64,000 nucleotides of DNA from Penicillus capitatus (GCA_965649825.1 OZ287698.1:1379949-1443948); one strand, 5' to 3'. Shown: positions 1 to 64,000, counted from the first letter of the stretch. Program-made: numbers and translations. The notes: a model not told the origin generated them from the sequence alone.

Positions 1-1711
1 GGATGCGATTGCGCACTTCTGCCCAAGTTGACTCATTGATGTCAGCGTCGTGCAATGCCTGTTGTCCGTTAGCAGATTTCATCAGCCAACTCAATGCCAG
101 ACGAAGCCAGGTTCCTTCGTCATCATCGTGACGCAGAAAAAGATCAACAAGCGTGCAGGCTTCATCGATTTTGGGGTGCTTCGTCCATCCGAGGATCATC
201 TCCACAGAACAGGATTTCTGAAGCGGCATACAGAAATGCTCTCCATTCTTAAGTGCCAAGTTCAACAGGCAGGGAAAAACGCAAAAATCAGCAATGTTGT
301 GACAGTAATGAGTAAAGGATTCAAGTTCAGAAGACAGATCTTTTGACCCTTGTCTTATATGTGCCAAATCTAGATAAGGAGGCGTAAAGAGAAACAAACT
401 TCCAAGCGACTGAAACACGTCGACATTAAGATTTGAAGCAGGTACAAATGCGACTTCGTCAGAGAAGAAAACACTAAAAAGTAAAAGGCGCTCAAATTGC
501 CATGCCTTCTTTATATCGCTCCCAGGCTGAAAATCTGTGATGCGCCTATAACAGGTTTCAAAAAAACTGTGTGGTAATGGATGATTAATTGTGCGAGCAC
601 AGGAAGACACAAAGGCATAGAAATCCCCAACAGTGAATGCAGTGAGATCTTTAAGAAGAAAAGAAGCTTCAAAAAAATAACTAAGGATGTCAAGTATGAG
701 AGGACCGTTTTTGATCTCCTTCTTTAGTAAACTGAAACGCAAGGCTTTAAACAACTCGTCATTGTTCGAAAGAAAGATAGTGTTAAAGATTTTGCTATGT
801 AACTGAGATTCGGCGAAAGCAGAAGATGCGTCATAAGCACGTGAGAGGCCCGAGATCAAGTTGGCCACATCATTAGGAAACAACAATGATTTTAATGCAT
901 CAACGATCAGATCGTCGGGTCTCTTTCTTGGACCGATGGTGCAGTAACAGTCACGATCTTGTCTTTCATCACTCCATGTCAGCTCCGTCATTTCCTGCAC
1001 GGAGATCTCTAGACATGACTGACGAGGAAACTGGTCTGTGGAAATGGGATTAATGACCAAGGGATTCAGGAAAAGAGCAAGAAGCTCATCAGAGCGAACA
1101 ATTCTTCCAAGGGCTTTCTGAACCACGTCATGCTCTCCGGAGTCACTTGACGAGCCCTGTTGCGTCATGTGCGTTCGCATTTCGTACAATGCCATTTCGA
1201 TGAGACTCACAATGGCATCTATCTCCTGCCCCGTACACAGCGGGACGGGCAGGAGATCCAATAAGATACCCAAATCCGGCTGCTCTCTGCAGTATGTGCA
1301 GTGCGTTTCGCGTTTATTGAATTTTCCTTTTGTCACATCGGCGACGCGAAGCTTTGATGCATCGTACTGTCGCGAAAAGAGAATAACGTTCCAAAAATCG
1401 CGTTGCGTCTCCGCATCCGTTTGTCGTACGAACCATTCGAGAAGACGTGCCAGTGGCCCGCACAACTCCCCCTTTTGTTCAAGCACTCCAACGGCGTAAG
1501 CGTAGACGACGCAGCGCAAAAGGGCCTTGGATCCGTTCTCTGTGAGTTCAGTTTTGTCTGCCTCGACGGAGTGATGCTCAAGGAAAGAGTTGATGCAGTT
1601 GCGCGCGTCGCTGAGCGAATCTCGTTCTAGACGTCCTTCAATGGAAGACTCCTCCAGTGCTTTCTGGAGAACGTCGAGTTCCCGCCACTTTTGTCTTGAT
1701 AGACGCGACAT
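1..1711 (-). CDS. Intronless protein of unknown function, at least 570 aa, running off the left edge of the window
   Basis: Manual translation gives an uninterrupted frame from ATG 1711 (MSRLSRQKWRELDVLQKALEE...) to position 1. It is absent from the ORF track because no stop lies in the window. No motif recognised; the start is uncertain. Confidence 0.8.
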   Translation of the reverse strand, partial: MSRLSRQKWRELDVLQKALEESSIEGRLERDSLSDARNCINSFLEHHSVEADKTELTENGSKALLRCVVYAYAVGVLEQKGELCGPLARLLEWFVRQTDAETQRDFWNVILFSRQYDASKLRVADVTKGKFNKRETHCTYCREQPDLGILLDLLPVPLCTGQEIDAIVSLIEMALYEMRTHMTQQGSSSDSGEHDVVQKALGRIVRSDELLALFLNPLVINPISTDQFPRQSCLEISVQEMTELTWSDERQDRDCYCTIGPRKRPDDLIVDALKSLLFPNDVANLISGLSRAYDASSAFAESQLHSKIFNTIFLSNNDELFKALRFSLLKKEIKNGPLILDILSYFFEASFLLKDLTAFTVGDFYAFVSSCARTINHPLPHSFFETCYRRITDFQPGSDIKKAWQFERLLLFSVFFSDEVAFVPASNLNVDVFQSLGSLFLFTPPYLDLAHIRQGSKDLSSELESFTHYCHNIADFCVFPCLLNLALKNGEHFCMPLQKSCSVEMILGWTKHPKIDEACTLVDLFLRHDDDEGTWLRLALSWLMKSANGQQALHDADINESTWAEVRNRI

Positions 1712-2848
1712 CGCAAACCGTTCCTGTTCAGTCCAGAACAAAAAACTCGTTAGACGTTCTAACCATTTGAGTGTCAGCGGCGTTGTCTCGCGTCAGGACT
1801 TCTAAACGGAGAGATTTGTTTTCGCGCGCCGTCCGTTTGGCGAAAGGGATTCGCTCGTTCGTTCATTCACGTGGCGGCGGTGGTTGGTCGCTTACTTGTA
1901 GAACTTCAGAAGTTGAAAACAGCGAAGACGTTCAAGCAAGCGACAGCGTTATGGACGAAAAGAGGAGGAGAGGAGAGACCGCGTGCTTGTTGTCAAGCTT
2001 TGAAGACGGTGTCGCGATGTCCAAGCTTAAAAGGGTTCCCCGAAAAGGGGCGCTGGTTACAAAAAAGGGGCAAATACCTGTCAGTGTTCTACAAGCAACT
2101 CTTCTTACTCTATTAGTCGCTGGCAATGACACGCGACACTGACCCTACCCGCAAGAATAATGCAGGGAATGAAAAACGTTTCAGCAGACCGCATTTGGCG
2201 GAACGAGTCTCTCTTGACTCCATCGGTGCCTTGTACTTAGCGCCGCATATATCGTAGCTCGCAGCCACACTGAACCAGCGGCGACCCTGTAGCAGTAGTC
2301 TTCGCCGTGCAGTAGTAACGATGGCATTGGTGGTTTCCCATACGTAATGCGCCTCCTCGACAGTATGTCGCTGGCCTCGGTCAAATCGGCGCTCTCTTCG
2401 AACGTTGTCTGGCCGCAGGTCGAAGCATATGAGCTCTCTGACGTGGCAGCGCATTTGAGATATCATTTTCTATAGGGAACAGCAAGCACGCCTTCAAGCA
2501 TAAGAAAGAACCAACAACCATGTGCAGCATTCGTGAAACAATCAGCCGATTCTCTTTTATTTCCCTGTTTATAACTTGAATGGCAGTGCCATCGCACCAC
2601 TGTCGGATGCCGGAATCCTACGAGTGACAAAGGAATAAACTCCCAAACAAAAAATGGAGTTTGCCGTTCGATGTTCTCTCTACACATGCCAACAGTTTGC
2701 GTCCAACTAATTCCTGTGTTGTTGTAACGGTTGTTACTCATCGAATGTTCTATGTCATCCAAGGCTGCTCATCAAGAGATACTTCCAGACATTCAACGAG
2801 CGCGATTACAGGGACTTTTTGTACGAGGATGCATTTGAACTCTCTCGG

Positions 2849-5800
2849 CTATTTTCCTCCTATCTGTCGATGAAGTGTCTGCACAAAATCCAGATAGCCA
2901 CCCATCGAATGTTTTCGATCTTCGATCAGGAAGGACCACAGATGCTGCTCTTGTTCTGTTCCCAACTGTAAGAGAATAATTGGCTGGTATCCTTTTCGTC
3001 TCTCACGGATGTTTCTAATAAGAGCACAGACTCTCTGTGAAAGCTCATTCTGCTGAGCCGGTTCCACTCTCAGACTGTGGAGAGGCTGCGTCTTGAGCGA
3101 CTGGGGCGGCACACCTGTCAACTTCGATAGAAATTCCAGAGGCACAGAGCCGCCGAACAATAGGAAAATGAGCTGTGATGTGTCCAGCAGGTAGACCCCG
3201 TTAGCTTGCAAAGACTCGTACGAACAAGGCAGCACAGAAGGCAACTCCACCTGAACTGAATCGTTGCATAGAGTGAAGCAATTGACAGCAAATGCACCTC
3301 TTTGTTCTTGGGCATCTTTTCGATGTCTGTAATGTGATAGAGGGTCGGCGAGAGGAGATGTAAGATCCTGTCTATGGTGGAAGCCATGAGCTCAAATCCA
3401 CTTGCAACACGCTCATCGGTCGGCACTTCTGGTCCAGGACCACGAATTGCATGGCATTTTAAGAGGGCCAGAATCCAAAGTGGCAGGTACCGCAGGGTTT
3501 CGGGGAAAATGAGTTGATTTCCACCCCGGAAACTCCTCGAATGCATAATCCTAGACCGATTGATAGCGCTCTTGTACAGAGAGAAGGTAAGAACAGGACG
3601 ATGACCTGTATTCACGTAATCCGGCAATCAGCTTTCCCTCGATCGATTTTTGCACAGCGGAGATTCTTGAACTGTATGTCCTGTCCACCTCAAACTTTGA
3701 CAGAAACGAGATGATGGCAGCAGCATCAGCTCCACGATACAGATCTGGTAGATCATGTGTTACAGGGAATTGCAGAGTGTGGACCCTGTAAGAACATCTG
3801 TCTCTGAGTGATGCATCGTATGGAGGTGCAAACCTGATGCGCCGTTCGCCTGAGGAAGATGTATAGAGCAAGGCACACTGCAGACAGGCTTCATTGCCGT
3901 CCAAAACCATCTCATCGTGCTTTATCTCAACAGCAAATGCCTTGTCTGGATCGCACGTCGGCAAAGACAGCAGATCTGAGGAACGGATAAAGAAATGTCC
4001 ACAGAAAGAGGTGATGTTCAGTCCTGTCGGTCATGACGTAATGCTCACCAAAGAAGGACTAGGTCTATACCTTTGCTGCAGCGTAGTCGCATAACACCTT
4101 CCCATGCTGTATATCGTGTGAGATTTCGCGTAATGTCGTGATGCAATCTGCCCCCGTCTCGTTTCATGATGAAGCCTGGATATCGATAGAGCTGCCAGCA
4201 GACGCATAACGTCACGTCGTTTGTCGATAGAGATATGAGGGTTTGCCTGTCCTCCGGTGTATCTGGGAAGGCAAACGATGGAAGCGAGATCTGTGTATTG
4301 TCCACAGAAAGAGAAGACATCGATGGAGATCTGCACACGACTGCACTCTGCGGCAAATCTCTTGTAGAAGGTATCTTCAGGATTCCTCAGACTGTGTTCT
4401 CTAATGCAGCAGAAAATGAAAAGCTAAGCATTATGGCGAAAAAATGGAGATCACCTGTCTGTATTGTAAACAGCGGCGTTTTCTCTGTTGCGAACGGCGG
4501 CCATTCCGAGGGATGGAGGAGAAGAGAGAAAGAGCTCCATTTTTCCGCCTGTGCTGTTAAGGATCAGAAATGCTGCCTAGAACAATCGACATTGACGCAG
4601 CTTCGGTATGCTTCAGAAAATCACTTGCAGAGCAGCCCCCATGGCGGATTGCTGGTTGTGGTCACTAGCAGAGGCAAAATTCGAAGGCCACGAATCCAGA
4701 AAAGCCTCAATCTTGCTGCGCGCCTCGTCCAACGTCACCAACAGATCATCCGGCTGCGGAAGAAATGGATCATCGATCTCCGGTACCACCAGCATCTTTG
4801 CGTTATCAGATGACTTAAGGTTGTAGAAATGCAAAGTCCTGAAATCACGACAGCAATGACAGAAGGCAACAGAATACGAAAGAACCTGTCAAACGTGAGA
4901 AATCCGATCTTCTTACGATCGTCCCCCTGAATCTTGTCTAACGACTGACGGATAGCTCTAGAGAGAGATGTAAGAACTTCTGAAGACATCTGAGCGACAG
5001 AGACATCCACCACGAAGAGATACACAGCTGGCATTGGTGCTCGGACCTATACAGTATTCCATGTCGTTCGTTCTTTCTGACCTGCTTCAGAATTGTTACC
5101 ATGTATTCTGGAGGCGCGACGTATTCCACGGTACCCTGAGACAGCTCTGGTCTTACGTCTGCATCTCGTCGTGTGCCATCGTCGTTGATCGTGCAAAAGA
5201 ATTCGCGTGGTGTATCCGTCAAGCAGTTGCAGATGTTGCATTTCCATCTGCGTCCTCCATCCACCCATGTCACGAACGGATTGATATATGCTCGGCATCG
5301 ACGACAGCGAAGAATGCCATGCCCCTCCAGCTTGATCACAGGTACATTTCGCTTTTTCTTTCCCTCTGCCAAAGGCTGGATGATCGCGCCGTAGGGTAGC
5401 TGAAAACGTTCCCTAAGCGATCCAGACCGAGGGGCATAGACCGTCGTCATTCTGAGAAAGGAGTGATGCGCGTTTTGCGGGTACGTATCAAGCGGCGGTT
5501 CTGGAGTGATGCCGTTCGGTCGAGGAAGAGATCCTACGTTAGCAATGCCGTCCTGCACTCCTGGTGCCGAAGGAGCAAGCGCGAGAGATTCAAATTTATC
5601 CAACACTTCCTGTCCTGCGCCCTGACATCCATTCACGATGCATACATATCACACGTAGCATTGAAGGATAGACATACGCTCGTAGGGCCAGGAAATGGAG
5701 CAGCAGGGAACGGTGTGTGTCCATGTCCGGTGGATGGCATCGGTGGGGGCGATGGTGCCGGACGAGCAAAGTTCGATGTCATTGTAGTGGGATACATGGG

Positions 5801-6254
5801 CTGAACGTGACCCGGTGGACGTATCCCTCCTCCACCAATCGGTGGCCCATGCGACATGGGAGTAGGAAATGGCGCTGCTGCTGTTGGCTGTAGCGGCTGA
5901 GGTGGTGGCCGAGAGAGATTCGGCTGCGGAGGGCCAAAGGGTGGACGAGGAACAAAGTTCTGCAGCGTAGGCGGCTGTGGTGGCCGCTGTGGAGGTGTGG
6001 GGGTTCTCGGGCCGGGAGCCAATACCATTCCTGAACACACATACCATCTATACACACCTCTTAACTCCTCTGCCTAAGAACCTGGCATCGGAGGACCTCG
6101 TGGAGTCGGAATCGTCGCTTCAGGACGTCCCGAGCTGACCCATGGCGCTGGAAGTGAACCAGTACCCCAATGCGTCGTTTCGGATCAAACGCGTACCTCG
6201 TGGTATTGTTGGCTGTGGTCTCCAGTTCGTCTGCGTCTGTCTCGAGTCCGCCAT
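2849..6254 (-). CDS. SEC24: COPII coat subunit Sec24 (multi-exon)
   Basis: Pro-rich N-terminus, Zn finger (RCRRCRAYINPF...WKCNIC), VWA trunk (PAVYLFVVDVS, IGFLTFD, LHFYNL), beta-sandwich, helical and gelsolin domains. GT-AG introns of 47-56 nt restore the frame, e.g. YM|VRAPMP and FDR|TLHFY. Confidence 0.96.
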
Positions 6255-6413
6255 CGATTTCTTCAATCGCGTTGGGAGAATGGCAAACGTCAGTCAGCGC
6301 TTCAATGATCTCCGTTTAATGCTCGACATTCGATCGTTGCTAACGTGTATCCCCCTTCATTTTTCGATGCAGCGGATTCGGCAGTGGATTGACCAGCACA
6401 CAAGCCCGCGTAA

Positions 6414-6699
6414 GATGGAGAAGGATGATCCTTTGCCATTCACGCGCCCGAAAACCGATTCCGACTCGGACGGAGAAGAGGAAGCGGCGGAGGATCCGTT
6501 CACAAACGAACACTTCGAGTCTGACCTACTGGACGGCGCGAGAACGACTTTGGAATTCGGGAAAAATGATGAAGAAGGCGGCTGGGGTCTGCACGGATAT
6601 TGCGAGGTACAGAAGAAGGGTCGCGTCGAACCGTGCGAGTGGCGCGTAGCAAGGATGAAAGAGACGCAGAGATACCCCTCTTGCCGAATCCGTTTCTGA
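6414..6699 (+). CDS. Possible small acidic protein of unknown function; 3' end uncertain
   Basis: ORF MEKDDPLPFTRPKTDSDSDGEEEAAEDPF... lies between SEC24 and GLX2 and carries a candidate intron at GAG|GTACAG. No homology recognised. Confidence 0.3.
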
Positions 6700-6740
6700 A
6701 ACAGGCAAGAGAAGAAATGTGCCGGCAACTTGAATGCGGT

Positions 6741-7890
6741 TTAAAAAGAGTCTTTTGATTTTCTCAACTTCGCAAATTCGTCGACGTTCGCAGCACGAAG
6801 AAAGGGATTTGTTGCCAATTCCACTGCCATGGAGGCTGGCACAGTCGGCACGCCCTGTGACAGCGACGTGTCCAGTGATGTGACGGGCGGGGCAATAGTT
6901 ACCTCTCTGCGCATTTGATCGACTTTGGATTTGCGTTCTCTGAGCTCAGCATTGTCCGGTTCTTCTGTGATGGCCCATCTCGCATTGGCCTGTGTGTACT
7001 CGTGCCCACAATAGACGACGGTCTCAGGCGGCAGAGCCTTGAGCTTGGACAGCGATGTGTACATTTGCTTTGGACTGCCTTCGAAAAGACGTCCACATCC
7101 CATCATAAACAATGTATCTCCTGATCACTCTTTCATCTCACACAGTTTCTCACACTTTTGAACATGCCTGTGAAGACAGAAGCAGCTGCGGGGAAGTACA
7201 GGGCGATGTGCCCTTTGGTGTGACCCGGCGTGTCGAATACGCGCATCTTGAGCTCTCCAAAATCCCATTCGTCCCCATCCTTTAACGCCACGTCAATGCC
7301 CGGAATACGATCGCGATCGGCAGAAGGTCCAACCACCGTCGCATTGTATTTCCTTTTCAGTTCCAGATTGCCGCCGGTGTGATCCCAATGATGATGCGTG
7401 TTCAACACGTAGTCCAGTTCATAGCCTCTACATAGATGCATGGGCGCATCTGCCTTTAGAATTCAGATCGGACAGAAGAGTGATGTGACTTTTGGGCGAG
7501 AGCATTCACAACGGGTCCTGTTTCGGATGGATCCACAATGGCAGTGAGGTTGGTCTTAGGCTCATGAATCAGCCAGGCATAGTTATCGCTGAGACATGGC
7601 ACACGTGAGACCTCAAGTGGAGATGTCTCTGTCGTCAGAGTGGAGATCGACATCGAAGCATGTGCGCACGGTTTTAACGCAAAGTAGACTCTCGTGAGCT
7701 GTCGTTCGAAATATGATCTTCGCAAACGGGCACCTGCCGCTTGTGTGTTTAGAAGAATGTCCTACCGCATCCACCGTTGTGCAGGCAATGTTCTCTCGTT
7801 GAGTGGCGTTCGGCGTCGAGCTCTGTTCTGAGTGAGGTGCAGAGACGACGATGCAAAAAGACGCGAAGTGCGCAAAGCAACCACCGTCAT
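6741..7890 (-). CDS. GLX2: Hydroxyacylglutathione hydrolase (glyoxalase II) with organellar transit peptide
   Basis: Motifs [43 protein letters not shown] and ELATNPFLR. Four introns, one of them GC-AG (7121-7167). Confidence 0.95.
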
Positions 7891-7953
7891 CTGTCCTGTC
7901 TAAATCGCGTACAGGTCGAAAGCGAAACGGTCTAGGTCACCGACAAGTCGAGT

Positions 7954-8911
7954 TCAGTCGACGACAAGACGGCATTGCTCTTGATCTAAAATGGACAGGC
8001 GGTCTTTGCTGACGGCCGCCTGCGCCAAAAGCCATTGTATGAATCTTCGAGCGTGCGATGGAAGATTCGGATGTTCATGCTGGATGCACTTTTGGATGAG
8101 ATCTCGAGGGTGATGGCCTCGATCATCTATATGCTCTGATCTAGAGGACAGGCACGGCACATTCGGGTTTGTTCGGATTTGCGGCGCTGGGCGAATTTGA
8201 CATGAGGCTTCGCATCAGTCCTTTCAGCAACGATGGTCTGATGCCGTCTTTCCTATCTGCCTCGAGATGCATTCCTAAGGGAGGCGACATCCGCAATCTA
8301 TGTCGGGGTAGCGGCGTAATTGCTTAGCGGAAGTTCCTTCTTCACGACGAACTACGTGTCGGATGCCCCGTGGTTAAGGTAATCAGAGCTTCCCTTAGGC
8401 GTGGCTCATGACTACACTCTTTTGACTCTTAATGGAGTTCTATGGGATGAGCGAGTCAATGCTCAAAGCACTGCCGGTTTGTATCAGAGAGTTCAAAGGG
8501 CAATACTCTACGGAGAGTACGGAAACACAACGAAGCCAATACCCAGAACATAGCTATTCGCAATCTCTACGCCGACCGCATGAGAACGCCCCAAAACGCA
8601 ATCCCTCGTCTTTGCCTATCAAGTCTCTCTACTTACTTCTGCGATGCGGATGATATCTAACAGAAAACTGTAGAAAGCATCTGGACTGGCATCGTACTCC
8701 GTTTGGTGCAGCGAATATCAACCAGGCCTCGACTGCGACATCATCCCTGCGATACCTGCCTGCATGACATGATTGACAACGCTCTTTCAGGCCTGTCCGT
8801 CTTCATGGGCGATCGATTATCCCGTTCAGAACCCATCGAGTATCGCTGACGCCATCTATCCTCCCCACAATACACAGCATTGCATCGACGTCGTGCGCAT
8901 GTTTTTGCCAT
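7954..8911 (-). CDS. Tentative multi-exon gene of unknown function
   Basis: A chain of phase-compatible exons and 51-70 nt GT-AG introns can be built (e.g. IAE|RLRIAMFWVLASLCFRTLRR|NSIK). No homology; both ends uncertain. Confidence 0.3.
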
Positions 8912-9069
8912 ACTTGCGTCCAAGATGAATAACACTGTTCCGATGTCGTCGACTATGAAACGTTGACGTCGCGTTGCCTTGCGCATTGTTCATTGCATCG
9001 TTTCTTTTTCGATATGACGTGACACCTCTATCTTATCGACTCGAGAATCCGAGGTCCATCATAGCTGAC

Positions 9070-10076
9070 ATGACGCGTTTCGTGCTGCTCTTTCTTGTGA
9101 GCTCTCTGCTCGTTAGCCCAGCGTTATCGCATGCCTTAAGCCAACAAACACGCAACAGCGACGTTTCGCGACTCGAAAAACTGTCGTTGCCGTTTCGTCT
9201 TCATCGCCGTCGAAGGGGGCAGCATGTCGTTGAGAATCTCGTGGATTTTTTGGCCTCTCGCCGCGGCCTGATGTTCCTAGCGAGTCAAATCGAAACGCTG
9301 TGGTATCAGGAACTGCTCGAGACGCAGTATGGTCGCAGATCCATGTGCGTCAATATCCAGAACGCCGAGGCAAGGAAGAACGGTTTGACAGAAAAAGAGC
9401 AGAAACTCAAAAACTGTCTCTGTCGTTTCTACATGCCCTTTCTGCACTGTCTGGCCATCAGCAGTCAAGTAATTCCGTCGATCCGACACCACTGCCGCCG
9501 CCACTGTCTTACCTAGTTACTGCGCGAGGCTGGACTCTTGAACGGAGAAGATCTAAACATCAACTTGTCTGAACAAACTCTGTCGAATAAAGGCAAGCCG
9601 ATGGAGACGTCTACTCTCAACCAAACCCTAGACAACAACTCTGTGAAGCCGCTTGCGACGAAGGAGGACAGATCAGACTGTATTCCCAGATTCGATAAGA
9701 CGGATGACGGCGTCGTCTTTGGAGGACATTGCACTGTCCCCATTGCAGGTCTCATGACCATCGAGGTAAGAGGCACCATTGGCGTCGTGCACGATGCGAT
9801 CGACTGCTCGTTTAGTTCGAACAGAGATTGGCGATGGGACACGATGAAATCTATTTCTATGATGCTCCTGACTGTAAGATCTGTGCTCAGCCGGCAGGTG
9901 GTGTATGCCAACCTCTGTGCAAGGATTTCGTTGAGCTTGTGGAGCAGCTGGTCGATAACGCTTCGGCAAGACTCGAGACCAAAGTCTGCCTCAATTTTAG
10001 TAAGGTGGGAGAAGTCTTTTCCACGATCTTCGGCGTGGACGGCTGCTTCACTGAGATTGATGCCGATCTCTTGTAA
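9070..10076 (+). CDS. Secreted protein of unknown function with Cys-rich segments
   Basis: Signal peptide MTRFVLLFLVSSLLVSPALS. Two GT-AG introns (48 and 50 nt) join three ORF pieces, ending in ...DCKICAQPAGGVCQPLCKDF...DGCFTEIDADLL. Confidence 0.7.
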
Positions 10077-10575
10077 GCACACAGCCGCCACATGCCTTTT
10101 CTTATCTGCCTTGTTGCACAGCTTCTACCAGAGATTGCTGCACCTCAATTTCAACGCCGGCATGACGAACTGGCGACTGGTCTCCGAGTTGAAACAGAAA
10201 CTTGAAGATGGTCCGAAGTGTTCCTGTCAGCTGGAAACATTCCGATGCATCGATTCCTGCATGATGAAGAAAGATGACGTGGTTGGAGTCATCGGTATCG
10301 AATGGGATTTCTTCTTTGGAAAGGGCTCTTACAAACGAGAGTTCTATAAACCACGAGATTGTTACTCCAAACACATTCACAGGGTACCCGAGTGCCCAAC
10401 CAAATCGCCGTCCCCTTCTGCTGTGGTGCGCTGAGTCGATGGATGGGGTGGTGTCCTTCAGTAGGGGGGTTGACAATGGTTCAACGTTCAGTCAATAGAT
10501 GTTTGTCAGCATTTAATCTCTCTCTACAGCAAGCTGGTTCATTGGGTGTATGAATTCTCGCTAGAATGCATTTAT

Positions 10576-12416
10576 TTAACACCACGTTGTGTCTTGCTCA
10601 CATTTCGTCAACACAAAGTTCTGCTGGAGAGCATTGTCATCGTCCGTTATGCTCAAGTGCTGCAACGAAGAGTAGGAACTGTTTCTTAAGGGATAGAGGG
10701 GTATGAATCCCAACCGCGATCGTTGCTCACTGATGAGAGCCTGAAAACAGAAACCTTGTTGAAACATTGCTTTTGAAGCGGAAGGCTAACTGTAACACCT
10801 TGAGATAGGCAGATTGGATCGGTGTACGACAGGGACGACAGAGCGCACACTTTGGAGAGGCCTGGCAGTCTTGGTTACATTCTTGGCAGATACTGTACCC
10901 AATGTCGATGTCATTGGCATGAAACAGTATCTCGAGATCTTGATCGCTGCTCGAGGGATGATGCATACCGCCTGGTGTCAGTCCCACCTGATATCACACT
11001 CTTAGGAGCGTCTTTTGAAGAAGGCTCTACGAGCGACAGCAGGCTGTATGCGATTCTCTGAAACATTGTGGCCAGATCAGGAAAATGATGTGACGACAGA
11101 TTCGGGCTCTGGTTGATCTGCAATGAAAGGGGAGGTGCCTGAGAGGAGTATGTGTGAGAGGGAAGGTCACACTTCTGTGATCCAGGGCTTTAGGTTTCTG
11201 TCCAGAATAAAATCGATGCGATAGAGCGAGTAGAAACTGCTTTGGCCATGAGGAAATCGCAAAGCTGAGCGTTCTAATTTCTCAACGTAGCTTCCTACCA
11301 GCTCCAAAGCATTCGCATGCATTTGATGAAACACATCGTCAAAAACCACCCCTACAACATCGATCCTCCGTTTTCTCACTCTTTTTAAGCGCATTACCTT
11401 GTATGTGAAAGAAGGCTCTCAGCACATTGAGCGTGCTCATGCCCCACGTGTAGTATGGTCGGAAAGAAGGCATTCCCCATGGCGGCAAGTAATCATCATC
11501 CACGACATAAGCATCGCGGGGTGCCTTCTCCAAATCCTCCACAAATGCCTCGCGACAGGCACGGATCAGCACGTTATCGAAGTAATAGAGTCTCAAGGGG
11601 CTGACTGAAGTGATGGCAATGTAGAGACCCACATCCCACAAACGACTGAAGTGGCATGGGAAGTGAGAAGTCGAGAGAATGGATGACGCACTCGTCAATG
11701 AGGTAAGGTCGGATGAACTGCTGAACTACGCTCTCTTTTGCATCCTCCTGTGCCAACGATGCATCTTTGGGATGCACGATGCGAACGCCTCTGTGACTGC
11801 GTCCCTTCCTGACCCACGTGAACTCGGGATGCAGTCTCTGATACTCCGTGAATTCCGAATGCTGTTTCGGAAGCAAAAAGCTCTTGGGTACAAACGTCAG
11901 ATTTGCGGTGTACTTCGCCAGATCCACTTTGCTAGTGAAGTGACTGGCCCCCGGTATGTGATTCACCTACAGGGATTGCCAACTTCAACCTGTTTCCAAT
12001 TCTCAAAGAGTGGCAGTGATGGCGACGACCTTTTGATGTGACTTGAGGTGCTGCATCATCTCTGGCAGGTCAACACTCTTTTCCCTCTGCCAAAACGGAT
12101 TGTGAAACGTCCACATGGTATGCCATTCCTCTGAGTAATTCGCATTCGTCACCAGGGCATAACCTGCTCGAGCAAAGGCGTCTTGCACATGTTCAAGCCT
12201 TTCCATAGCCTAAACATCTCTTCCGAGAGGGCCATCAGATCGCAGTAGAGGCACCTCCGTGTTTGGAATGTAGTATTTTGGTTCTGCCGGTCTCGCATGG
12301 GGCGGCGGCGTTAGGGTCTGGAGCTTCGTCGACGACCAGACCGCATAACCGATAGCCGTGACGGCGATAAGGAGAGATATCACATTGGAACTCGTGATGA
12401 CGGGAGTCGGCATCAT
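10576..12416 (-). CDS. Tubulin-tyrosine-ligase family ATP-grasp protein, TTLL15-type, with N-terminal signal anchor
   Basis: Motifs NHIPGASHFTSKVDL, VVQQFIRPYLID, WDVGLYIAITSVSPLRLY, YRIDFILDRNLKPWITE|INQSPNL, and a Cys-rich C-terminus (...TKCEQDTTWC). Hydrophobic segment VISLLIAVTAIGYAVW near the N-terminus. Confidence 0.85.
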
Positions 12417-12473
12417 ACAATCAGCATTACACAGAAACCCAAACGAAACAACCCCGACGACGGGCAACGTCTT

Positions 12474-13454
12474 CTACAGCGTAACGCGGGACGCCTTGGC
12501 TTTCAATAATATACGTTCGATCTCGTCGACCGTCTGTTGGCTGCGCTGGCGAACGAGACGCTGATTCATATGCTCTGCTCCACGTGGCAGATGATGCGTA
12601 AAGTATGGATGGTTCTTGATGTCTTCAATAGAGGGACGTTGTTCTGGCTCCCTCACCAAGATTCTCTGAATCAGATCGGCACAGTCGTTTGGCACCCAGG
12701 GCGGAATTGTGTATTCCAGATATACAGTGCGACGGAACAGCTCAGCATCGGTGATCTTCTCGTCGGATGCGTAGAAGGGGTAACGGTTAGCCGCCAGAGT
12801 ATAGAGAAATACACCAATGCACCAGATATCTGCTTGGACCCCATCATAGGTCTGGCCATCATTCAGCAGCACGACTTCGGGTGGCATCGTCTGTCGCGTC
12901 CCCACGATGGAATCCGGTCTTGAATCGGCGATGTGATGCTTCGAATAGCCGAAATCGCAAATCTTGATCATAGGCCATTGACTGTTCGAACTCGTGACCA
13001 GCGTGTTCTGCAGTTTGATGTCACGATTGACGACTTCCACACGGTGGCAGTACTCAACTCCCAGCACAAGCTGCTGAAAGAGAAATCGTACGACATCATC
13101 CTCCAGCCGGCCATGACAGTGCACGTAATCTTTTAGGTTTCCCCCTTCGGCGAATTCCATGACGATGCCCAAGTACAACGGTGTCAGAATCAGCTTGTGA
13201 AACCGAATGACATGAAAATGATAGAGCGATCGATGATTGAGCACTTCGCGTTTGACGCGTTCGACATCGAGGTCCCTTCCGCGAGGCAGGAATTTAATCG
13301 CCACGGATTCGTCTGTTTGGCGGTCGACCGCATGGACGACACAACCGAAGCTCCCACGCCCCACAAAGCATTTAAATTGGTACTCAGCGTTTCCTTTCAG
13401 CGGATTGGGTGCGTAAACTGGGTCTCCGGAGGAATCAGCAACAGGGAACGGCAT
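12474..13454 (-). CDS. SnRK2-like Ser/Thr kinase (green-algal NRD type), intronless
   Basis: 326 aa ORF with GRGSFG, VAIKF, REVLNHRSL, VNRDIKLQN, KICDFGYSK and ADIWCIG. Confidence 0.93.
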   Translation of the reverse strand: MPFPVADSSGDPVYAPNPLKGNAEYQFKCFVGRGSFGCVVHAVDRQTDESVAIKFLPRGRDLDVERVKREVLNHRSLYHFHVIRFHKLILTPLYLGIVMEFAEGGNLKDYVHCHGRLEDDVVRFLFQQLVLGVEYCHRVEVVNRDIKLQNTLVTSSNSQWPMIKICDFGYSKHHIADSRPDSIVGTRQTMPPEVVLLNDGQTYDGVQADIWCIGVFLYTLAANRYPFYASDEKITDAELFRRTVYLEYTIPPWVPNDCADLIQRILVREPEQRPSIEDIKNHPYFTHHLPRGAEHMNQRLVRQRSQQTVDEIERILLKAKASRVTL

Positions 13455-13594
13455 CGAGTGAAGCTGTCTAACAGCGGTATGCGCTGGAATCCACCGCTTA
13501 TAAACATGAGTCCGTTAAACGATCATGCGGCATCTGGAAGCGAGTGTGTACGTGCGTATCATTCGTGCGGGAGGTGCCGTCGTTGACCTGGGCA

Positions 13595-15223
13595 ATGTCG
13601 ATGTCGACAGTCTCTGCGAAAACATGGGTCCTCACGCGACGATGCACAACGCCATGCTCCCGGCCTTCGGTGACGAGAACGCGAACAGCGACGACCGTCT
13701 TCGCCGTGAGTCGCGGATCACGCCTTAAGGTCAAGGTGACAAGGTGTGGTCCGCAGAGCACCGTGCCAAAGACGCCGTTCAGTGAAAGAAAATGTGGTGT
13801 CCCCGTCCGACGTTGCACTTCGCTCGTCGCTGTGCGTGCCTTGACCAAAGAATTAGATCCTCTCGAAAGGTGAACCGTTGTCTGGGTCTAGCGCATACGA
13901 CGTGTGTTCGTGCAGCGCCGTGGCGAAGGTGGTGGGCGAAGACAATGCGCCAAGCGTCGTGACATTCGGTTTCATCGCCCTCTGGTGCGTCGACTTTGCA
14001 GAATGCTACAGGATGGTATTGCTTTGTTAGGTATGCCGTCAATGTGGCCTTCAATCTGACCAATAAATCGATTTACAAATTCTTTCCCTTTCCATGGACG
14101 GTCTCGACAGTTCATGTGGCGGTCGGGGCTCTCTACTGCGGCATTGCTTATGTACTGGGTGCCAAGAAGGCATCATTCGGCAGAGTAAGTGCACGCAGGA
14201 GGAGAATGTGTGAGACAAATGTGTGACATCTAGCCCATTAACAAAGAAGAGTTTACAAAGATCTCGGGATCGGCAGTGATGCATGCTCTGGGACACATTG
14301 CGGCAAATGTCTCCTTCGCAGCGGTGGCCATTTCGCTCAGTCACACCGTCAAGACATTGGAGCCAGCATTCAACTGCACGCTTTCTTGGCTCATCACTGG
14401 ACAGGCGACGCCATTGCCTGTCATCCTAACACTCGTCCCCATCATCGTAGGCGCCTCTGATTGCAAGAGAGATCGCGATGGGAGAGTGCGATGTGTAGGG
14501 TGGCGTAGCTATGGCTTCGGCGGCGGAGTTGTCGTTCAATTGGCTCGGTTTCTTGAGCGCCATGGCTTCGAATTTGACCTTTGGCTTCCGAGCTGTCTTG
14601 GGAAAGAGGTCGATTTGCCGTTGCCAGACACACTGAAAGAAAAAACGTGTTTGCGTGGTGTAGAGCCATTTCGACCATTCAGAACTTGGACGGGACAGCT
14701 GTGTATGCTTACACCACACTCATTTCCGTTTTCATTTGTCTGCCCTTGGGGCTCATCGTGGAAGGACCTGTTCTGATGGAGGGCATCAAAGGTGCCATCG
14801 CGAATGTCGGGGCTAAGCATTTCTACACGAGTCTCTTCGCCGTCGGTCTTTTCTATCATCTCTACAATCAAGTACAGCCATTCTCTTATCATTGTGTGAG
14901 AACAGAAGGTCTCACTCTTTTTCCTGTAGTTTGCATTCAATACACTGGAACGTGTGAATGCTGTGTCACATGGCGTGTGTAATGTCGTGAAACGCATCGT
15001 CATCATCGCAACCTCAGTGTTGTTCTTTAGCAATGTGCTGACGACGCAGACCAAGATCGGCACAGGCATTGCCCTGTTCGGAACGTACCTCTACGTCGAG
15101 ATGAGCAAGAAATACAAAACCAAGCCAAAGACACAAGAATCGGTGCCAAAGCCGCCGACAGAACTGCCGCCTGGGACATCGTCCGGCGGCAGCTCCGAAA
15201 CTGTCACTCCTGCCGCAGCCTGA
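13595..15223 (+). CDS. TPT: Plastid triose-phosphate/phosphate translocator
   Basis: Ser/Thr/Arg-rich transit peptide, then [27 protein letters not shown]|[18 protein letters not shown]|FAFNTL and HGVCNVVKR. Five introns of 46-58 nt. Confidence 0.95.
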
Positions 15224-15367
15224 GGATTTTTTGCCAACTTTACGCACAACGTTTTTGGGGGACAATCGACATCTCCATGAAAATTTATTGATTGATTTTT
15301 ACGAACAGCACATTGCGGTTGAGAAAGATGATGATGCAGAGGAAGATAAAAAACGAGGCATTCGGAT

Positions 15368-16126
15368 TTAAGCTATCTGTCTGTCGATTAAAATCTGTTC
15401 GATTTCGTTCTCGTTCGCGAATTGTACAAAGGGCAGATGAAAACGACCGTCTTCAACAAGACTCCATATCATTGCCAGAATTATCCAGAGACACATAGTG
15501 ACACCCCAGTAGAAATTGAACCACTCAAAATAGCCAAAACCGATGAGATAACCGATCAGGACACCACTCAGATGACCGAAGAAACTGACCCGTGGTACCA
15601 TGACCGACATCAGGACAACAGAGACGAGGGGAGCCCAATGCATCGGTATCGAAGAGGTGCCCATCAGACTGAACCGCGCTGGTCCATGCCGACAGACAGA
15701 GAGATTGGCCATCCATCCAAAGATGACGCTTGAGTAGCCAACGGATTGGACGGAACGGTAATACTCTTTCTTCAGCACACGGACCATGAAGAGATAGAAT
15801 CCCATGAGCAAGAGTTTGGAGAAGATCATGAGCAGAATGGTGACTCGCATGTAGTATAGCCTTCCCATTCTGGCTCGTCTCTCCACGAATCCGAGTGACC
15901 ACAGGGAACTCATGTTCATCAGAAGGTGGACGAAATCGATGTGTGATAGCTGACTCGTTAAGAGGCGCCAATACTGCCGTTCTTCAACGACTCTTTGAAA
16001 ACTGGTTCCCACATGGGCGTAGCCCCAACCTCGTTGGTTGAGGAAAAACCAGACACAGCAGCAGAGAGCCACGAGGCATGCAGTCAATGGTCTGTCTTGA
16101 ATCTCTAAATTCAGCGGTCTCGCCAT
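15368..16126 (-). CDS. Rhomboid-like intramembrane protease (RBL13-like), intronless
   Basis: 252 aa multi-TM ORF with QYWRLLTSQLSH, HLLMNM, SVGYSSVIFGW and SFFGHLSG. Confidence 0.9.
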   Translation of the reverse strand: MARPLNLEIQDRPLTACLVALCCCVWFFLNQRGWGYAHVGTSFQRVVEERQYWRLLTSQLSHIDFVHLLMNMSSLWSLGFVERRARMGRLYYMRVTILLMIFSKLLLMGFYLFMVRVLKKEYYRSVQSVGYSSVIFGWMANLSVCRHGPARFSLMGTSSIPMHWAPLVSVVLMSVMVPRVSFFGHLSGVLIGYLIGFGYFEWFNFYWGVTMCLWIILAMIWSLVEDGRFHLPFVQFANENEIEQILIDRQIA

Positions 16127-16561
16127 TCTTATCAGAGATGGTCGAGATGAGTCACCGATATACTTAAGAGCGGGGATCCGCGTGTACGTTTGTGCGCCTT
16201 CGTAGATAAACCGCTCGTCGCCATGGAGCTAAAAAAGATGTCGTTGGAAACCGCGTTCACAAAGCACAGAAGAGACGTGAGCCAATCACTGCAGCAAAAG
16301 GGAAACGAGACAGTAAGACGCGCTTTCTGACCACAGACCTGCATCCGTCGGTTGTCCATGTAGCCTCCAACAAGACTGACGCCAACAAAGGCATGGACAT
16401 CGACGACACTCACCTTGGGCTCACCTGCCTTGATGTCATGCGTCGAGTCAACGACCAAAGCACAGCTTTTCTGCCTTGAACCACATACACAGGTCCTCAG
16501 CAGTATCTGTAACGGAGAAGGAATCGAGGCAGTGGTTGTTGTGTCGGTGCAGAAATCTCGT

Positions 16562-18868
16562 ATGACGTACGGCACAAGTTTCGATAGTCAAGATTCCTCA
16601 GGCACATGTCGGAGTTTCAGAATTGCCGCAGATCATAGCTGTGCACCATCTATATCATATCTTGATTCTCGTGACCAAGAACGTAAAGACAAGCTTGCCA
16701 TTGCTGGCGTCCTGGAGCAATGCACGCAGATGTTGCAGAATTCTCTGTTGCCTGCGGAGCAACGCACGTCCAGCGAAACGTCGACCTTTGGAGCAGCAGC
16801 GGCAGCCGCTTTCAATGTCCAGAAAAACGAGATGATAGCGTCTTTGACGGCATCTTTAGTGTCGCGGGTCTCTGCCGAGTTTCAAGCAAAGAGCGGCCGC
16901 ATGATCGACATGGCCATCCGCACATGTCAGCAGACGATTGGGGAACGGGAGCGTCAGTTGGCGTCGGTCAGAGAAGAAGTGTCGCGGAGAATGCGTGATC
17001 CGATGGTGGCGCATTTAACGGAAGAGAAAACGAAGATGCAGGAAGCGATCAAGGCATGGTCGCGCAGCTCGTTTCAGAGGAAACTCGAGATGCACGAAGT
17101 CCGCATGGAAGTGGATACCCTGCGTCGCGTCCGACGCGATGCCTGCACTTCTGTGCACCGCCTGCGCGACTGCCAATCCAAATACGACAAGATCTGTGCC
17201 GAGAATTGCGCATTGAATCGAATTATGCAGCGTCTTCAAGGCGCCGTCCGCGTCGTCTGTCACGTCCCCGTACGGCAAAACGGAAGCTATCTGGAAACGA
17301 CGAATCGCGGGGAGGTGACATTCACTGGAGAAAAGAAGAACCGAAGCTATACACTCGACGACGTCCTCTCAGGCTATGCGAACCATCAAAAAATGCAGCG
17401 ATTGCTGCGACCGATCGCGACAACTGTTCTCGACGGTAAGCCGCCACCCAGCGAAACTGGCTTCATCGCTGAGGCCACACCTACGGATCAGGTATGGATG
17501 CAACACTGATTGGCACGGAGTCCCTTCGTGGTAAGGAGGGCGGCTGTTTTCGGCATGTGATGGCGCACGCCTTAGATGTAGTTTTGCATACCGTAGAAGA
17601 TCGATACTATCATGTGAGGTAGTTCAGTTGGCATCTCGTTGACTTGATCCACTTGTGTCGTGTGCACAGGCTTCCTACGACCTGGAATATGCACTTTCAT
17701 TCATCTCTGCTTATGACGGGCATAGCGCTGTGTGCCAAACACGTCTGCCTGCCAAGCTGCTTACTTCTGAGAAGATGACGACCGATCGACTGACCAATAT
17801 CAAGCAATGGATAACGGAGCTACTATCCAGACGTGACAATCTGCAGAATTTCGAACAAGCTCATGTCGTTATAAGAATAAACATCCAGTCGAAGGGGAAA
17901 CAGGCGAAGACAGAATTGACGAAGTCGTCCACGTTGAGTTTTATTCAGATCCATCCAGCATCAGCAGGTTTGGTGATCACTGCCTCTGCCTGGTCGTGGA
18001 GAACGGATGGTGGTGGTGGTGCAGGGAAGTGGATGGATGACAAGCAAACGCAGTCCCTTGCGGCGACTCTGATTCAACTCTCTGCCAACAGAACACCGTC
18101 GCAGTTGAGAGACAGGGCTGCTTCGCCACTTCTGAAAGCGACTCTTCATGGGAACGATAATAATATGCAGTTTTACACACTGTTCCTAGAACTCAGCAAC
18201 GCGCCAGACGACAGAAAGAGAGACAAAGCTGCGCTACTTCTCTGTTCCAAAATCATGGCTTCACGAGTACTATCGGTAAGACCACCTGAAAATGGCGGCT
18301 GGAGCATGCGAGGGCATGTTAAGTACAGATGGATGAATCATCCGTAGCCAGAGAGAAGACGGCGCGTGCTTTGAAACGGGAGATCACAGCGAAAGATCAA
18401 GAGATCTCAGAACTCGAGAACGAACGCGTTCAGTTGTTGAATCAAAGAGTTGATGTCGTCGGCGACGTCGAAAGTCTTCGCTCAGAGATTAAAGCACTGC
18501 AGGTGATCGATCGTGTTTGCCTAGGCATTGAAGTGCATCCATTGTGTGCGTCTAGGAATTGAAGAACAGAAAACGACTGTCCTTGCAAAGAAATTATCAT
18601 TCAGAGAAGCCTCTCAGGAAGACCATTTATCAGAGGCAAACAAGATCGACTGTTCAACAAAGAAAAGAATCGCAGGTTTGTTCCATCTCTGCAGTACTTC
18701 GATGAGCGATGCCTGCTGATCTCTCAGAAGAGCGATCGAGTCGAGCACTCTAAGTCTGGTAAAGGCGACGTGGCTACAGATGTCAGGTATATCGACGTCT
18801 CTCTGCTCCAAACGCGTGAGAGCAGCAGACAACGTTTTTCCAAATCCCGAACGGTGCCCAGCGATTAG
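16562..18868 (+). CDS. Kinesin-14-like protein: coiled coil, degenerate motor-homology domain, coiled coil
   Basis: Neck-like NRIMQRLQGAVRVVCHVPV, then YTLDDVL, PIATTVLDG, AHVVIRINIQ and PLLKATLHG follow the order of kinesin motor elements, but the nucleotide motifs are degenerate. The 3' end is approximate. Confidence 0.7.
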
Positions 18869-19566
18869 TAAATCCCCCGCTTAGCAACGTGAACACGTGC
18901 AGAAGCGCGATCTCTGCCTCCTGCGTTTCAGTGGGGAGGTGGTACTTTATGTGTTCTTTTTCTTCTGTCGTTGCAGATTTTTGGAATTGGTTGGCTAGAT
19001 CCTTCGTTTTGAAGCTGTGACAGATTCTTGCACTGGAGATGTACAATCATCATGCATGTACAGAAAATGGCGATACCGATTTCGTGCTCTGTTTCACAAT
19101 TCCTCTCAATCCAATCCCATATCAACAACTCCTTTGTATTTCCACTCGACTTCATTTTTCGAGTCCCTCTCCTTGACGTTGACCATTGGTATCGTTTGGT
19201 GATGCACAATAAAAATCCCTTTGCCACTCCCGTTTTTTTTCGTCCTTGGGCGTTGCGAAGAAAGTGACAACGACGATTCAATAAATACCGAACAGAATCC
19301 ATATCGTTTTGCATACAGGCTGTTCCATTTCTCTCCCCCAACGATTCTTTAGAATACCGAGCTAGAAAATAGCAAAAGGGATACGGGTGGTATTGGCCAA
19401 GTGCTGGGGATTACTGAAGATGGTTGGCAATCGTCTTGTATATGGGAGGGGCTATGTTGGTGTTGGTGTGATCGTAGTGGTGCTGAATTTTCACTGGCGG
19501 CATTCCTTGGATAGGCGTCGGGATGAGACTTGGACACGACTCTCTGTCCTGAACATGTCGAATGCG

Positions 19567-20752
19567 TTAACTGACATTGTCTAAAAAATCTTCATCTGTC
19601 TCTTCCGCCGCCTCGACATGGGCGGCGTAGATTTCGAGTTCTTTAAGCGAGTGCAATTGCTGTTGTCCACGAAAGACGCAGCGATGTGACGTACGTTGCA
19701 TTCTCCTGCACATCACACCCTGCAATCGTCGCAGGCAGATCTGGGAAACCACCTGCTGTAGGCGACAGCCACGTCAGCAAGGCAAGTGACGGTTGAGATC
19801 AGAGAAAAATGAGCCAAGAATTCCACAGTAGATGCAGCATCTTTGTAAGGAAGCTCTCCGAGAACAAGGCTTTTGCATTTGCTTAGTTGACTGATCTCGA
19901 CAAAGAGACTCTTCAACTGACTCTCTGCAATCTCCATCAAATGCCATCCCTATGACACACATCGCACAGGCCTTTCATCTTTTGTGCGGCTGGCTGAATG
20001 ACCTGGATCGCCCAGACACTCAATCGATCACCCCGAAATCCAGATCTCTCTAATCTATCTGCCAGTTGACTGAAGTCCTGTGTCGAGGGAAGGTGTCACT
20101 CGAGACGAGAGAGACATCGTCGGTCACTTCGACAGCGACGGGTATGTGAAGAGATCCGGCCGAAATGCTTGCATCGATCCGTGTCTGGCTAAGCGTATGC
20201 ATTTTGCGGGGAGCAATGTCGTAGAGGATCGTCCCTCGTGGCCACTCCTGTCGAAATGGACGGCTATCCAGACCAGGAGTGATCAAGACGATCTGTGAAC
20301 CATCCATCCAAGCGACTTCTCAAAGACACATACCGGCAGCACGTGGCATGCCTGATGATAATCTCCGTGTCCAGGAATCGTGATCGACGTTGCTTCGAGT
20401 AGGGCATCATCGACAAAACGCGTGACCACGGCATCTTCCATCCTCTCCTGAGGGGAACGCCCATCCACCTTCTCCAGGAGTGCCGTCTCTTCCTAGGCAT
20501 CGAAATGGACATCTGCCGGAACTGCTCAGGCGAAGATACAAGAGTGAGGCAGGTGTCCACGTATGGATCGTATAGGATGGCATCTTTTCGCAACATTTCT
20601 TCTCTCCTGGACCGCAACAGCTTCTGCGCCGCTTCGGCATGACTCTGTTGGACATACCGTCATCCCCGAGTGCATATACTAAGGGTTACCTGACAGATCA
20701 CGAGGCATCGTAAAGGCGTCGTAAAGGGACGCGCCATCCTTGGATGTGTCAT
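19567..20752 (-). CDS. Leucine-carboxyl-methyltransferase-like SAM-dependent methyltransferase, probably organellar
   Basis: Motifs ILYDPY, VTRFVDDAL, IVLITPGLDSRPFRQEWPRGT, GFRGDRLSVWAIQG and an acidic C-terminus AEETDEDFLDNVS; multi-exon. Confidence 0.8.
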
Positions 20753-20765
20753 TTCCGCCGTTTTC

Positions 20766-21659
20766 ATGAAGAGCGCCAACAGGTGTCGTTCGGCACGGAT
20801 GACGACGGTGTCTTCCGTCGCCTCTCAGACTCCGGTCCAGTCCATCTACGTCAGACATCGCAGCGGGAAGTCCCTTGGTCGACCCCACATCTTTTGTACG
20901 ACCTTTGAGACGAGGCGTTGTCCCGCACGGCTGGTTGCCGTTGGCTGCAGTGCCTCGGATGTGTCTCTGGGTGAGCATCAAATTCCTGATACCGAAGACA
21001 AGGACGTACCGGTTGTCAAGATTGACAACCTCCACGATCCGTTTGCGACGATCGTGACGATGAAATTGGGTGACAGGATTCCACATCCACTCGACACGAT
21101 GGCCACGCTGCGCAACTTGGGACTCAACATCGTCCGAGCCAAGATCGATACATCTGACCCAGATTCTCGAAACCGTTTCTACGTGACCGATCGCGTGACC
21201 AGTGAGAAGATCATCAAATCGGCACGCCTTGAAGAAATCCGCCTAGCCGTTCTGGAGAGCCTCATACATTACTTTCCCGAAACCTCTGATCAACTCAATG
21301 CGGCGCATCGTGTGAAGCTCAAAGACACAAGAGATCCAACTGTGCCCCTTGGTCCGCGCCGCCGCATCGTGGTGGACACACAGATCACGATCCGCGAGAG
21401 CGCCTCCGGAAGTTATACGGAACTCTTGATCAACACCGACGATCGCAGCGGGCTGCTGATCGACGTGGTGTCGACACTGAAGAGCCTGAATGTGAATGTC
21501 GTCTCCGCCGAAGTGGATACCATCGGAACGAAAGCCCATCAAGAATTCATGGTGACATACCACGGCGGGCCACTGAACAACAACATGGAACAGATGGTAC
21601 GCAGCTGTCTGCAATACTATCTGTCTTTGGCAGAAGTGGAGAACGAGGAATCGTATTAG
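20766..21659 (+). CDS. Plastid ACT-domain repeat protein (ACR11/ACR12-like), intronless
   Basis: Transit peptide, PVVKIDNLHDPFATIV, LRNLGLNIVRAKI, second ACT domain DRSGLLIDVV, C-terminal ENEESY. Confidence 0.9.
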   Translation: MKSANRCRSARMTTVSSVASQTPVQSIYVRHRSGKSLGRPHIFCTTFETRRCPARLVAVGCSASDVSLGEHQIPDTEDKDVPVVKIDNLHDPFATIVTMKLGDRIPHPLDTMATLRNLGLNIVRAKIDTSDPDSRNRFYVTDRVTSEKIIKSARLEEIRLAVLESLIHYFPETSDQLNAAHRVKLKDTRDPTVPLGPRRRIVVDTQITIRESASGSYTELLINTDDRSGLLIDVVSTLKSLNVNVVSAEVDTIGTKAHQEFMVTYHGGPLNNNMEQMVRSCLQYYLSLAEVENEESY

Positions 21660-22223
21660 ATGTGTGATTGGCGGATGGTTACTTTCTTTATTTCGTTCCA
21701 GCAACGATTGTTTCGTGGAAACCGTGTCTGTCTTGTGTTGAAGTGTGTGAAAAGAGATGGCTAACTGCCATTTTTGTCTCCGTCGTCTTGTGCTGGACAC
21801 ACGCCGTCCATCGATGCGTCAACGCAGACGTCAACGGAATGGCTTTGACTGACAGTATTCCTTTTCCACGCGTTTTGACTTTTCTGACCCTGGTGCGTTA
21901 GCAACGGACGAGCAGTGAGGCGAATTGGAGTGCATCCACTGACAGAATTGCTCGCTTAAGGACACGTACACACTGGGACTTCGGATTCTTCGCTGCTGAC
22001 GGCGAAAACGCCGCGCAGACGGGATCGCACGTGCAACCGTTACTCATACGCTCACTCCGAGACATCCAACGCCCTTTCACCGGCTAAACAGTGCCGCACA
22101 GTACTTTGCACAAACGTTGTGCCGCCGCCTGTCTAGTCGTCGCAAAATTCAGAGCGTCTTCGTGGTCAATGCCCTCCGCCGCGGCTAACGCTTCGCCTGA
22201 GGGAAGAGAAGAGAGTTTGCCTA

Positions 22224-23616
22224 ATGAATGAACACTTGCTCGTTTCATTCTCTTTCGCTTTTTTGTATCTCGGAATTCTGTGCTTTGCATTAGTCGGAGG
22301 CAAACAACGTCCGCGTAAGAACCGACACACAGAGAAGACCGTCGATACCACCCTCCCCCTGGATCGGGCACAGCACGATGTCCTTAAGGACTTGAAGCAA
22401 GATGCCCGTTGTCTGCTTGTCGAGTTCAGTCGGACGACAGTCGCTTGCAGAGCCCAAGTCAAAAACACGATGCCGTTAAACGTGAATAGGCCACATCGAC
22501 TTGAACTGGAGAACATCGTCGTGCACGATATCATCGGCCGTGGTCATTTCAAGACCGTCTATCGCGGAACGTGGCATTCGTATGCCGTCGCCATGTCGGT
22601 CATGAAGACAGGAGGAATACACACAGAGGCACGTTTGCAGCGACAGATTGCGTTGCATCCACATCTCTTGACGTGCTACGCGTAGGATCGATCTCTCGAC
22701 GCTTAACTATTGCTAAAGACTCTGTCTGCCGCCGATTGCGCGATCTAGGGTTCTGAAGGATGTCCTGGGTAACGAGATCGCGATTACGGAGCTGTTGCCC
22801 TTCGGCTCTCTTGAACGTATCATGAGAAGCCGTCGACGAATCTTGATGCGTGACAAGGTGCAGATTTGCATACAGATTTGTCAGGCCATGCAGCATCTAG
22901 CAGGTCACCAAATCGTCCATGGCGATGTCGCCTTGCGCAATATCCTCGTCCAATCTCTCGATCCTGTGATGGTCAAAGTAAACAGCAATGACACGCGTGC
23001 GATTCTGGATTCAGTTCGCCGATCAGGTGGCAGATTTCGGTTCGGCTAAGTGGTACTGGCAGGTTCGGCAGGGAACAACAGACTCGAGTCGTTCGCAACA
23101 GTATCAAGAACCGCTGCCCATTCGTTGGCTCCCTCCAGAAGTCTTGCAGCACCTAAAGTGGTCAGAGAAGTCAGACGTCTGGGCATTCGGTATTACGATG
23201 TGGGAGATCTTTGCCGATGGAAGGGAGCCCTATGCCGATGTGTGCATCTCGGATGCCGATGTCGTTGCTCATGTCATCGCCGCCGGCTTTCCTCGACAGC
23301 CAACGAGATGTCCAGAAAATATCTTTGCGATTATGAAGCGCTGCTGGAGGTCTGCCATTCGCACCCGTTCTATCTGTACCTCTCTCTTTTTAGGCTGTCT
23401 CCTGAAGATCGGCCAAACTTCGAGCAGCTGGACCATCTGTTGTGTACGATCAGGGTGCCGGATCAGGCAGAGGGTGCGTTCTTCTGCCGGCGTGGCAGAG
23501 GACGGTCAACAAAGATATCGCGATCGGGTCATTATGTAACTGCACAGGGAATCATTGAACGATTCCTTGAGAGCGAATCCAAACGAACCTTGATGCACTA
23601 TTCCTCGGGTCTTTGA
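22224..23616 (+). CDS. Tyrosine-kinase-like protein kinase with N-terminal TM segment
   Basis: GRGHFKTVY, HGDVALRNILV, VK|VADFG, LPIRWLPPEV, SEKSDVWAFGITMWE and CW|RLSPEDRPNF; three GT-AG introns. The 5' end may extend upstream. Confidence 0.88.
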
Positions 23617-24084
23617 AGCAACTCCTCAAGAACAGAGCATGATCCCCTTTCCACCTTTTTTCTTAATCTGTCATCCTTTTCTTCAAAACAGCTGTTTATC
23701 TGATAATTGGAATGGAACCATAAGTTTTTTGTCCCGAACAGATGCGCTTTTTTGAATGGAGTCTGATAGAAATCTGTATGTCAATAGCCAGTTATTCATC
23801 CAGCTGGTCGGTTTTGTTCTGAGGCTGGCTGATGTTAACGACCCTGGTGTTTTCTTGTGCTTATCTGCTGTTAAGGAATTGTGTGATGCGTCCTCAGATG
23901 GGTGCAGAGGAAGTCCTGAATAGACACTGTCGAGATAGTGAAATCGCAACTGCCAATAGACCTTTCGACAAAAGAACGAAATGAGAAAGCAAAACCAATA
24001 ATCGAGGGTCTGAACGCGGCAGATCGACAAACGACAGGGCAGATGCCCACGCGTGTTCACATGAATCCAGTGACAGTGACAACC

Positions 24085-24108
24085 GAACGAACGAACGAAC
24101 GAACGAAC
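24085..24108. repeat. (GAAC)6 microsatellite
   Basis: Six perfect GAAC units read directly from the sequence. Confidence 0.95.
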
Positions 24109-24190
24109 AAACCTGCATCGTTACAGGTCACACTATTTACACTAGTAGCAGAAGAATGTACCAATGTGTCGTGTCACTGCTAAGTGCTTT

Positions 24191-24680
24191 CTATTGCATC
24201 TTCACATCTAATCCTCTCTGCTGAGCTTCAATCGAATGCAGATTCAATGCTTGCCATCCATGAAATTTTCCCGATTGCCGAACGAAACGATCTCCGGTGA
24301 GTGTTTTCTCAGACATCGGTTTCGACGGATTCGGATCTTCTCGCGTGGATCGCGATTTCGGATCGTCGTGTGCAGAATTCAGATCCAGATTCGGCAAACA
24401 CTTGGCTGGGTCATCCCGAATTCGAACATGACGTGACAGATCCAGAGGCTACACCCGCTGCTGTGTGTACTCCTTCTCCACTTCTCCCAATCTTGCATTC
24501 CAAGCATCATCAACTTTCTCCTCCTCGTCTCTCTTCATCTCTTTGCAACGCCGTCCGACCTCTTCTCTATCTGCTCTCCCTTTTCGCATGTTCTCAAGGC
24601 GTTCGTGTTTTCGATGACTTTTTCAAAAGTGGATGTCGGCCATTCCATCGATCACTTTTTGCATCCATCTGCTTCTCTTC
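24191..24680 (-). CDS. Tentative charged (K/E/R-rich) protein, multi-exon
   Basis: One frame carries EHAKRRADREEVGRRCKEMKRDEEEKVDDAW... and PNLDLNSAHDD...; candidate 63 and 54 nt GT-AG introns remove the intervening stops. No homology. Confidence 0.3.
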
Positions 24681-24707
24681 AATTCTTGCGTCCTCTCGTC
24701 TGGCGCA

Positions 24708-25459
24708 ATGTCATGTGACGATGATGGCTCAACGAGGCAGACGAAGACTCCAGCTATCCAACAAGCTTCAAGTCGGGATTGGAGCTTCAATCCGGGCAGT
24801 ATGTCACCCAGCAACCAAAAGGATTGGAAGCAGCTCTATAGTATGTGCGGAGGCCTGGTATAGGTCTCCACTGCCGCTGACCACTTTGGCCCCGCTAGAG
24901 AAAGTAGCTCGACCGGCAGGCTTTTCGATCGCCAGTGGCCTTCTCACCACCTCGTACTCCGCAACATATGCGCTGGCAGAAATCTTACCATCTCCTCTTC
25001 TCGCGGGTTGTGTCGAAAATGGCGTGGCGGCGCGTAGCCGTGATGCTTATCGATCGCTGCCGTCGGATTGAACCATACACTGAGTTTTTGGTTACGCCTT
25101 ACTCAAATGTTGTTATCAAGGTCTATGTTCTCGGCGACAGCCTCCCGTTGTCACATGTTCAGCTCAGACTAGGCTGCTTCGAAGGAAGTTCTTCATAACA
25201 CGCCTCCATCCAGCCAATTCCAAGTGCACACCATCATCATTTCCTTCATGTCACTTCAAAGTCATCGCGACGTTAGGTGCTCTTGTTTCTGCTCGGTGTA
25301 GATCCGTTCATCGAGATAACCACTGGCGAATCCAGTCTTGCTCTACGAGAGAAGTCTTTGAAATGGCCAGGATATCTGTTTAAGGGTGGGCATCTTATTG
25401 CCGTAACAAATCAGGAATCATACAAACAGTTTTTGTCACATCTTAACTATGGCAACTGA
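24708..25459 (+). CDS. Four-exon gene of unknown function, about 200 aa, not visible as a single ORF
   Basis: Three phase-0 GT-AG introns (50, 52, 53 nt) join the ORF-track pieces: ...YSMCGGL|LDRQAF...YSNVVIK|AASKEV...SSQFQ|VLLFLLGVDPF...HLNYGN*. Confidence 0.6.
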
Positions 25460-25466
25460 ACTGCCT

Positions 25467-28400
25467 TTAGAGATAGAGACTGGTCTTCGATTCACTCATT
25501 CCGTTCTCGAAATTGTTTTTGTGATCTGAGTCCCGCCTTTCTCCATAGACACCTAAACAGAACGTCTTCTTGCTCAAGGCAACTGTCAAAACACAGACAT
25601 AGAGAAGACGATGGCAGGCTCTGTGAAATAGAGGATTGTGCGAAATGCAGATCACTTGATAGCCGTCACCACAGAGTCCCTATTGAGTGATTCTTTCGTT
25701 GACTGCGACACGGCAGTGCGTACCTTGAGCAATTCCCCTGTCTTCTCCTGATTCTTGATGTCTAGAAAAGCATCCACTTCATCTAAGAAGAGCGTCTTGG
25801 CGTAGCCACCCACAGATGCAGCCTACACAGCAGCTTTGTGAAAGAGATGTCTTCCGCAGAGGAGGAGGGACAGAGATGAAGAGAATGAGGGAGATCAGTG
25901 TTCGCTGTCCTCCCGAAAGTTGCAGCAGTGAGCTTTTCTTCTCGGGCGGATCAAACTGGTGCGAAAAGCAGAAACGGACACCCTTTGCGAGATCTCCATC
26001 GACAGCTGGCTCCAGCCATATACGCTGCAACCATCTAACCAACAAAACGTTGAAATCTAAAAGGGGTACCATGTGTGGCAGGAGTTCAGCAGAGCGCTCT
26101 CTGACGGAGCTGCAGATGTTCTCAAAGGTCTCTTGGTGTTTTTGAGCTGCCTTCAAGACACAGGACTCACCCGGGACATGGTGACAAAGCGTATCCATAC
26201 GGACTGCTCTTGTGCTTCGCCTTTGTGCTCGAGCACACACAGAAGCTTCTGCCATTCATTCACTTTCTGATGGAGTGCATTCACGTGATCTCTCAGGGAT
26301 AGATAATTCGACTAAAGACAGGCAGGTATCATCAGCACCTGATACACATCCAAAACAGCACTTGCCATGCGAGCACGTTGTTGTTTGTCTGGCTCAACTG
26401 CCTGCATTTCGAGGTGCAGAACTGACAATTGATCCTTCAGGGTGTTCAACTCGCGAAAAGAGTGAGACACGTCACATCGCTTTTCCGTCATTTCAACATC
26501 TTGCTGTGTTCTTAACGCATAACTGCCTTCAAAGAGAGCTGAATCCATGGACCGGATGCACCGCACGATGCCCTCGAGTTCCTCCAGTTGAGACTGGATC
26601 AGGTCCTCCTCTCGACAGAGGACATCCAACTGGTTCCCTTGCCTCTGCAAAACACTCTGCCAGGAGTCGTCATTCCTTTCTATTCTGAAAAGACAAAGCG
26701 TCACCTGAAGGTCGTGTTCCTGTCTGATAAGATCCTCTCTGGTCAATCGTGCATCGCGGGGGGAAGAGTTGAATTGATCGGCCTCTTTTATGATGGTGCC
26801 TGCGAGTTCTTGCTGTCGTTGAAAAAGAATGTCCTCCAGTCGTTTCTTCTCTGTTAAGAGCTGCGTCTTCTCACACTTTCTTGTCTCTTGTCGCTCCACC
26901 TGCCATCGCATCTGCTTCAATTCTTGCTCAACCGTAGCGACTTCGTTCTTGCATCCATCCTACAACAGAGCTCCAGAAATTCCGGCATAACAAAGGCGAT
27001 GAGAGACCAGGCGCCGTAGACTTGTATCCATGTCATTCACTAAGCTATGGATCGCGCGTTTTGGGTCTTTTTCAAACAGTGGTTTTTGCTGTTTGTATTG
27101 CTCTATTTCCCCTTCTGCACGCTCTATACGTTTCGTTATCTGCCCGACCTCTGCCTCGATCGTAGCTGCCTTGGAAAGAGCCTGGGCGAAGACTCCTTAA
27201 GCCAAACCATCCACTTCCTGAACCTTTACCTCTGCGATCTTCTTCTGTTCATTGGCGAGCTGTTTCAGCTTCTCGATCTCTGTCTGCAGTTGGTTCTTCT
27301 CGGCATTCATTGTCTTGAGAGATAGAGATAGACGCTTCGTCATGACTTGTGCTCGATCCATGCGAAATTTGAGTTTGATAGGTGTATCTGCCATTGCATG
27401 CGTTGTCGGCATCCATCCTCCTGTCATCGATCCCTTCCGTCGTATCACTCCGTGCATCGTCACACATGTCACATCAGGAGCAATGCTCAGTAGTCTTGTG
27501 GCGATATCATCATCTCGCACGATCATTTGATTGCCAACACATTTGGCCATGGCACACTGCAGTCGGTTATCGTAGTCGAAAAACGAGAGGGGCAAAATCA
27601 GCTCATCTGACGCAGCACATCTGTTCAGTGACTGTCGAAATCGATCGACCAATACAAACCTTGGGAGAACTCTGATCTGCAGCTAGAAATGAGGGAAGAT
27701 GCATTTTGTACACGAAGATCGTTCAGTACCCAGATCTTCGTTTGAGAACGGCATTCCTCTTTGTCCTGCTGTATGGCACGCTGAACAACATCTCTGGCCT
27801 GATCCAATGACTCAACCGTCCATACCCCGATACGCATGCCTAGACCATCACCGTCAGCATTCTTCGGTTTCGTGCGTTAGCATTCATCACGTGCCCATAA
27901 TCAAGTGCAGTGCTGTCAAGAACTCTTCAATGGATGAGATGTCACTCTTGAAAGAGAATTGATAGTACAGTGGAACGATTCCCTCTCTTTTCGATCCGAA
28001 GAGCTTTTCCAGTGATGTCTTATCGGATTGGTAGATTCTCTGATGGTGCTGGAGCTCTTCTTGCAACAAAAGGCTCCTTTGCTCCAAACCTTCTAGCTTC
28101 TCATCCCACGCAGCAAGTCGCGCCTCCACAGACAGACCACTCTTCACTTTCAGCTCACATTCGATGGCATGCCATCTGCAGCAGTTATATGATGTCAGCG
28201 ATCTCAGTGTTGATGCATCAGATCTATACTTTTCGCGGAGTGCTTCTGGAGACGAAGATGCGAGCAGTTCCTGTAACGCGGTCTTCTTTTTCGACAGGGA
28301 CTCTAACTCCTTTTCCAGCCCCTCCATTTCCTGTAAGTATGTTGTCATGCTGTCTTCAGGATCTGCAGTAAAATGCGATTCGAGATGACAGCAAGGCAAA

Positions 28401-29795
28401 AATGCAGAACTCGAGTTCTCGATTTCTGTCTTGAATTTCGACAGTCGCAGCAGACATGCTTCTTCTCTTCGCTGTCTCTCCATAAGGGTCGCCAGTTTAT
28501 TCTCCAATCCTCTCATGAGATGCTCATCAACTGCATCCTTGTCTAACTCCTCAATGCTCTTGCAGTACTTAACCAACTGTTTTATGATGTGTATTTGAAA
28601 AGCAGGTGATTCATCAGTATGTGCGTACCTGCTCCTCTGCCATTCCTATCTGTAAGCGAATCGTTTTTGAATCCTTCACAGCCATTTGCTGTACACGATG
28701 TCCCCCGTCATCACACTTTCTCTTCTTCTCTCGAACTTCTTCCAACTCTGTCTTTAAACTATCGATCTTCTTCTGTAAGACAGACAAGGCCGTTCGATTC
28801 CTTCTCGTTGTGTTTGTGATCCGGACTTCGCATTGAGCCGTTCTTTGTCGCAGATCTTCACGCTGGCTGCTTAATACAGATGCCATAGTCGTTGACTGAT
28901 CGATAAAACGACGTCCCTGCAAGTGATAACGCGATTGTGTTTCTTCGAAGCGTCGCCGATCTTCAAATGCCGCTTCGCATTTCTTCACTTCCACCTCCTG
29001 CGACGAAGATGCAGTCAAGATCAAAAGTGCCGCAGAGATATATATCGTAACGAGATGCCGCAGCTGGATGCGAATGGACCGTAGCATTTGGCGTCCATCA
29101 CGGATCTCGCCATCCAGCATCTTCTTCGTCGTGCGCCACCTGTTCGACACTGTGTCTCCTTCGGCGATACCGACGTCGCATCTTACCGATCAAAACCGCT
29201 CGCCATCTCGATCACAGCGCCTATTGCCTGGGCATCTTTGGTAAAAAACGATAGAAAATGCGATTCCTGAAGACAGGGGCGTACTGTTCTGATCGACGAT
29301 CTGTGTGACGCGCGACTGTTGCAGAATGGAGAGGTGATTGGACAGCAGGAGTCCATTGCCACGCAGGAACGTCTAGAGATATGAAGATAAGAACTGATCG
29401 AAATAGGGAGACGGGTCCAACTTTGATCTGCTTCGCCGTCTTGCGCTTTCGATTGAGCTGATACAGTCGATGGTGTTCATGACTCAACTCCACGCGAAGC
29501 GCGTCGCCGTTTGAGAAATGGACTGTCACAACGCATCGCTACAGAAGTGTGACATGTCACACAAACGCGTATGTGCGTTCATCACCTGCTGATGTGTCAC
29601 GTTCTTGAGATCGGAGAGAACGTTGACGCGCAGAGGAGTGGTTGGCGACAGGGCAAAACACAAAGCATCGAGGATATTGCTCTTTCCGCTGCCATTTTGC
29701 CCGACGATTCCCAACAGATCCGATTCTTTGAGTTCCAACCGCAATGGCTCACAAATGGATTTGAAACCTTGAATCTCGACCGAGGCGATCCACAT
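25467..29795 (-). CDS. Full-length, divergent SMC-family ATPase (SMC2-like)
   Basis: Walker A [9 protein letters not shown], Q-loop ILQQSRVTQ, coiled coils, hinge (VTCVTMHG...GSMTGG), signature LSGGQRTL, Walker B/D-loop LDEVDAFLD and H-loop VICISHN; many short introns. Confidence 0.9.
29547..29562. repeat. Perfect 16-bp palindrome GTGTGACATGTCACAC in SMC-like intron 1
   Basis: Read directly; lies inside a 47-nt intron. Confidence 0.85.
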
Positions 29796-30102
29796 CGAAA
29801 CGCAGCCACAATAATCACGAGATGCCTTCCAACGTCATCCGAATCGCAAATGTCGAACCTGTCACATCACGAACGCATGGGTGTTGCTCTAAGTAGAAGA
29901 GGCCGCCAAAACGATGATCGAGCCTAGCGCCAGAGTTCAATGCCGCGTTGCTGCGTCATTAGATTGACGATCGAGGAGTTCGGGAGCGATGGTGGCCGTG
30001 AGGGTTATCCGTACCGATGTGGCATGACGTCAACATCGTGTCTTAGCCGACTCGACAGGTCGAAAAGCTGTATCACGTCGCGGCTTTATTAGAAAGAGCA
30101 TC

Positions 30103-32333
30103 ATGATGCGAAGTTTTGCCGATTCGCGTACTGCCATTCTACAAGAAGAGAGCACACGTGCGGTGCTCAGAGCGCATGTCGAGCCGACGGACGACATCGT
30201 CGCAGAACGACGTCGGGCGACATTCGATGCCGACGGCCTAAAATATTATCTCTGCGGCGGAAAGAAAAACTACGAGAAGAAGTGAGCAGTGTCGGCATTC
30301 TGGGATCAGAACGAAAGGGCGTTGCTTCAGAGTGCAATTCAGCGACCTTATTTCGAGAACGGATTGGGGAGACAAATCTCAACGGTACTTCGTATCGAGG
30401 GAAGAAGAATACGTTCGAGCCCTTCAAGCTGCCATCGGAATATGGTAATAGCGTCGATCCGTCGAGATCTCGAACACGAGGCCGTCGTGTGAGCATCAGG
30501 GATTTTATGCAGAAGAATGGACTGAGTCTTAAGGACGCGGCGATGGTGCGCAGACTTGTCGACACTCCCGGAGGCCTCGAGCTGCACATTGGCGTACACA
30601 GCATTCCAGAAGAGTGAGGTGCCAATCGTGTGCTGTAGATGTTCATTCCTGCATTGCTGAGTCAAGCGTCGCCGGAGCAGCAGGCGAAGTGGTTGACCAT
30701 GGCACAAGATTTGAGCATCATCGGTACCTACGCCCAGACAGAGCTCGGTCATGGGACGTTTGTCCGTGGCCTTCAGACGACGGCCACTTACGATGCGGAG
30801 ACAGACGAGTTCATTATCCACACGCCGACAGAGACGGCCACAAAATGGTGGCCAGGTGGATTAGGCAAGACAGCCACGCATGTGGTCTTGATGGCACGGT
30901 TGTTCATCGGAGGGTGTGACTACGGCCCCCATGCCTTCATCGTCCAAGTGCGTTCTCTCGAGACCCACAAACCGTTGCCTGGTATCCGTGTCGGCGATAT
31001 CGGGCCCAAATTTGGCTACAATGGTGTGGACAACGGTTTCTTGAGTTTTGATCACGTCCGTATTGGACGCGACCAGATGCTCATGCGTTTTGCCAAAGTG
31101 ACCAGCAAAGGAGAATATATCAAGCCACCACCTTCCAACACCAAAGCCTCCTATGCCACCATGATCTACGTGCGATCGACTCTGGTGAACGATGCTGCAC
31201 GCGCTCTAGCCAAAGCGGTAACCATCTCAGTGCGATACTGTTGCGTCCGGCGTCAGAGTGCCGTGCAACCTGGGATGAAAGAGACGCAGCTCATGGACTA
31301 TCAGAACGTCGGATCGACTCTGATCCCACTCGTGGCCGCGGCATACGCTCTGCACTTCGCCGCCATCCGAATCATGCACCTATACCGAGAGTTCGAAAAG
31401 AACCGCGATCGTGGCGATTTCCGTCTTCTGCCTGAGCTTCATGCGCTTTCTTCGGGACTGAAGGCGATCTGCAGCTGGGAAACGGTTGAAGGCATCGAAC
31501 GATGTCGGTTTTGTTGCGGCGGCCATGGCTACAGTCGTCTATCTGGGTTGCCGGATATCTATGCCTCTTATGTACAGAATCCGACATGGGAAGGAGACAA
31601 CGACGTTCTGTGTCTCCAACTGGGTCGCTACTTGCTCAAGGCCATGACCAGTCTGCCAGGAAAGAAGATCGAAGGAAGCGCACACTATTTGCAGGCTTTT
31701 GCAGAGGGACGACTGCCACAGGCGTGTCGAGTGAAGTGTCCAAACGACTGGCTGTCGGACGATATCTGCCAGGAAGCTTTTCAGTTCCGATCGGTCTATC
31801 TCTGTCGCATGGCTGAGCGCGATATCCGTTCCAAAGCGGCAGGCGATCTCGTGTTCGATGGCGTTGCGTGGAACAATAGCACCGTCTCTGTGATCAAAGG
31901 CGCCATTGCCCATGGCTGGTGCGTTGTCCTCGATACATTTCTGCAATCTTTAGCAGAGATCCAGACCCATTCCTGGCTGCCCCCTTCGACAATGGCTGTC
32001 CTGCATCGATGCCTGTCGCTCTTCTCTCTGTCCAAGATCGAAAAGCATGTTGCCGATCTGCTGGAGTCCGGTTTCGTGACAGCCGATCACATTCAGATGC
32101 TCAGGATTCAGAAGGATGCCCTCGTTACAGAACTCAGACCCAATGCCGTGGCACTGGTCGACAGTTTTGGCTATCTGGATTACGAACTCAACAGTGCATT
32201 GGGCCGCTACGACGGCGACGTTTACAAAGGACTGCTCGAAATGGCCCAGGCCTCTCCACTCAACCAGACAGAAGAAGGTCCCGCATGGAAGCCCGTTTTG
32301 GAACCGCGTATGAGAGCAGCTTCTAAATTATAA
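30103..32333 (+). CDS. ACX1: Peroxisomal acyl-CoA oxidase 1
   Basis: Motifs LELHIG|MFIP, YAQTELGHG, KWWPGGLG, GVDNG, CGGHGY and TWEGDNDVL, with C-terminal PTS1 SKL; three introns in the 5' part. Confidence 0.96.
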
Positions 32334-32429
32334 ACGGCTTAAACCTTGACGTTTGTTCGACATAAAGACGACAATGACAACAAGACTTTATAAAGTTTGT
32401 TCACAAACACCCCACCCCACGCACGTCTT

Positions 32430-34598
32430 TTATTCAAACGTAAAGTTCATCTGAACAGTCCGATCTACGACATCCAGGAAGACACGGATTTTTGGAAGCT
32501 GGGTTTCTGGAGAGGGTTTGCTTGAAATGCCACGATCGATCGATACGCAATGATAGATTTCTTGCGGAGGAGTGTTCTCCTCTCTTGCAGCCTGTGAACC
32601 GTCTTCCCTGTTCTCGTGGATGTTTGGCCGATTCTCCACTTCTGTCGCGTGAAACGTGCGATCTGCTGCGAGCGCCTCTCCCTTCGGTAAGGACAATGGA
32701 CCGTCGCCTGGAGTTGGAACTGTTGATTGCGATACGGCATTGGACACGTCATCCATTTTCCCTCCCTCTGCATATCGGGTAATGAGGGGTGGATGCTGCT
32801 GATCGTAGAGACCCCGTGGAACAGACTCTTCTGCCGAAATGATTTCAAACTCCTCGGCGTTTACATCAGCAAAGGGATCATGTTTGACCCTTCGCCTGAT
32901 GCCGGCAACCAAAGACTCGCAACGCAGAACGAGCTCCTTGTAGCTGTTCAAGAGATAGGAGATATCTCTAAACGAGAGATCCTGAAAGGACGAACAGAGG
33001 AATGGGTATTTTGAGAGCAGTGCTCCTTGCGATGGCCACGTTGAACGCCATTGAGCTTTGATGTCGTACTCCGTCATCAATCGCAGCACCGTTGTCGTGT
33101 CGTTTTGCTCCACGGCTTCCAACAGGACTTCGTAAGACAGTGCCACACCCTTGTACTCTGCGAGGAGCTGATCCACTGACTCCACTTTCAGGTCCACGAT
33201 GCGTAAGGACAGGAAGGGATGGCGCGATGCCAGATCGCCAGTAGCCGCCAATTGATTGACAATGGGATGCCCTTCCTTCTCCAACTGTTCCGTCCCCGTC
33301 AGTCCTGTCCAGTTGATATTCCGAGCAGAGATCTGTTCGTCTGCCACAGACTTCAAATCGTCCGTGCTGCTTTCTCCGCACCAATCGCCGTCCGCCTGTC
33401 GCTGTCATCCTTCACCTGGACTGCCGGACATGCGTCGTTGTTACCTGGCTTGTCTCGGAGACATTTCCAGTGGAGATATACGAGAGCGATTTCGGCAGGG
33501 ATGGTTCATCGATGCTCGGTTGATGGAGAGCTTCTTCATACTGCTTCCAGCTAATGAGTCCCTGCTGCAAGAAACTGGAAAGAAACTCCTGACGACCACC
33601 TGTAAAGGATTCGGCATCTGCCGATTCAATAAAATACGCCGCCGCACACTACACAACACCGTCTCACGCATGTGCTGTCACATCACTCTTACCAATTGCG
33701 TAAAGTAATAATCTGAGTGGGAGACCAATCTGGATTTCTTCCTGAAGCGACGGATGTATTCAATATTCGAAATTAAATGAATGGGCTGTGTCTTGATAAC
33801 GACATAAGTTAACACGGGCATAAAAACATCAGCACCTGATTCCTGTCCTCTGCTATGAAGCACATCCAAAATCACATCACAACAGTTCAGCACGCTGCCG
33901 AGCTTGTCTCTTGGTGCCTGATCCACCCACAGACATTCCGTCACATCACTTTTGAATGATGATAATGATGTGACAGGTGCACTTTGAAGGCATTGATCTT
34001 CTGTAGCTCCCGCATGGCCGAAATCAGCCCTTCGTCGGATATGACATCGGATGGGATATCCAGATGGGCCGGTGTCACAAACTGCAGAGCAAAGAGTCGC
34101 GAAGAGATCAATGCATCACGTTCCTGATCCTCTCGATAACGACCAAAGGTCCGCTTGTAAAGCTTTGTGAGAGAGTAGAGCTCGACTCCCTGTATCCCAT
34201 CCCTTCCTTCTCTCATCGTGCCTCTCGTGTCTTACCTCCAACCACACCAGCTTATCCGTATGCGATAGACTCGCCCACATTCGATGCCGTAACATGTTCT
34301 CTTCCATGCGCGTCAGAAAATTCTGACAGTCCTTGAGCTCAGGGGAGAAATGCAAGTGAAGGAGGATACATACTTGCACGAGACGTGTGTCTTTCAGAGC
34401 GTCCGGTTTTCGCACCACCTCCATTTCTTGCGTAAACCTGTACGGCAGTGGTGGATGCTTGCTTGCATGCGTTGCGAGAGAACGAAACCTGTTAATTTTC
34501 CGAACAAGATCGCGTGCTGCATCGACGCGCATGAGTTCCATGAAACGCGTCAGAGAGATGGGCACGCGGGATTGGCCAAACAAATCTGTCTGCGACAT
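32430..34598 (-). CDS. VPS9: VPS9-domain Rab5 GEF (VPS9a-like)
   Basis: Motifs ELQKINAFK|APRDKL, GADVFMPVLTYVVIK, SNIEYIRRFR and YYFTQL, followed by a long C-terminal region. Confidence 0.92.
33940..33974. repeat. Intronic hairpin GTCACATCA...TGATGTGAC (VPS9 intron)
   Basis: 9-bp inverted repeat inside a 65-nt intron (AFK|APRD). Confidence 0.85.
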
Positions 34599-34655
34599 CG
34601 ATGCCGAGAGAAACAAAAATGCGTTTCACGAAGATGACGCTTGATTTTAAGCGAG

Positions 34656-35277
34656 ATGGTTGCGATCCGAACACCGAACCCTCACATCGCCAAGACGCTG
34701 CGCGGCGTCGATCTCCGCGGCATCCGTATCCGACTCATCGATGCCAAGGACCAAGTGACAGACACCGCATACGATCGCATGTCTGCCCGCAAGTGTCTGT
34801 AGATTGTCGGCCATCTGGCTGCACAACTGGCAGTGATTCTGCAAGGCAAGGACAAGCCGACGTACGAGCCGGGTCGAGACAGGGGCGACGTCTGTGTCGT
34901 CATTAACGCAGCAAAAGTCACATTCACTGGTAGCAAATGGAATGAGAAGCTCTATCGATGGCATACAGGTATGACATCTCGACAGAACATCGAGAATCGC
35001 TCGCCTGAATGTGTGACTAGGCTATCCTGGGGGTCTGAGAGAGAGGACAGCCAAGGTTGCCTTTGCCAAGAGACCGGAGGACATTCTGTGGAGAGCCATC
35101 AGCGGAATGCTGCCCAAGAATCAAACGCGGGAAGCGCGCTTGCGTAAGTTGCTGCTGTTTAAGGAAGAGTTCCATCCGCTCCGAGATGTGGACATGGTAA
35201 AATGGGAGATGCCAAAACGCAAAGTCAGAACAACGATCCAACGTCCAGCGAAAAGAGCTCCCCCTGTAAAAGGATAG
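34656..35277 (+). CDS. uL13m: Mitochondrial ribosomal protein uL13m
   Basis: Motifs LIDAKDQ|IVGHLAAQLAVILQGKDKPTY, GDVCVVINA, YRWHTG|YPGGL and GMLPKN; introns of 48 and 52 nt. Confidence 0.95.
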
Positions 35278-35299
35278 TTTTCTATTGTCTTAACAACAA

Positions 35300-36970
35300 C
35301 TATAGTGCCTTGGCACAGAGCCACTTCTCCTTCTCGTCCTCATCTCTGTAGGGCAACATCCACGTGCCATTCGTCAGCTGCTGTGTACAGCAGGTGTACA
35401 CCGAAGGCAGCTGAATGGTCAGTGCCCCATGGACAAACTCGTATCGCACGAGATGGCGTTCTTTCCATTTGAGGAAGTACTTGGGCGCCAGCAACTGAAA
35501 GAGGTGATCCCGACATTCGTCATTGCTGACCAGTAGACCTTCTCCTCTTGCGTGCAGCGCAGCGTAGAGCCAGTACCAATCGTCGTTGCACTTCACAGGC
35601 GAGACGCATAGTTGATTTGTGTCGGCCATCTTCGACAACAGGGCTTGTGCCAGTGGCTCCTGAGCAGGTGCGTTTGTTGTTCGATAGGAATGCAGGACGA
35701 GCAGGATCTTGCGTTCTGGGAAAGAGCGTTCGAGATACTGCACGAGTGAATGGATCTGTCGGAAACTGAAGGGCCCATATGGACTGTTCTTTTTGTGAAA
35801 GGCCACATTGGCTCCATCGATGACGAGTGGAAAGGGCCCGTGTCTATCCAGCCATTCAACGAAGTCATCAAAGGGCACCTGTCCTTGTTCATTCTTGGAA
35901 GCCAGCTTCTTCACAGCTGCCAAGAACGCGTCCCAGTCTTCATCGGTCAGATCACTCGCCGTCAAGTTCTCTCCGGACGTCAACGAAAATCCATCGCTGT
36001 CGACCGTGACATCCTCCACCAGCCACATCTGTTTGTTGCCCAGGGCCCCGTCCCGAAACGCCTCTTGGGAATGTCGAGACATAAAGTAATTGCGTGCCGT
36101 CTCGATGGTGGCCTTCTCTAGAAAAGTCAATTCCTTTCCTATCTTCTTCAGCAGGATGTCGATCTCTCTGTAGCACCCGTTGGGTTGCGAACACGCTTGA
36201 AGGAGCAATCTGAACTCGAGTTCCGTCAGATCCAATTCAGCGCTCTCTATCACACGTTGCACTTCTAGTGCCTTGTCCATCGCTCCCTGCTCTGCGTAGC
36301 CCACGAGAGCAGGCGTAAATAGACGCAGTCGTGCGGGAAATGTGCTTTCCAGATTCTGCTTGGCAACGGCGAACGCTTCGTCCGGATCGCCCAGACACAC
36401 AGCTATCCGTGCTTGCATAACGAAGACGACATCATCCTTCGGCAGTTTCTGTTCCTGCATATACTCTAGCACTTCGTCTCTGTACTTGCGAAGGTTTTCT
36501 CTGTCGCTGCTGGGCACAGCGTCTGGCTGAAAGGCAGCGAAGGCTCGCTCAAGCCAGTCGTCCCCTCCGACTAAGAGATACAGGATACTATGCACAGCCA
36601 TCTGCGGTAGTTGCAGTCCGGACTTTCGTGCCGTGCGAAATCTCTCTATCGCATCCAGGTAGTCGTTTCTCTTTGCGGCATCGAAGATCAATTTGGTTGT
36701 TTCGTAGGCAGGCCAGTCCTTCTTCTTGCGTCTTCTCTTCTTACGTGTCTCACTCAATTCTTCGTTTGCCGTTTCTTCGACGAGGGTATGCTTGAGTGGG
36801 TTCTTGGCTTCTGTAGGAGGCTGCATGGGCGTTCTCGGCTCGACAGACGACACGATTCGACAGCAGATCTCATTCACTATGATGGGACGTTTGAGCAAAG
36901 CAGACAGCGAGACAGATTTCGAGTGACGAAAGGGATACAAAAAAACACGACCGAAGAAGGCACCCCTCAT
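35300..36970 (-). CDS. PRORP: Proteinaceous RNase P (PPR + NYN metallonuclease), intronless
   Basis: PPR-like repeats (PRLRLF-type), VIDGANVA, NDDWYWLYAA, VSNDECRDH, KWKERH and a C-terminal WLC. Confidence 0.95.
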   Translation of the reverse strand: MRGAFFGRVFLYPFRHSKSVSLSALLKRPIIVNEICCRIVSSVEPRTPMQPPTEAKNPLKHTLVEETANEELSETRKKRRRKKKDWPAYETTKLIFDAAKRNDYLDAIERFRTARKSGLQLPQMAVHSILYLLVGGDDWLERAFAAFQPDAVPSSDRENLRKYRDEVLEYMQEQKLPKDDVVFVMQARIAVCLGDPDEAFAVAKQNLESTFPARLRLFTPALVGYAEQGAMDKALEVQRVIESAELDLTELEFRLLLQACSQPNGCYREIDILLKKIGKELTFLEKATIETARNYFMSRHSQEAFRDGALGNKQMWLVEDVTVDSDGFSLTSGENLTASDLTDEDWDAFLAAVKKLASKNEQGQVPFDDFVEWLDRHGPFPLVIDGANVAFHKKNSPYGPFSFRQIHSLVQYLERSFPERKILLVLHSYRTTNAPAQEPLAQALLSKMADTNQLCVSPVKCNDDWYWLYAALHARGEGLLVSNDECRDHLFQLLAPKYFLKWKERHLVRYEFVHGALTIQLPSVYTCCTQQLTNGTWMLPYRDEDEKEKWLCAKAL

Positions 36971-36976
36971 AGATTG

Positions 36977-37394
36977 CTAGTTAGCCTCCTGGGGTAAGTC
37001 CTGAACAGCACCACTGCCTCAGATGCGTCGATGGATGCAAGAGAAATCACCATAACACTCTTGAAGGGCCTGGTATAGAGCTCGTACACCGTGGACTGGC
37101 GCTTGAGCAGGGCGAGGGCGTCTTCTGCTTTCTGCAGTAGCTGGGCCACCTCGGAGGACGATGTCACACGCGCGTTCTTGCGAAACTCCTCCCGCACGCG
37201 TCTCAGTGCGTACCTACAAATTGACGCCGAATTCAGATCCTCTCTTTGCGACGGCCTGTCCCCACTCGCGAATGTTATACTGCGTGAACCGACTGCCTAA
37301 GACGACAACGCATCGTCGTCGTATGCCGAAGAGACCACAAGGACGTACCTTGTTTGAGGAGCTCTCGATAAAGAGACAACACTTTGCTTGGCAT
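36977..37394 (-). CDS. ISD11: LYR-motif protein ISD11/LYRM4 (cysteine desulfurase partner)
   Basis: Spliced product [39 protein letters not shown]...LKRQSTVYELYTRPFKSVMDLPQEAN; three GT-AG introns. Confidence 0.92.
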
Positions 37395-37472
37395 AACACC
37401 ACGAACGCACATACCCTAGATGTGTCCATGACGCCAAACCCTTGTCATTTATTAAACATATAAGATCTCGAT

Positions 37473-40379
37473 TCATCTCAGTCGTTTGAGAATGTTTTTG
37501 GTGCCGATCTGTTCAAGATCGCGTTGTCTCAGCATCATGACGATGGCATGGCGAACAAGTGAGGCATCGTAGCCCATACGACTGAGATGATCGATGAGAC
37601 GTCCCTCTGAGATACATTCGTTTGGCTGCAATCGTTGTTTCACTTGGTATTCGACTCTCTGGAGCTCTGCTCGTCGTTCCTGGGAAAATTCGACGCCTTC
37701 TGTCAGGCCAGCACGAACCGCATCCATCGTGGAGACTTTGAAGAGCTTGATAGCCATGTCGACATGACGAGCTGTGACATTGGCACTTAGCTGCATTTTG
37801 GCAAAGGCTTCGCTGAGGCGAATCAGAGCCTCTAGCTGACGGATCGTGATGGGGATGGCGACACCGTTACCCATCTCTGCCACTCTTTTCGCCTAGACGT
37901 CACATCAGGCCATCATACAAGGCTTATATAGAAGAGAGTGAGGCCGTACTTCGTCACGCATATTAACGTATTCTTGCTGCAAGATAATGGCGGCTTCTGG
38001 CGAGATGCTTGGCGTCGAGTCCATGCGACAGAACTGTATATAGCGACGCAAGAAATCCACATTCTGCAACGACCGTCCCTCACAAAAGCGACAGTCAGAC
38101 AGATCAGCTACCTGGCTCAACACAGGTATCGTCGTCGCTGCCGTTTGTGGAGAGATGCCCGTCTTGTGGTGATGAATCACATGCCTCAAGGAAGAGAACG
38201 CTGCATCCGACTGGCTCTCGCTATTCGTAAAGAAATCCGCACTTGGCAATTTTTGTGTCTTGTTCTTTGTTTCGAATATCTTTGACAATGAAGATCAGAT
38301 CGAAGCGCGACAAGATGGTGGTCTGCAAGTCGATGTTCTCCTGGGCGGTTTTGAGATCATCGTAGCGGCCTTTGGGTGGATTGGCGGCTGCCAGGACAGA
38401 AGTTCTGGATTTCAGTACGGTACTGATGCCAGCTTTGGCAATAGAGATGGTCTGCTGTTCCATCGCTTCGTGAATGGCAACGCGGTCCTCTGAATGCATC
38501 TTGTCAAATTCATCGATGCAGACCACGCCGTTATCTGCCAATACCATTGCCCCACCCTCCAGATAGAATTCCCGTGTTGAGGGGTCCTGAATGACGGCAG
38601 CCGTCAGTCCTGCAGCACTGGATCCTTTTCCTGAGGTATACACAGCGATCGGCGCCTATAGAGATCTCGGAATCGACCGACAGAAAGGACAGCGGTGCAT
38701 AGACAGACGAACGTACCACTTTGGATGTGAACTTGAGAAATTGAGATTTGGCTGTCGAAGGATCGCCCAAGAGCAACACGTTAACATCACCTCTTCTGTG
38801 GGTCCCATCCTTCATTCTCTGCATCGCATGAATTGGTGATGGGACGTGTGTCTGACAGAGATGCACTTTGCGAATGCCGCCAAACAGGAGACAAGCAATG
38901 GCTTGTTTGATGATGTCGTGGCCGTAGATTTCGGGAGCAAGTGTTTGTTGAATCGTCTCATAGATATCTGGATTCTTAGAAAACTGGAGAAACTTGGTTT
39001 TCTCGTCATCTCTGCCAGACATCATGTCTATGGAGCAGAATAATGCGTCTGGTATTACGTGATACGTGTGATTCCTTGCTGTGTGTATTGCTCATCAGGA
39101 CGCAAACCGACCACTCTGAAGTAAGGATGCCGAACTGTGCTCGCATCTCCCTTCTTGACCTAAAGTTTTCGTCGCCGCGTTCATTTTCGTCACTCTTTCA
39201 GAAAGAGTGAGCGACCTCGTAGACGGAGTAAATGCCGATGGCAACGACTCGGGTCCCTGGCGTCACGCGATCGATCAGATGCCGATCTGCGACCAACATC
39301 ATTCTTCTCGGCAGATCGCCCGGTGGAACATCCTCTGGGCGTTCCTAATCGCACGCGTGCACCGCATTCTTTAGCTGGAGGCATTACCTGAAGCTTCAGC
39401 GTTTGTTGATCGACAAAGCGACTTCGATGCGGCAGAATAACAAAGGGATCCAGTGAGCACTTCTTCTGGCCAATCTGGTAGGCATTGGAACTCAGATTGC
39501 ACGTCCGTGGAAGCAGCGCCGTTCCCAGTCCAGGCTTCATGGTCAGTGTCTGCGTCATCCGGCAGTCCTTGCATTGAATCGTCACGTGCGTTGCCTTCGC
39601 TTTGGGTGTCGCAGCAGCAATGATGATTCCTGGCACCTGTACCAGTTTTGAAATTCGCTGAGACTAAAACGCAAAAGGCGTATGTCAGCTTTGTGGCCTT
39701 AATGACAGACGTGTCGATCCCTCACCGTGAGCGATCGCAGCGACGAGCCCAGAGCTTTGTCACTGAGAGTGGACTTCAGTACGATCTGGATCGATTCCGC
39801 CGCCACTTCGTCGTTTTCTTTCGCTCGGATGTTGTTCGAAATCTCCGTCGCCACTTTCTCAAACTGTCACCACGACCACAACGCTTTCTCGACGGTCGTT
39901 GCATGGTCATGGTAGCCCTGACGGTGGGGAGATGTGTCGAGGGATCGTCTTCCAGTAGACGACGCAGTTTCGGATCGAATTTGCCAACGTCGTTGATATC
40001 GATCTCCAAGTAATCCTTCTTGGCAATGAAGTCGTGGCTGCAGCGGCGAGACAATTGTCGATTAGGCGCACAAGGGTCTGTCTATCTTACCTACCTGTAG
40101 GTTTTGTTTCCTTCGATTTGGAAGGCGCTCAGGAATTCGCGAATACGCAGTTCCAGAAACTGAGTGACGTCTGCCTCTGTATTGGTTCTTTCGCTTCGAA
40201 AGATGGAGACCGAACTCACGCGACCCTCTACGAACACAATGCTTTTGAATACAATCGCCAAACGCTCTTTCCTCGACGTCGGGCACTGATCGATGGCCCA
40301 AGCAACGACGGTCGATGCCGGAGACTGGATCAAGAGTAGCTGTGAACGTGTGTACGTGCTTACCGTCGAATTCTGCCAT
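37473..40379 (-). CDS. MCM5: Replicative helicase subunit MCM5
   Basis: Motifs MAEFD|[12 protein letters not shown], Walker [35 protein letters not shown] and [11 protein letters not shown]. Confidence 0.96.
39190..39210. repeat. Intronic palindrome TCACTCTTTC-A-GAAAGAGTGA (MCM5 intron)
   Basis: Perfect 10-bp inverted repeat inside a 56-nt intron (YE|VKKG). Confidence 0.9.
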
Positions 40380-40472
40380 TGCAAGGTGGCGACGAGCGTC
40401 TCGGATGGGAGTGAGTGGCAAAAGAGCGTTCCTCAAAAACCGTCTAGATACACGGATGCATTCATTTAACGC

Positions 40473-41893
40473 TCAGTAACGCGTCATCTCTGGCGCCTCC
40501 GTGACGTGACGTTTCGATTCGAAAGCTTCATCCGTTGCTTTTCGGCTAGAGTGAGATGCACTCTTCTTGATGAGAGATAGAAAATCCGAAACAAAAGAGT
40601 GGTGCTTTGGGGTGTCACTCTGGTAGAGAACATCTGTCCAGGCGATCGTTGCAAAGTGGGCGTGTAGAATGTCTGGGTACACTATAAGACGACAGGCAGC
40701 GCCTAGACGCCTGAGTATGTTACAGAAGTTCCTGCTCTGTGAACTGCATCATGCACAGGACGCTTTGAGAGTCAGTCACTCTTTTGAAGTGTGAGACGTC
40801 TACCTGGGCACTGTCGTGTCGGCTGTGCTGGTTATGAGTGTAACTTGAGGCAAACGATGTAGCCTCGGCATTTCCATGTTGTCAAAACACGTGTCTAATA
40901 CACACAGTGTGACTGTCGGAAAAAGAGTGAGATCTCACACACCTTCATGAAAAAGATTGGAAAGAAGGCGTGTGGGTGATTGTTCGTCAAATCGCTCGCA
41001 GCCGCCCATGGCTCGTTTCATTGTGGAGAGTTCATGAACATCACGTCCGCGCTCAAATTCGTAATGTGTTGCGATGTCATACACGCCACACATTCCGATA
41101 ACGGCATCTGGCATCCTGTCACCATCGATCTCCGAATGCCTCTCCTCGAGTGTCCGTTCTCACCTTTTGTCGGTCTTTGTGCGATCGAGCATCGCCATCA
41201 TGACACTGTGTGCGCCGGCAGAGTGCCCGACAACCGTCACCTGTCACATCATCTGCGTGAGTGAGGGCGCGTGGGAGAAGACTGGGTACAGAGGAGCATG
41301 GATGGGCAACATTGTCCATCACCCAATCAAGGGCGACATTCACTTCTGCTGCGATGTCTCGTGCCATTGCATGAGGGAAGAGTGTGTAGCTCATCACACA
41401 AGTGAGGACGCCTTGCATGGACAGCTCCTTAGCGATGGGAGCGTACTGCCATTTCTCCCCGGAACACCACACCCCTGAAACACACATCTGCACGCCACCC
41501 ACACGACATCCCTTACCTCCGTGGACAAAGAGAACGACAGAAGATGCGTCCTCTCCACATGGAGTATAGACATCGACGAGATTTCGTGGCTTTGGCCCAT
41601 AAGAGGCATCGTAGACGATGGAGGTCGGATGCGTGATGCCCGTCGGAGGAGAGAAATGACCGATCTCACGGTAGAGGCCGAGAGCACGTATGCCATAGCG
41701 AACGAATCGCAACGTTCCCACGAACTCATCGACCATCAGCGTGCTCAGTCGCGCGAGGCGACGGATCTTCGGCAGGAGACCCGTGACCTGTACGAGATCC
41801 GTCTAAACAACACCGTGGCGTCACAAGCCAATTGACAGACGGTAGGTTTGCGGTCCTTACGCGTACGCCATACAGCGCCTGCTGCAGCGACAT
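40473..41893 (-). CDS. Alpha/beta-hydrolase, isoprenylcysteine methylesterase (ICME)-like
   Basis: Motifs YGPKPRNLVDVY, FVHGG|GVW.SG, GHSAG, MCGVYDI, ELSTMKRAMGG, DTTVP and HAHF. Confidence 0.85.
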
Positions 41894-41990
41894 GATTTCC
41901 TGTTCCCCCCGAATGATAGATGATCGAGTATGCAAACGCAAGGAGACTTAAACAAAGGGATCAAGCGTGCAGTAGAGAGGTCGTATTGAA

Positions 41991-44900
41991 CTAAGTATCC
42001 TTGTTATCTTGTCGCGACGATTTCGAAACGTCGTTCTTGTGCGTCGATGGTCTGTGCATCTCGAGAGCCACCACCGGCCGAACAGAGGTCTCGTCTCTGT
42101 CTATCATCCGTGCCGCCCAGGACAACGGAACCATGACGGTCGTCGCTCGACGCGGTGCTGTCTGTCGCATGCGAACGGAAGAACCGAGATAGGAGCGCAA
42201 TGTCTCCGGATGGACCAGAATCGGCGGAGCATTGGCGACCGCTACACCACAAAGACATCTGCTCTGTCGCCGGAGCACCTTACCGTCCTACCGTCAGCAA
42301 AGCCATCCCGCTGAGGACGACTCGCTCGCGTCGACATCGAAGAGAGTGGTCGAACAGACGCCGTCCAGGGACGCCGTCCCCCAGCTGTGGCCGTCGATGG
42401 AACAAAAGGAAGACACATGGCTGGCGGCGACCGTACAGCGCTTTCCGTTTTGACGACGCCTTGACGCAGACGGGCCTGTGTGGCTCCGAATCCCGTCGCA
42501 GTAAGGGAGAGAAGGAGATGCTCTTGACCAGTCGTCTGGTTCCGTGCATCCATCAGCGCCGTCTGAATTCTGGACACCGTGGAATCGACGCCGTCGTCTG
42601 GCAGCTTCCGACGAACAGCGTCTGTCGTCCACATCATCACCGCCAGCGATACTTCGAGGACTTCAACACCACGGCGAGATTCGGCTGCAGACGTTTCCGT
42701 TGTGGATGATGTCTCGACGATTTCACTCAACCGACGGCGCTGCTTCGAAATCTCGTTCCATTGCGTCTCGTCTGCCACCGAGATCAGCTGCCGAAGTCGC
42801 TCCTGTACAAGAGCATCATCCCAAACGGCGTCGTCGAGATCTGGCCGGATTTTACTCGGCATGTGTGCCCTTGTCGGTTGTAAGGATCGTTTGCCGTTTT
42901 GCGCATGCGATGAAAGACAAGAGCGATTGCCTTGCCGACCTCGTTTGGAAAGGTCAATTGGCGTTGCCTCTCAGCGTCAAAGCCGTTCTGCAAAATTCCA
43001 TGCAGCAATGCCTCAGACTGAACGCACAGCGCAAAGTCTTCTTCTTTACTCCAAGGCAGAGCGAGATCTTTCGCCGCCCAGAGCTTCTGTCGAATTGCCT
43101 GTATGCGTTCCTCACGCGACGCCGCTGTCGTCGTCTCTTCTTTGCGTCTCGTCGCCATAGCCGCTGCGTCGTGCGATGCTTGCTGCTCGGTCAGAATTCG
43201 GAGGTACTCGTTCTGTTTGCGCTGTTCGGCTTCCAGAAACAACCGTCGTTCAATCTCAAGACGCTCGTGCAATGCCTCGGCCTGTTGTTGATAGACAGTC
43301 TTGGCACGCGTTCGATCCCAATCGACCACACGAAAGGCCTCTTTCTGGATGTCCTTTTCGTTTTGCTCTTTGAGTTCCTCTAACTTCCGCAGCTCCCATT
43401 CATCCTCTTCTAAACCGTCCAACTGCAACGAGGCGGACAGATCGACATCGATCGCTGGAATCTCCTACACAAGCAGAAAAACATGTAGATCGGCACGACG
43501 CAGTGGCAGTGCCTGTTCCATAAAACGAATGGCGTAGCGTTCGATGGCCGAACAGGATTCGAGCAATGCCTGAATGCATTCGTTTCCCATGCTCTGCTCT
43601 TTATCAGAGGGCACAGATTTCGCTGTCTCGTCGCTGTCAGATTTCTCTTGGGTGTCTTTCTCTTCGTCGCTCTCCTCTACCGTCGCTTCTTGAGTGAACT
43701 CCGCGAGCTCTGCTGCGGTCTCTTGCTCGACCACTTTGGCTGCCTCGGCATCCATCTCGTCCTCCGCATTGCGCATGGCAGTCTTGACATCTTCGACCGA
43801 GATGCCTGCGTCCACCGCTTCATCTATGATGTCTGTTGGATTGAGCCTCTGTAAAAACTGAAGATTAAAATCTCCGCTCTGTATGGCTAAGAAATCCAGA
43901 TGTCGCTTTTCTTCGGATTTCTTCAAAATGTTCTCTTCAATGGTGTATCTCGTCACCAGTCGATAGATGTTCACTTCTCTGGTCTGGCCTATACGATGGC
44001 AACGATCTTGGGCTTGTTTGTCCATTGCTGGATTCCAATCACTATCGTAGAAAATCACGGTATCTGCTCCTGTCAGGTTCACACCCACACCTCCTGATCG
44101 CGTGCTCAAGATAAAGGCAAAGATGCGTCGATCGTGGTTGAATCGCTGCATGAGTGCTTGACGCGCATCTGCTTTGGTCGAGCCATCTAATCTCAGATAA
44201 TGGTAGCCGTGAATGTTGAGAAACTCCTCGAGGACATCCAGAACGCGAGACATCTGAGTAAAGATGAGTACGCGATGGTTTTCGCGTTGGAGTCGACGGA
44301 GTAAGACAGCCAGCGTCTGTAACTTGCCGCAATCGAATTGAATCAATCGACGGTCAGGAAAGTAGAGACGTGAACGTGCTTCGGCTGTCCAGAGCATCGC
44401 ATTTCGCGATTTATAAATCTGTTCCTGTCTCTGAGCACATTCCTGAGCCCGTCGAACGACAGACCGGTCTGGATAGGAGTACCACGAACAAGCCGGTGTG
44501 CTTCGTGCTTTGGGTATGACACACAAGAATCGCTGCAGCAATGATTGGCACTCCGCGGAGCGTTGTGTGTAACGCTTGACCCAGTCCTTGGAGAGATCTG
44601 CATACCAGAGAGGGAGAAGATCTGTGAGGCTTTCGGGAAAGGAGGGAAATCCGTCTTCGATGACTCTCTCTTGATTGGTGGCATAAATAAACTGCAGCTG
44701 CTGGTGGCGTCTGTGAACACGGAGACGATGCTTGGCTTCGACAGAGGCGGTCACAGCGGTCAATGTCGAGTCCCTCTCTGTTGCTGCGTACTGACCCACC
44801 AAGAGCCAGAGATCCTGTTTCTGTTTCTCCATTTGTTGCATCTCCCGTTCCATACCTGCCTCCAATATCTGTTCCCAGCCGATAGCCCGTCTCTGTCGTC

Positions 44901-46850
44901 CCTGTTGAATCCAGAGGGGTTCGTTGCGCGACAGAGCCCGATCCAGTCCATACGGTATGGTCGGCGAAGCGGCTGGAAGCGTCCATAGGAGCGAAGGCAA
45001 CTGGACGTCGATGGGTTGGATATCGAAGGGAGAAACAATGGGACGTCCCTCGAACAGGTCTGGATGATTGCATACCTAAAAACATCCATACCCACATCCA
45101 CATCTCCTGCATAAGGGTCACAGACTTTACGCAGCTGCATGAGGACATTGATGATGCCCATGAAGTTTCGCGATGCCAAGGTGGACTGCGTCTCAGCAGA
45201 GGCCATGTATTCTTCGTACAGCCTCTTCTGCCTCTTTGACATGGAGCAGTAGACAACGTGTTCATGTTTCTGTGGCAGTTGCTGTTCCACTTCTCTCTTG
45301 AGCCTTCTCAGAATAAAGGGCCTTAAGACGCCGTGCAGTCGAGGGACCACTTCTTGATGATCCATAGAGGTCTGTTGCTTGTCCGCCGCCATTTCGTTGA
45401 GAGGATTACAGAACCAGTTCTTGAAATGCGCATGCGATGAGAAGACATGCGGCATCAGAAAATGTAATAGACTCCAGAGCTCCATCAGATCGTTCTGTAA
45501 CGGTGTGCCCGTCAACAGCAGTCTCCTCCTGGAATTGAATTTTAGAAGGGTCTGCCATCGCTGACTCTTCCAGTTCTTGATCATATGTGCCTCGTCCAGT
45601 ATTAAATAGTCCCATTTCTTGCGTCGGAACATGGGACTGTCTTGCAGGACTAGTGCATAACTGGTGATACAGACATGAAAAGAATTGGCTTTGGACCATC
45701 CCTGTCGTTTCAGCTTCCTCTGTTTGGCAGAACCGTAATAGGTCAACAGCTTGAAAGCGGGGCACCATTTCTTGAACTCCATCTCCCAGTTCAGCATGAC
45801 AGACGTGGGTACGACGATGAGATGGGGTCCCCACGATCCGCATTCGACCGCCAGCCATGCCAACAGTGCAATGGTCTGAATGGTCTTGCCCAGTCCCATC
45901 TCATCTGCCAAGATGCCGTTGATTCTCTTCTTATGCAGTGTGACCATCCACTCGAGTCCCACTTGCTGATAAGCTCTCAAAGGATGTTTCAAGAGAAAAG
46001 GCATTTCGGCCGCAACGCTGGCCACCTCTGCGGCGCCGTTCGCCAGACGACGGCGTTTCTGAGCGTTTTCTGGCAGTTCAGCTTCCGGCGCATCGACACG
46101 ACGTTCGACGACGCCTCCCTCAGAGACAGAGAGATGGTAATGTCGCATCAATTCCTCTAAGGACATCTCTGCTTCGGCATTCAATGCATCGACTTCGTCT
46201 TGAGCATCCTCTTCGTCGAGCTGACGCTCTGCTTCCTCTTCAAATCTCTTTTCATCGGCCAAGTCTTCACTATACATCTCACTCATCTCACTCATGGACC
46301 GTTTTCTTGTCATGGGAACTTCTACGGAAGTGAGGTTCTGTGCTAAGAGGGTAGAGTAGCGCTCCGTTTGGCTCACAAGAAAATTGAGGTGACGATCCAA
46401 CATCGATCGCTTCTTCGCTTCGATTCTCTGTTGAATCTTGAACTGCATCACCTTTTTCGACTTCCACCAAAATTTCTGCACCTCTTTGGCGATTTTGCCG
46501 CATTCTCTGCGTTTCTCCTTCTCTTCTTCCACATCCTTCTGTTGCTCTTTCGTTTGGCCTTCTTCGACTGCTCGCTGACAACGACGTGCATAAATCTTGG
46601 CCTGTTTCGTTTTCCATCTCGACTCCTGACGAAAATCATCGGCCATCCATTTCATCTCTTCCAGTAAATTATCCCAATGAGACAAATGACGTCGCCCACT
46701 CGTGCGCCAAGGAGGCTGTCGTGCCAACTGACGCGTCTCACGAATACGAGACGCCACATCCAGAAAACGATCTTGACGACGTCGCACACGCTCGCGCTTC
46801 GACACCTCCATTCTGCACCGCACCTGTGCACACATGCCGATCTCTCCCAC
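41991..46850 (-). CDS. PIE1: SWR1-complex split Snf2 ATPase (PIE1/SWR1)
   Basis: HSA domain (HWDNLLEEMKWMADDF), NGILADEMGLGKT, LILDEAH, LRK|VCNHPDLF, FDCGKLQ, LSTRSGGVG, QAQDRCHRIGQ and a SANT-like WSKEED region. Both ends approximate. Confidence 0.95.
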
Positions 46851-47153
46851 CCGAACAACGCCGCATCAGCACACGTACGGTCGCCTGAGACGAGGCCTCG
46901 CTCTACAGAGAAGTCTCCGATCGATCCACGTGCCAAACGTCCTCAGAGCGAATGGGCCGTTTGGCAGAGAGACGTCGTCGTTCCGTTCGGAAACGGTGTT
47001 CAACCTCGGGCCTTTTTGCAGGGGTAAGGACGCCGGAGCAGCAACGCCGCGTTGTTTTCGGAATGGCCTTCACGTCGTCTGCGCCACGAACGCAAAACGC
47101 GACACGGCGTCTCTTAGTGAATGCTGGTGCTGTTCAATGAAATCATTTTGCCC

Positions 47154-48101
47154 ATGCCGATTGATTTGAGTTTCTTCTCCACGGAAGACCTCGTCGCGGA
47201 GGTGACCCGTCGACTCAACTGCCTCAGCAAACCCGAACGTCGTCTCATCCTCATAGGCAACGTCATGGCAGAGAAGGAACGGTCGAAGGAGGTTGTTTGT
47301 GGTTGTAACAGGGCCGCCAGCGAGTGGGAAGGGGACACAAAGTCCGATCATAAGGAAAGAACATTGCCTATGTCACATCGCGACGGGGGATCTGCTGCGA
47401 GAGGCCATTCGATCGGGATCGCCTCTGGGGTCCGAGGTTATCGTGTGTCGTCTTCGACTCGAATGGCGGCGCAGTGATGGAATTTAGGCCAAGAAGGCGA
47501 TGGATCACGGAAATCTCGTTTCGGATGATATCGTCGTTTCGCTGATCGACGAATCGATTTCGAACCCCGAGTGCAAAACCGGATTCATCCTAGACGGCTT
47601 TCCGCGAACCGTGGAGCAGGCAAAGAAGCTCGATTCGATGCTGGCGGCCAAAGGGAAGGGCATCGATGCCGTCGTGCATTTCCAAGTGGATCACAGCATT
47701 CTGGTGGAGCATAGATCGCACTCACTCTTTTGAAAGAGTGAGCTTTGAATGCAATGGTGTGTAGGAAGAGAGAGTGTTGGGACGTTGGGTGCATCCGGGC
47801 AGTGGACGTTCTTATCACGAGAAATTCGCCCCGGCCAAAATGCAAGGCATCGATGACATTACAGGAGAGCCACTCGTCAAACGCAAAGACGACAACATCG
47901 ACACGCTGACGAAGCGCCTCAACATCTACACCAACCAAACCTCACCTGTCACATCCTCCATTCCTTTTCAACACCTGAAAGCGTTTTCTGTAGCTGCTCG
48001 ATTACTATCGAGACAGAGTCATACATATAGAAGCAGAGAAGCCGCCGACAGACGTGGCTGAGCAGATTCGCCGTCAGTTGGCACAGGCGGCTAAAAAGTG
48101 A
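47154..48101 (+). CDS. ADK: Adenylate kinase (ADK3/4-like)
   Basis: Motifs LILIG|[27 protein letters not shown]|EERVLGRW and KRKDDN; four introns, the first GC-AG. Confidence 0.96.
47721..47742. repeat. Intronic palindrome CTCACTCTTT-TG-AAAGAGTGAG (ADK intron)
   Basis: Perfect 10-bp inverted repeat inside the 61-nt intron 47704-47764; nearly identical to the MCM5 element. Confidence 0.9.
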
Positions 48102-48254
48102 AAAGGGAGATGAGATGGAATCGCACGTACGGACACATGATTCGGGGTCACGGCCAAGTGGACCTAAGCACATCATTGGATGTTGGACATTCGATCGTAC
48201 AAATCGTTTCGTGTTTCCTGAGATCTCCCTGTTCTTTCACGGTCTTGTATTGCG

Positions 48255-49525
<1,271 letters not shown>

Positions 49526-49589
49526 GAAGTGGAGGGCGTCCCTGTTTGTGGACAGCCTGTTTTTGGATCTCTGATCGTGTGGATGGTGC

Positions 49590-50942
49590 ATGTCGAATGT
49601 GTGTGCGGCACGTGGGCGTTATGTTCGTTCGGTCGTCGACTCTTCGTACGTTCGTTCGCGAATTCGCGAGTTTTGTATTTCGTCGTTTCTTGCTACGGCA
49701 ATGGCTCGATCTATTTCCAGTGCACCTGAGGATGGTCTATACGACGACACGGTTCTCCTATTGGATACCGTCACAACGGGTCAGAAGGCGAAAGGAGGAG
49801 AAATCATTGAAATTGCGGCTGCCTTGTATTCTGTGCAATACCGTTGCGTCATCGGCCAAATCTCGACGCTCCTTCCACTTCAGCGACCCGCGAACCTTGC
49901 CGCGAAAGTGAATCAGATCCCCGTCGGTGCCGCGCTTTCTGTCACGTCTCATCAGTATGAGACAATGGGTCAAATTCTTCTGTCCTGGGCGGCTGATGCA
50001 AAGTACTGCATCATGCATAACGCAGAGCATGAACGAAAATGGTTGGCGGATCATTGGTTACTGGCACCCTTATGTCATCGTACATGGCTCTGCAGCTGCT
50101 ATGACTTCGTCTGGCCTCGTCAGCAACGCCCAGGCATGAATCTCGTGCATTTGGCTCTGGCACACGGAATCAGTGTCACCTGTGCCAACAGAGCACTCTC
50201 TGCATGTCAGCTGATCGCCTCGCTGCTGACACATGTTGGAGATTCTCTGTCGGAAATGATTACCAGAGCAGCACGGCCTAAGTGCAGAGTGCTGGCAAAA
50301 GTGCATAGCCTGGCACGCGAAAAGGTGCACGATGCTGGATTTAAATGGGATACTGCCACGCGCGTTTGGAGTCGATGGATGGCAATTGAAGACTTGCCAT
50401 CATTGCCCGTTAAGTACACAGTGATCGAAGTGGATCCACGTGGCAATGAATCGGTGATCTGGGCTCGTCTATGGCAAATGTACATCTCTCACAAGAATGG
50501 CAGTGGTCGTGTCGAACACTGCATGGCATTTGAAGACTTGGGACATAAAATGTGGCAAGCGGTGCGGGACAATGTCGCCATGGCTGCCGCTGTGCGTCGT
50601 CTCTGGCTGGACTCAGAGCGTGGCGGCATCGAGCCTAAGGCACTGCTCGATACCTTTACTGCTATGGAAGTCTGGTACTGGACGACCAAGCATCCTCTGA
50701 TGGCAACTGAAAAGACCGCTTTCACTGCACGCGCTCACGGCATCCACAATCTCCCGGACGCTCTCGGCAGCGAAAGTGGAGATGCCAGCAGTCAGTCTGA
50801 CGATGCCTATGTGGATGGGATATCGGTCGAAGGTGTTGTGGAAAAGGTAGCGGAGAGCTGTTTGGAACCGGAGGATCGTCGAGAGGGCAGTTGGTCTCCG
50901 TCTCTTCCCTCAAGCCATACGATGTCAGCCACAAGCGACTAG
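49590..50942 (+). CDS. Intronless DnaQ/DEDDh 3'-5' exonuclease-like protein with degenerate active site and C-terminal extension
   Basis: ExoI LLDTVTTG...EIIEIAA, ExoII MHNAEHE and ExoIII ANRALSAC, followed by AGFKWD...W. The start may be ATG 49701. Confidence 0.8.
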   Translation: MSNVCAARGRYVRSVVDSSYVRSRIREFCISSFLATAMARSISSAPEDGLYDDTVLLLDTVTTGQKAKGGEIIEIAAALYSVQYRCVIGQISTLLPLQRPANLAAKVNQIPVGAALSVTSHQYETMGQILLSWAADAKYCIMHNAEHERKWLADHWLLAPLCHRTWLCSCYDFVWPRQQRPGMNLVHLALAHGISVTCANRALSACQLIASLLTHVGDSLSEMITRAARPKCRVLAKVHSLAREKVHDAGFKWDTATRVWSRWMAIEDLPSLPVKYTVIEVDPRGNESVIWARLWQMYISHKNGSGRVEHCMAFEDLGHKMWQAVRDNVAMAAAVRRLWLDSERGGIEPKALLDTFTAMEVWYWTTKHPLMATEKTAFTARAHGIHNLPDALGSESGDASSQSDDAYVDGISVEGVVEKVAESCLEPEDRREGSWSPSLPSSHTMSATSD

Positions 50943-51399
50943 GATCCATCGCACGGCACCACCATCTACCCTATCGCCACTGCCGCCCACCCGCCGCCAA
51001 GAATCTCTACACATACATCTTAGATCGCGTCGTAGAAACGTCTGTCCTAGTAACCATAACAGCATTACGCAACTGTCTTTGCTGGCCGTGATAATGTACT
51101 AACTATTACCTACCGTCTACACGAATTAGATCTTCTCATCGCCGCAGACAACGCGGAGATGCATTGTTTCGCCTTGTCTGGCACGAATAATGATGATACC
51201 GTAGCAGAAATCCTTAACTCTGTGTCTCCATATCAAGGTCACACCAGCCATCCTTTCATGAAACTGAGTTTCGTTAGCAACATTTTCATGTTATTGCTGT
51301 TCGAGTATCGAGGGATGGTGTTCATCTATTGGTCGGGTCTGTACAGATTTTGGTGGTTTTTTCGCACACGTCGCTTCCCTTTGGCCTCAGCGACAACAC

Positions 51400-53270
51400 T
51401 TAGTTTTTTCTGCAACAAATGAGATCCCAAGCATCATCACATCTCGGAATTAAGAAGACGAGACAGCAGCAACGTTTGAAAACCGATTTCAGAATCGCCT
51501 TTAACAAAAGAGACTGCTGGGTGCACTCCAAACCGGAAAAACGGTCGATGATCAGTGCCTCGACAATGATGATGGTGATGAAGAGGACATCTGATGGCAG
51601 CAAGCACATGAGCATTATTAGCAAAACATACCTCTCCCTGGAGATGATGATGGAGAGATTGTATGGCGAACTGTGTCCTGTGAAAACAAGCTATGTCTGC
51701 TTTGGTCTTTCATGGCTTTGAGTTCCTTTTCAAGTTCACTGGCCCATTGGGCTTTGAGACCAAAATTGCGTCGCAGATCTTCGCGCGAGAAAGTTGTAAA
51801 GGAAGACGCATCGGTCTCAATCGACGGCGATTTCGCATCGGCTGATTTCTCCTGTGGCACGGGTCTCCATGACATGCCAGTTGACGGTTCGGAGACGAGG
51901 TTGAGAGCATGGGATGGAATCTCTGATACCGGCATCGGTGCAAAGACTTGGGCATCGGCATCGATACGGATCGAGGGAAGAGGATCTGCCCAGAGAGCAT
52001 CGCCCTTTGATCGGTCTGTCTGTGACACACTGGAGACAAACGGATGCAAGAGCAGCCGCGAAGCATTCGGTCTCTCTTTAGGATCGCGGTTGAAACAGAG
52101 CTTCAAAAAATCCCGCGCCTCGTAGGAAAAATGCTCAGGTATCGGAGGGGGTCCCTTAGCCGAGGCGATATGAAACATGACCTGGCACAGGCAAAGATCG
52201 AACGGCAGTTCATCTTTAACAGCGACGTTACCGTGACATTGTTGGCCACTTCGCTCCAGGGAGGCTTTCCTGTCGCCATCTCAATCACGGTGCATCCCAC
52301 AGACCAGATGTCTGCTTGACGGCCATGGCCGGTCTGTTTGATCACTTCAGGGGCCATCCAGTAAGGCGTGCCTTTCAGTGACTTGAATCCAGAATTGAGC
52401 GTCACGAGATGCTCGATGCGTTTGCTGGCGCCGAAGTCTGCCAGTTTCACGACGCCTTCGTGATCGACCAGGATATTGCCGCCCTTGATATCGCGATGGG
52501 CCGTCTTTCGTTGGTGCAGAAATTCCAATCCCTCAAGAATCTGTCGAGTGAACACCCGAATGAGCGTTTCTTCAAAGGCGCCGAATCTCGAGAGCAAAGA
52601 GGCGACGGAGCCGCCGGCTGCGTATTCTAGAAAGATGTTCAACGTGTCTCGGCATTTCTCTGTGCCCAAGTAACGAACAATGTTTCGATGGCGTAGCTGC
52701 TTGAGCACATCCACCTCCGACTCCAACGCAGCCACATGCTCTGCAATGCGGTCTTGACCACACGATGCCTCGTTCGGAACTTGAACCTGGACAGCATTCC
52801 TCGCTTAGTCAAGCCCAAGCTGTACAGGCTTCGTGTGGCGGCACTTGTTTGACAGCCAGCAATTGGCCCGTTTCCTGATTGAGTCCAATATAGACCTTGC
52901 CATATGCGCCGGAACCGATGAGCTCTCCCCGTGTCCACCGTAAAGGCGCTTTCGGCGCCTCCCACGAATCCGTCGGAAACGGATCGATTGGCGAAGTATT
53001 GTTGAAGACATCTGTGCGTGTGCCAACAGAGCTGCTCTGGTGCGGCGTCTGGTCGACATACGACAGAGATGTCTGGCCGATGTCGCCGTCGTCTAAGTCA
53101 ATCAGATTCGGTTCTCCAGACGCCTTTGTTTGACTTGGCTCGACAACAGCTTCGTCTTCCGAGCCTTCCGTTTCGACGTTGGTACAGAGAAAGCGATGAT
53201 GTCGCGTTTTGGATGAGATGAGGTTTCTTAAGTACTGGACGGCCTGGACACACAGATGGCGCATCGCCAC
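51400..53270 (-). CDS. NPK1/ANP-like MAP kinase kinase kinase
   Basis: [21 protein letters not shown]|[33 protein letters not shown] and [10 protein letters not shown]. The stop is at 51618 if the last candidate intron is retained, or 51400 if it is spliced. Confidence 0.93.
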
Positions 53271-53326
53271 GACAAGACAGACGTACCTTCATGATGAAAG
53301 ATTCGACAGTCACTCTCGATTTTGTA

Positions 53327-53561
53327 ATGGCGAACGTCTTCGAAGCTGGTTTAAAAGGACATCTACGACACCGAAACGCCGTTGCGGCGGCGGCAGGGCT
53401 CACGTTCTGCGCTGGATTGTACGTATTCTACAAAGCCGCCAGCAGCTTCTGGCCCGTACAGCGCTCTCAGGTCGAGTCCAACCGAACGCACGCACATTTT
53501 CATTGGCGTTCACTCGCAGGACGCCATATCACACGGGGACAAGATGGTTGTGAAAACATGA
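53327..53561 (+). CDS. Small single-TM microprotein, about 61 aa
   Basis: MANVFEAGLKGHLRHRNAVAAAAGLTFCAGLYVFYKAASSFWPVQRSQ|DAISHGDKMVVKT*, using a 49-nt phase-0 GT-AG intron; it fills the gap between the MAPKKK and Pescadillo. Confidence 0.5.
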
Positions 53562-53585
53562 ACGTGTCGACAAATGTCAATGATC

Positions 53586-55580
53586 TCACTCGCGCTCCGT
53601 TCGTTGTGCTTTCTTCCTTCTAAGCTTCTCGACCTTTGCTTTCTTGGCGGTCTCTTTGCGTTTGAGCTGTTTGTATTGGTGTCGCTTGGTTACCATAATC
53701 TCATCCATTTTCTCTTTCTCTTTCAACGCCTCCGCCTCTCTGCGTTTCTTTGCCTCGGCTGTCGACGTCGATTTCGAAATCTCCATTGGGAATTCTGTCT
53801 CCAGTTCCAACTCCAGCTCTCCTAAATACGCCTCTTCCTCTTTCTTGGCTTTCTCCAGCTCATCTTCCTCTTGGAACGTCACATCATCAGCGAGAACCTC
53901 TTCCAGCGCCTGTTCCTGAGCGGAGATATCATTGGTTTGGCGAACGAGATTAGCCGCTTCCTGGATCATTTGGATCTCTTTGGCATAGTCCGGTACATAT
54001 CCTTCTTCTTCAGACGAGGCAAAAGGCGAGAGGTGTGGAGGACAAGGTTGGCCAATAGCGTAACGCTCAGTCGGCAAAAGGACACGCGCATTGCAACAGT
54101 CGAAGATCCACTGAGGCTGCACATACTCTCGTCCAGGTGCTTGCATCTCATCCTTCACACGCTCTCTATCACAAACACAGTGAGTAATGCGATCATCTCG
54201 AACATGAAGGCCCGATTCTTCGTCCTCCCAAGCCACTACACCACCAAAGGCACTAGCATCCAATCCAAAACTCAGGGGATGAATAGAGGCGACGTCGCGG
54301 AGTACCGAATGACGAACATGAGTTGATCGACGGGGGTCTCGCGTCCCAGGAAGAAGACGAGTCCTTGAAAGAGCTTAGCGCAGAGCGTGCGATCATCGTG
54401 GACGGAAACATGAGATGTTTCGCCGGCGGCTTTTTCGCCGATCTCGTCTTCCAGTTCCACTAGTTCTTCATCTTCATCGATCGCGTCGTTTTCGATCGGC
54501 GGAGACGCGATCGAATCGACGATCGGCGTTTCTTGCGCCACCGAGAGGGGATTCGGAACGGTGCTGTCCGTTTCCTCTTTCGCCGAAAGATTTGGAGGAT
54601 AGCGCTCGCCAATCGAATGGAACAATCTGAAATTCACGAACCCCAGCATCGTTTTGTAGAACTCCATATAGCAGGTCATGATGAAAGGATCCAACTGCTG
54701 GGTGTCGAAATTCTGCACAAACTTGTGTGGCACGCACCACGTTACGAGTGTCCCCATAACGTCCGCCTAAATTCAACCTTCATTCAACCCGCTTTCGCCG
54801 GCACCCAATGTGACTTGATAGTAGTATCCCTTGACGGAAATGAAGACCTTGCGCAAGGAGTGCGTTTTAACTACGTAAGCTTGAAACTCGGCACATAGAC
54901 GTGACGCCGCTCCGTGGATCACAGGCGCATTACGAAACGACTCCTGTTGGTGCAGATTGGCAAACAGGTGTGCCATCGTCAAGGGATCATCCAAATCGCG
55001 CAATGCATGTTGGAATGTCGGGTACCTGCACAGAGAATCCAACACGTATGACGAAGAGTCCAAAAATCGACCTTTCTTTCAAAATGTGCGAGAGACTCAG
55101 TTTGGGAAACTTCCGTCTGAGTCTCTTCGCCTCCGTTCCATCTCGTCTTCTTTCGGCGGCGCGAATCTTCCTGAGAGATTGCCGTTGCTTCCTACACTGC
55201 CAGACATGAGCCTCGGCACATCTGAAGATCTCTGCTCGCCTCAAGACAACAATGGACGGCTCGTGTGCCATGAACTTGATATCTTTGTTATGATAAAAGA
55301 CTCGAGCATCCCTTCGCGATTTTTTTGGCACACGAGGGTGAATGCCTTTGTAGATGCACAACTGCCTAATCGACGCAGCAGATCTCTTTACGGTAAGGGG
55401 AAACACAAAGTGGAGTACCTGAAGGTTTTGAGCGACACCTGCAGTTTCTTGAGCGACTGCGTTCGCGTCAGGAACTTCGAATGTCGCACCTAAGGAGATA
55501 CGCATACCATAACGTTCCGCGACCATCGACGATCTGTCGGTCCCTTCCCTCACCTGACGTCTCTTGTACAGTGGCGGCAT
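53586..55580 (-). CDS. PES1: Pescadillo (PES1/NOP7) ribosome biogenesis factor
   Basis: Motifs LTRTQSLKKLQVSL, LCIYKGIHPR, RYPTFQHALRDLDD, ISVKGYYYQ, BRCT (YVQPQWIFDC) and LPPHLSPF-like; K/R-rich tail. Confidence 0.95.
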
Positions 55581-55738
55581 CGTCGCGAACCGAATGGACG
55601 AATGGAGAAGATGTTGGAAGGGAACCGCGATTTTATCTTCGCTACATGTCCATCCCGTTAGAATAACATTCACCAACCACTGCCAGTTCCCGGGAGAATG
55701 CAACAAGGCATGTGCAATGACGACATATGGGCAAAGAT

Positions 55739-57724
55739 CTAAACAGTCGTTGCTTGATTCGGGTGAGTTTCAGACTCGGGATGCACGAGTTCATAAGGTT
55801 TACCCTCTTCCTTCGTGTGATGGACACTGTAGAGAAGGTAAGAACAGATAGAAATACAGAGCCACACTAAGAAACGAAAATAAGCGTCCTTTCCTAGGGT
55901 GACAGTCAAATGAACACATGAAAGGAGACCCAGACATGAAATAAGAGGCTGGAATGTAAAAGAAAATGAGAAGGATTTATTGACGATGGGGAGATGGTGG
56001 AAGGAGCAGACAATTAACAAGAAGCAACCTAGATACAGAGCAGCAGGCTTTCGATCTCGGTAAGTGAGGCATGAGAGAACGCACCGATGATGAGGAGCCA
56101 CAATTCGATAGGCCATTCGTGTTCCACCGAGATGCCTTCGATTATGCTGATGACGAGGACGAGCGCCAAACGCGCCGCCACCCATCCAGGATGTGCAGGT
56201 TTGGTGTCCGCTTCATAAACAACGCCTTCTGTTTTTACATATCTGCAGCAGGGCATTCAGAAATGCGATGCATTCGATGGAGGTGTATGTACTTTCTCCA
56301 GATGGAGGCTGCACAGACAACACTGAAGATGCAGAAGACACTCAAAGAGACCATTGACGATAATGTATTGATATCAAAAAACATTGTCATTACGGCACTG
56401 ACGCCACTCACCAGAAGAGTCGCGTGCACAGGTGTGGCCGTGCGTTCATTGATGGTAGCCTGTACGGCACAGATCATCGACATGATCGAGGCCATTGTAT
56501 GGACTGCTTACCAACATCTTCGGTAGGAAGCCTTCTCTGGCAAGCACCATCACCAAACGGCATTGTGTACAGACGCCGCTGAAGATCGATGTCACGATCC
56601 CACAGAGAGCGCCAAGGGATACGATTCGATCGGCCCACTCCCATCCGTGTGCTTTGAATGCCGAGGAAAAAGGCGCCATCGTGTCAATTTCGTTATACCT
56701 AGAAAAGGATGGAATGCAAGGATATTGCCAGTCATGTCCGGTGGTCTTACGGAACCATGCCGATCAAAGCAGCAGCCATCAGGCCATAGAGAAGGGTACA
56801 AATGGACAGTGATGTCACAATACCCAACGGCACGTCCCTGGAAGGATTACTTGTCTCCTCTGCGACATTGGCAATAGATTCAAATCCCAGGTATGCAATA
56901 AACAGAATGGATGCTCCGTGGAATGCACTATTTCCACTAAACTCCTTCGGAAAGAACGGCGTGTAATTCGCCGTGTCGATTTTAGGAATCGACGCTCCGA
57001 TGGTAAAGAGGATGACGAGGATACACAATGCAGTTGCCACGGAATTGAAGGTAAAGGATTCCCGTACGCCACAAGCCAACAAGAATGCCAGGAAAAGCAC
57101 GACAAGTGCTCCCGCGATATCCACCTCTGCATCATTCCAGGGAACATGAATCATCAGTGCGTCACTCGGGATCCCTAGAAATGTCGAAAAATAACCACTA
57201 AACCCCCTCGCGACAGCTCCTATGCTGAGAATGGCTCCCATCATAAGACTGCTCGCCACAATCCTGTACAGACAGGCAGCCACAAGGAACGTGACGTGGT
57301 GCATCGATCGAGAGGGAAATGGACAAACCACGAGGCAAATTCGCCGAAGACCAAGTCAACGTAGCTATAAGCAGCACCCGAGATGGGCACATCGGCAGCG
57401 AACTCGGCATAGATGAGCGCCATAAAGAGAGCCACTATGCCAGCCAGAGCATAAGAGAGAATAACAGCTGGGCCTGTTTCGTTGCGACCAACGTCACCCG
57501 TCAACACAAAAACGCCAACGCCAATCATGGACCCCAACCCAAACATTATCTGCACACCTCTCCATTGACCGCAAGAAGGGTTTTGCCCGTTTGAAGCGTA
57601 CAAGGTCGCATAGACTGAGGACACGCTTCAGATTGGAATCGCCCGATGCCTTGGCGGTCATTTCTTGGACCGAAGTGCATCGGAAAGCTTTACTGCGAAA
57701 TCTCTTCCAGGTGATAGCTAACAT
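55739..57724 (-). CDS. Cationic amino-acid transporter (APC/CAT family), tandem copy 1
   Basis: Motifs GLGSMIGVGVFVLTG, TGPAVILSY, YAEFAADVP, AYLGFESIA, AREGFLP and a C-terminal FQPLISC region. Confidence 0.92.
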
Positions 57725-58775
57725 CGAACCGTTTGGCGACGAGGAATTTTTCAAATGGTCAAGCGTCAGCACTGGGCGCAAGAAAGCAGAATACTCAGAC
57801 TTTCTGCTGGGCGAGGAAGGTATCTTTCTTTTCGACGCTCTCTGTTTTAACAGTGGCTGTTATGAAATGGCAATTCTACGTCAAATCTCACCATACTAAC
57901 CGCTCTGAAGTGACTCTCTAGTAGATCGCTGCCGAAAGAATAACGGGTGGACTGAGCGTACGCACTGCTAAAAGACTTGTCGCAGTTTAGAGATGAGGAC
58001 GATGTTTGAAGATAGTGAAGTACACGACGTCGTGTCTCGAAATGTCTATGCGATTGGGGTCGGGTGTTGGAGGGATGTTGCACGAGTGAGGTCATGTGGA
58101 TGGGCAGGGTGTAGAGGACAAACGATCGAATGGGCAAAACCGCCCAGCCGGAACTGTTGGAAGGCAGTCGCTGATCGATTTGATGGTACACGACGGTTGT
58201 GACACTCCTGAAGCGTCGGAGAGAATCAACGGTATAAGACGGGAAACTATTTCCATACACATCCACCCTCTCAAACTCACGTGCCAAGAATAGAGGAACT
58301 GCAAAGACGCTCTATGAATAGTAGGGAAGCGTTCCCAGAATAGGCAGTCGATTTCGCAAATGCTGCTGATAGCTGGAAATGTGCTGTTGTGTCGAGTGGG
58401 AGGGGTGAATGTGGCCTTCGAAGAAGAGGATGGATGTATCCAACCGTTACTCCTTGTCAAAAGCGATTCCTTCGTGGAGAGATGTGAAAGAAGGTACATC
58501 ACACATAGATGAGGAATGACAGGTTAGCTGTCTGTACTGCTGCACGATCGAGAAACGGAGAGAAGGCTGAATAGGAGGAGAGGGATACGGATGCTGACCC
58601 ATAGCACCTTGTCACTATGATGCAACCTCACTCACATAACACTTACACAAACAAGATGATTATGTCCGCCGACACAAGAATCGTACGCTCTCAAAAACAC
58701 AGTCCAGTGTTCCCAACCTGCGGTGCATCTAGATATCCACCGAAAAATTCAATAGTGTACAGAAAGGGCATCCCC

Positions 58776-60791
58776 CTATTTTGCATCGAGACGCGTAGAT
58801 TCACTCGTCTCTTGTCCAACGAAAGAATGCGTTTCACATAGATGGGTCTGATAGAGCAAAGAAGTCTCTTCGTCAGGACGGTGCATCCCATGGAAGACAT
58901 AGATCAACGAAGAGATCAGCATCCATGGAATACAGCGACCGAATGCCGCAGTGCCTGTCGCGACAGCCAGATGCACACACGACAACACAGTCAAACAGGA
59001 GATAAGAGGTTGCAGAGGCAGATTAAAGACGGATGATTGGAAGACCACTGGCAGAGGCATAAAGGACAACTCGACGAGAGTAAATCCACCTGATCGATCG
59101 GAGACGGATCTCCATCAGAGAGACAAAGAACGGGCGGGACATACCTATCGATAGCATCCATAGCCAGAGAGGCCAATCGTATTCGATCGAGAGTCCTTCG
59201 AAGATGCTCACAGCGATGAGCAACACGAGACGCAACGTCAGAGAGAGAAGGTTGTTGGATGGGACATCGCTGGGGCAAGGCAAGCTCTCCACCCTCACGT
59301 ATCTGCAACGACACAGTCGACGTTCTCTATCTGTTGGCGGAGAAAAATCCGGACCTCCTCCAGATGGACGCCAAAGGAATGATGGCGTGGATGCACAGAA
59401 CGATAAAGGAAAGCATAGGGAGCAAGGCATGGATATCGAAGAACAAAGCAAAGAGAGTACCAAGAGTGCCCATAATCAATGTCGCTGTCAAAGGGGTTTC
59501 CGTTGCTCGATACACCGATGCCTACATATCTCTCCTACTCCGAATACGGAAAGGCTTGCGCTTACAAGCTGATGTGGCAGAAAACCGTTTCTCCCCAACA
59601 CCATCAGCAAACGACTGGCATCACATAACATGCTGAACATCGTCGTCAACATGGCGCACACAGCACCGAACGAAACAATACGACCTGCCCAGTTCCAATT
59701 CAGCCGAGTGAAGGCGGAAGAAAAGGGCGTGTCCACATCGATGGCCTTGTACCTATCCATTTCATCGATCCTATCAAACGCAGTTTTGTCTAGAGTGTGC
59801 CTACGGAACGATGCCGATGAGTGCCGCTGCTAAGAGGCTATACAGAACGATGCTGACGACAAGGCAGACAACGATCGCCATGGGCAGATTTCTGGATGGA
59901 TTCTGTGCATCTTCGGCGACACTTGCGAGGGAGTCAAATCCGAGATAGGCATAGTAGAGAAGAGAGATTCCACGACATATCTTCGTCACCTTGGCGTCCT
60001 CCGGAAAAAAGGGCGTGTAGTTGTTGACGTCCACGTTGGGAATGGCGGCCACAATGATGAAGACGATAACCGTCATACTCATTCCTGTGGTAATGCCATT
60101 CACCGTAAAGGATGTTCGAACGCCACATGCCAGCAGAAGGGTCAGCATCGCGATGACGGCAGCGCCGAGGACATCGATCACCACTTCGTCCGTATGATCG
60201 AATCGGATGATCAGAGATTCGTGATCGATGCCCAAAAACGTCGAGACGTAACCCGTGAATCCCTTCCCCAATGCTCCAAGAGAGACGACGTATCCCCACA
60301 GAAAACTGCTGGCAACTAACCTAAAACGCGGCACGATCATGTGTGTATTGAGAGAGGTCGAAACCAGCCAGGGAATTCGCCGAACACGAGATCGATGTAT
60401 GTATAGCACGAGCCAGCGATCGGCACATCTGCAGCAAATTCTGCGAGGACCAGTGCGTTGCACAGTGCCACCAAACCGGCCAATACGTAAGCCAGGATCA
60501 CAGCTGGACCTGCATCTTCATTGGCCACTTCACCGGTGACGACGAAAATTCCGGCGCCGATCATGGACCCCAGACCAAGCATCACCTAGGCAGACACCTC
60601 CTCTGCCTCCGAAACGGGTTTTAACTGCCACGTTTGTGCGTTCTTTGTCGCATCGAATGGCCAAATCTTACCAAATCGGGAAATCCGAGAACGCGCCTGA
60701 GGTTCGTACGGGTTGCTGCTCGGGTAATGAGGACATCAAGAGACCCACGGCGAAAAGCTCGCTTGCGAAACTTCGACCACAAGGCAGACAT
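58776..60791 (-). CDS. Cationic amino-acid transporter (APC/CAT family), tandem copy 2
   Basis: Motifs GLGSMIGAGIFVVTG, AGPAVIL, LAEFAADVP, AYLGFDSLA and GRNGFLP; first intron at the same position as in copies 1 and 3. Confidence 0.92.
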
Positions 60792-61537
60792 TGCAACAGT
60801 GGTTGGTTCGCTTCCGGACAGATCGTTGTGCTGCGCTATGACAAGACAGTTATCTAACGACGAAAGGCAACGGATGATAACGAGTCCATCTTGCCTGAGT
60901 CTGTCGTTATCTGTCCTTCTCCCTTACACATATCTTTGAATTTCGGCCACTTTATACCAGAGCAGACACCCCATGCGTTCGGCAGGCGATCAAATCTGGC
61001 CAGCTAGATATGCATCTTAGAATTCTGGATCTAGATCAGACGCCACGTTCTGTAAGCGTTGTTTCAGTTGTGCGAGACGGAAGGCGTGTTAGCCGTTTAA
61101 CACGCACGAATGAGGAGATCTGGGTAAAATAGTGAAAGAGATACCGGCTACTAGTACTTACAGACAACTTCTCAGCAAAGCAAGCTCAGAGAATATTCAT
61201 ATGATACGCCATCATTGCGACATGTCCAGAAAACGAAACACCAATCATCTAACGTATCCTTTCACGAGCATATTCATAACATAGCATCCCAACTGGCACA
61301 CGGCCAGAGTTCCTACTGATACGGCATTCCATTGTCAACAAGGAGGAAGAATGCTTCGACCAAGAAAGCAGGTTGCTACGGTTACAAAAGAAAGTCGATG
61401 AATTGACAGCCGTTTGTTCTATGGACACGAACTGATTAATAGCAGCTCATTGGAGTAATCTGTTTATGTTGTGTCATGGAGTCCAAGGTAAGATGAACAT
61501 CTATCCAATCATTCGGCAGATATCGTCGTAAGAATGC

Positions 61538-63531
61538 TCAAGTGAACAATGGGTCCACTTCGCGTGGGGCGTTTTCGTGATCAGAGCAATGCTCCTCACT
61601 TGTGTGATGCATACCATAAAAGAGGTAGACGAGGACAGAGAGAACGATCCACAGGAGGAGACGGAAGTAAGCTTCGGCCTCCAATGTCATGATCAGATGG
61701 ACAGAACACAGGAGACCCAAACAAGAGATGAGTGGCTGTGATGTCAGTCTGAAAGTGGAAGACTGGAAAACGACAGGAAGACGGATGAATGAGAGCACCA
61801 CCACGAAGAAGACCCCTGTCACAAAACACAAGCCACAGATCATCATCTGGCATCCGCGATGGCAAGAGACGACCTATCGATGCTATCCACAACCACAGTG
61901 GCCATTCCCTCTCGACGACGAGACCTTCGACGATGCTGGTGATAACGAGGAGACCCAGTCGCAATGCAACCCAGCTTGGATGTACAGGTTCTTGTGTGCT
62001 GTCTAAAGGAGTGTCTTTTGTTTTGACATATCTATACATCGCAGAGGGCAATAAGGGATGTGGTTGAGAGCGTATGGATAACCTTTTCCATATGGAGGCT
62101 GCGCAGACGAGACAAAAAACAAAAAGTGTTCCCATTGAGACCATTGAAGAAAGTGTAGCAATATCCAGTAGTAGTGTCATGCTCGCAGTGGCGAGACCCG
62201 AGAGCACTGTGGCATATATGGGTGTGGATGTATGTTCGTTCACTTCTGCCTAGACATCAGCTGGCCTCTATCAGCCGTTAGCATTCGGGGATACGCACCA
62301 GGATTTTTGGGAGAAAGCCTTCTCTACCCAAGACCATAAGCAGACGACAGGGAACGTACATAGCTCCGAACAAAGATGTTACGATTCCGCAGAGTGCACC
62401 GAAGGACACGATTCGACTTGCCCAATCCCATCCAATCATTTCAAATGCAGTCGAGTACGCTGCCATGACATCGATCTCGCCATACCTATGAGAGATCATC
62501 ACCACACACACATTCACTATAAGGACTCTGTCAAATCTGTCCTGTTACGGGACCATGCCCACGAGGGCGGCAGCCATGAGAATGTAGAGAGTGGTACAGA
62601 TCAGGAGGGAGACGATGATGCTGAGGGGTAAATCCCTGGAAGGATTCTTCGAATCTTCAGACACGGTCGCCATCGCTTCGAAACCAAGGTATGAGAAGAA
62701 GACGATAGATGTCCCACGGAACATGTTGGAAATGCCGTACTCTTTAGGAAAAAACGGTGTGTAGTTCTCCATGTCAATATTGGGAGCCGATGCTCCCACG
62801 ACAAAGATGATGATCATCAGACTGACCGTTGTCGTGATACCATTGAAGGTGAAGGATTCTCGAACGCCATAGGTAAACAGTACTGTCAGGAAGAGCACGA
62901 CGACGGTTCCAAATATATCGATCACAAAAGCGTCTGTGTTGTGAAGGGTGATGACTAAAGCATCGCTGTCGATGCCGATCAATGTTGAGAAGTATCCGGC
63001 CAGTCCTTTGGCGACAGCAGCACTCGCAACAGAGCATTCCATCAAGAAACAACTGGCGGCGATCCTGTCACCATAGGGCACGTTGGCTGAAAATTGTGAC
63101 CGACATGGCTGCGTTGGCTGACCATGAAGCAAACTCGCCGAAAACGAGGCTGACGTAGTTATACGAGGCACCGGCGACCGGAACATCTGCTGCAAATTCT
63201 GCGTAGACGAGGGAGCAGAAGAGGGCGGCGATGCCAGCCAATCCATAAGAGAGGATGATGGCAGGTCCTGTCTGTTCACTTGCCACCTCTCCTGTTACGA
63301 CGAAAACGCCAGAGCCGATCATGGATCCCAATCCAAACATGACCTAGGTCGGCATCCAATGCACAACGGATGGTCGGCGTTCGAGACGTCCATAGGGCGA
63401 CGTCTTACCAAATCCAATGGACCGAGCACACGTTTGAGCTTCGTCGACAGTGAGGCTTTGGCAATCATGTCATCGACGGAGGCACAGCGAAAAGCTTTGT
63501 CGCGAAAAGTCGACCAGAAATTTGAAATCAT
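61538..63531 (-). CDS. Cationic amino-acid transporter (APC/CAT family), tandem copy 3
   Basis: Motifs GLGSMIGSGVFVVTG, TGPAIILSY, YAEFAADVP, SYLGFEAMA and GREGFLP. Confidence 0.92.
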
Positions 63532-64000
63532 CGTGTCGGGTTGCAACGGGGAGGATCAAATCGGCGACGCCTGCGGTGCCGTGCGGACGAAGTCAGTCAA
63601 GAAATCGACCTTTTCTGAGGCGATTTCGATGCGTTTCTTGTGTCTTGAATACTTTGTCGTGCGACTGGGACCCCTTGGAATAAATGGATCGTCGTATGAT
63701 TCGACTGTAATGCTCTCATCTTACAACCGCGACTTGTACGGACATCAGTCGTCGTCATACAACAACCGCGCTATCCTTGTGCTTGCGGCGATGTCGCGAC
63801 GGATGAGGTTGAGCTGACGTGCGGCTGTTGCCATCAAAGCTGCACTCAAAGTCCTGTCGCGTTCAGCGGATCGAGGCGATCTCTGATGTCAGAGTCGCAT
63901 CAGGAGTCACCTTACACCGCGAACGTGAAGCGGAAGTTCGCGTGGTCGCGATAAATGTCCGACCATGGACCGTGAGTTGCGCCGCTGACGGGAATCGTCT

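Follow-up and report, generated by a model that had tools for sequence, protein, structure and literature searches.

The window, i.e. the whole stretch of 64,000 nucleotides of Penicillus capitatus DNA that was analysed (GCA_965649825.1 OZ287698.1:1379949-1443948), carries on its minus strand a small gene placed directly upstream of a large one. The small gene consists of four exons (37349..37394, 37266..37296, 37051..37213 and 36977..37000, the last including the TAG stop codon at 36979-36977), which are separated by introns of 52, 52 and 50 nt. Its spliced open reading frame (ORF1, 264 nt) ends with ...GCT AAC TAG and encodes a product of 87 amino acids with an L-Y-R motif at residues 8-10, encoded in exon 1. 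The product matches the Pfam family Complex1_LYR (E=1e-20), and LYRM4 chains occupy the first four places among its solved relatives (E=2e-14 to 6e-14), the next family following at 2e-5. Judged by these similarities, the protein is ISD11/LYRM4, a mitochondrial-type Fe-S helper, rather than a member of another LYR subfamily. A search of a word-indexed database with the full spliced ISD11 returned one candidate only and was uninformative.

Exon 3 ends with the codon for Met80 (ATG 37053-37051, context gttATGg). No other internal ATG occurs in mature ORF1 of the window, and Met80 forms, together with exon 4 (DLPQEAN), a mini-ORF of 8 codons in the ISD11 frame. Intron 3 (37001..37050, 50 nt, phase 0, GT..AG) lies between the two. 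The ISD11 intron positions are common to the window, its sister locus L002, L004, L005, L007, L092 and Bryopsis L008. The conserved tail M-D-L-P-Q is encoded without interruption in L005, where intron 3 is absent, and this supports splicing of intron 3. Between the window and L002, intron 3 is 88% identical, compared to 65-75% for introns 1 and 2.

The large gene (ORF2, 35300..36970, minus strand) comprises 556 codons and a TAG stop. Pfam matches to PPR_long (residues 78-302) and PRORP (PRORP/NYN nuclease, residues 324-552) were detected, and A. thaliana PRORP1 (4g23) could be aligned end to end at E=8e-63. An alignment of 11 sequences shows no variation at the acidic residues of the nuclease (D385, D463-D464, D484 and D488). 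By its domains and conserved aspartates, ORF2 is PRORP, the protein-only RNase P, a tRNA-trimming enzyme of mitochondrial type that is unrelated to ISD11. Its first start codon (AUG1, 36970-36968, context caatctATGag with T at -3) opens a presequence-like extension of 48 codons (36827..36970), which contains 8 K+R, 2 D+E and a single out-of-frame ATG at 36873. A second, conserved in-frame start (AUG2, 36824..36826) corresponds to Met49 and begins the sequence MQPP. Shortly after it follows the NLS-like basic cluster RKKRRRKKK (residues 76-84, 36719..36745).

As claimed in the first-pass annotation, the spliced ISD11 ends with the TAG and the PRORP ATG follows 6 nt later in the same frame, so that a single TAG parts the two ORFs. 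The spacer CAATCT (36971..36976, minus strand) is the same in L002. Two further claims on this junction are arithmetically correct: retention of intron 3 yields an ORF (36967..37197) ending in a TGA (36969-36967) that overlaps the PRORP ATG, and use of the AG of the TAG as acceptor would join the ISD11 and PRORP frames. In L002 the retained-intron frame stops within the intron, and the ATGA overlap is thus unconserved even in the sister. The reported lack of TGTAA or AATAAA after the ISD11 stop was confirmed, too, none being found on the minus strand between 37453 and 35295. We also considered that AATAAA/TGT(N0-2)TAA motifs on the minus strand bracket the pair, occurring only just after the MCM5 and PRORP stops. 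This argument was dropped as too weak, since across the window just 3 of 33 long ORFs end close to such a motif, versus 3.6% of random positions.

The same annotation had argued that there is no room for a promoter or a 3' UTR between the genes. The gap of 6 nt is real, but it is not diagnostic by itself as the whole neighbourhood is equally cramped; this local compactness was judged from the two flanking junctions (MCM5-ISD11 and PRORP-L13) only. Upstream, 78 nt (37395..37472, minus strand) separate the MCM5 stop from the ISD11 start and presumably accommodate promoter, transcription start site (TSS) and a very short 5' leader. This gap is 74% identical to its counterpart of 87 nt in L002. 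It contains four ATGs plus one overlapping the MCM5 stop codon, the nearest being 18 nt upstream of the ISD11 AUG (18-22 nt in the window and L002), and the ATG-poor zone described below starts only at the ISD11 AUG. Downstream, the stops of PRORP (minus strand) and the ribosomal protein L13 gene (plus strand) converge with 22 nt between them (35278..35299). The corresponding gap is 1 nt in L006, and in L004 the ORFs overlap by 4 nt. With so little room at this convergence, the genome must have 3' UTRs that extend into adjacent genes. Such compactness makes overlapping transcription units expected anyway, a point that speaks against the bicistron. A 180-nt segment of the mature mRNA covering the junction folded with z=+0.89, with nothing IRES-like or otherwise notable. 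A naive screen of the window for further pairs of a small and a large ORF yielded exon fragments only, and neither Rfam nor tRNA scans gave a hit in the window.

A check of synteny and spacing in related algae, as the first-pass annotation had suggested, revealed nine loci, from eight lineages of Bryopsidales-type green algae, in which ISD11 directly precedes PRORP in the same orientation. PRORP identity to the window is 77% in L002, 56% in L006, 51% in L004 and in the Caulerpa-like L005, 43% in Bryopsis sp. L008, 41-42% in L007 and L092, and 41% in the Ostreobium-like L090. The spacers of the nine loci measure -1, 3, 6, 6, 14, 46, 48, 110 and 194 nt. In a compact clade the stop-to-start distance ranges from -1 to 14 nt, the extreme being the overlapping stop/start TGATG of L006, whereas it amounts to 46-194 nt in four lineages, with the longest spacer in L090. 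Conservation in nine loci indicates that the tight tandem order is not due to chance. Genome compaction does not explain the linkage either, because in L007, L092 and L008 the spacers are short (46, 48 and 110 nt) despite introns of 125-597 nt and intergenic regions on the kb scale. No ISD11 adjoins PRORP in Coccomyxa, Micractinium or the 79 metagenome loci examined, and the pair thus appears to be restricted to this clade.

Between the ISD11 AUG and PRORP AUG1, a distance of 253-460 nt, eight of the nine loci contain only one ATG in any frame (one per 253-376 nt) and the ninth contains two. Pooled over the eight lineages, 9 ATGs were counted versus 23.9 in dinucleotide shuffles (P<2e-4). Within ISD11, out-of-frame ATGs are missing altogether, while 11.7 were expected under synonymous recoding (P<2e-4), and the depletion holds for each half of ISD11 taken alone (P=0.0002 and 0.0014). 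Mature PRORP, used as control, contains 190 out-of-frame ATGs versus 160 expected (ratio 1.19), and just 1 of 36 windows of 88 codons has none. Depletion of ATGs is reported as the signature of leaky-scanning bicistrons in Chlamydomonas and Auxenochlorella (PMC11291117). The start contexts were compared as well. The ISD11 AUG of the window (ggtgttATGcc) has G at -3 and C at +4. C at +4 is found in all nine loci and A at -3 in none; with G at -3 in five of the nine the context may not be a very weak one. At PRORP AUG1, position -3 is a pyrimidine in every locus. A mini-ORF of 7-9 codons starting at Met80, in strong context, ends just upstream of AUG1 in eight of nine loci. The exception is L090, which lacks Met80 and has two tiny uORFs in its spacer.

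RNA-derived contigs were found among the relatives. L090 and a further contig, L091, are identical across 2344 nt and diverge exactly at the conserved intron-2 site, where L090 carries exon 2 and L091 opens with the 3' end of an intron (TTTTTACTTTAG). This identifies L090 as a spliced RNA contig. The contig starts 57 nt before ISD11, includes the 194-nt spacer and ends 10 nt beyond the stop codon of PRORP. L006 spans both ORFs, too, without the four introns of its relatives (three in ISD11, one in L13). Contigs assembled from short reads, L090 among them, might in principle join two transcripts that overlap, and they are compatible with additional monocistronic forms.

The option of a bicistronic mRNA, raised in the first-pass annotation, is well supported by these comparisons: the pair is kept even in non-compact genomes, ATGs are depleted across ISD11 and the spliced RNA contig of a relative covers both ORFs. 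ISD11-PRORP is probably a conserved bicistronic nuclear locus of bryopsidalean algae, in which one mRNA gives rise to two separate proteins by leaky scanning. In the window species a single capped, spliced and polyadenylated mRNA would reach from a few nt upstream of the ISD11 AUG to beyond the PRORP stop. Some scanning 40S subunits would initiate at the sub-optimal ISD11 AUG, while the remaining ones would leak past it, traverse the nearly AUG-free ORF1 and arrive at PRORP AUG1, itself in a weak context. A part of them would pass AUG1 as well and scan a second AUG-poor stretch to AUG2. Reinitiation after the conserved Met80 mini-ORF may contribute. Met80, being in strong context in the scanning path, should intercept leaking ribosomes, and pure leaky scanning is an incomplete description. 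The ATG ahead of the ISD11 AUG in the window and L002 and the out-of-frame ATG between AUG1 and AUG2 also count against this model.

The second AUG-poor stretch, between AUG1 and AUG2, is open in all nine loci (48-104 codons) and encodes a basic, Ser/Thr-rich sequence with few acidic residues, followed downstream by an acidic stretch and then a K/R cluster. Pooled over the loci it contains 1 out-of-frame ATG versus 7.0 expected (P=0.002). Every aligned relative has a basic run comparable to RKKRRRKKK, which may serve nuclear import. The position of a conserved AUG2 between a presequence-like stretch and an NLS-like cluster suggests that an organellar and a nuclear isoform of PRORP are made. 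Initiation at AUG1 would yield PRORP with an organellar presequence and initiation at AUG2 a form starting just ahead of the basic cluster. These destinations are read from amino acid composition. Translation of PRORP solely from MQPP (about 36826), one of the outcomes the earlier annotation had allowed for, is unlikely; in each of the nine loci the extension stays open and resembles a presequence.

A more elaborate version of the bicistronic mRNA, which we put forward tentatively and regard as rather doubtful, is a cascade of starts delivering ISD11, organellar PRORP (AUG1) and nuclear PRORP (AUG2), with the Met80 mini-ORF as a reinitiation switch. In compact species the mini-ORF ends 3-14 nt before AUG1, which would be too close for a restart, and AUG2 would be used instead. 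The availability of ternary complex would thereby control the balance between organellar and nuclear RNase P, resembling the delayed reinitiation of GCN4 or ATF4. In that case, the arrangement would have been kept across Bryopsis, Caulerpa-like and Ostreobium-like lineages.

Alternatively, compaction might have produced two separate, overlapping transcription units, with a PRORP TSS within ISD11 and the ISD11 poly(A) site within PRORP; the 6-nt spacing would then be no more than an extreme case in a highly compact genome. The adjacent junctions are tiny, too (78 and 22 nt, and 1 nt or a 4-nt overlap in relatives), and the unusually conserved intron 3 (88%) could conceal a promoter element. L005 and L006, however, have no intron 3 to host such a promoter, and relatives with large introns and intergenic regions still keep the two genes within 46-194 nt of each other. 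Furthermore, the first half of ISD11 is as depleted of ATGs as the second, which an internal TSS would not select for, and the spliced RNA contig L090 covers both ORFs. We consider separate units improbable.

Translation of PRORP from one mRNA mainly by termination-reinitiation, after ISD11 or after the Met80 mini-ORF and similar to viral UAAUG/AUGA-type junctions, appears quite unlikely. It would fit the stop/start distances of -1 to 14 nt in the compact clade with the TGATG overlap of L006, the strong-context mini-ORF of 7-9 codons just before AUG1 in eight of nine loci, and the two tiny spacer uORFs of the Met80-less L090, since short uORFs favour reinitiation (discussed in PMC11291117). 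Close spacing is, however, confined to the compact clade, with spacers of 46-194 nt in four lineages. A full ORF1 of 84-88 codons is long for reinitiation, and reinitiation after ISD11 does not predict the depletion of AUGs in ORF1. A search for the UGGGA motif (TURBS motif 1) in the 120 nt preceding AUG1 was negative in all nine loci, no notable structure was seen at the junction, and reinitiation was contradicted by mutational tests on bicistrons of Chlamydomonas and Auxenochlorella (PMC11291117).

An ISD11-PRORP fusion protein, formed by tobamovirus-like read-through of the TAG or by use of its AG as an alternative 3' splice site, is highly improbable. In the window and L002 the ORFs are in frame, CAA follows the TAG and AACTAG/C is a possible acceptor, but the CAA-TCT context and the acceptor are confined to these two loci, which are 77% identical. 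Of the noted resemblance to UAG-CAR-YYA the CAR part stands, while TCT does not match YYA even in the window. The frame is shared in 3 of 8 lineages, as expected by chance for a 1-in-3 event, and both the stop codon (TAG, TGA or TAA) and the downstream context vary. The unconserved stop and the chance-level frame therefore argue against read-through or fusion. Among algal polycistrons, in-frame pairs likewise occur at chance level (Gallaher et al., PMC7896298). Moreover, L005 and L006 have no intron at the junction position, and the PRORP presequence would become internal in a fusion. An LYR domain (PF05347) was found in 0 of 50 PRORP homologues examined, and the best 25 relatives of ISD11, obtained with exon 3 alone as query, are 59-217 aa long.

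These results indicate that the locus is probably a further example of the known bicistronic habit of green algae rather than the source of a read-through or fusion protein. Nuclear polycistronic mRNAs are established in Chlorophyceae and Trebouxiophyceae (PMC7896298, PMC11291117). As in the bicistrons of Chlamydomonas, Chromochloris and Auxenochlorella, ORF1 is small (about 260-600 nt there) and the inter-ORF distance short. Published medians range from 40 to 260 nt, with 40 nt in Auxenochlorella and some overlapping stop/start codons (PMC7896298, PMC11291117). Likewise, the two ORFs have separate start and stop codons, frames are random, colinearity is conserved across species and ATG 3-mers are depleted upstream of ORF2; a sub-optimal start context of ORF1 is also known from these algae, and the ISD11 AUG may resemble it in this respect. 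Unlike in the known bicistrons, ORF2 appears to have two nested starts, and the taxon (Ulvophyceae/Bryopsidales) lies outside the sampling of both surveys. The annotation supplement of PMC11291117 does not list the pair; it may be mentioned in the supplement of Gallaher et al. (four LYR subfamilies). Our literature search found no report of ISD11-PRORP or of a nuclear polycistron in Bryopsidales. LYR-motif proteins recur as partners in algal bicistronic loci (PMC7896298). The coupling of ISD11 and PRORP through tRNA maturation, as proposed by the first-pass annotation, would for this reason be a weak functional link.

Outside the algae, the Drosophila stoned and Snapin dicistronic mRNAs are described as having an AUG-free first cistron with a non-consensus start and as using leaky scanning (Wall et al. 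2005, in PMC11291117). They differ from the algal pair in being animal mRNAs of unrelated genes with much longer first cistrons. With regard to ORF2, the single PRORP of Chlamydomonas serves nucleus, mitochondria and chloroplast according to Bonnard et al. 2016 (as cited in PMC5039416). Both organisms are chlorophytes, both proteins combine PPR and NYN domains, and one gene plausibly provides RNase P in several compartments. The window PRORP has a presequence-like N-terminus and an NLS-like cluster. It differs by the putative use of two AUGs proposed here, which, if true, would explain in a simple way how several compartments could be supplied by a single PRORP gene.

If the single transcript is correct, ISD11-PRORP would extend nuclear polycistronic mRNAs to siphonous ulvophytes (Bryopsidales). 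A deeply conserved pair with spacers from an overlap to 194 nt provides a natural series in which spacing, AUG depletion and start context can be related to translation of the second cistron. For synthetic biology, a natural inter-ORF junction of 3-14 nt would represent a compact module for co-expression.

The human MIEF1 mRNA is bicistronic, too, its upstream ORF encoding the LYR-motif protein AltMIEF1/L0R8F8 ahead of a larger mitochondrial protein. A small mitochondrial protein of the LYR family thus forms the upstream cistron in both cases, and among solved structures AltMIEF1/L0R8F8 chains rank second to LYRM4 in similarity to the window ISD11 (E=2e-5). AltMIEF1 belongs, however, to another LYR subfamily (mitoribosome assembly factor), precedes another gene and occurs in an animal; there is no orthology and the likeness is an analogy only.

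Automatic gene calls split or truncate the ISD11-PRORP locus. In the window, the automatic call (P0001, 508 aa) starts PRORP at AUG2/Met49, and the annotation of Bryopsis PRORP begins at AUG2 as well, 312 nt downstream of the likely start.

ISD11 and PRORP both lie on the minus strand of the window. ISD11 consists of four exons (37394-37349, 37296-37266, 37213-37051 and 37000-36977) separated by introns of 52, 52 and 50 nt. Its 87-aa product is a LYR-motif protein matching Pfam Complex1_LYR (E=1e-20); the nearest solved structures are all LYRM4/ISD11 chains (E=2e-14), with the next family following at 2e-5, and the next-best solved relative is the LYR protein from the human MIEF1 upstream ORF. 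The ISD11 stop codon TAG (36979-36977) is followed by CAATCT and then by the ATG at 36970 (AUG1), which opens the 556-codon PRORP ORF (36970 to 35300). PRORP matches Pfam PPR_long (residues 78-302) and PRORP/NYN (residues 324-552) and aligns end to end with Arabidopsis PRORP1 (E=8e-63); the aspartates of its nuclease domain are invariant in an alignment of 11 sequences. The sequence statements of the first-pass annotation, which had proposed a bicistronic, read-through or fusion locus, were all confirmed on rechecking. This includes the ATGA overlap with the PRORP start if intron 3 is retained (ORF 36967..37197) and the in-frame ISD11-PRORP resulting from splicing to the AG of the TAG.

Genes are packed very tightly in this genome: introns measure about 50 nt, and 78 nt separate the stop of MCM5 (37475-37473), also on the minus strand, from the ISD11 start. 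The converging stop codons of PRORP and the ribosomal protein L13 are 22 nt apart (35275-35302), and 1 nt apart in the relative L006 (1961-1963); in another relative, L004, there is a 4-nt overlap between the ORFs (7692-7695). It follows that the 3' UTR of each gene must extend antisense into the coding region of the other. The earlier statement that the ISD11-PRORP junction leaves no room for a promoter or 3' UTR is true, but it holds at every junction here and thus does not by itself single out this pair.

The window was compared with eight further sources, and a spliced ISD11 model was built for each locus. Identity of the window PRORP is 77% to the sister L002, 51-56% to three relatives including the Caulerpa-like L005, about 50% to Caulerpa lentillifera, 43% to Bryopsis sp. 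and 36-39% to Ostreobium quekettii. These values place the source of the window among the siphonous green algae of the order Bryopsidales, on the Caulerpa side. In the proposed synteny check, PRORP directly followed ISD11, in the same orientation, in all eight further loci recovered, as in the window; ISD11 intron positions are largely conserved. The spacer amounts to 6 nt in the window and L002 (stop codon TAG in both), 3 nt in L004 (TGA), -1 nt in L006 (TGA, TGATG overlap), 14 nt in L005 (TAA), 46 nt in L007 (TAA), 48 nt in L092 (TAG), 110 nt in Bryopsis L008 (TGA, taking as PRORP start an in-frame ATG that precedes the annotated one by 312 nt) and 194 nt in the Ostreobium-like L090 (TGA). 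In L007, L092 and Bryopsis the introns measure 125-597 nt and intergenic distances reach the kb scale, so that compaction cannot account for their 46-110-nt spacers. Furthermore, the pair has persisted longer than its upstream neighbour in L003/L004 (51%-identity relative), where ISD11-PRORP is intact and MCM5 has decayed; a relic of the MCM5 C-terminus (5295-5522, 37% identity, four in-frame stops) lies upstream of ISD11. The pair does not occur everywhere: the surroundings of PRORP in Coccomyxa and Micractinium, and the 3 kb around it in 79 more distantly related metagenome loci, contain no ISD11-like ORF.

The strongest evidence for one scanned mRNA is the ATG distribution. Counting all three frames, the mature RNA has a single ATG between the ISD11 start and AUG1 (253-460 nt) in eight of the nine loci; L090 has two. 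Pooled over eight lineages, this region contains 9 ATGs vs 23.9 expected from dinucleotide-preserving shuffles, none of 5000 being as low. Out-of-frame ATGs are absent from ISD11 (0 vs 11.7 expected under synonymous recoding, P<2e-4). The 5' half (0 vs 7.0, P=0.0002) and the 3' half (0 vs 4.8, P=0.0014) are depleted separately, which argues against a PRORP-specific transcription start inside ISD11. The null is calibrated, as the mature PRORP coding sequence contains 190 out-of-frame ATGs vs 160 expected and only 1 of its 36 88-codon windows lacks one. Per 100 nt, there are 0.3-0.4 ATGs in the ORF1 region vs 2.0-3.3 in mature PRORP.

The start contexts are consistent with leaky scanning: at the ISD11 AUG position +4 is always C and -3 never A, though G in five (9 loci), and AUG1 has a pyrimidine at -3 in all nine. 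In the window, the 78 nt in front of the ISD11 AUG contain four ATGs, and a fifth overlaps the MCM5 stop. One ATG is located 18 nt (window 37412-37410, in frame with ISD11, MCVRGV-MPSK...) or 22 nt (L002 5562-5564, out of frame) 5' of the ISD11 AUG. This upstream AUG is either tolerated or left out of the mRNA by a 5' leader of less than about 18 nt.

The same ATG depletion signature is reported for leaky-scanning bicistrons of Chlamydomonas and Auxenochlorella, together with a short ORF1, short and sometimes overlapping spacers and weak ORF1 start contexts (PMC11291117). ISD11-PRORP agrees with green-algal bicistronic loci in its sequence-testable features and is probably a further example of them. 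Their defining feature, a single mature transcript, is indirectly supported, by contigs of relatives. L090 and L091 were obtained from one species in two sequencing runs; they show no difference over 2344 nt and part exactly at the conserved intron-2 position. L091 begins with TTTTTACTTTAG, the 3' end of the intron, where L090 runs on into exon 2, and L090 was therefore assembled from spliced RNA. It begins 57 nt before ISD11 and extends without interruption to just beyond the PRORP stop. None of the four introns found in relatives (three in ISD11, one in the convergent L13) is present in L006, which is, most simply, RNA-derived as well. These contigs are supportive of a spanning transcript in relatives but not conclusive, because short-read contigs can merge overlapping transcripts.

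PRORP itself appears to have two starts. The frame from AUG1 to the second in-frame AUG (AUG2, 36826-36824) is open in all nine loci over 48-104 codons, encoding a basic, Ser/Thr-rich peptide with few acidic residues; AUG2 is followed by an acidic stretch and a K/R cluster (RKKRRRKKK in the window). Between both starts 1 out-of-frame ATG was observed vs 7.0 expected (P=0.002); this sole ATG (window 36873-36871) is conserved in the sister L002 (6098-6100) and absent in the seven other loci. Leaky scanning continuing past AUG1 would, judging from composition and conservation, yield organellar and nuclear PRORP isoforms. In Chlamydomonas, a single PRORP serves nucleus, mitochondria and chloroplast (PMC5039416). 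The deposited PRORP model of Bryopsis sp. KO-2023 (L008, BSYQ01000004.1, 3689-4001) begins at the AUG2 equivalent. Upstream of it there is an open in-frame 104-codon extension of presequence-like composition; with this included, PRORP starts 110 instead of 422 nt behind the annotated ISD11 gene.

The single conserved internal ATG of ISD11 (Met80, 37053-37051) occurs in eight loci, each time in a strong context (RnnATGG), and opens a mini-ORF of 7-9 codons ending just before AUG1. Ribosomes reinitiating after this mini-ORF may account for part of PRORP translation or shift it toward AUG2. Alternatively, Met80 may simply be a constrained residue, a possibility raised by the Ile in its place in human LYRM4 and L090. 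Termination-reinitiation after full-length ISD11 is a less likely source of PRORP, given an ORF1 of 84-88 codons, spacers of up to 194 nt, an unremarkable junction structure (folding, z=+0.89) and no TURBS-like motif found at the loci, and it is contradicted by experiments in other green algae (PMC11291117). Read-through or fusion, also suggested in the first-pass annotation, is not supported, as the ORFs are in frame in only 3 of 8 independent lineages (chance level) and the stop codon and the sequence behind it vary among loci. The CAA-TCT context and the AACTAG acceptor are confined to the window and L002, and L005 and L006 have no intron at the site of the alternative acceptor. In L002 the retained-intron-3 frame already ends within the intron, and thus even this sister does not share the ATGA coincidence. 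A fusion is further disfavoured by the lack of a LYR domain in PRORP homologues (0 of 50) and by the relatives of ISD11 exon 3, which are all short (25 significant among 1.8 billion representatives, 59-217 aa). Gallaher et al. (PMC7896298) draw the same conclusion for algal polycistrons generally.

According to the same paper, LYR-motif proteins are frequent partners on green-algal polycistronic transcripts; the upstream ORF of human MIEF1 mRNA likewise encodes a LYR protein, as ORF1 does here. A literature search outside the supplementary lists of Gallaher et al. yielded no report of the ISD11-PRORP pair or of nuclear polycistrons in Bryopsidales/Ulvophyceae. Coupling through tRNA maturation, the rationale offered earlier, is speculation; the most that can be said is that both proteins share a mitochondrial destination.

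Evolutionary rates contrast sharply between window and L002, with protein identities of 98.5% for the MCM5 C-terminus (37476-37883), 85% for ISD11 and only 77% for PRORP (35300-36970). With 88% identity, ISD11 intron 3 (window 37001-37050, L002 5922-5970) equals the exons in conservation, compared with 75% for intron 1 and 65% for intron 2. Over 50 nt only, this could reflect a hidden regulatory element or simply splice-signal density. Intron 1 of L007 (397-541) is apparently GC-AG (exon ...AAGCAAG / GCAAGG...), all other ISD11 introns examined being GT-AG. In the ENA assembly ERZ26696514, L001 and L002 lie on contigs of 445 kb and 987 kb and carry a near-identical MCM5-ISD11-PRORP-VPS9-ACOX block with few substitutions, probably because the sample contained two haplotypes or closely related strains.
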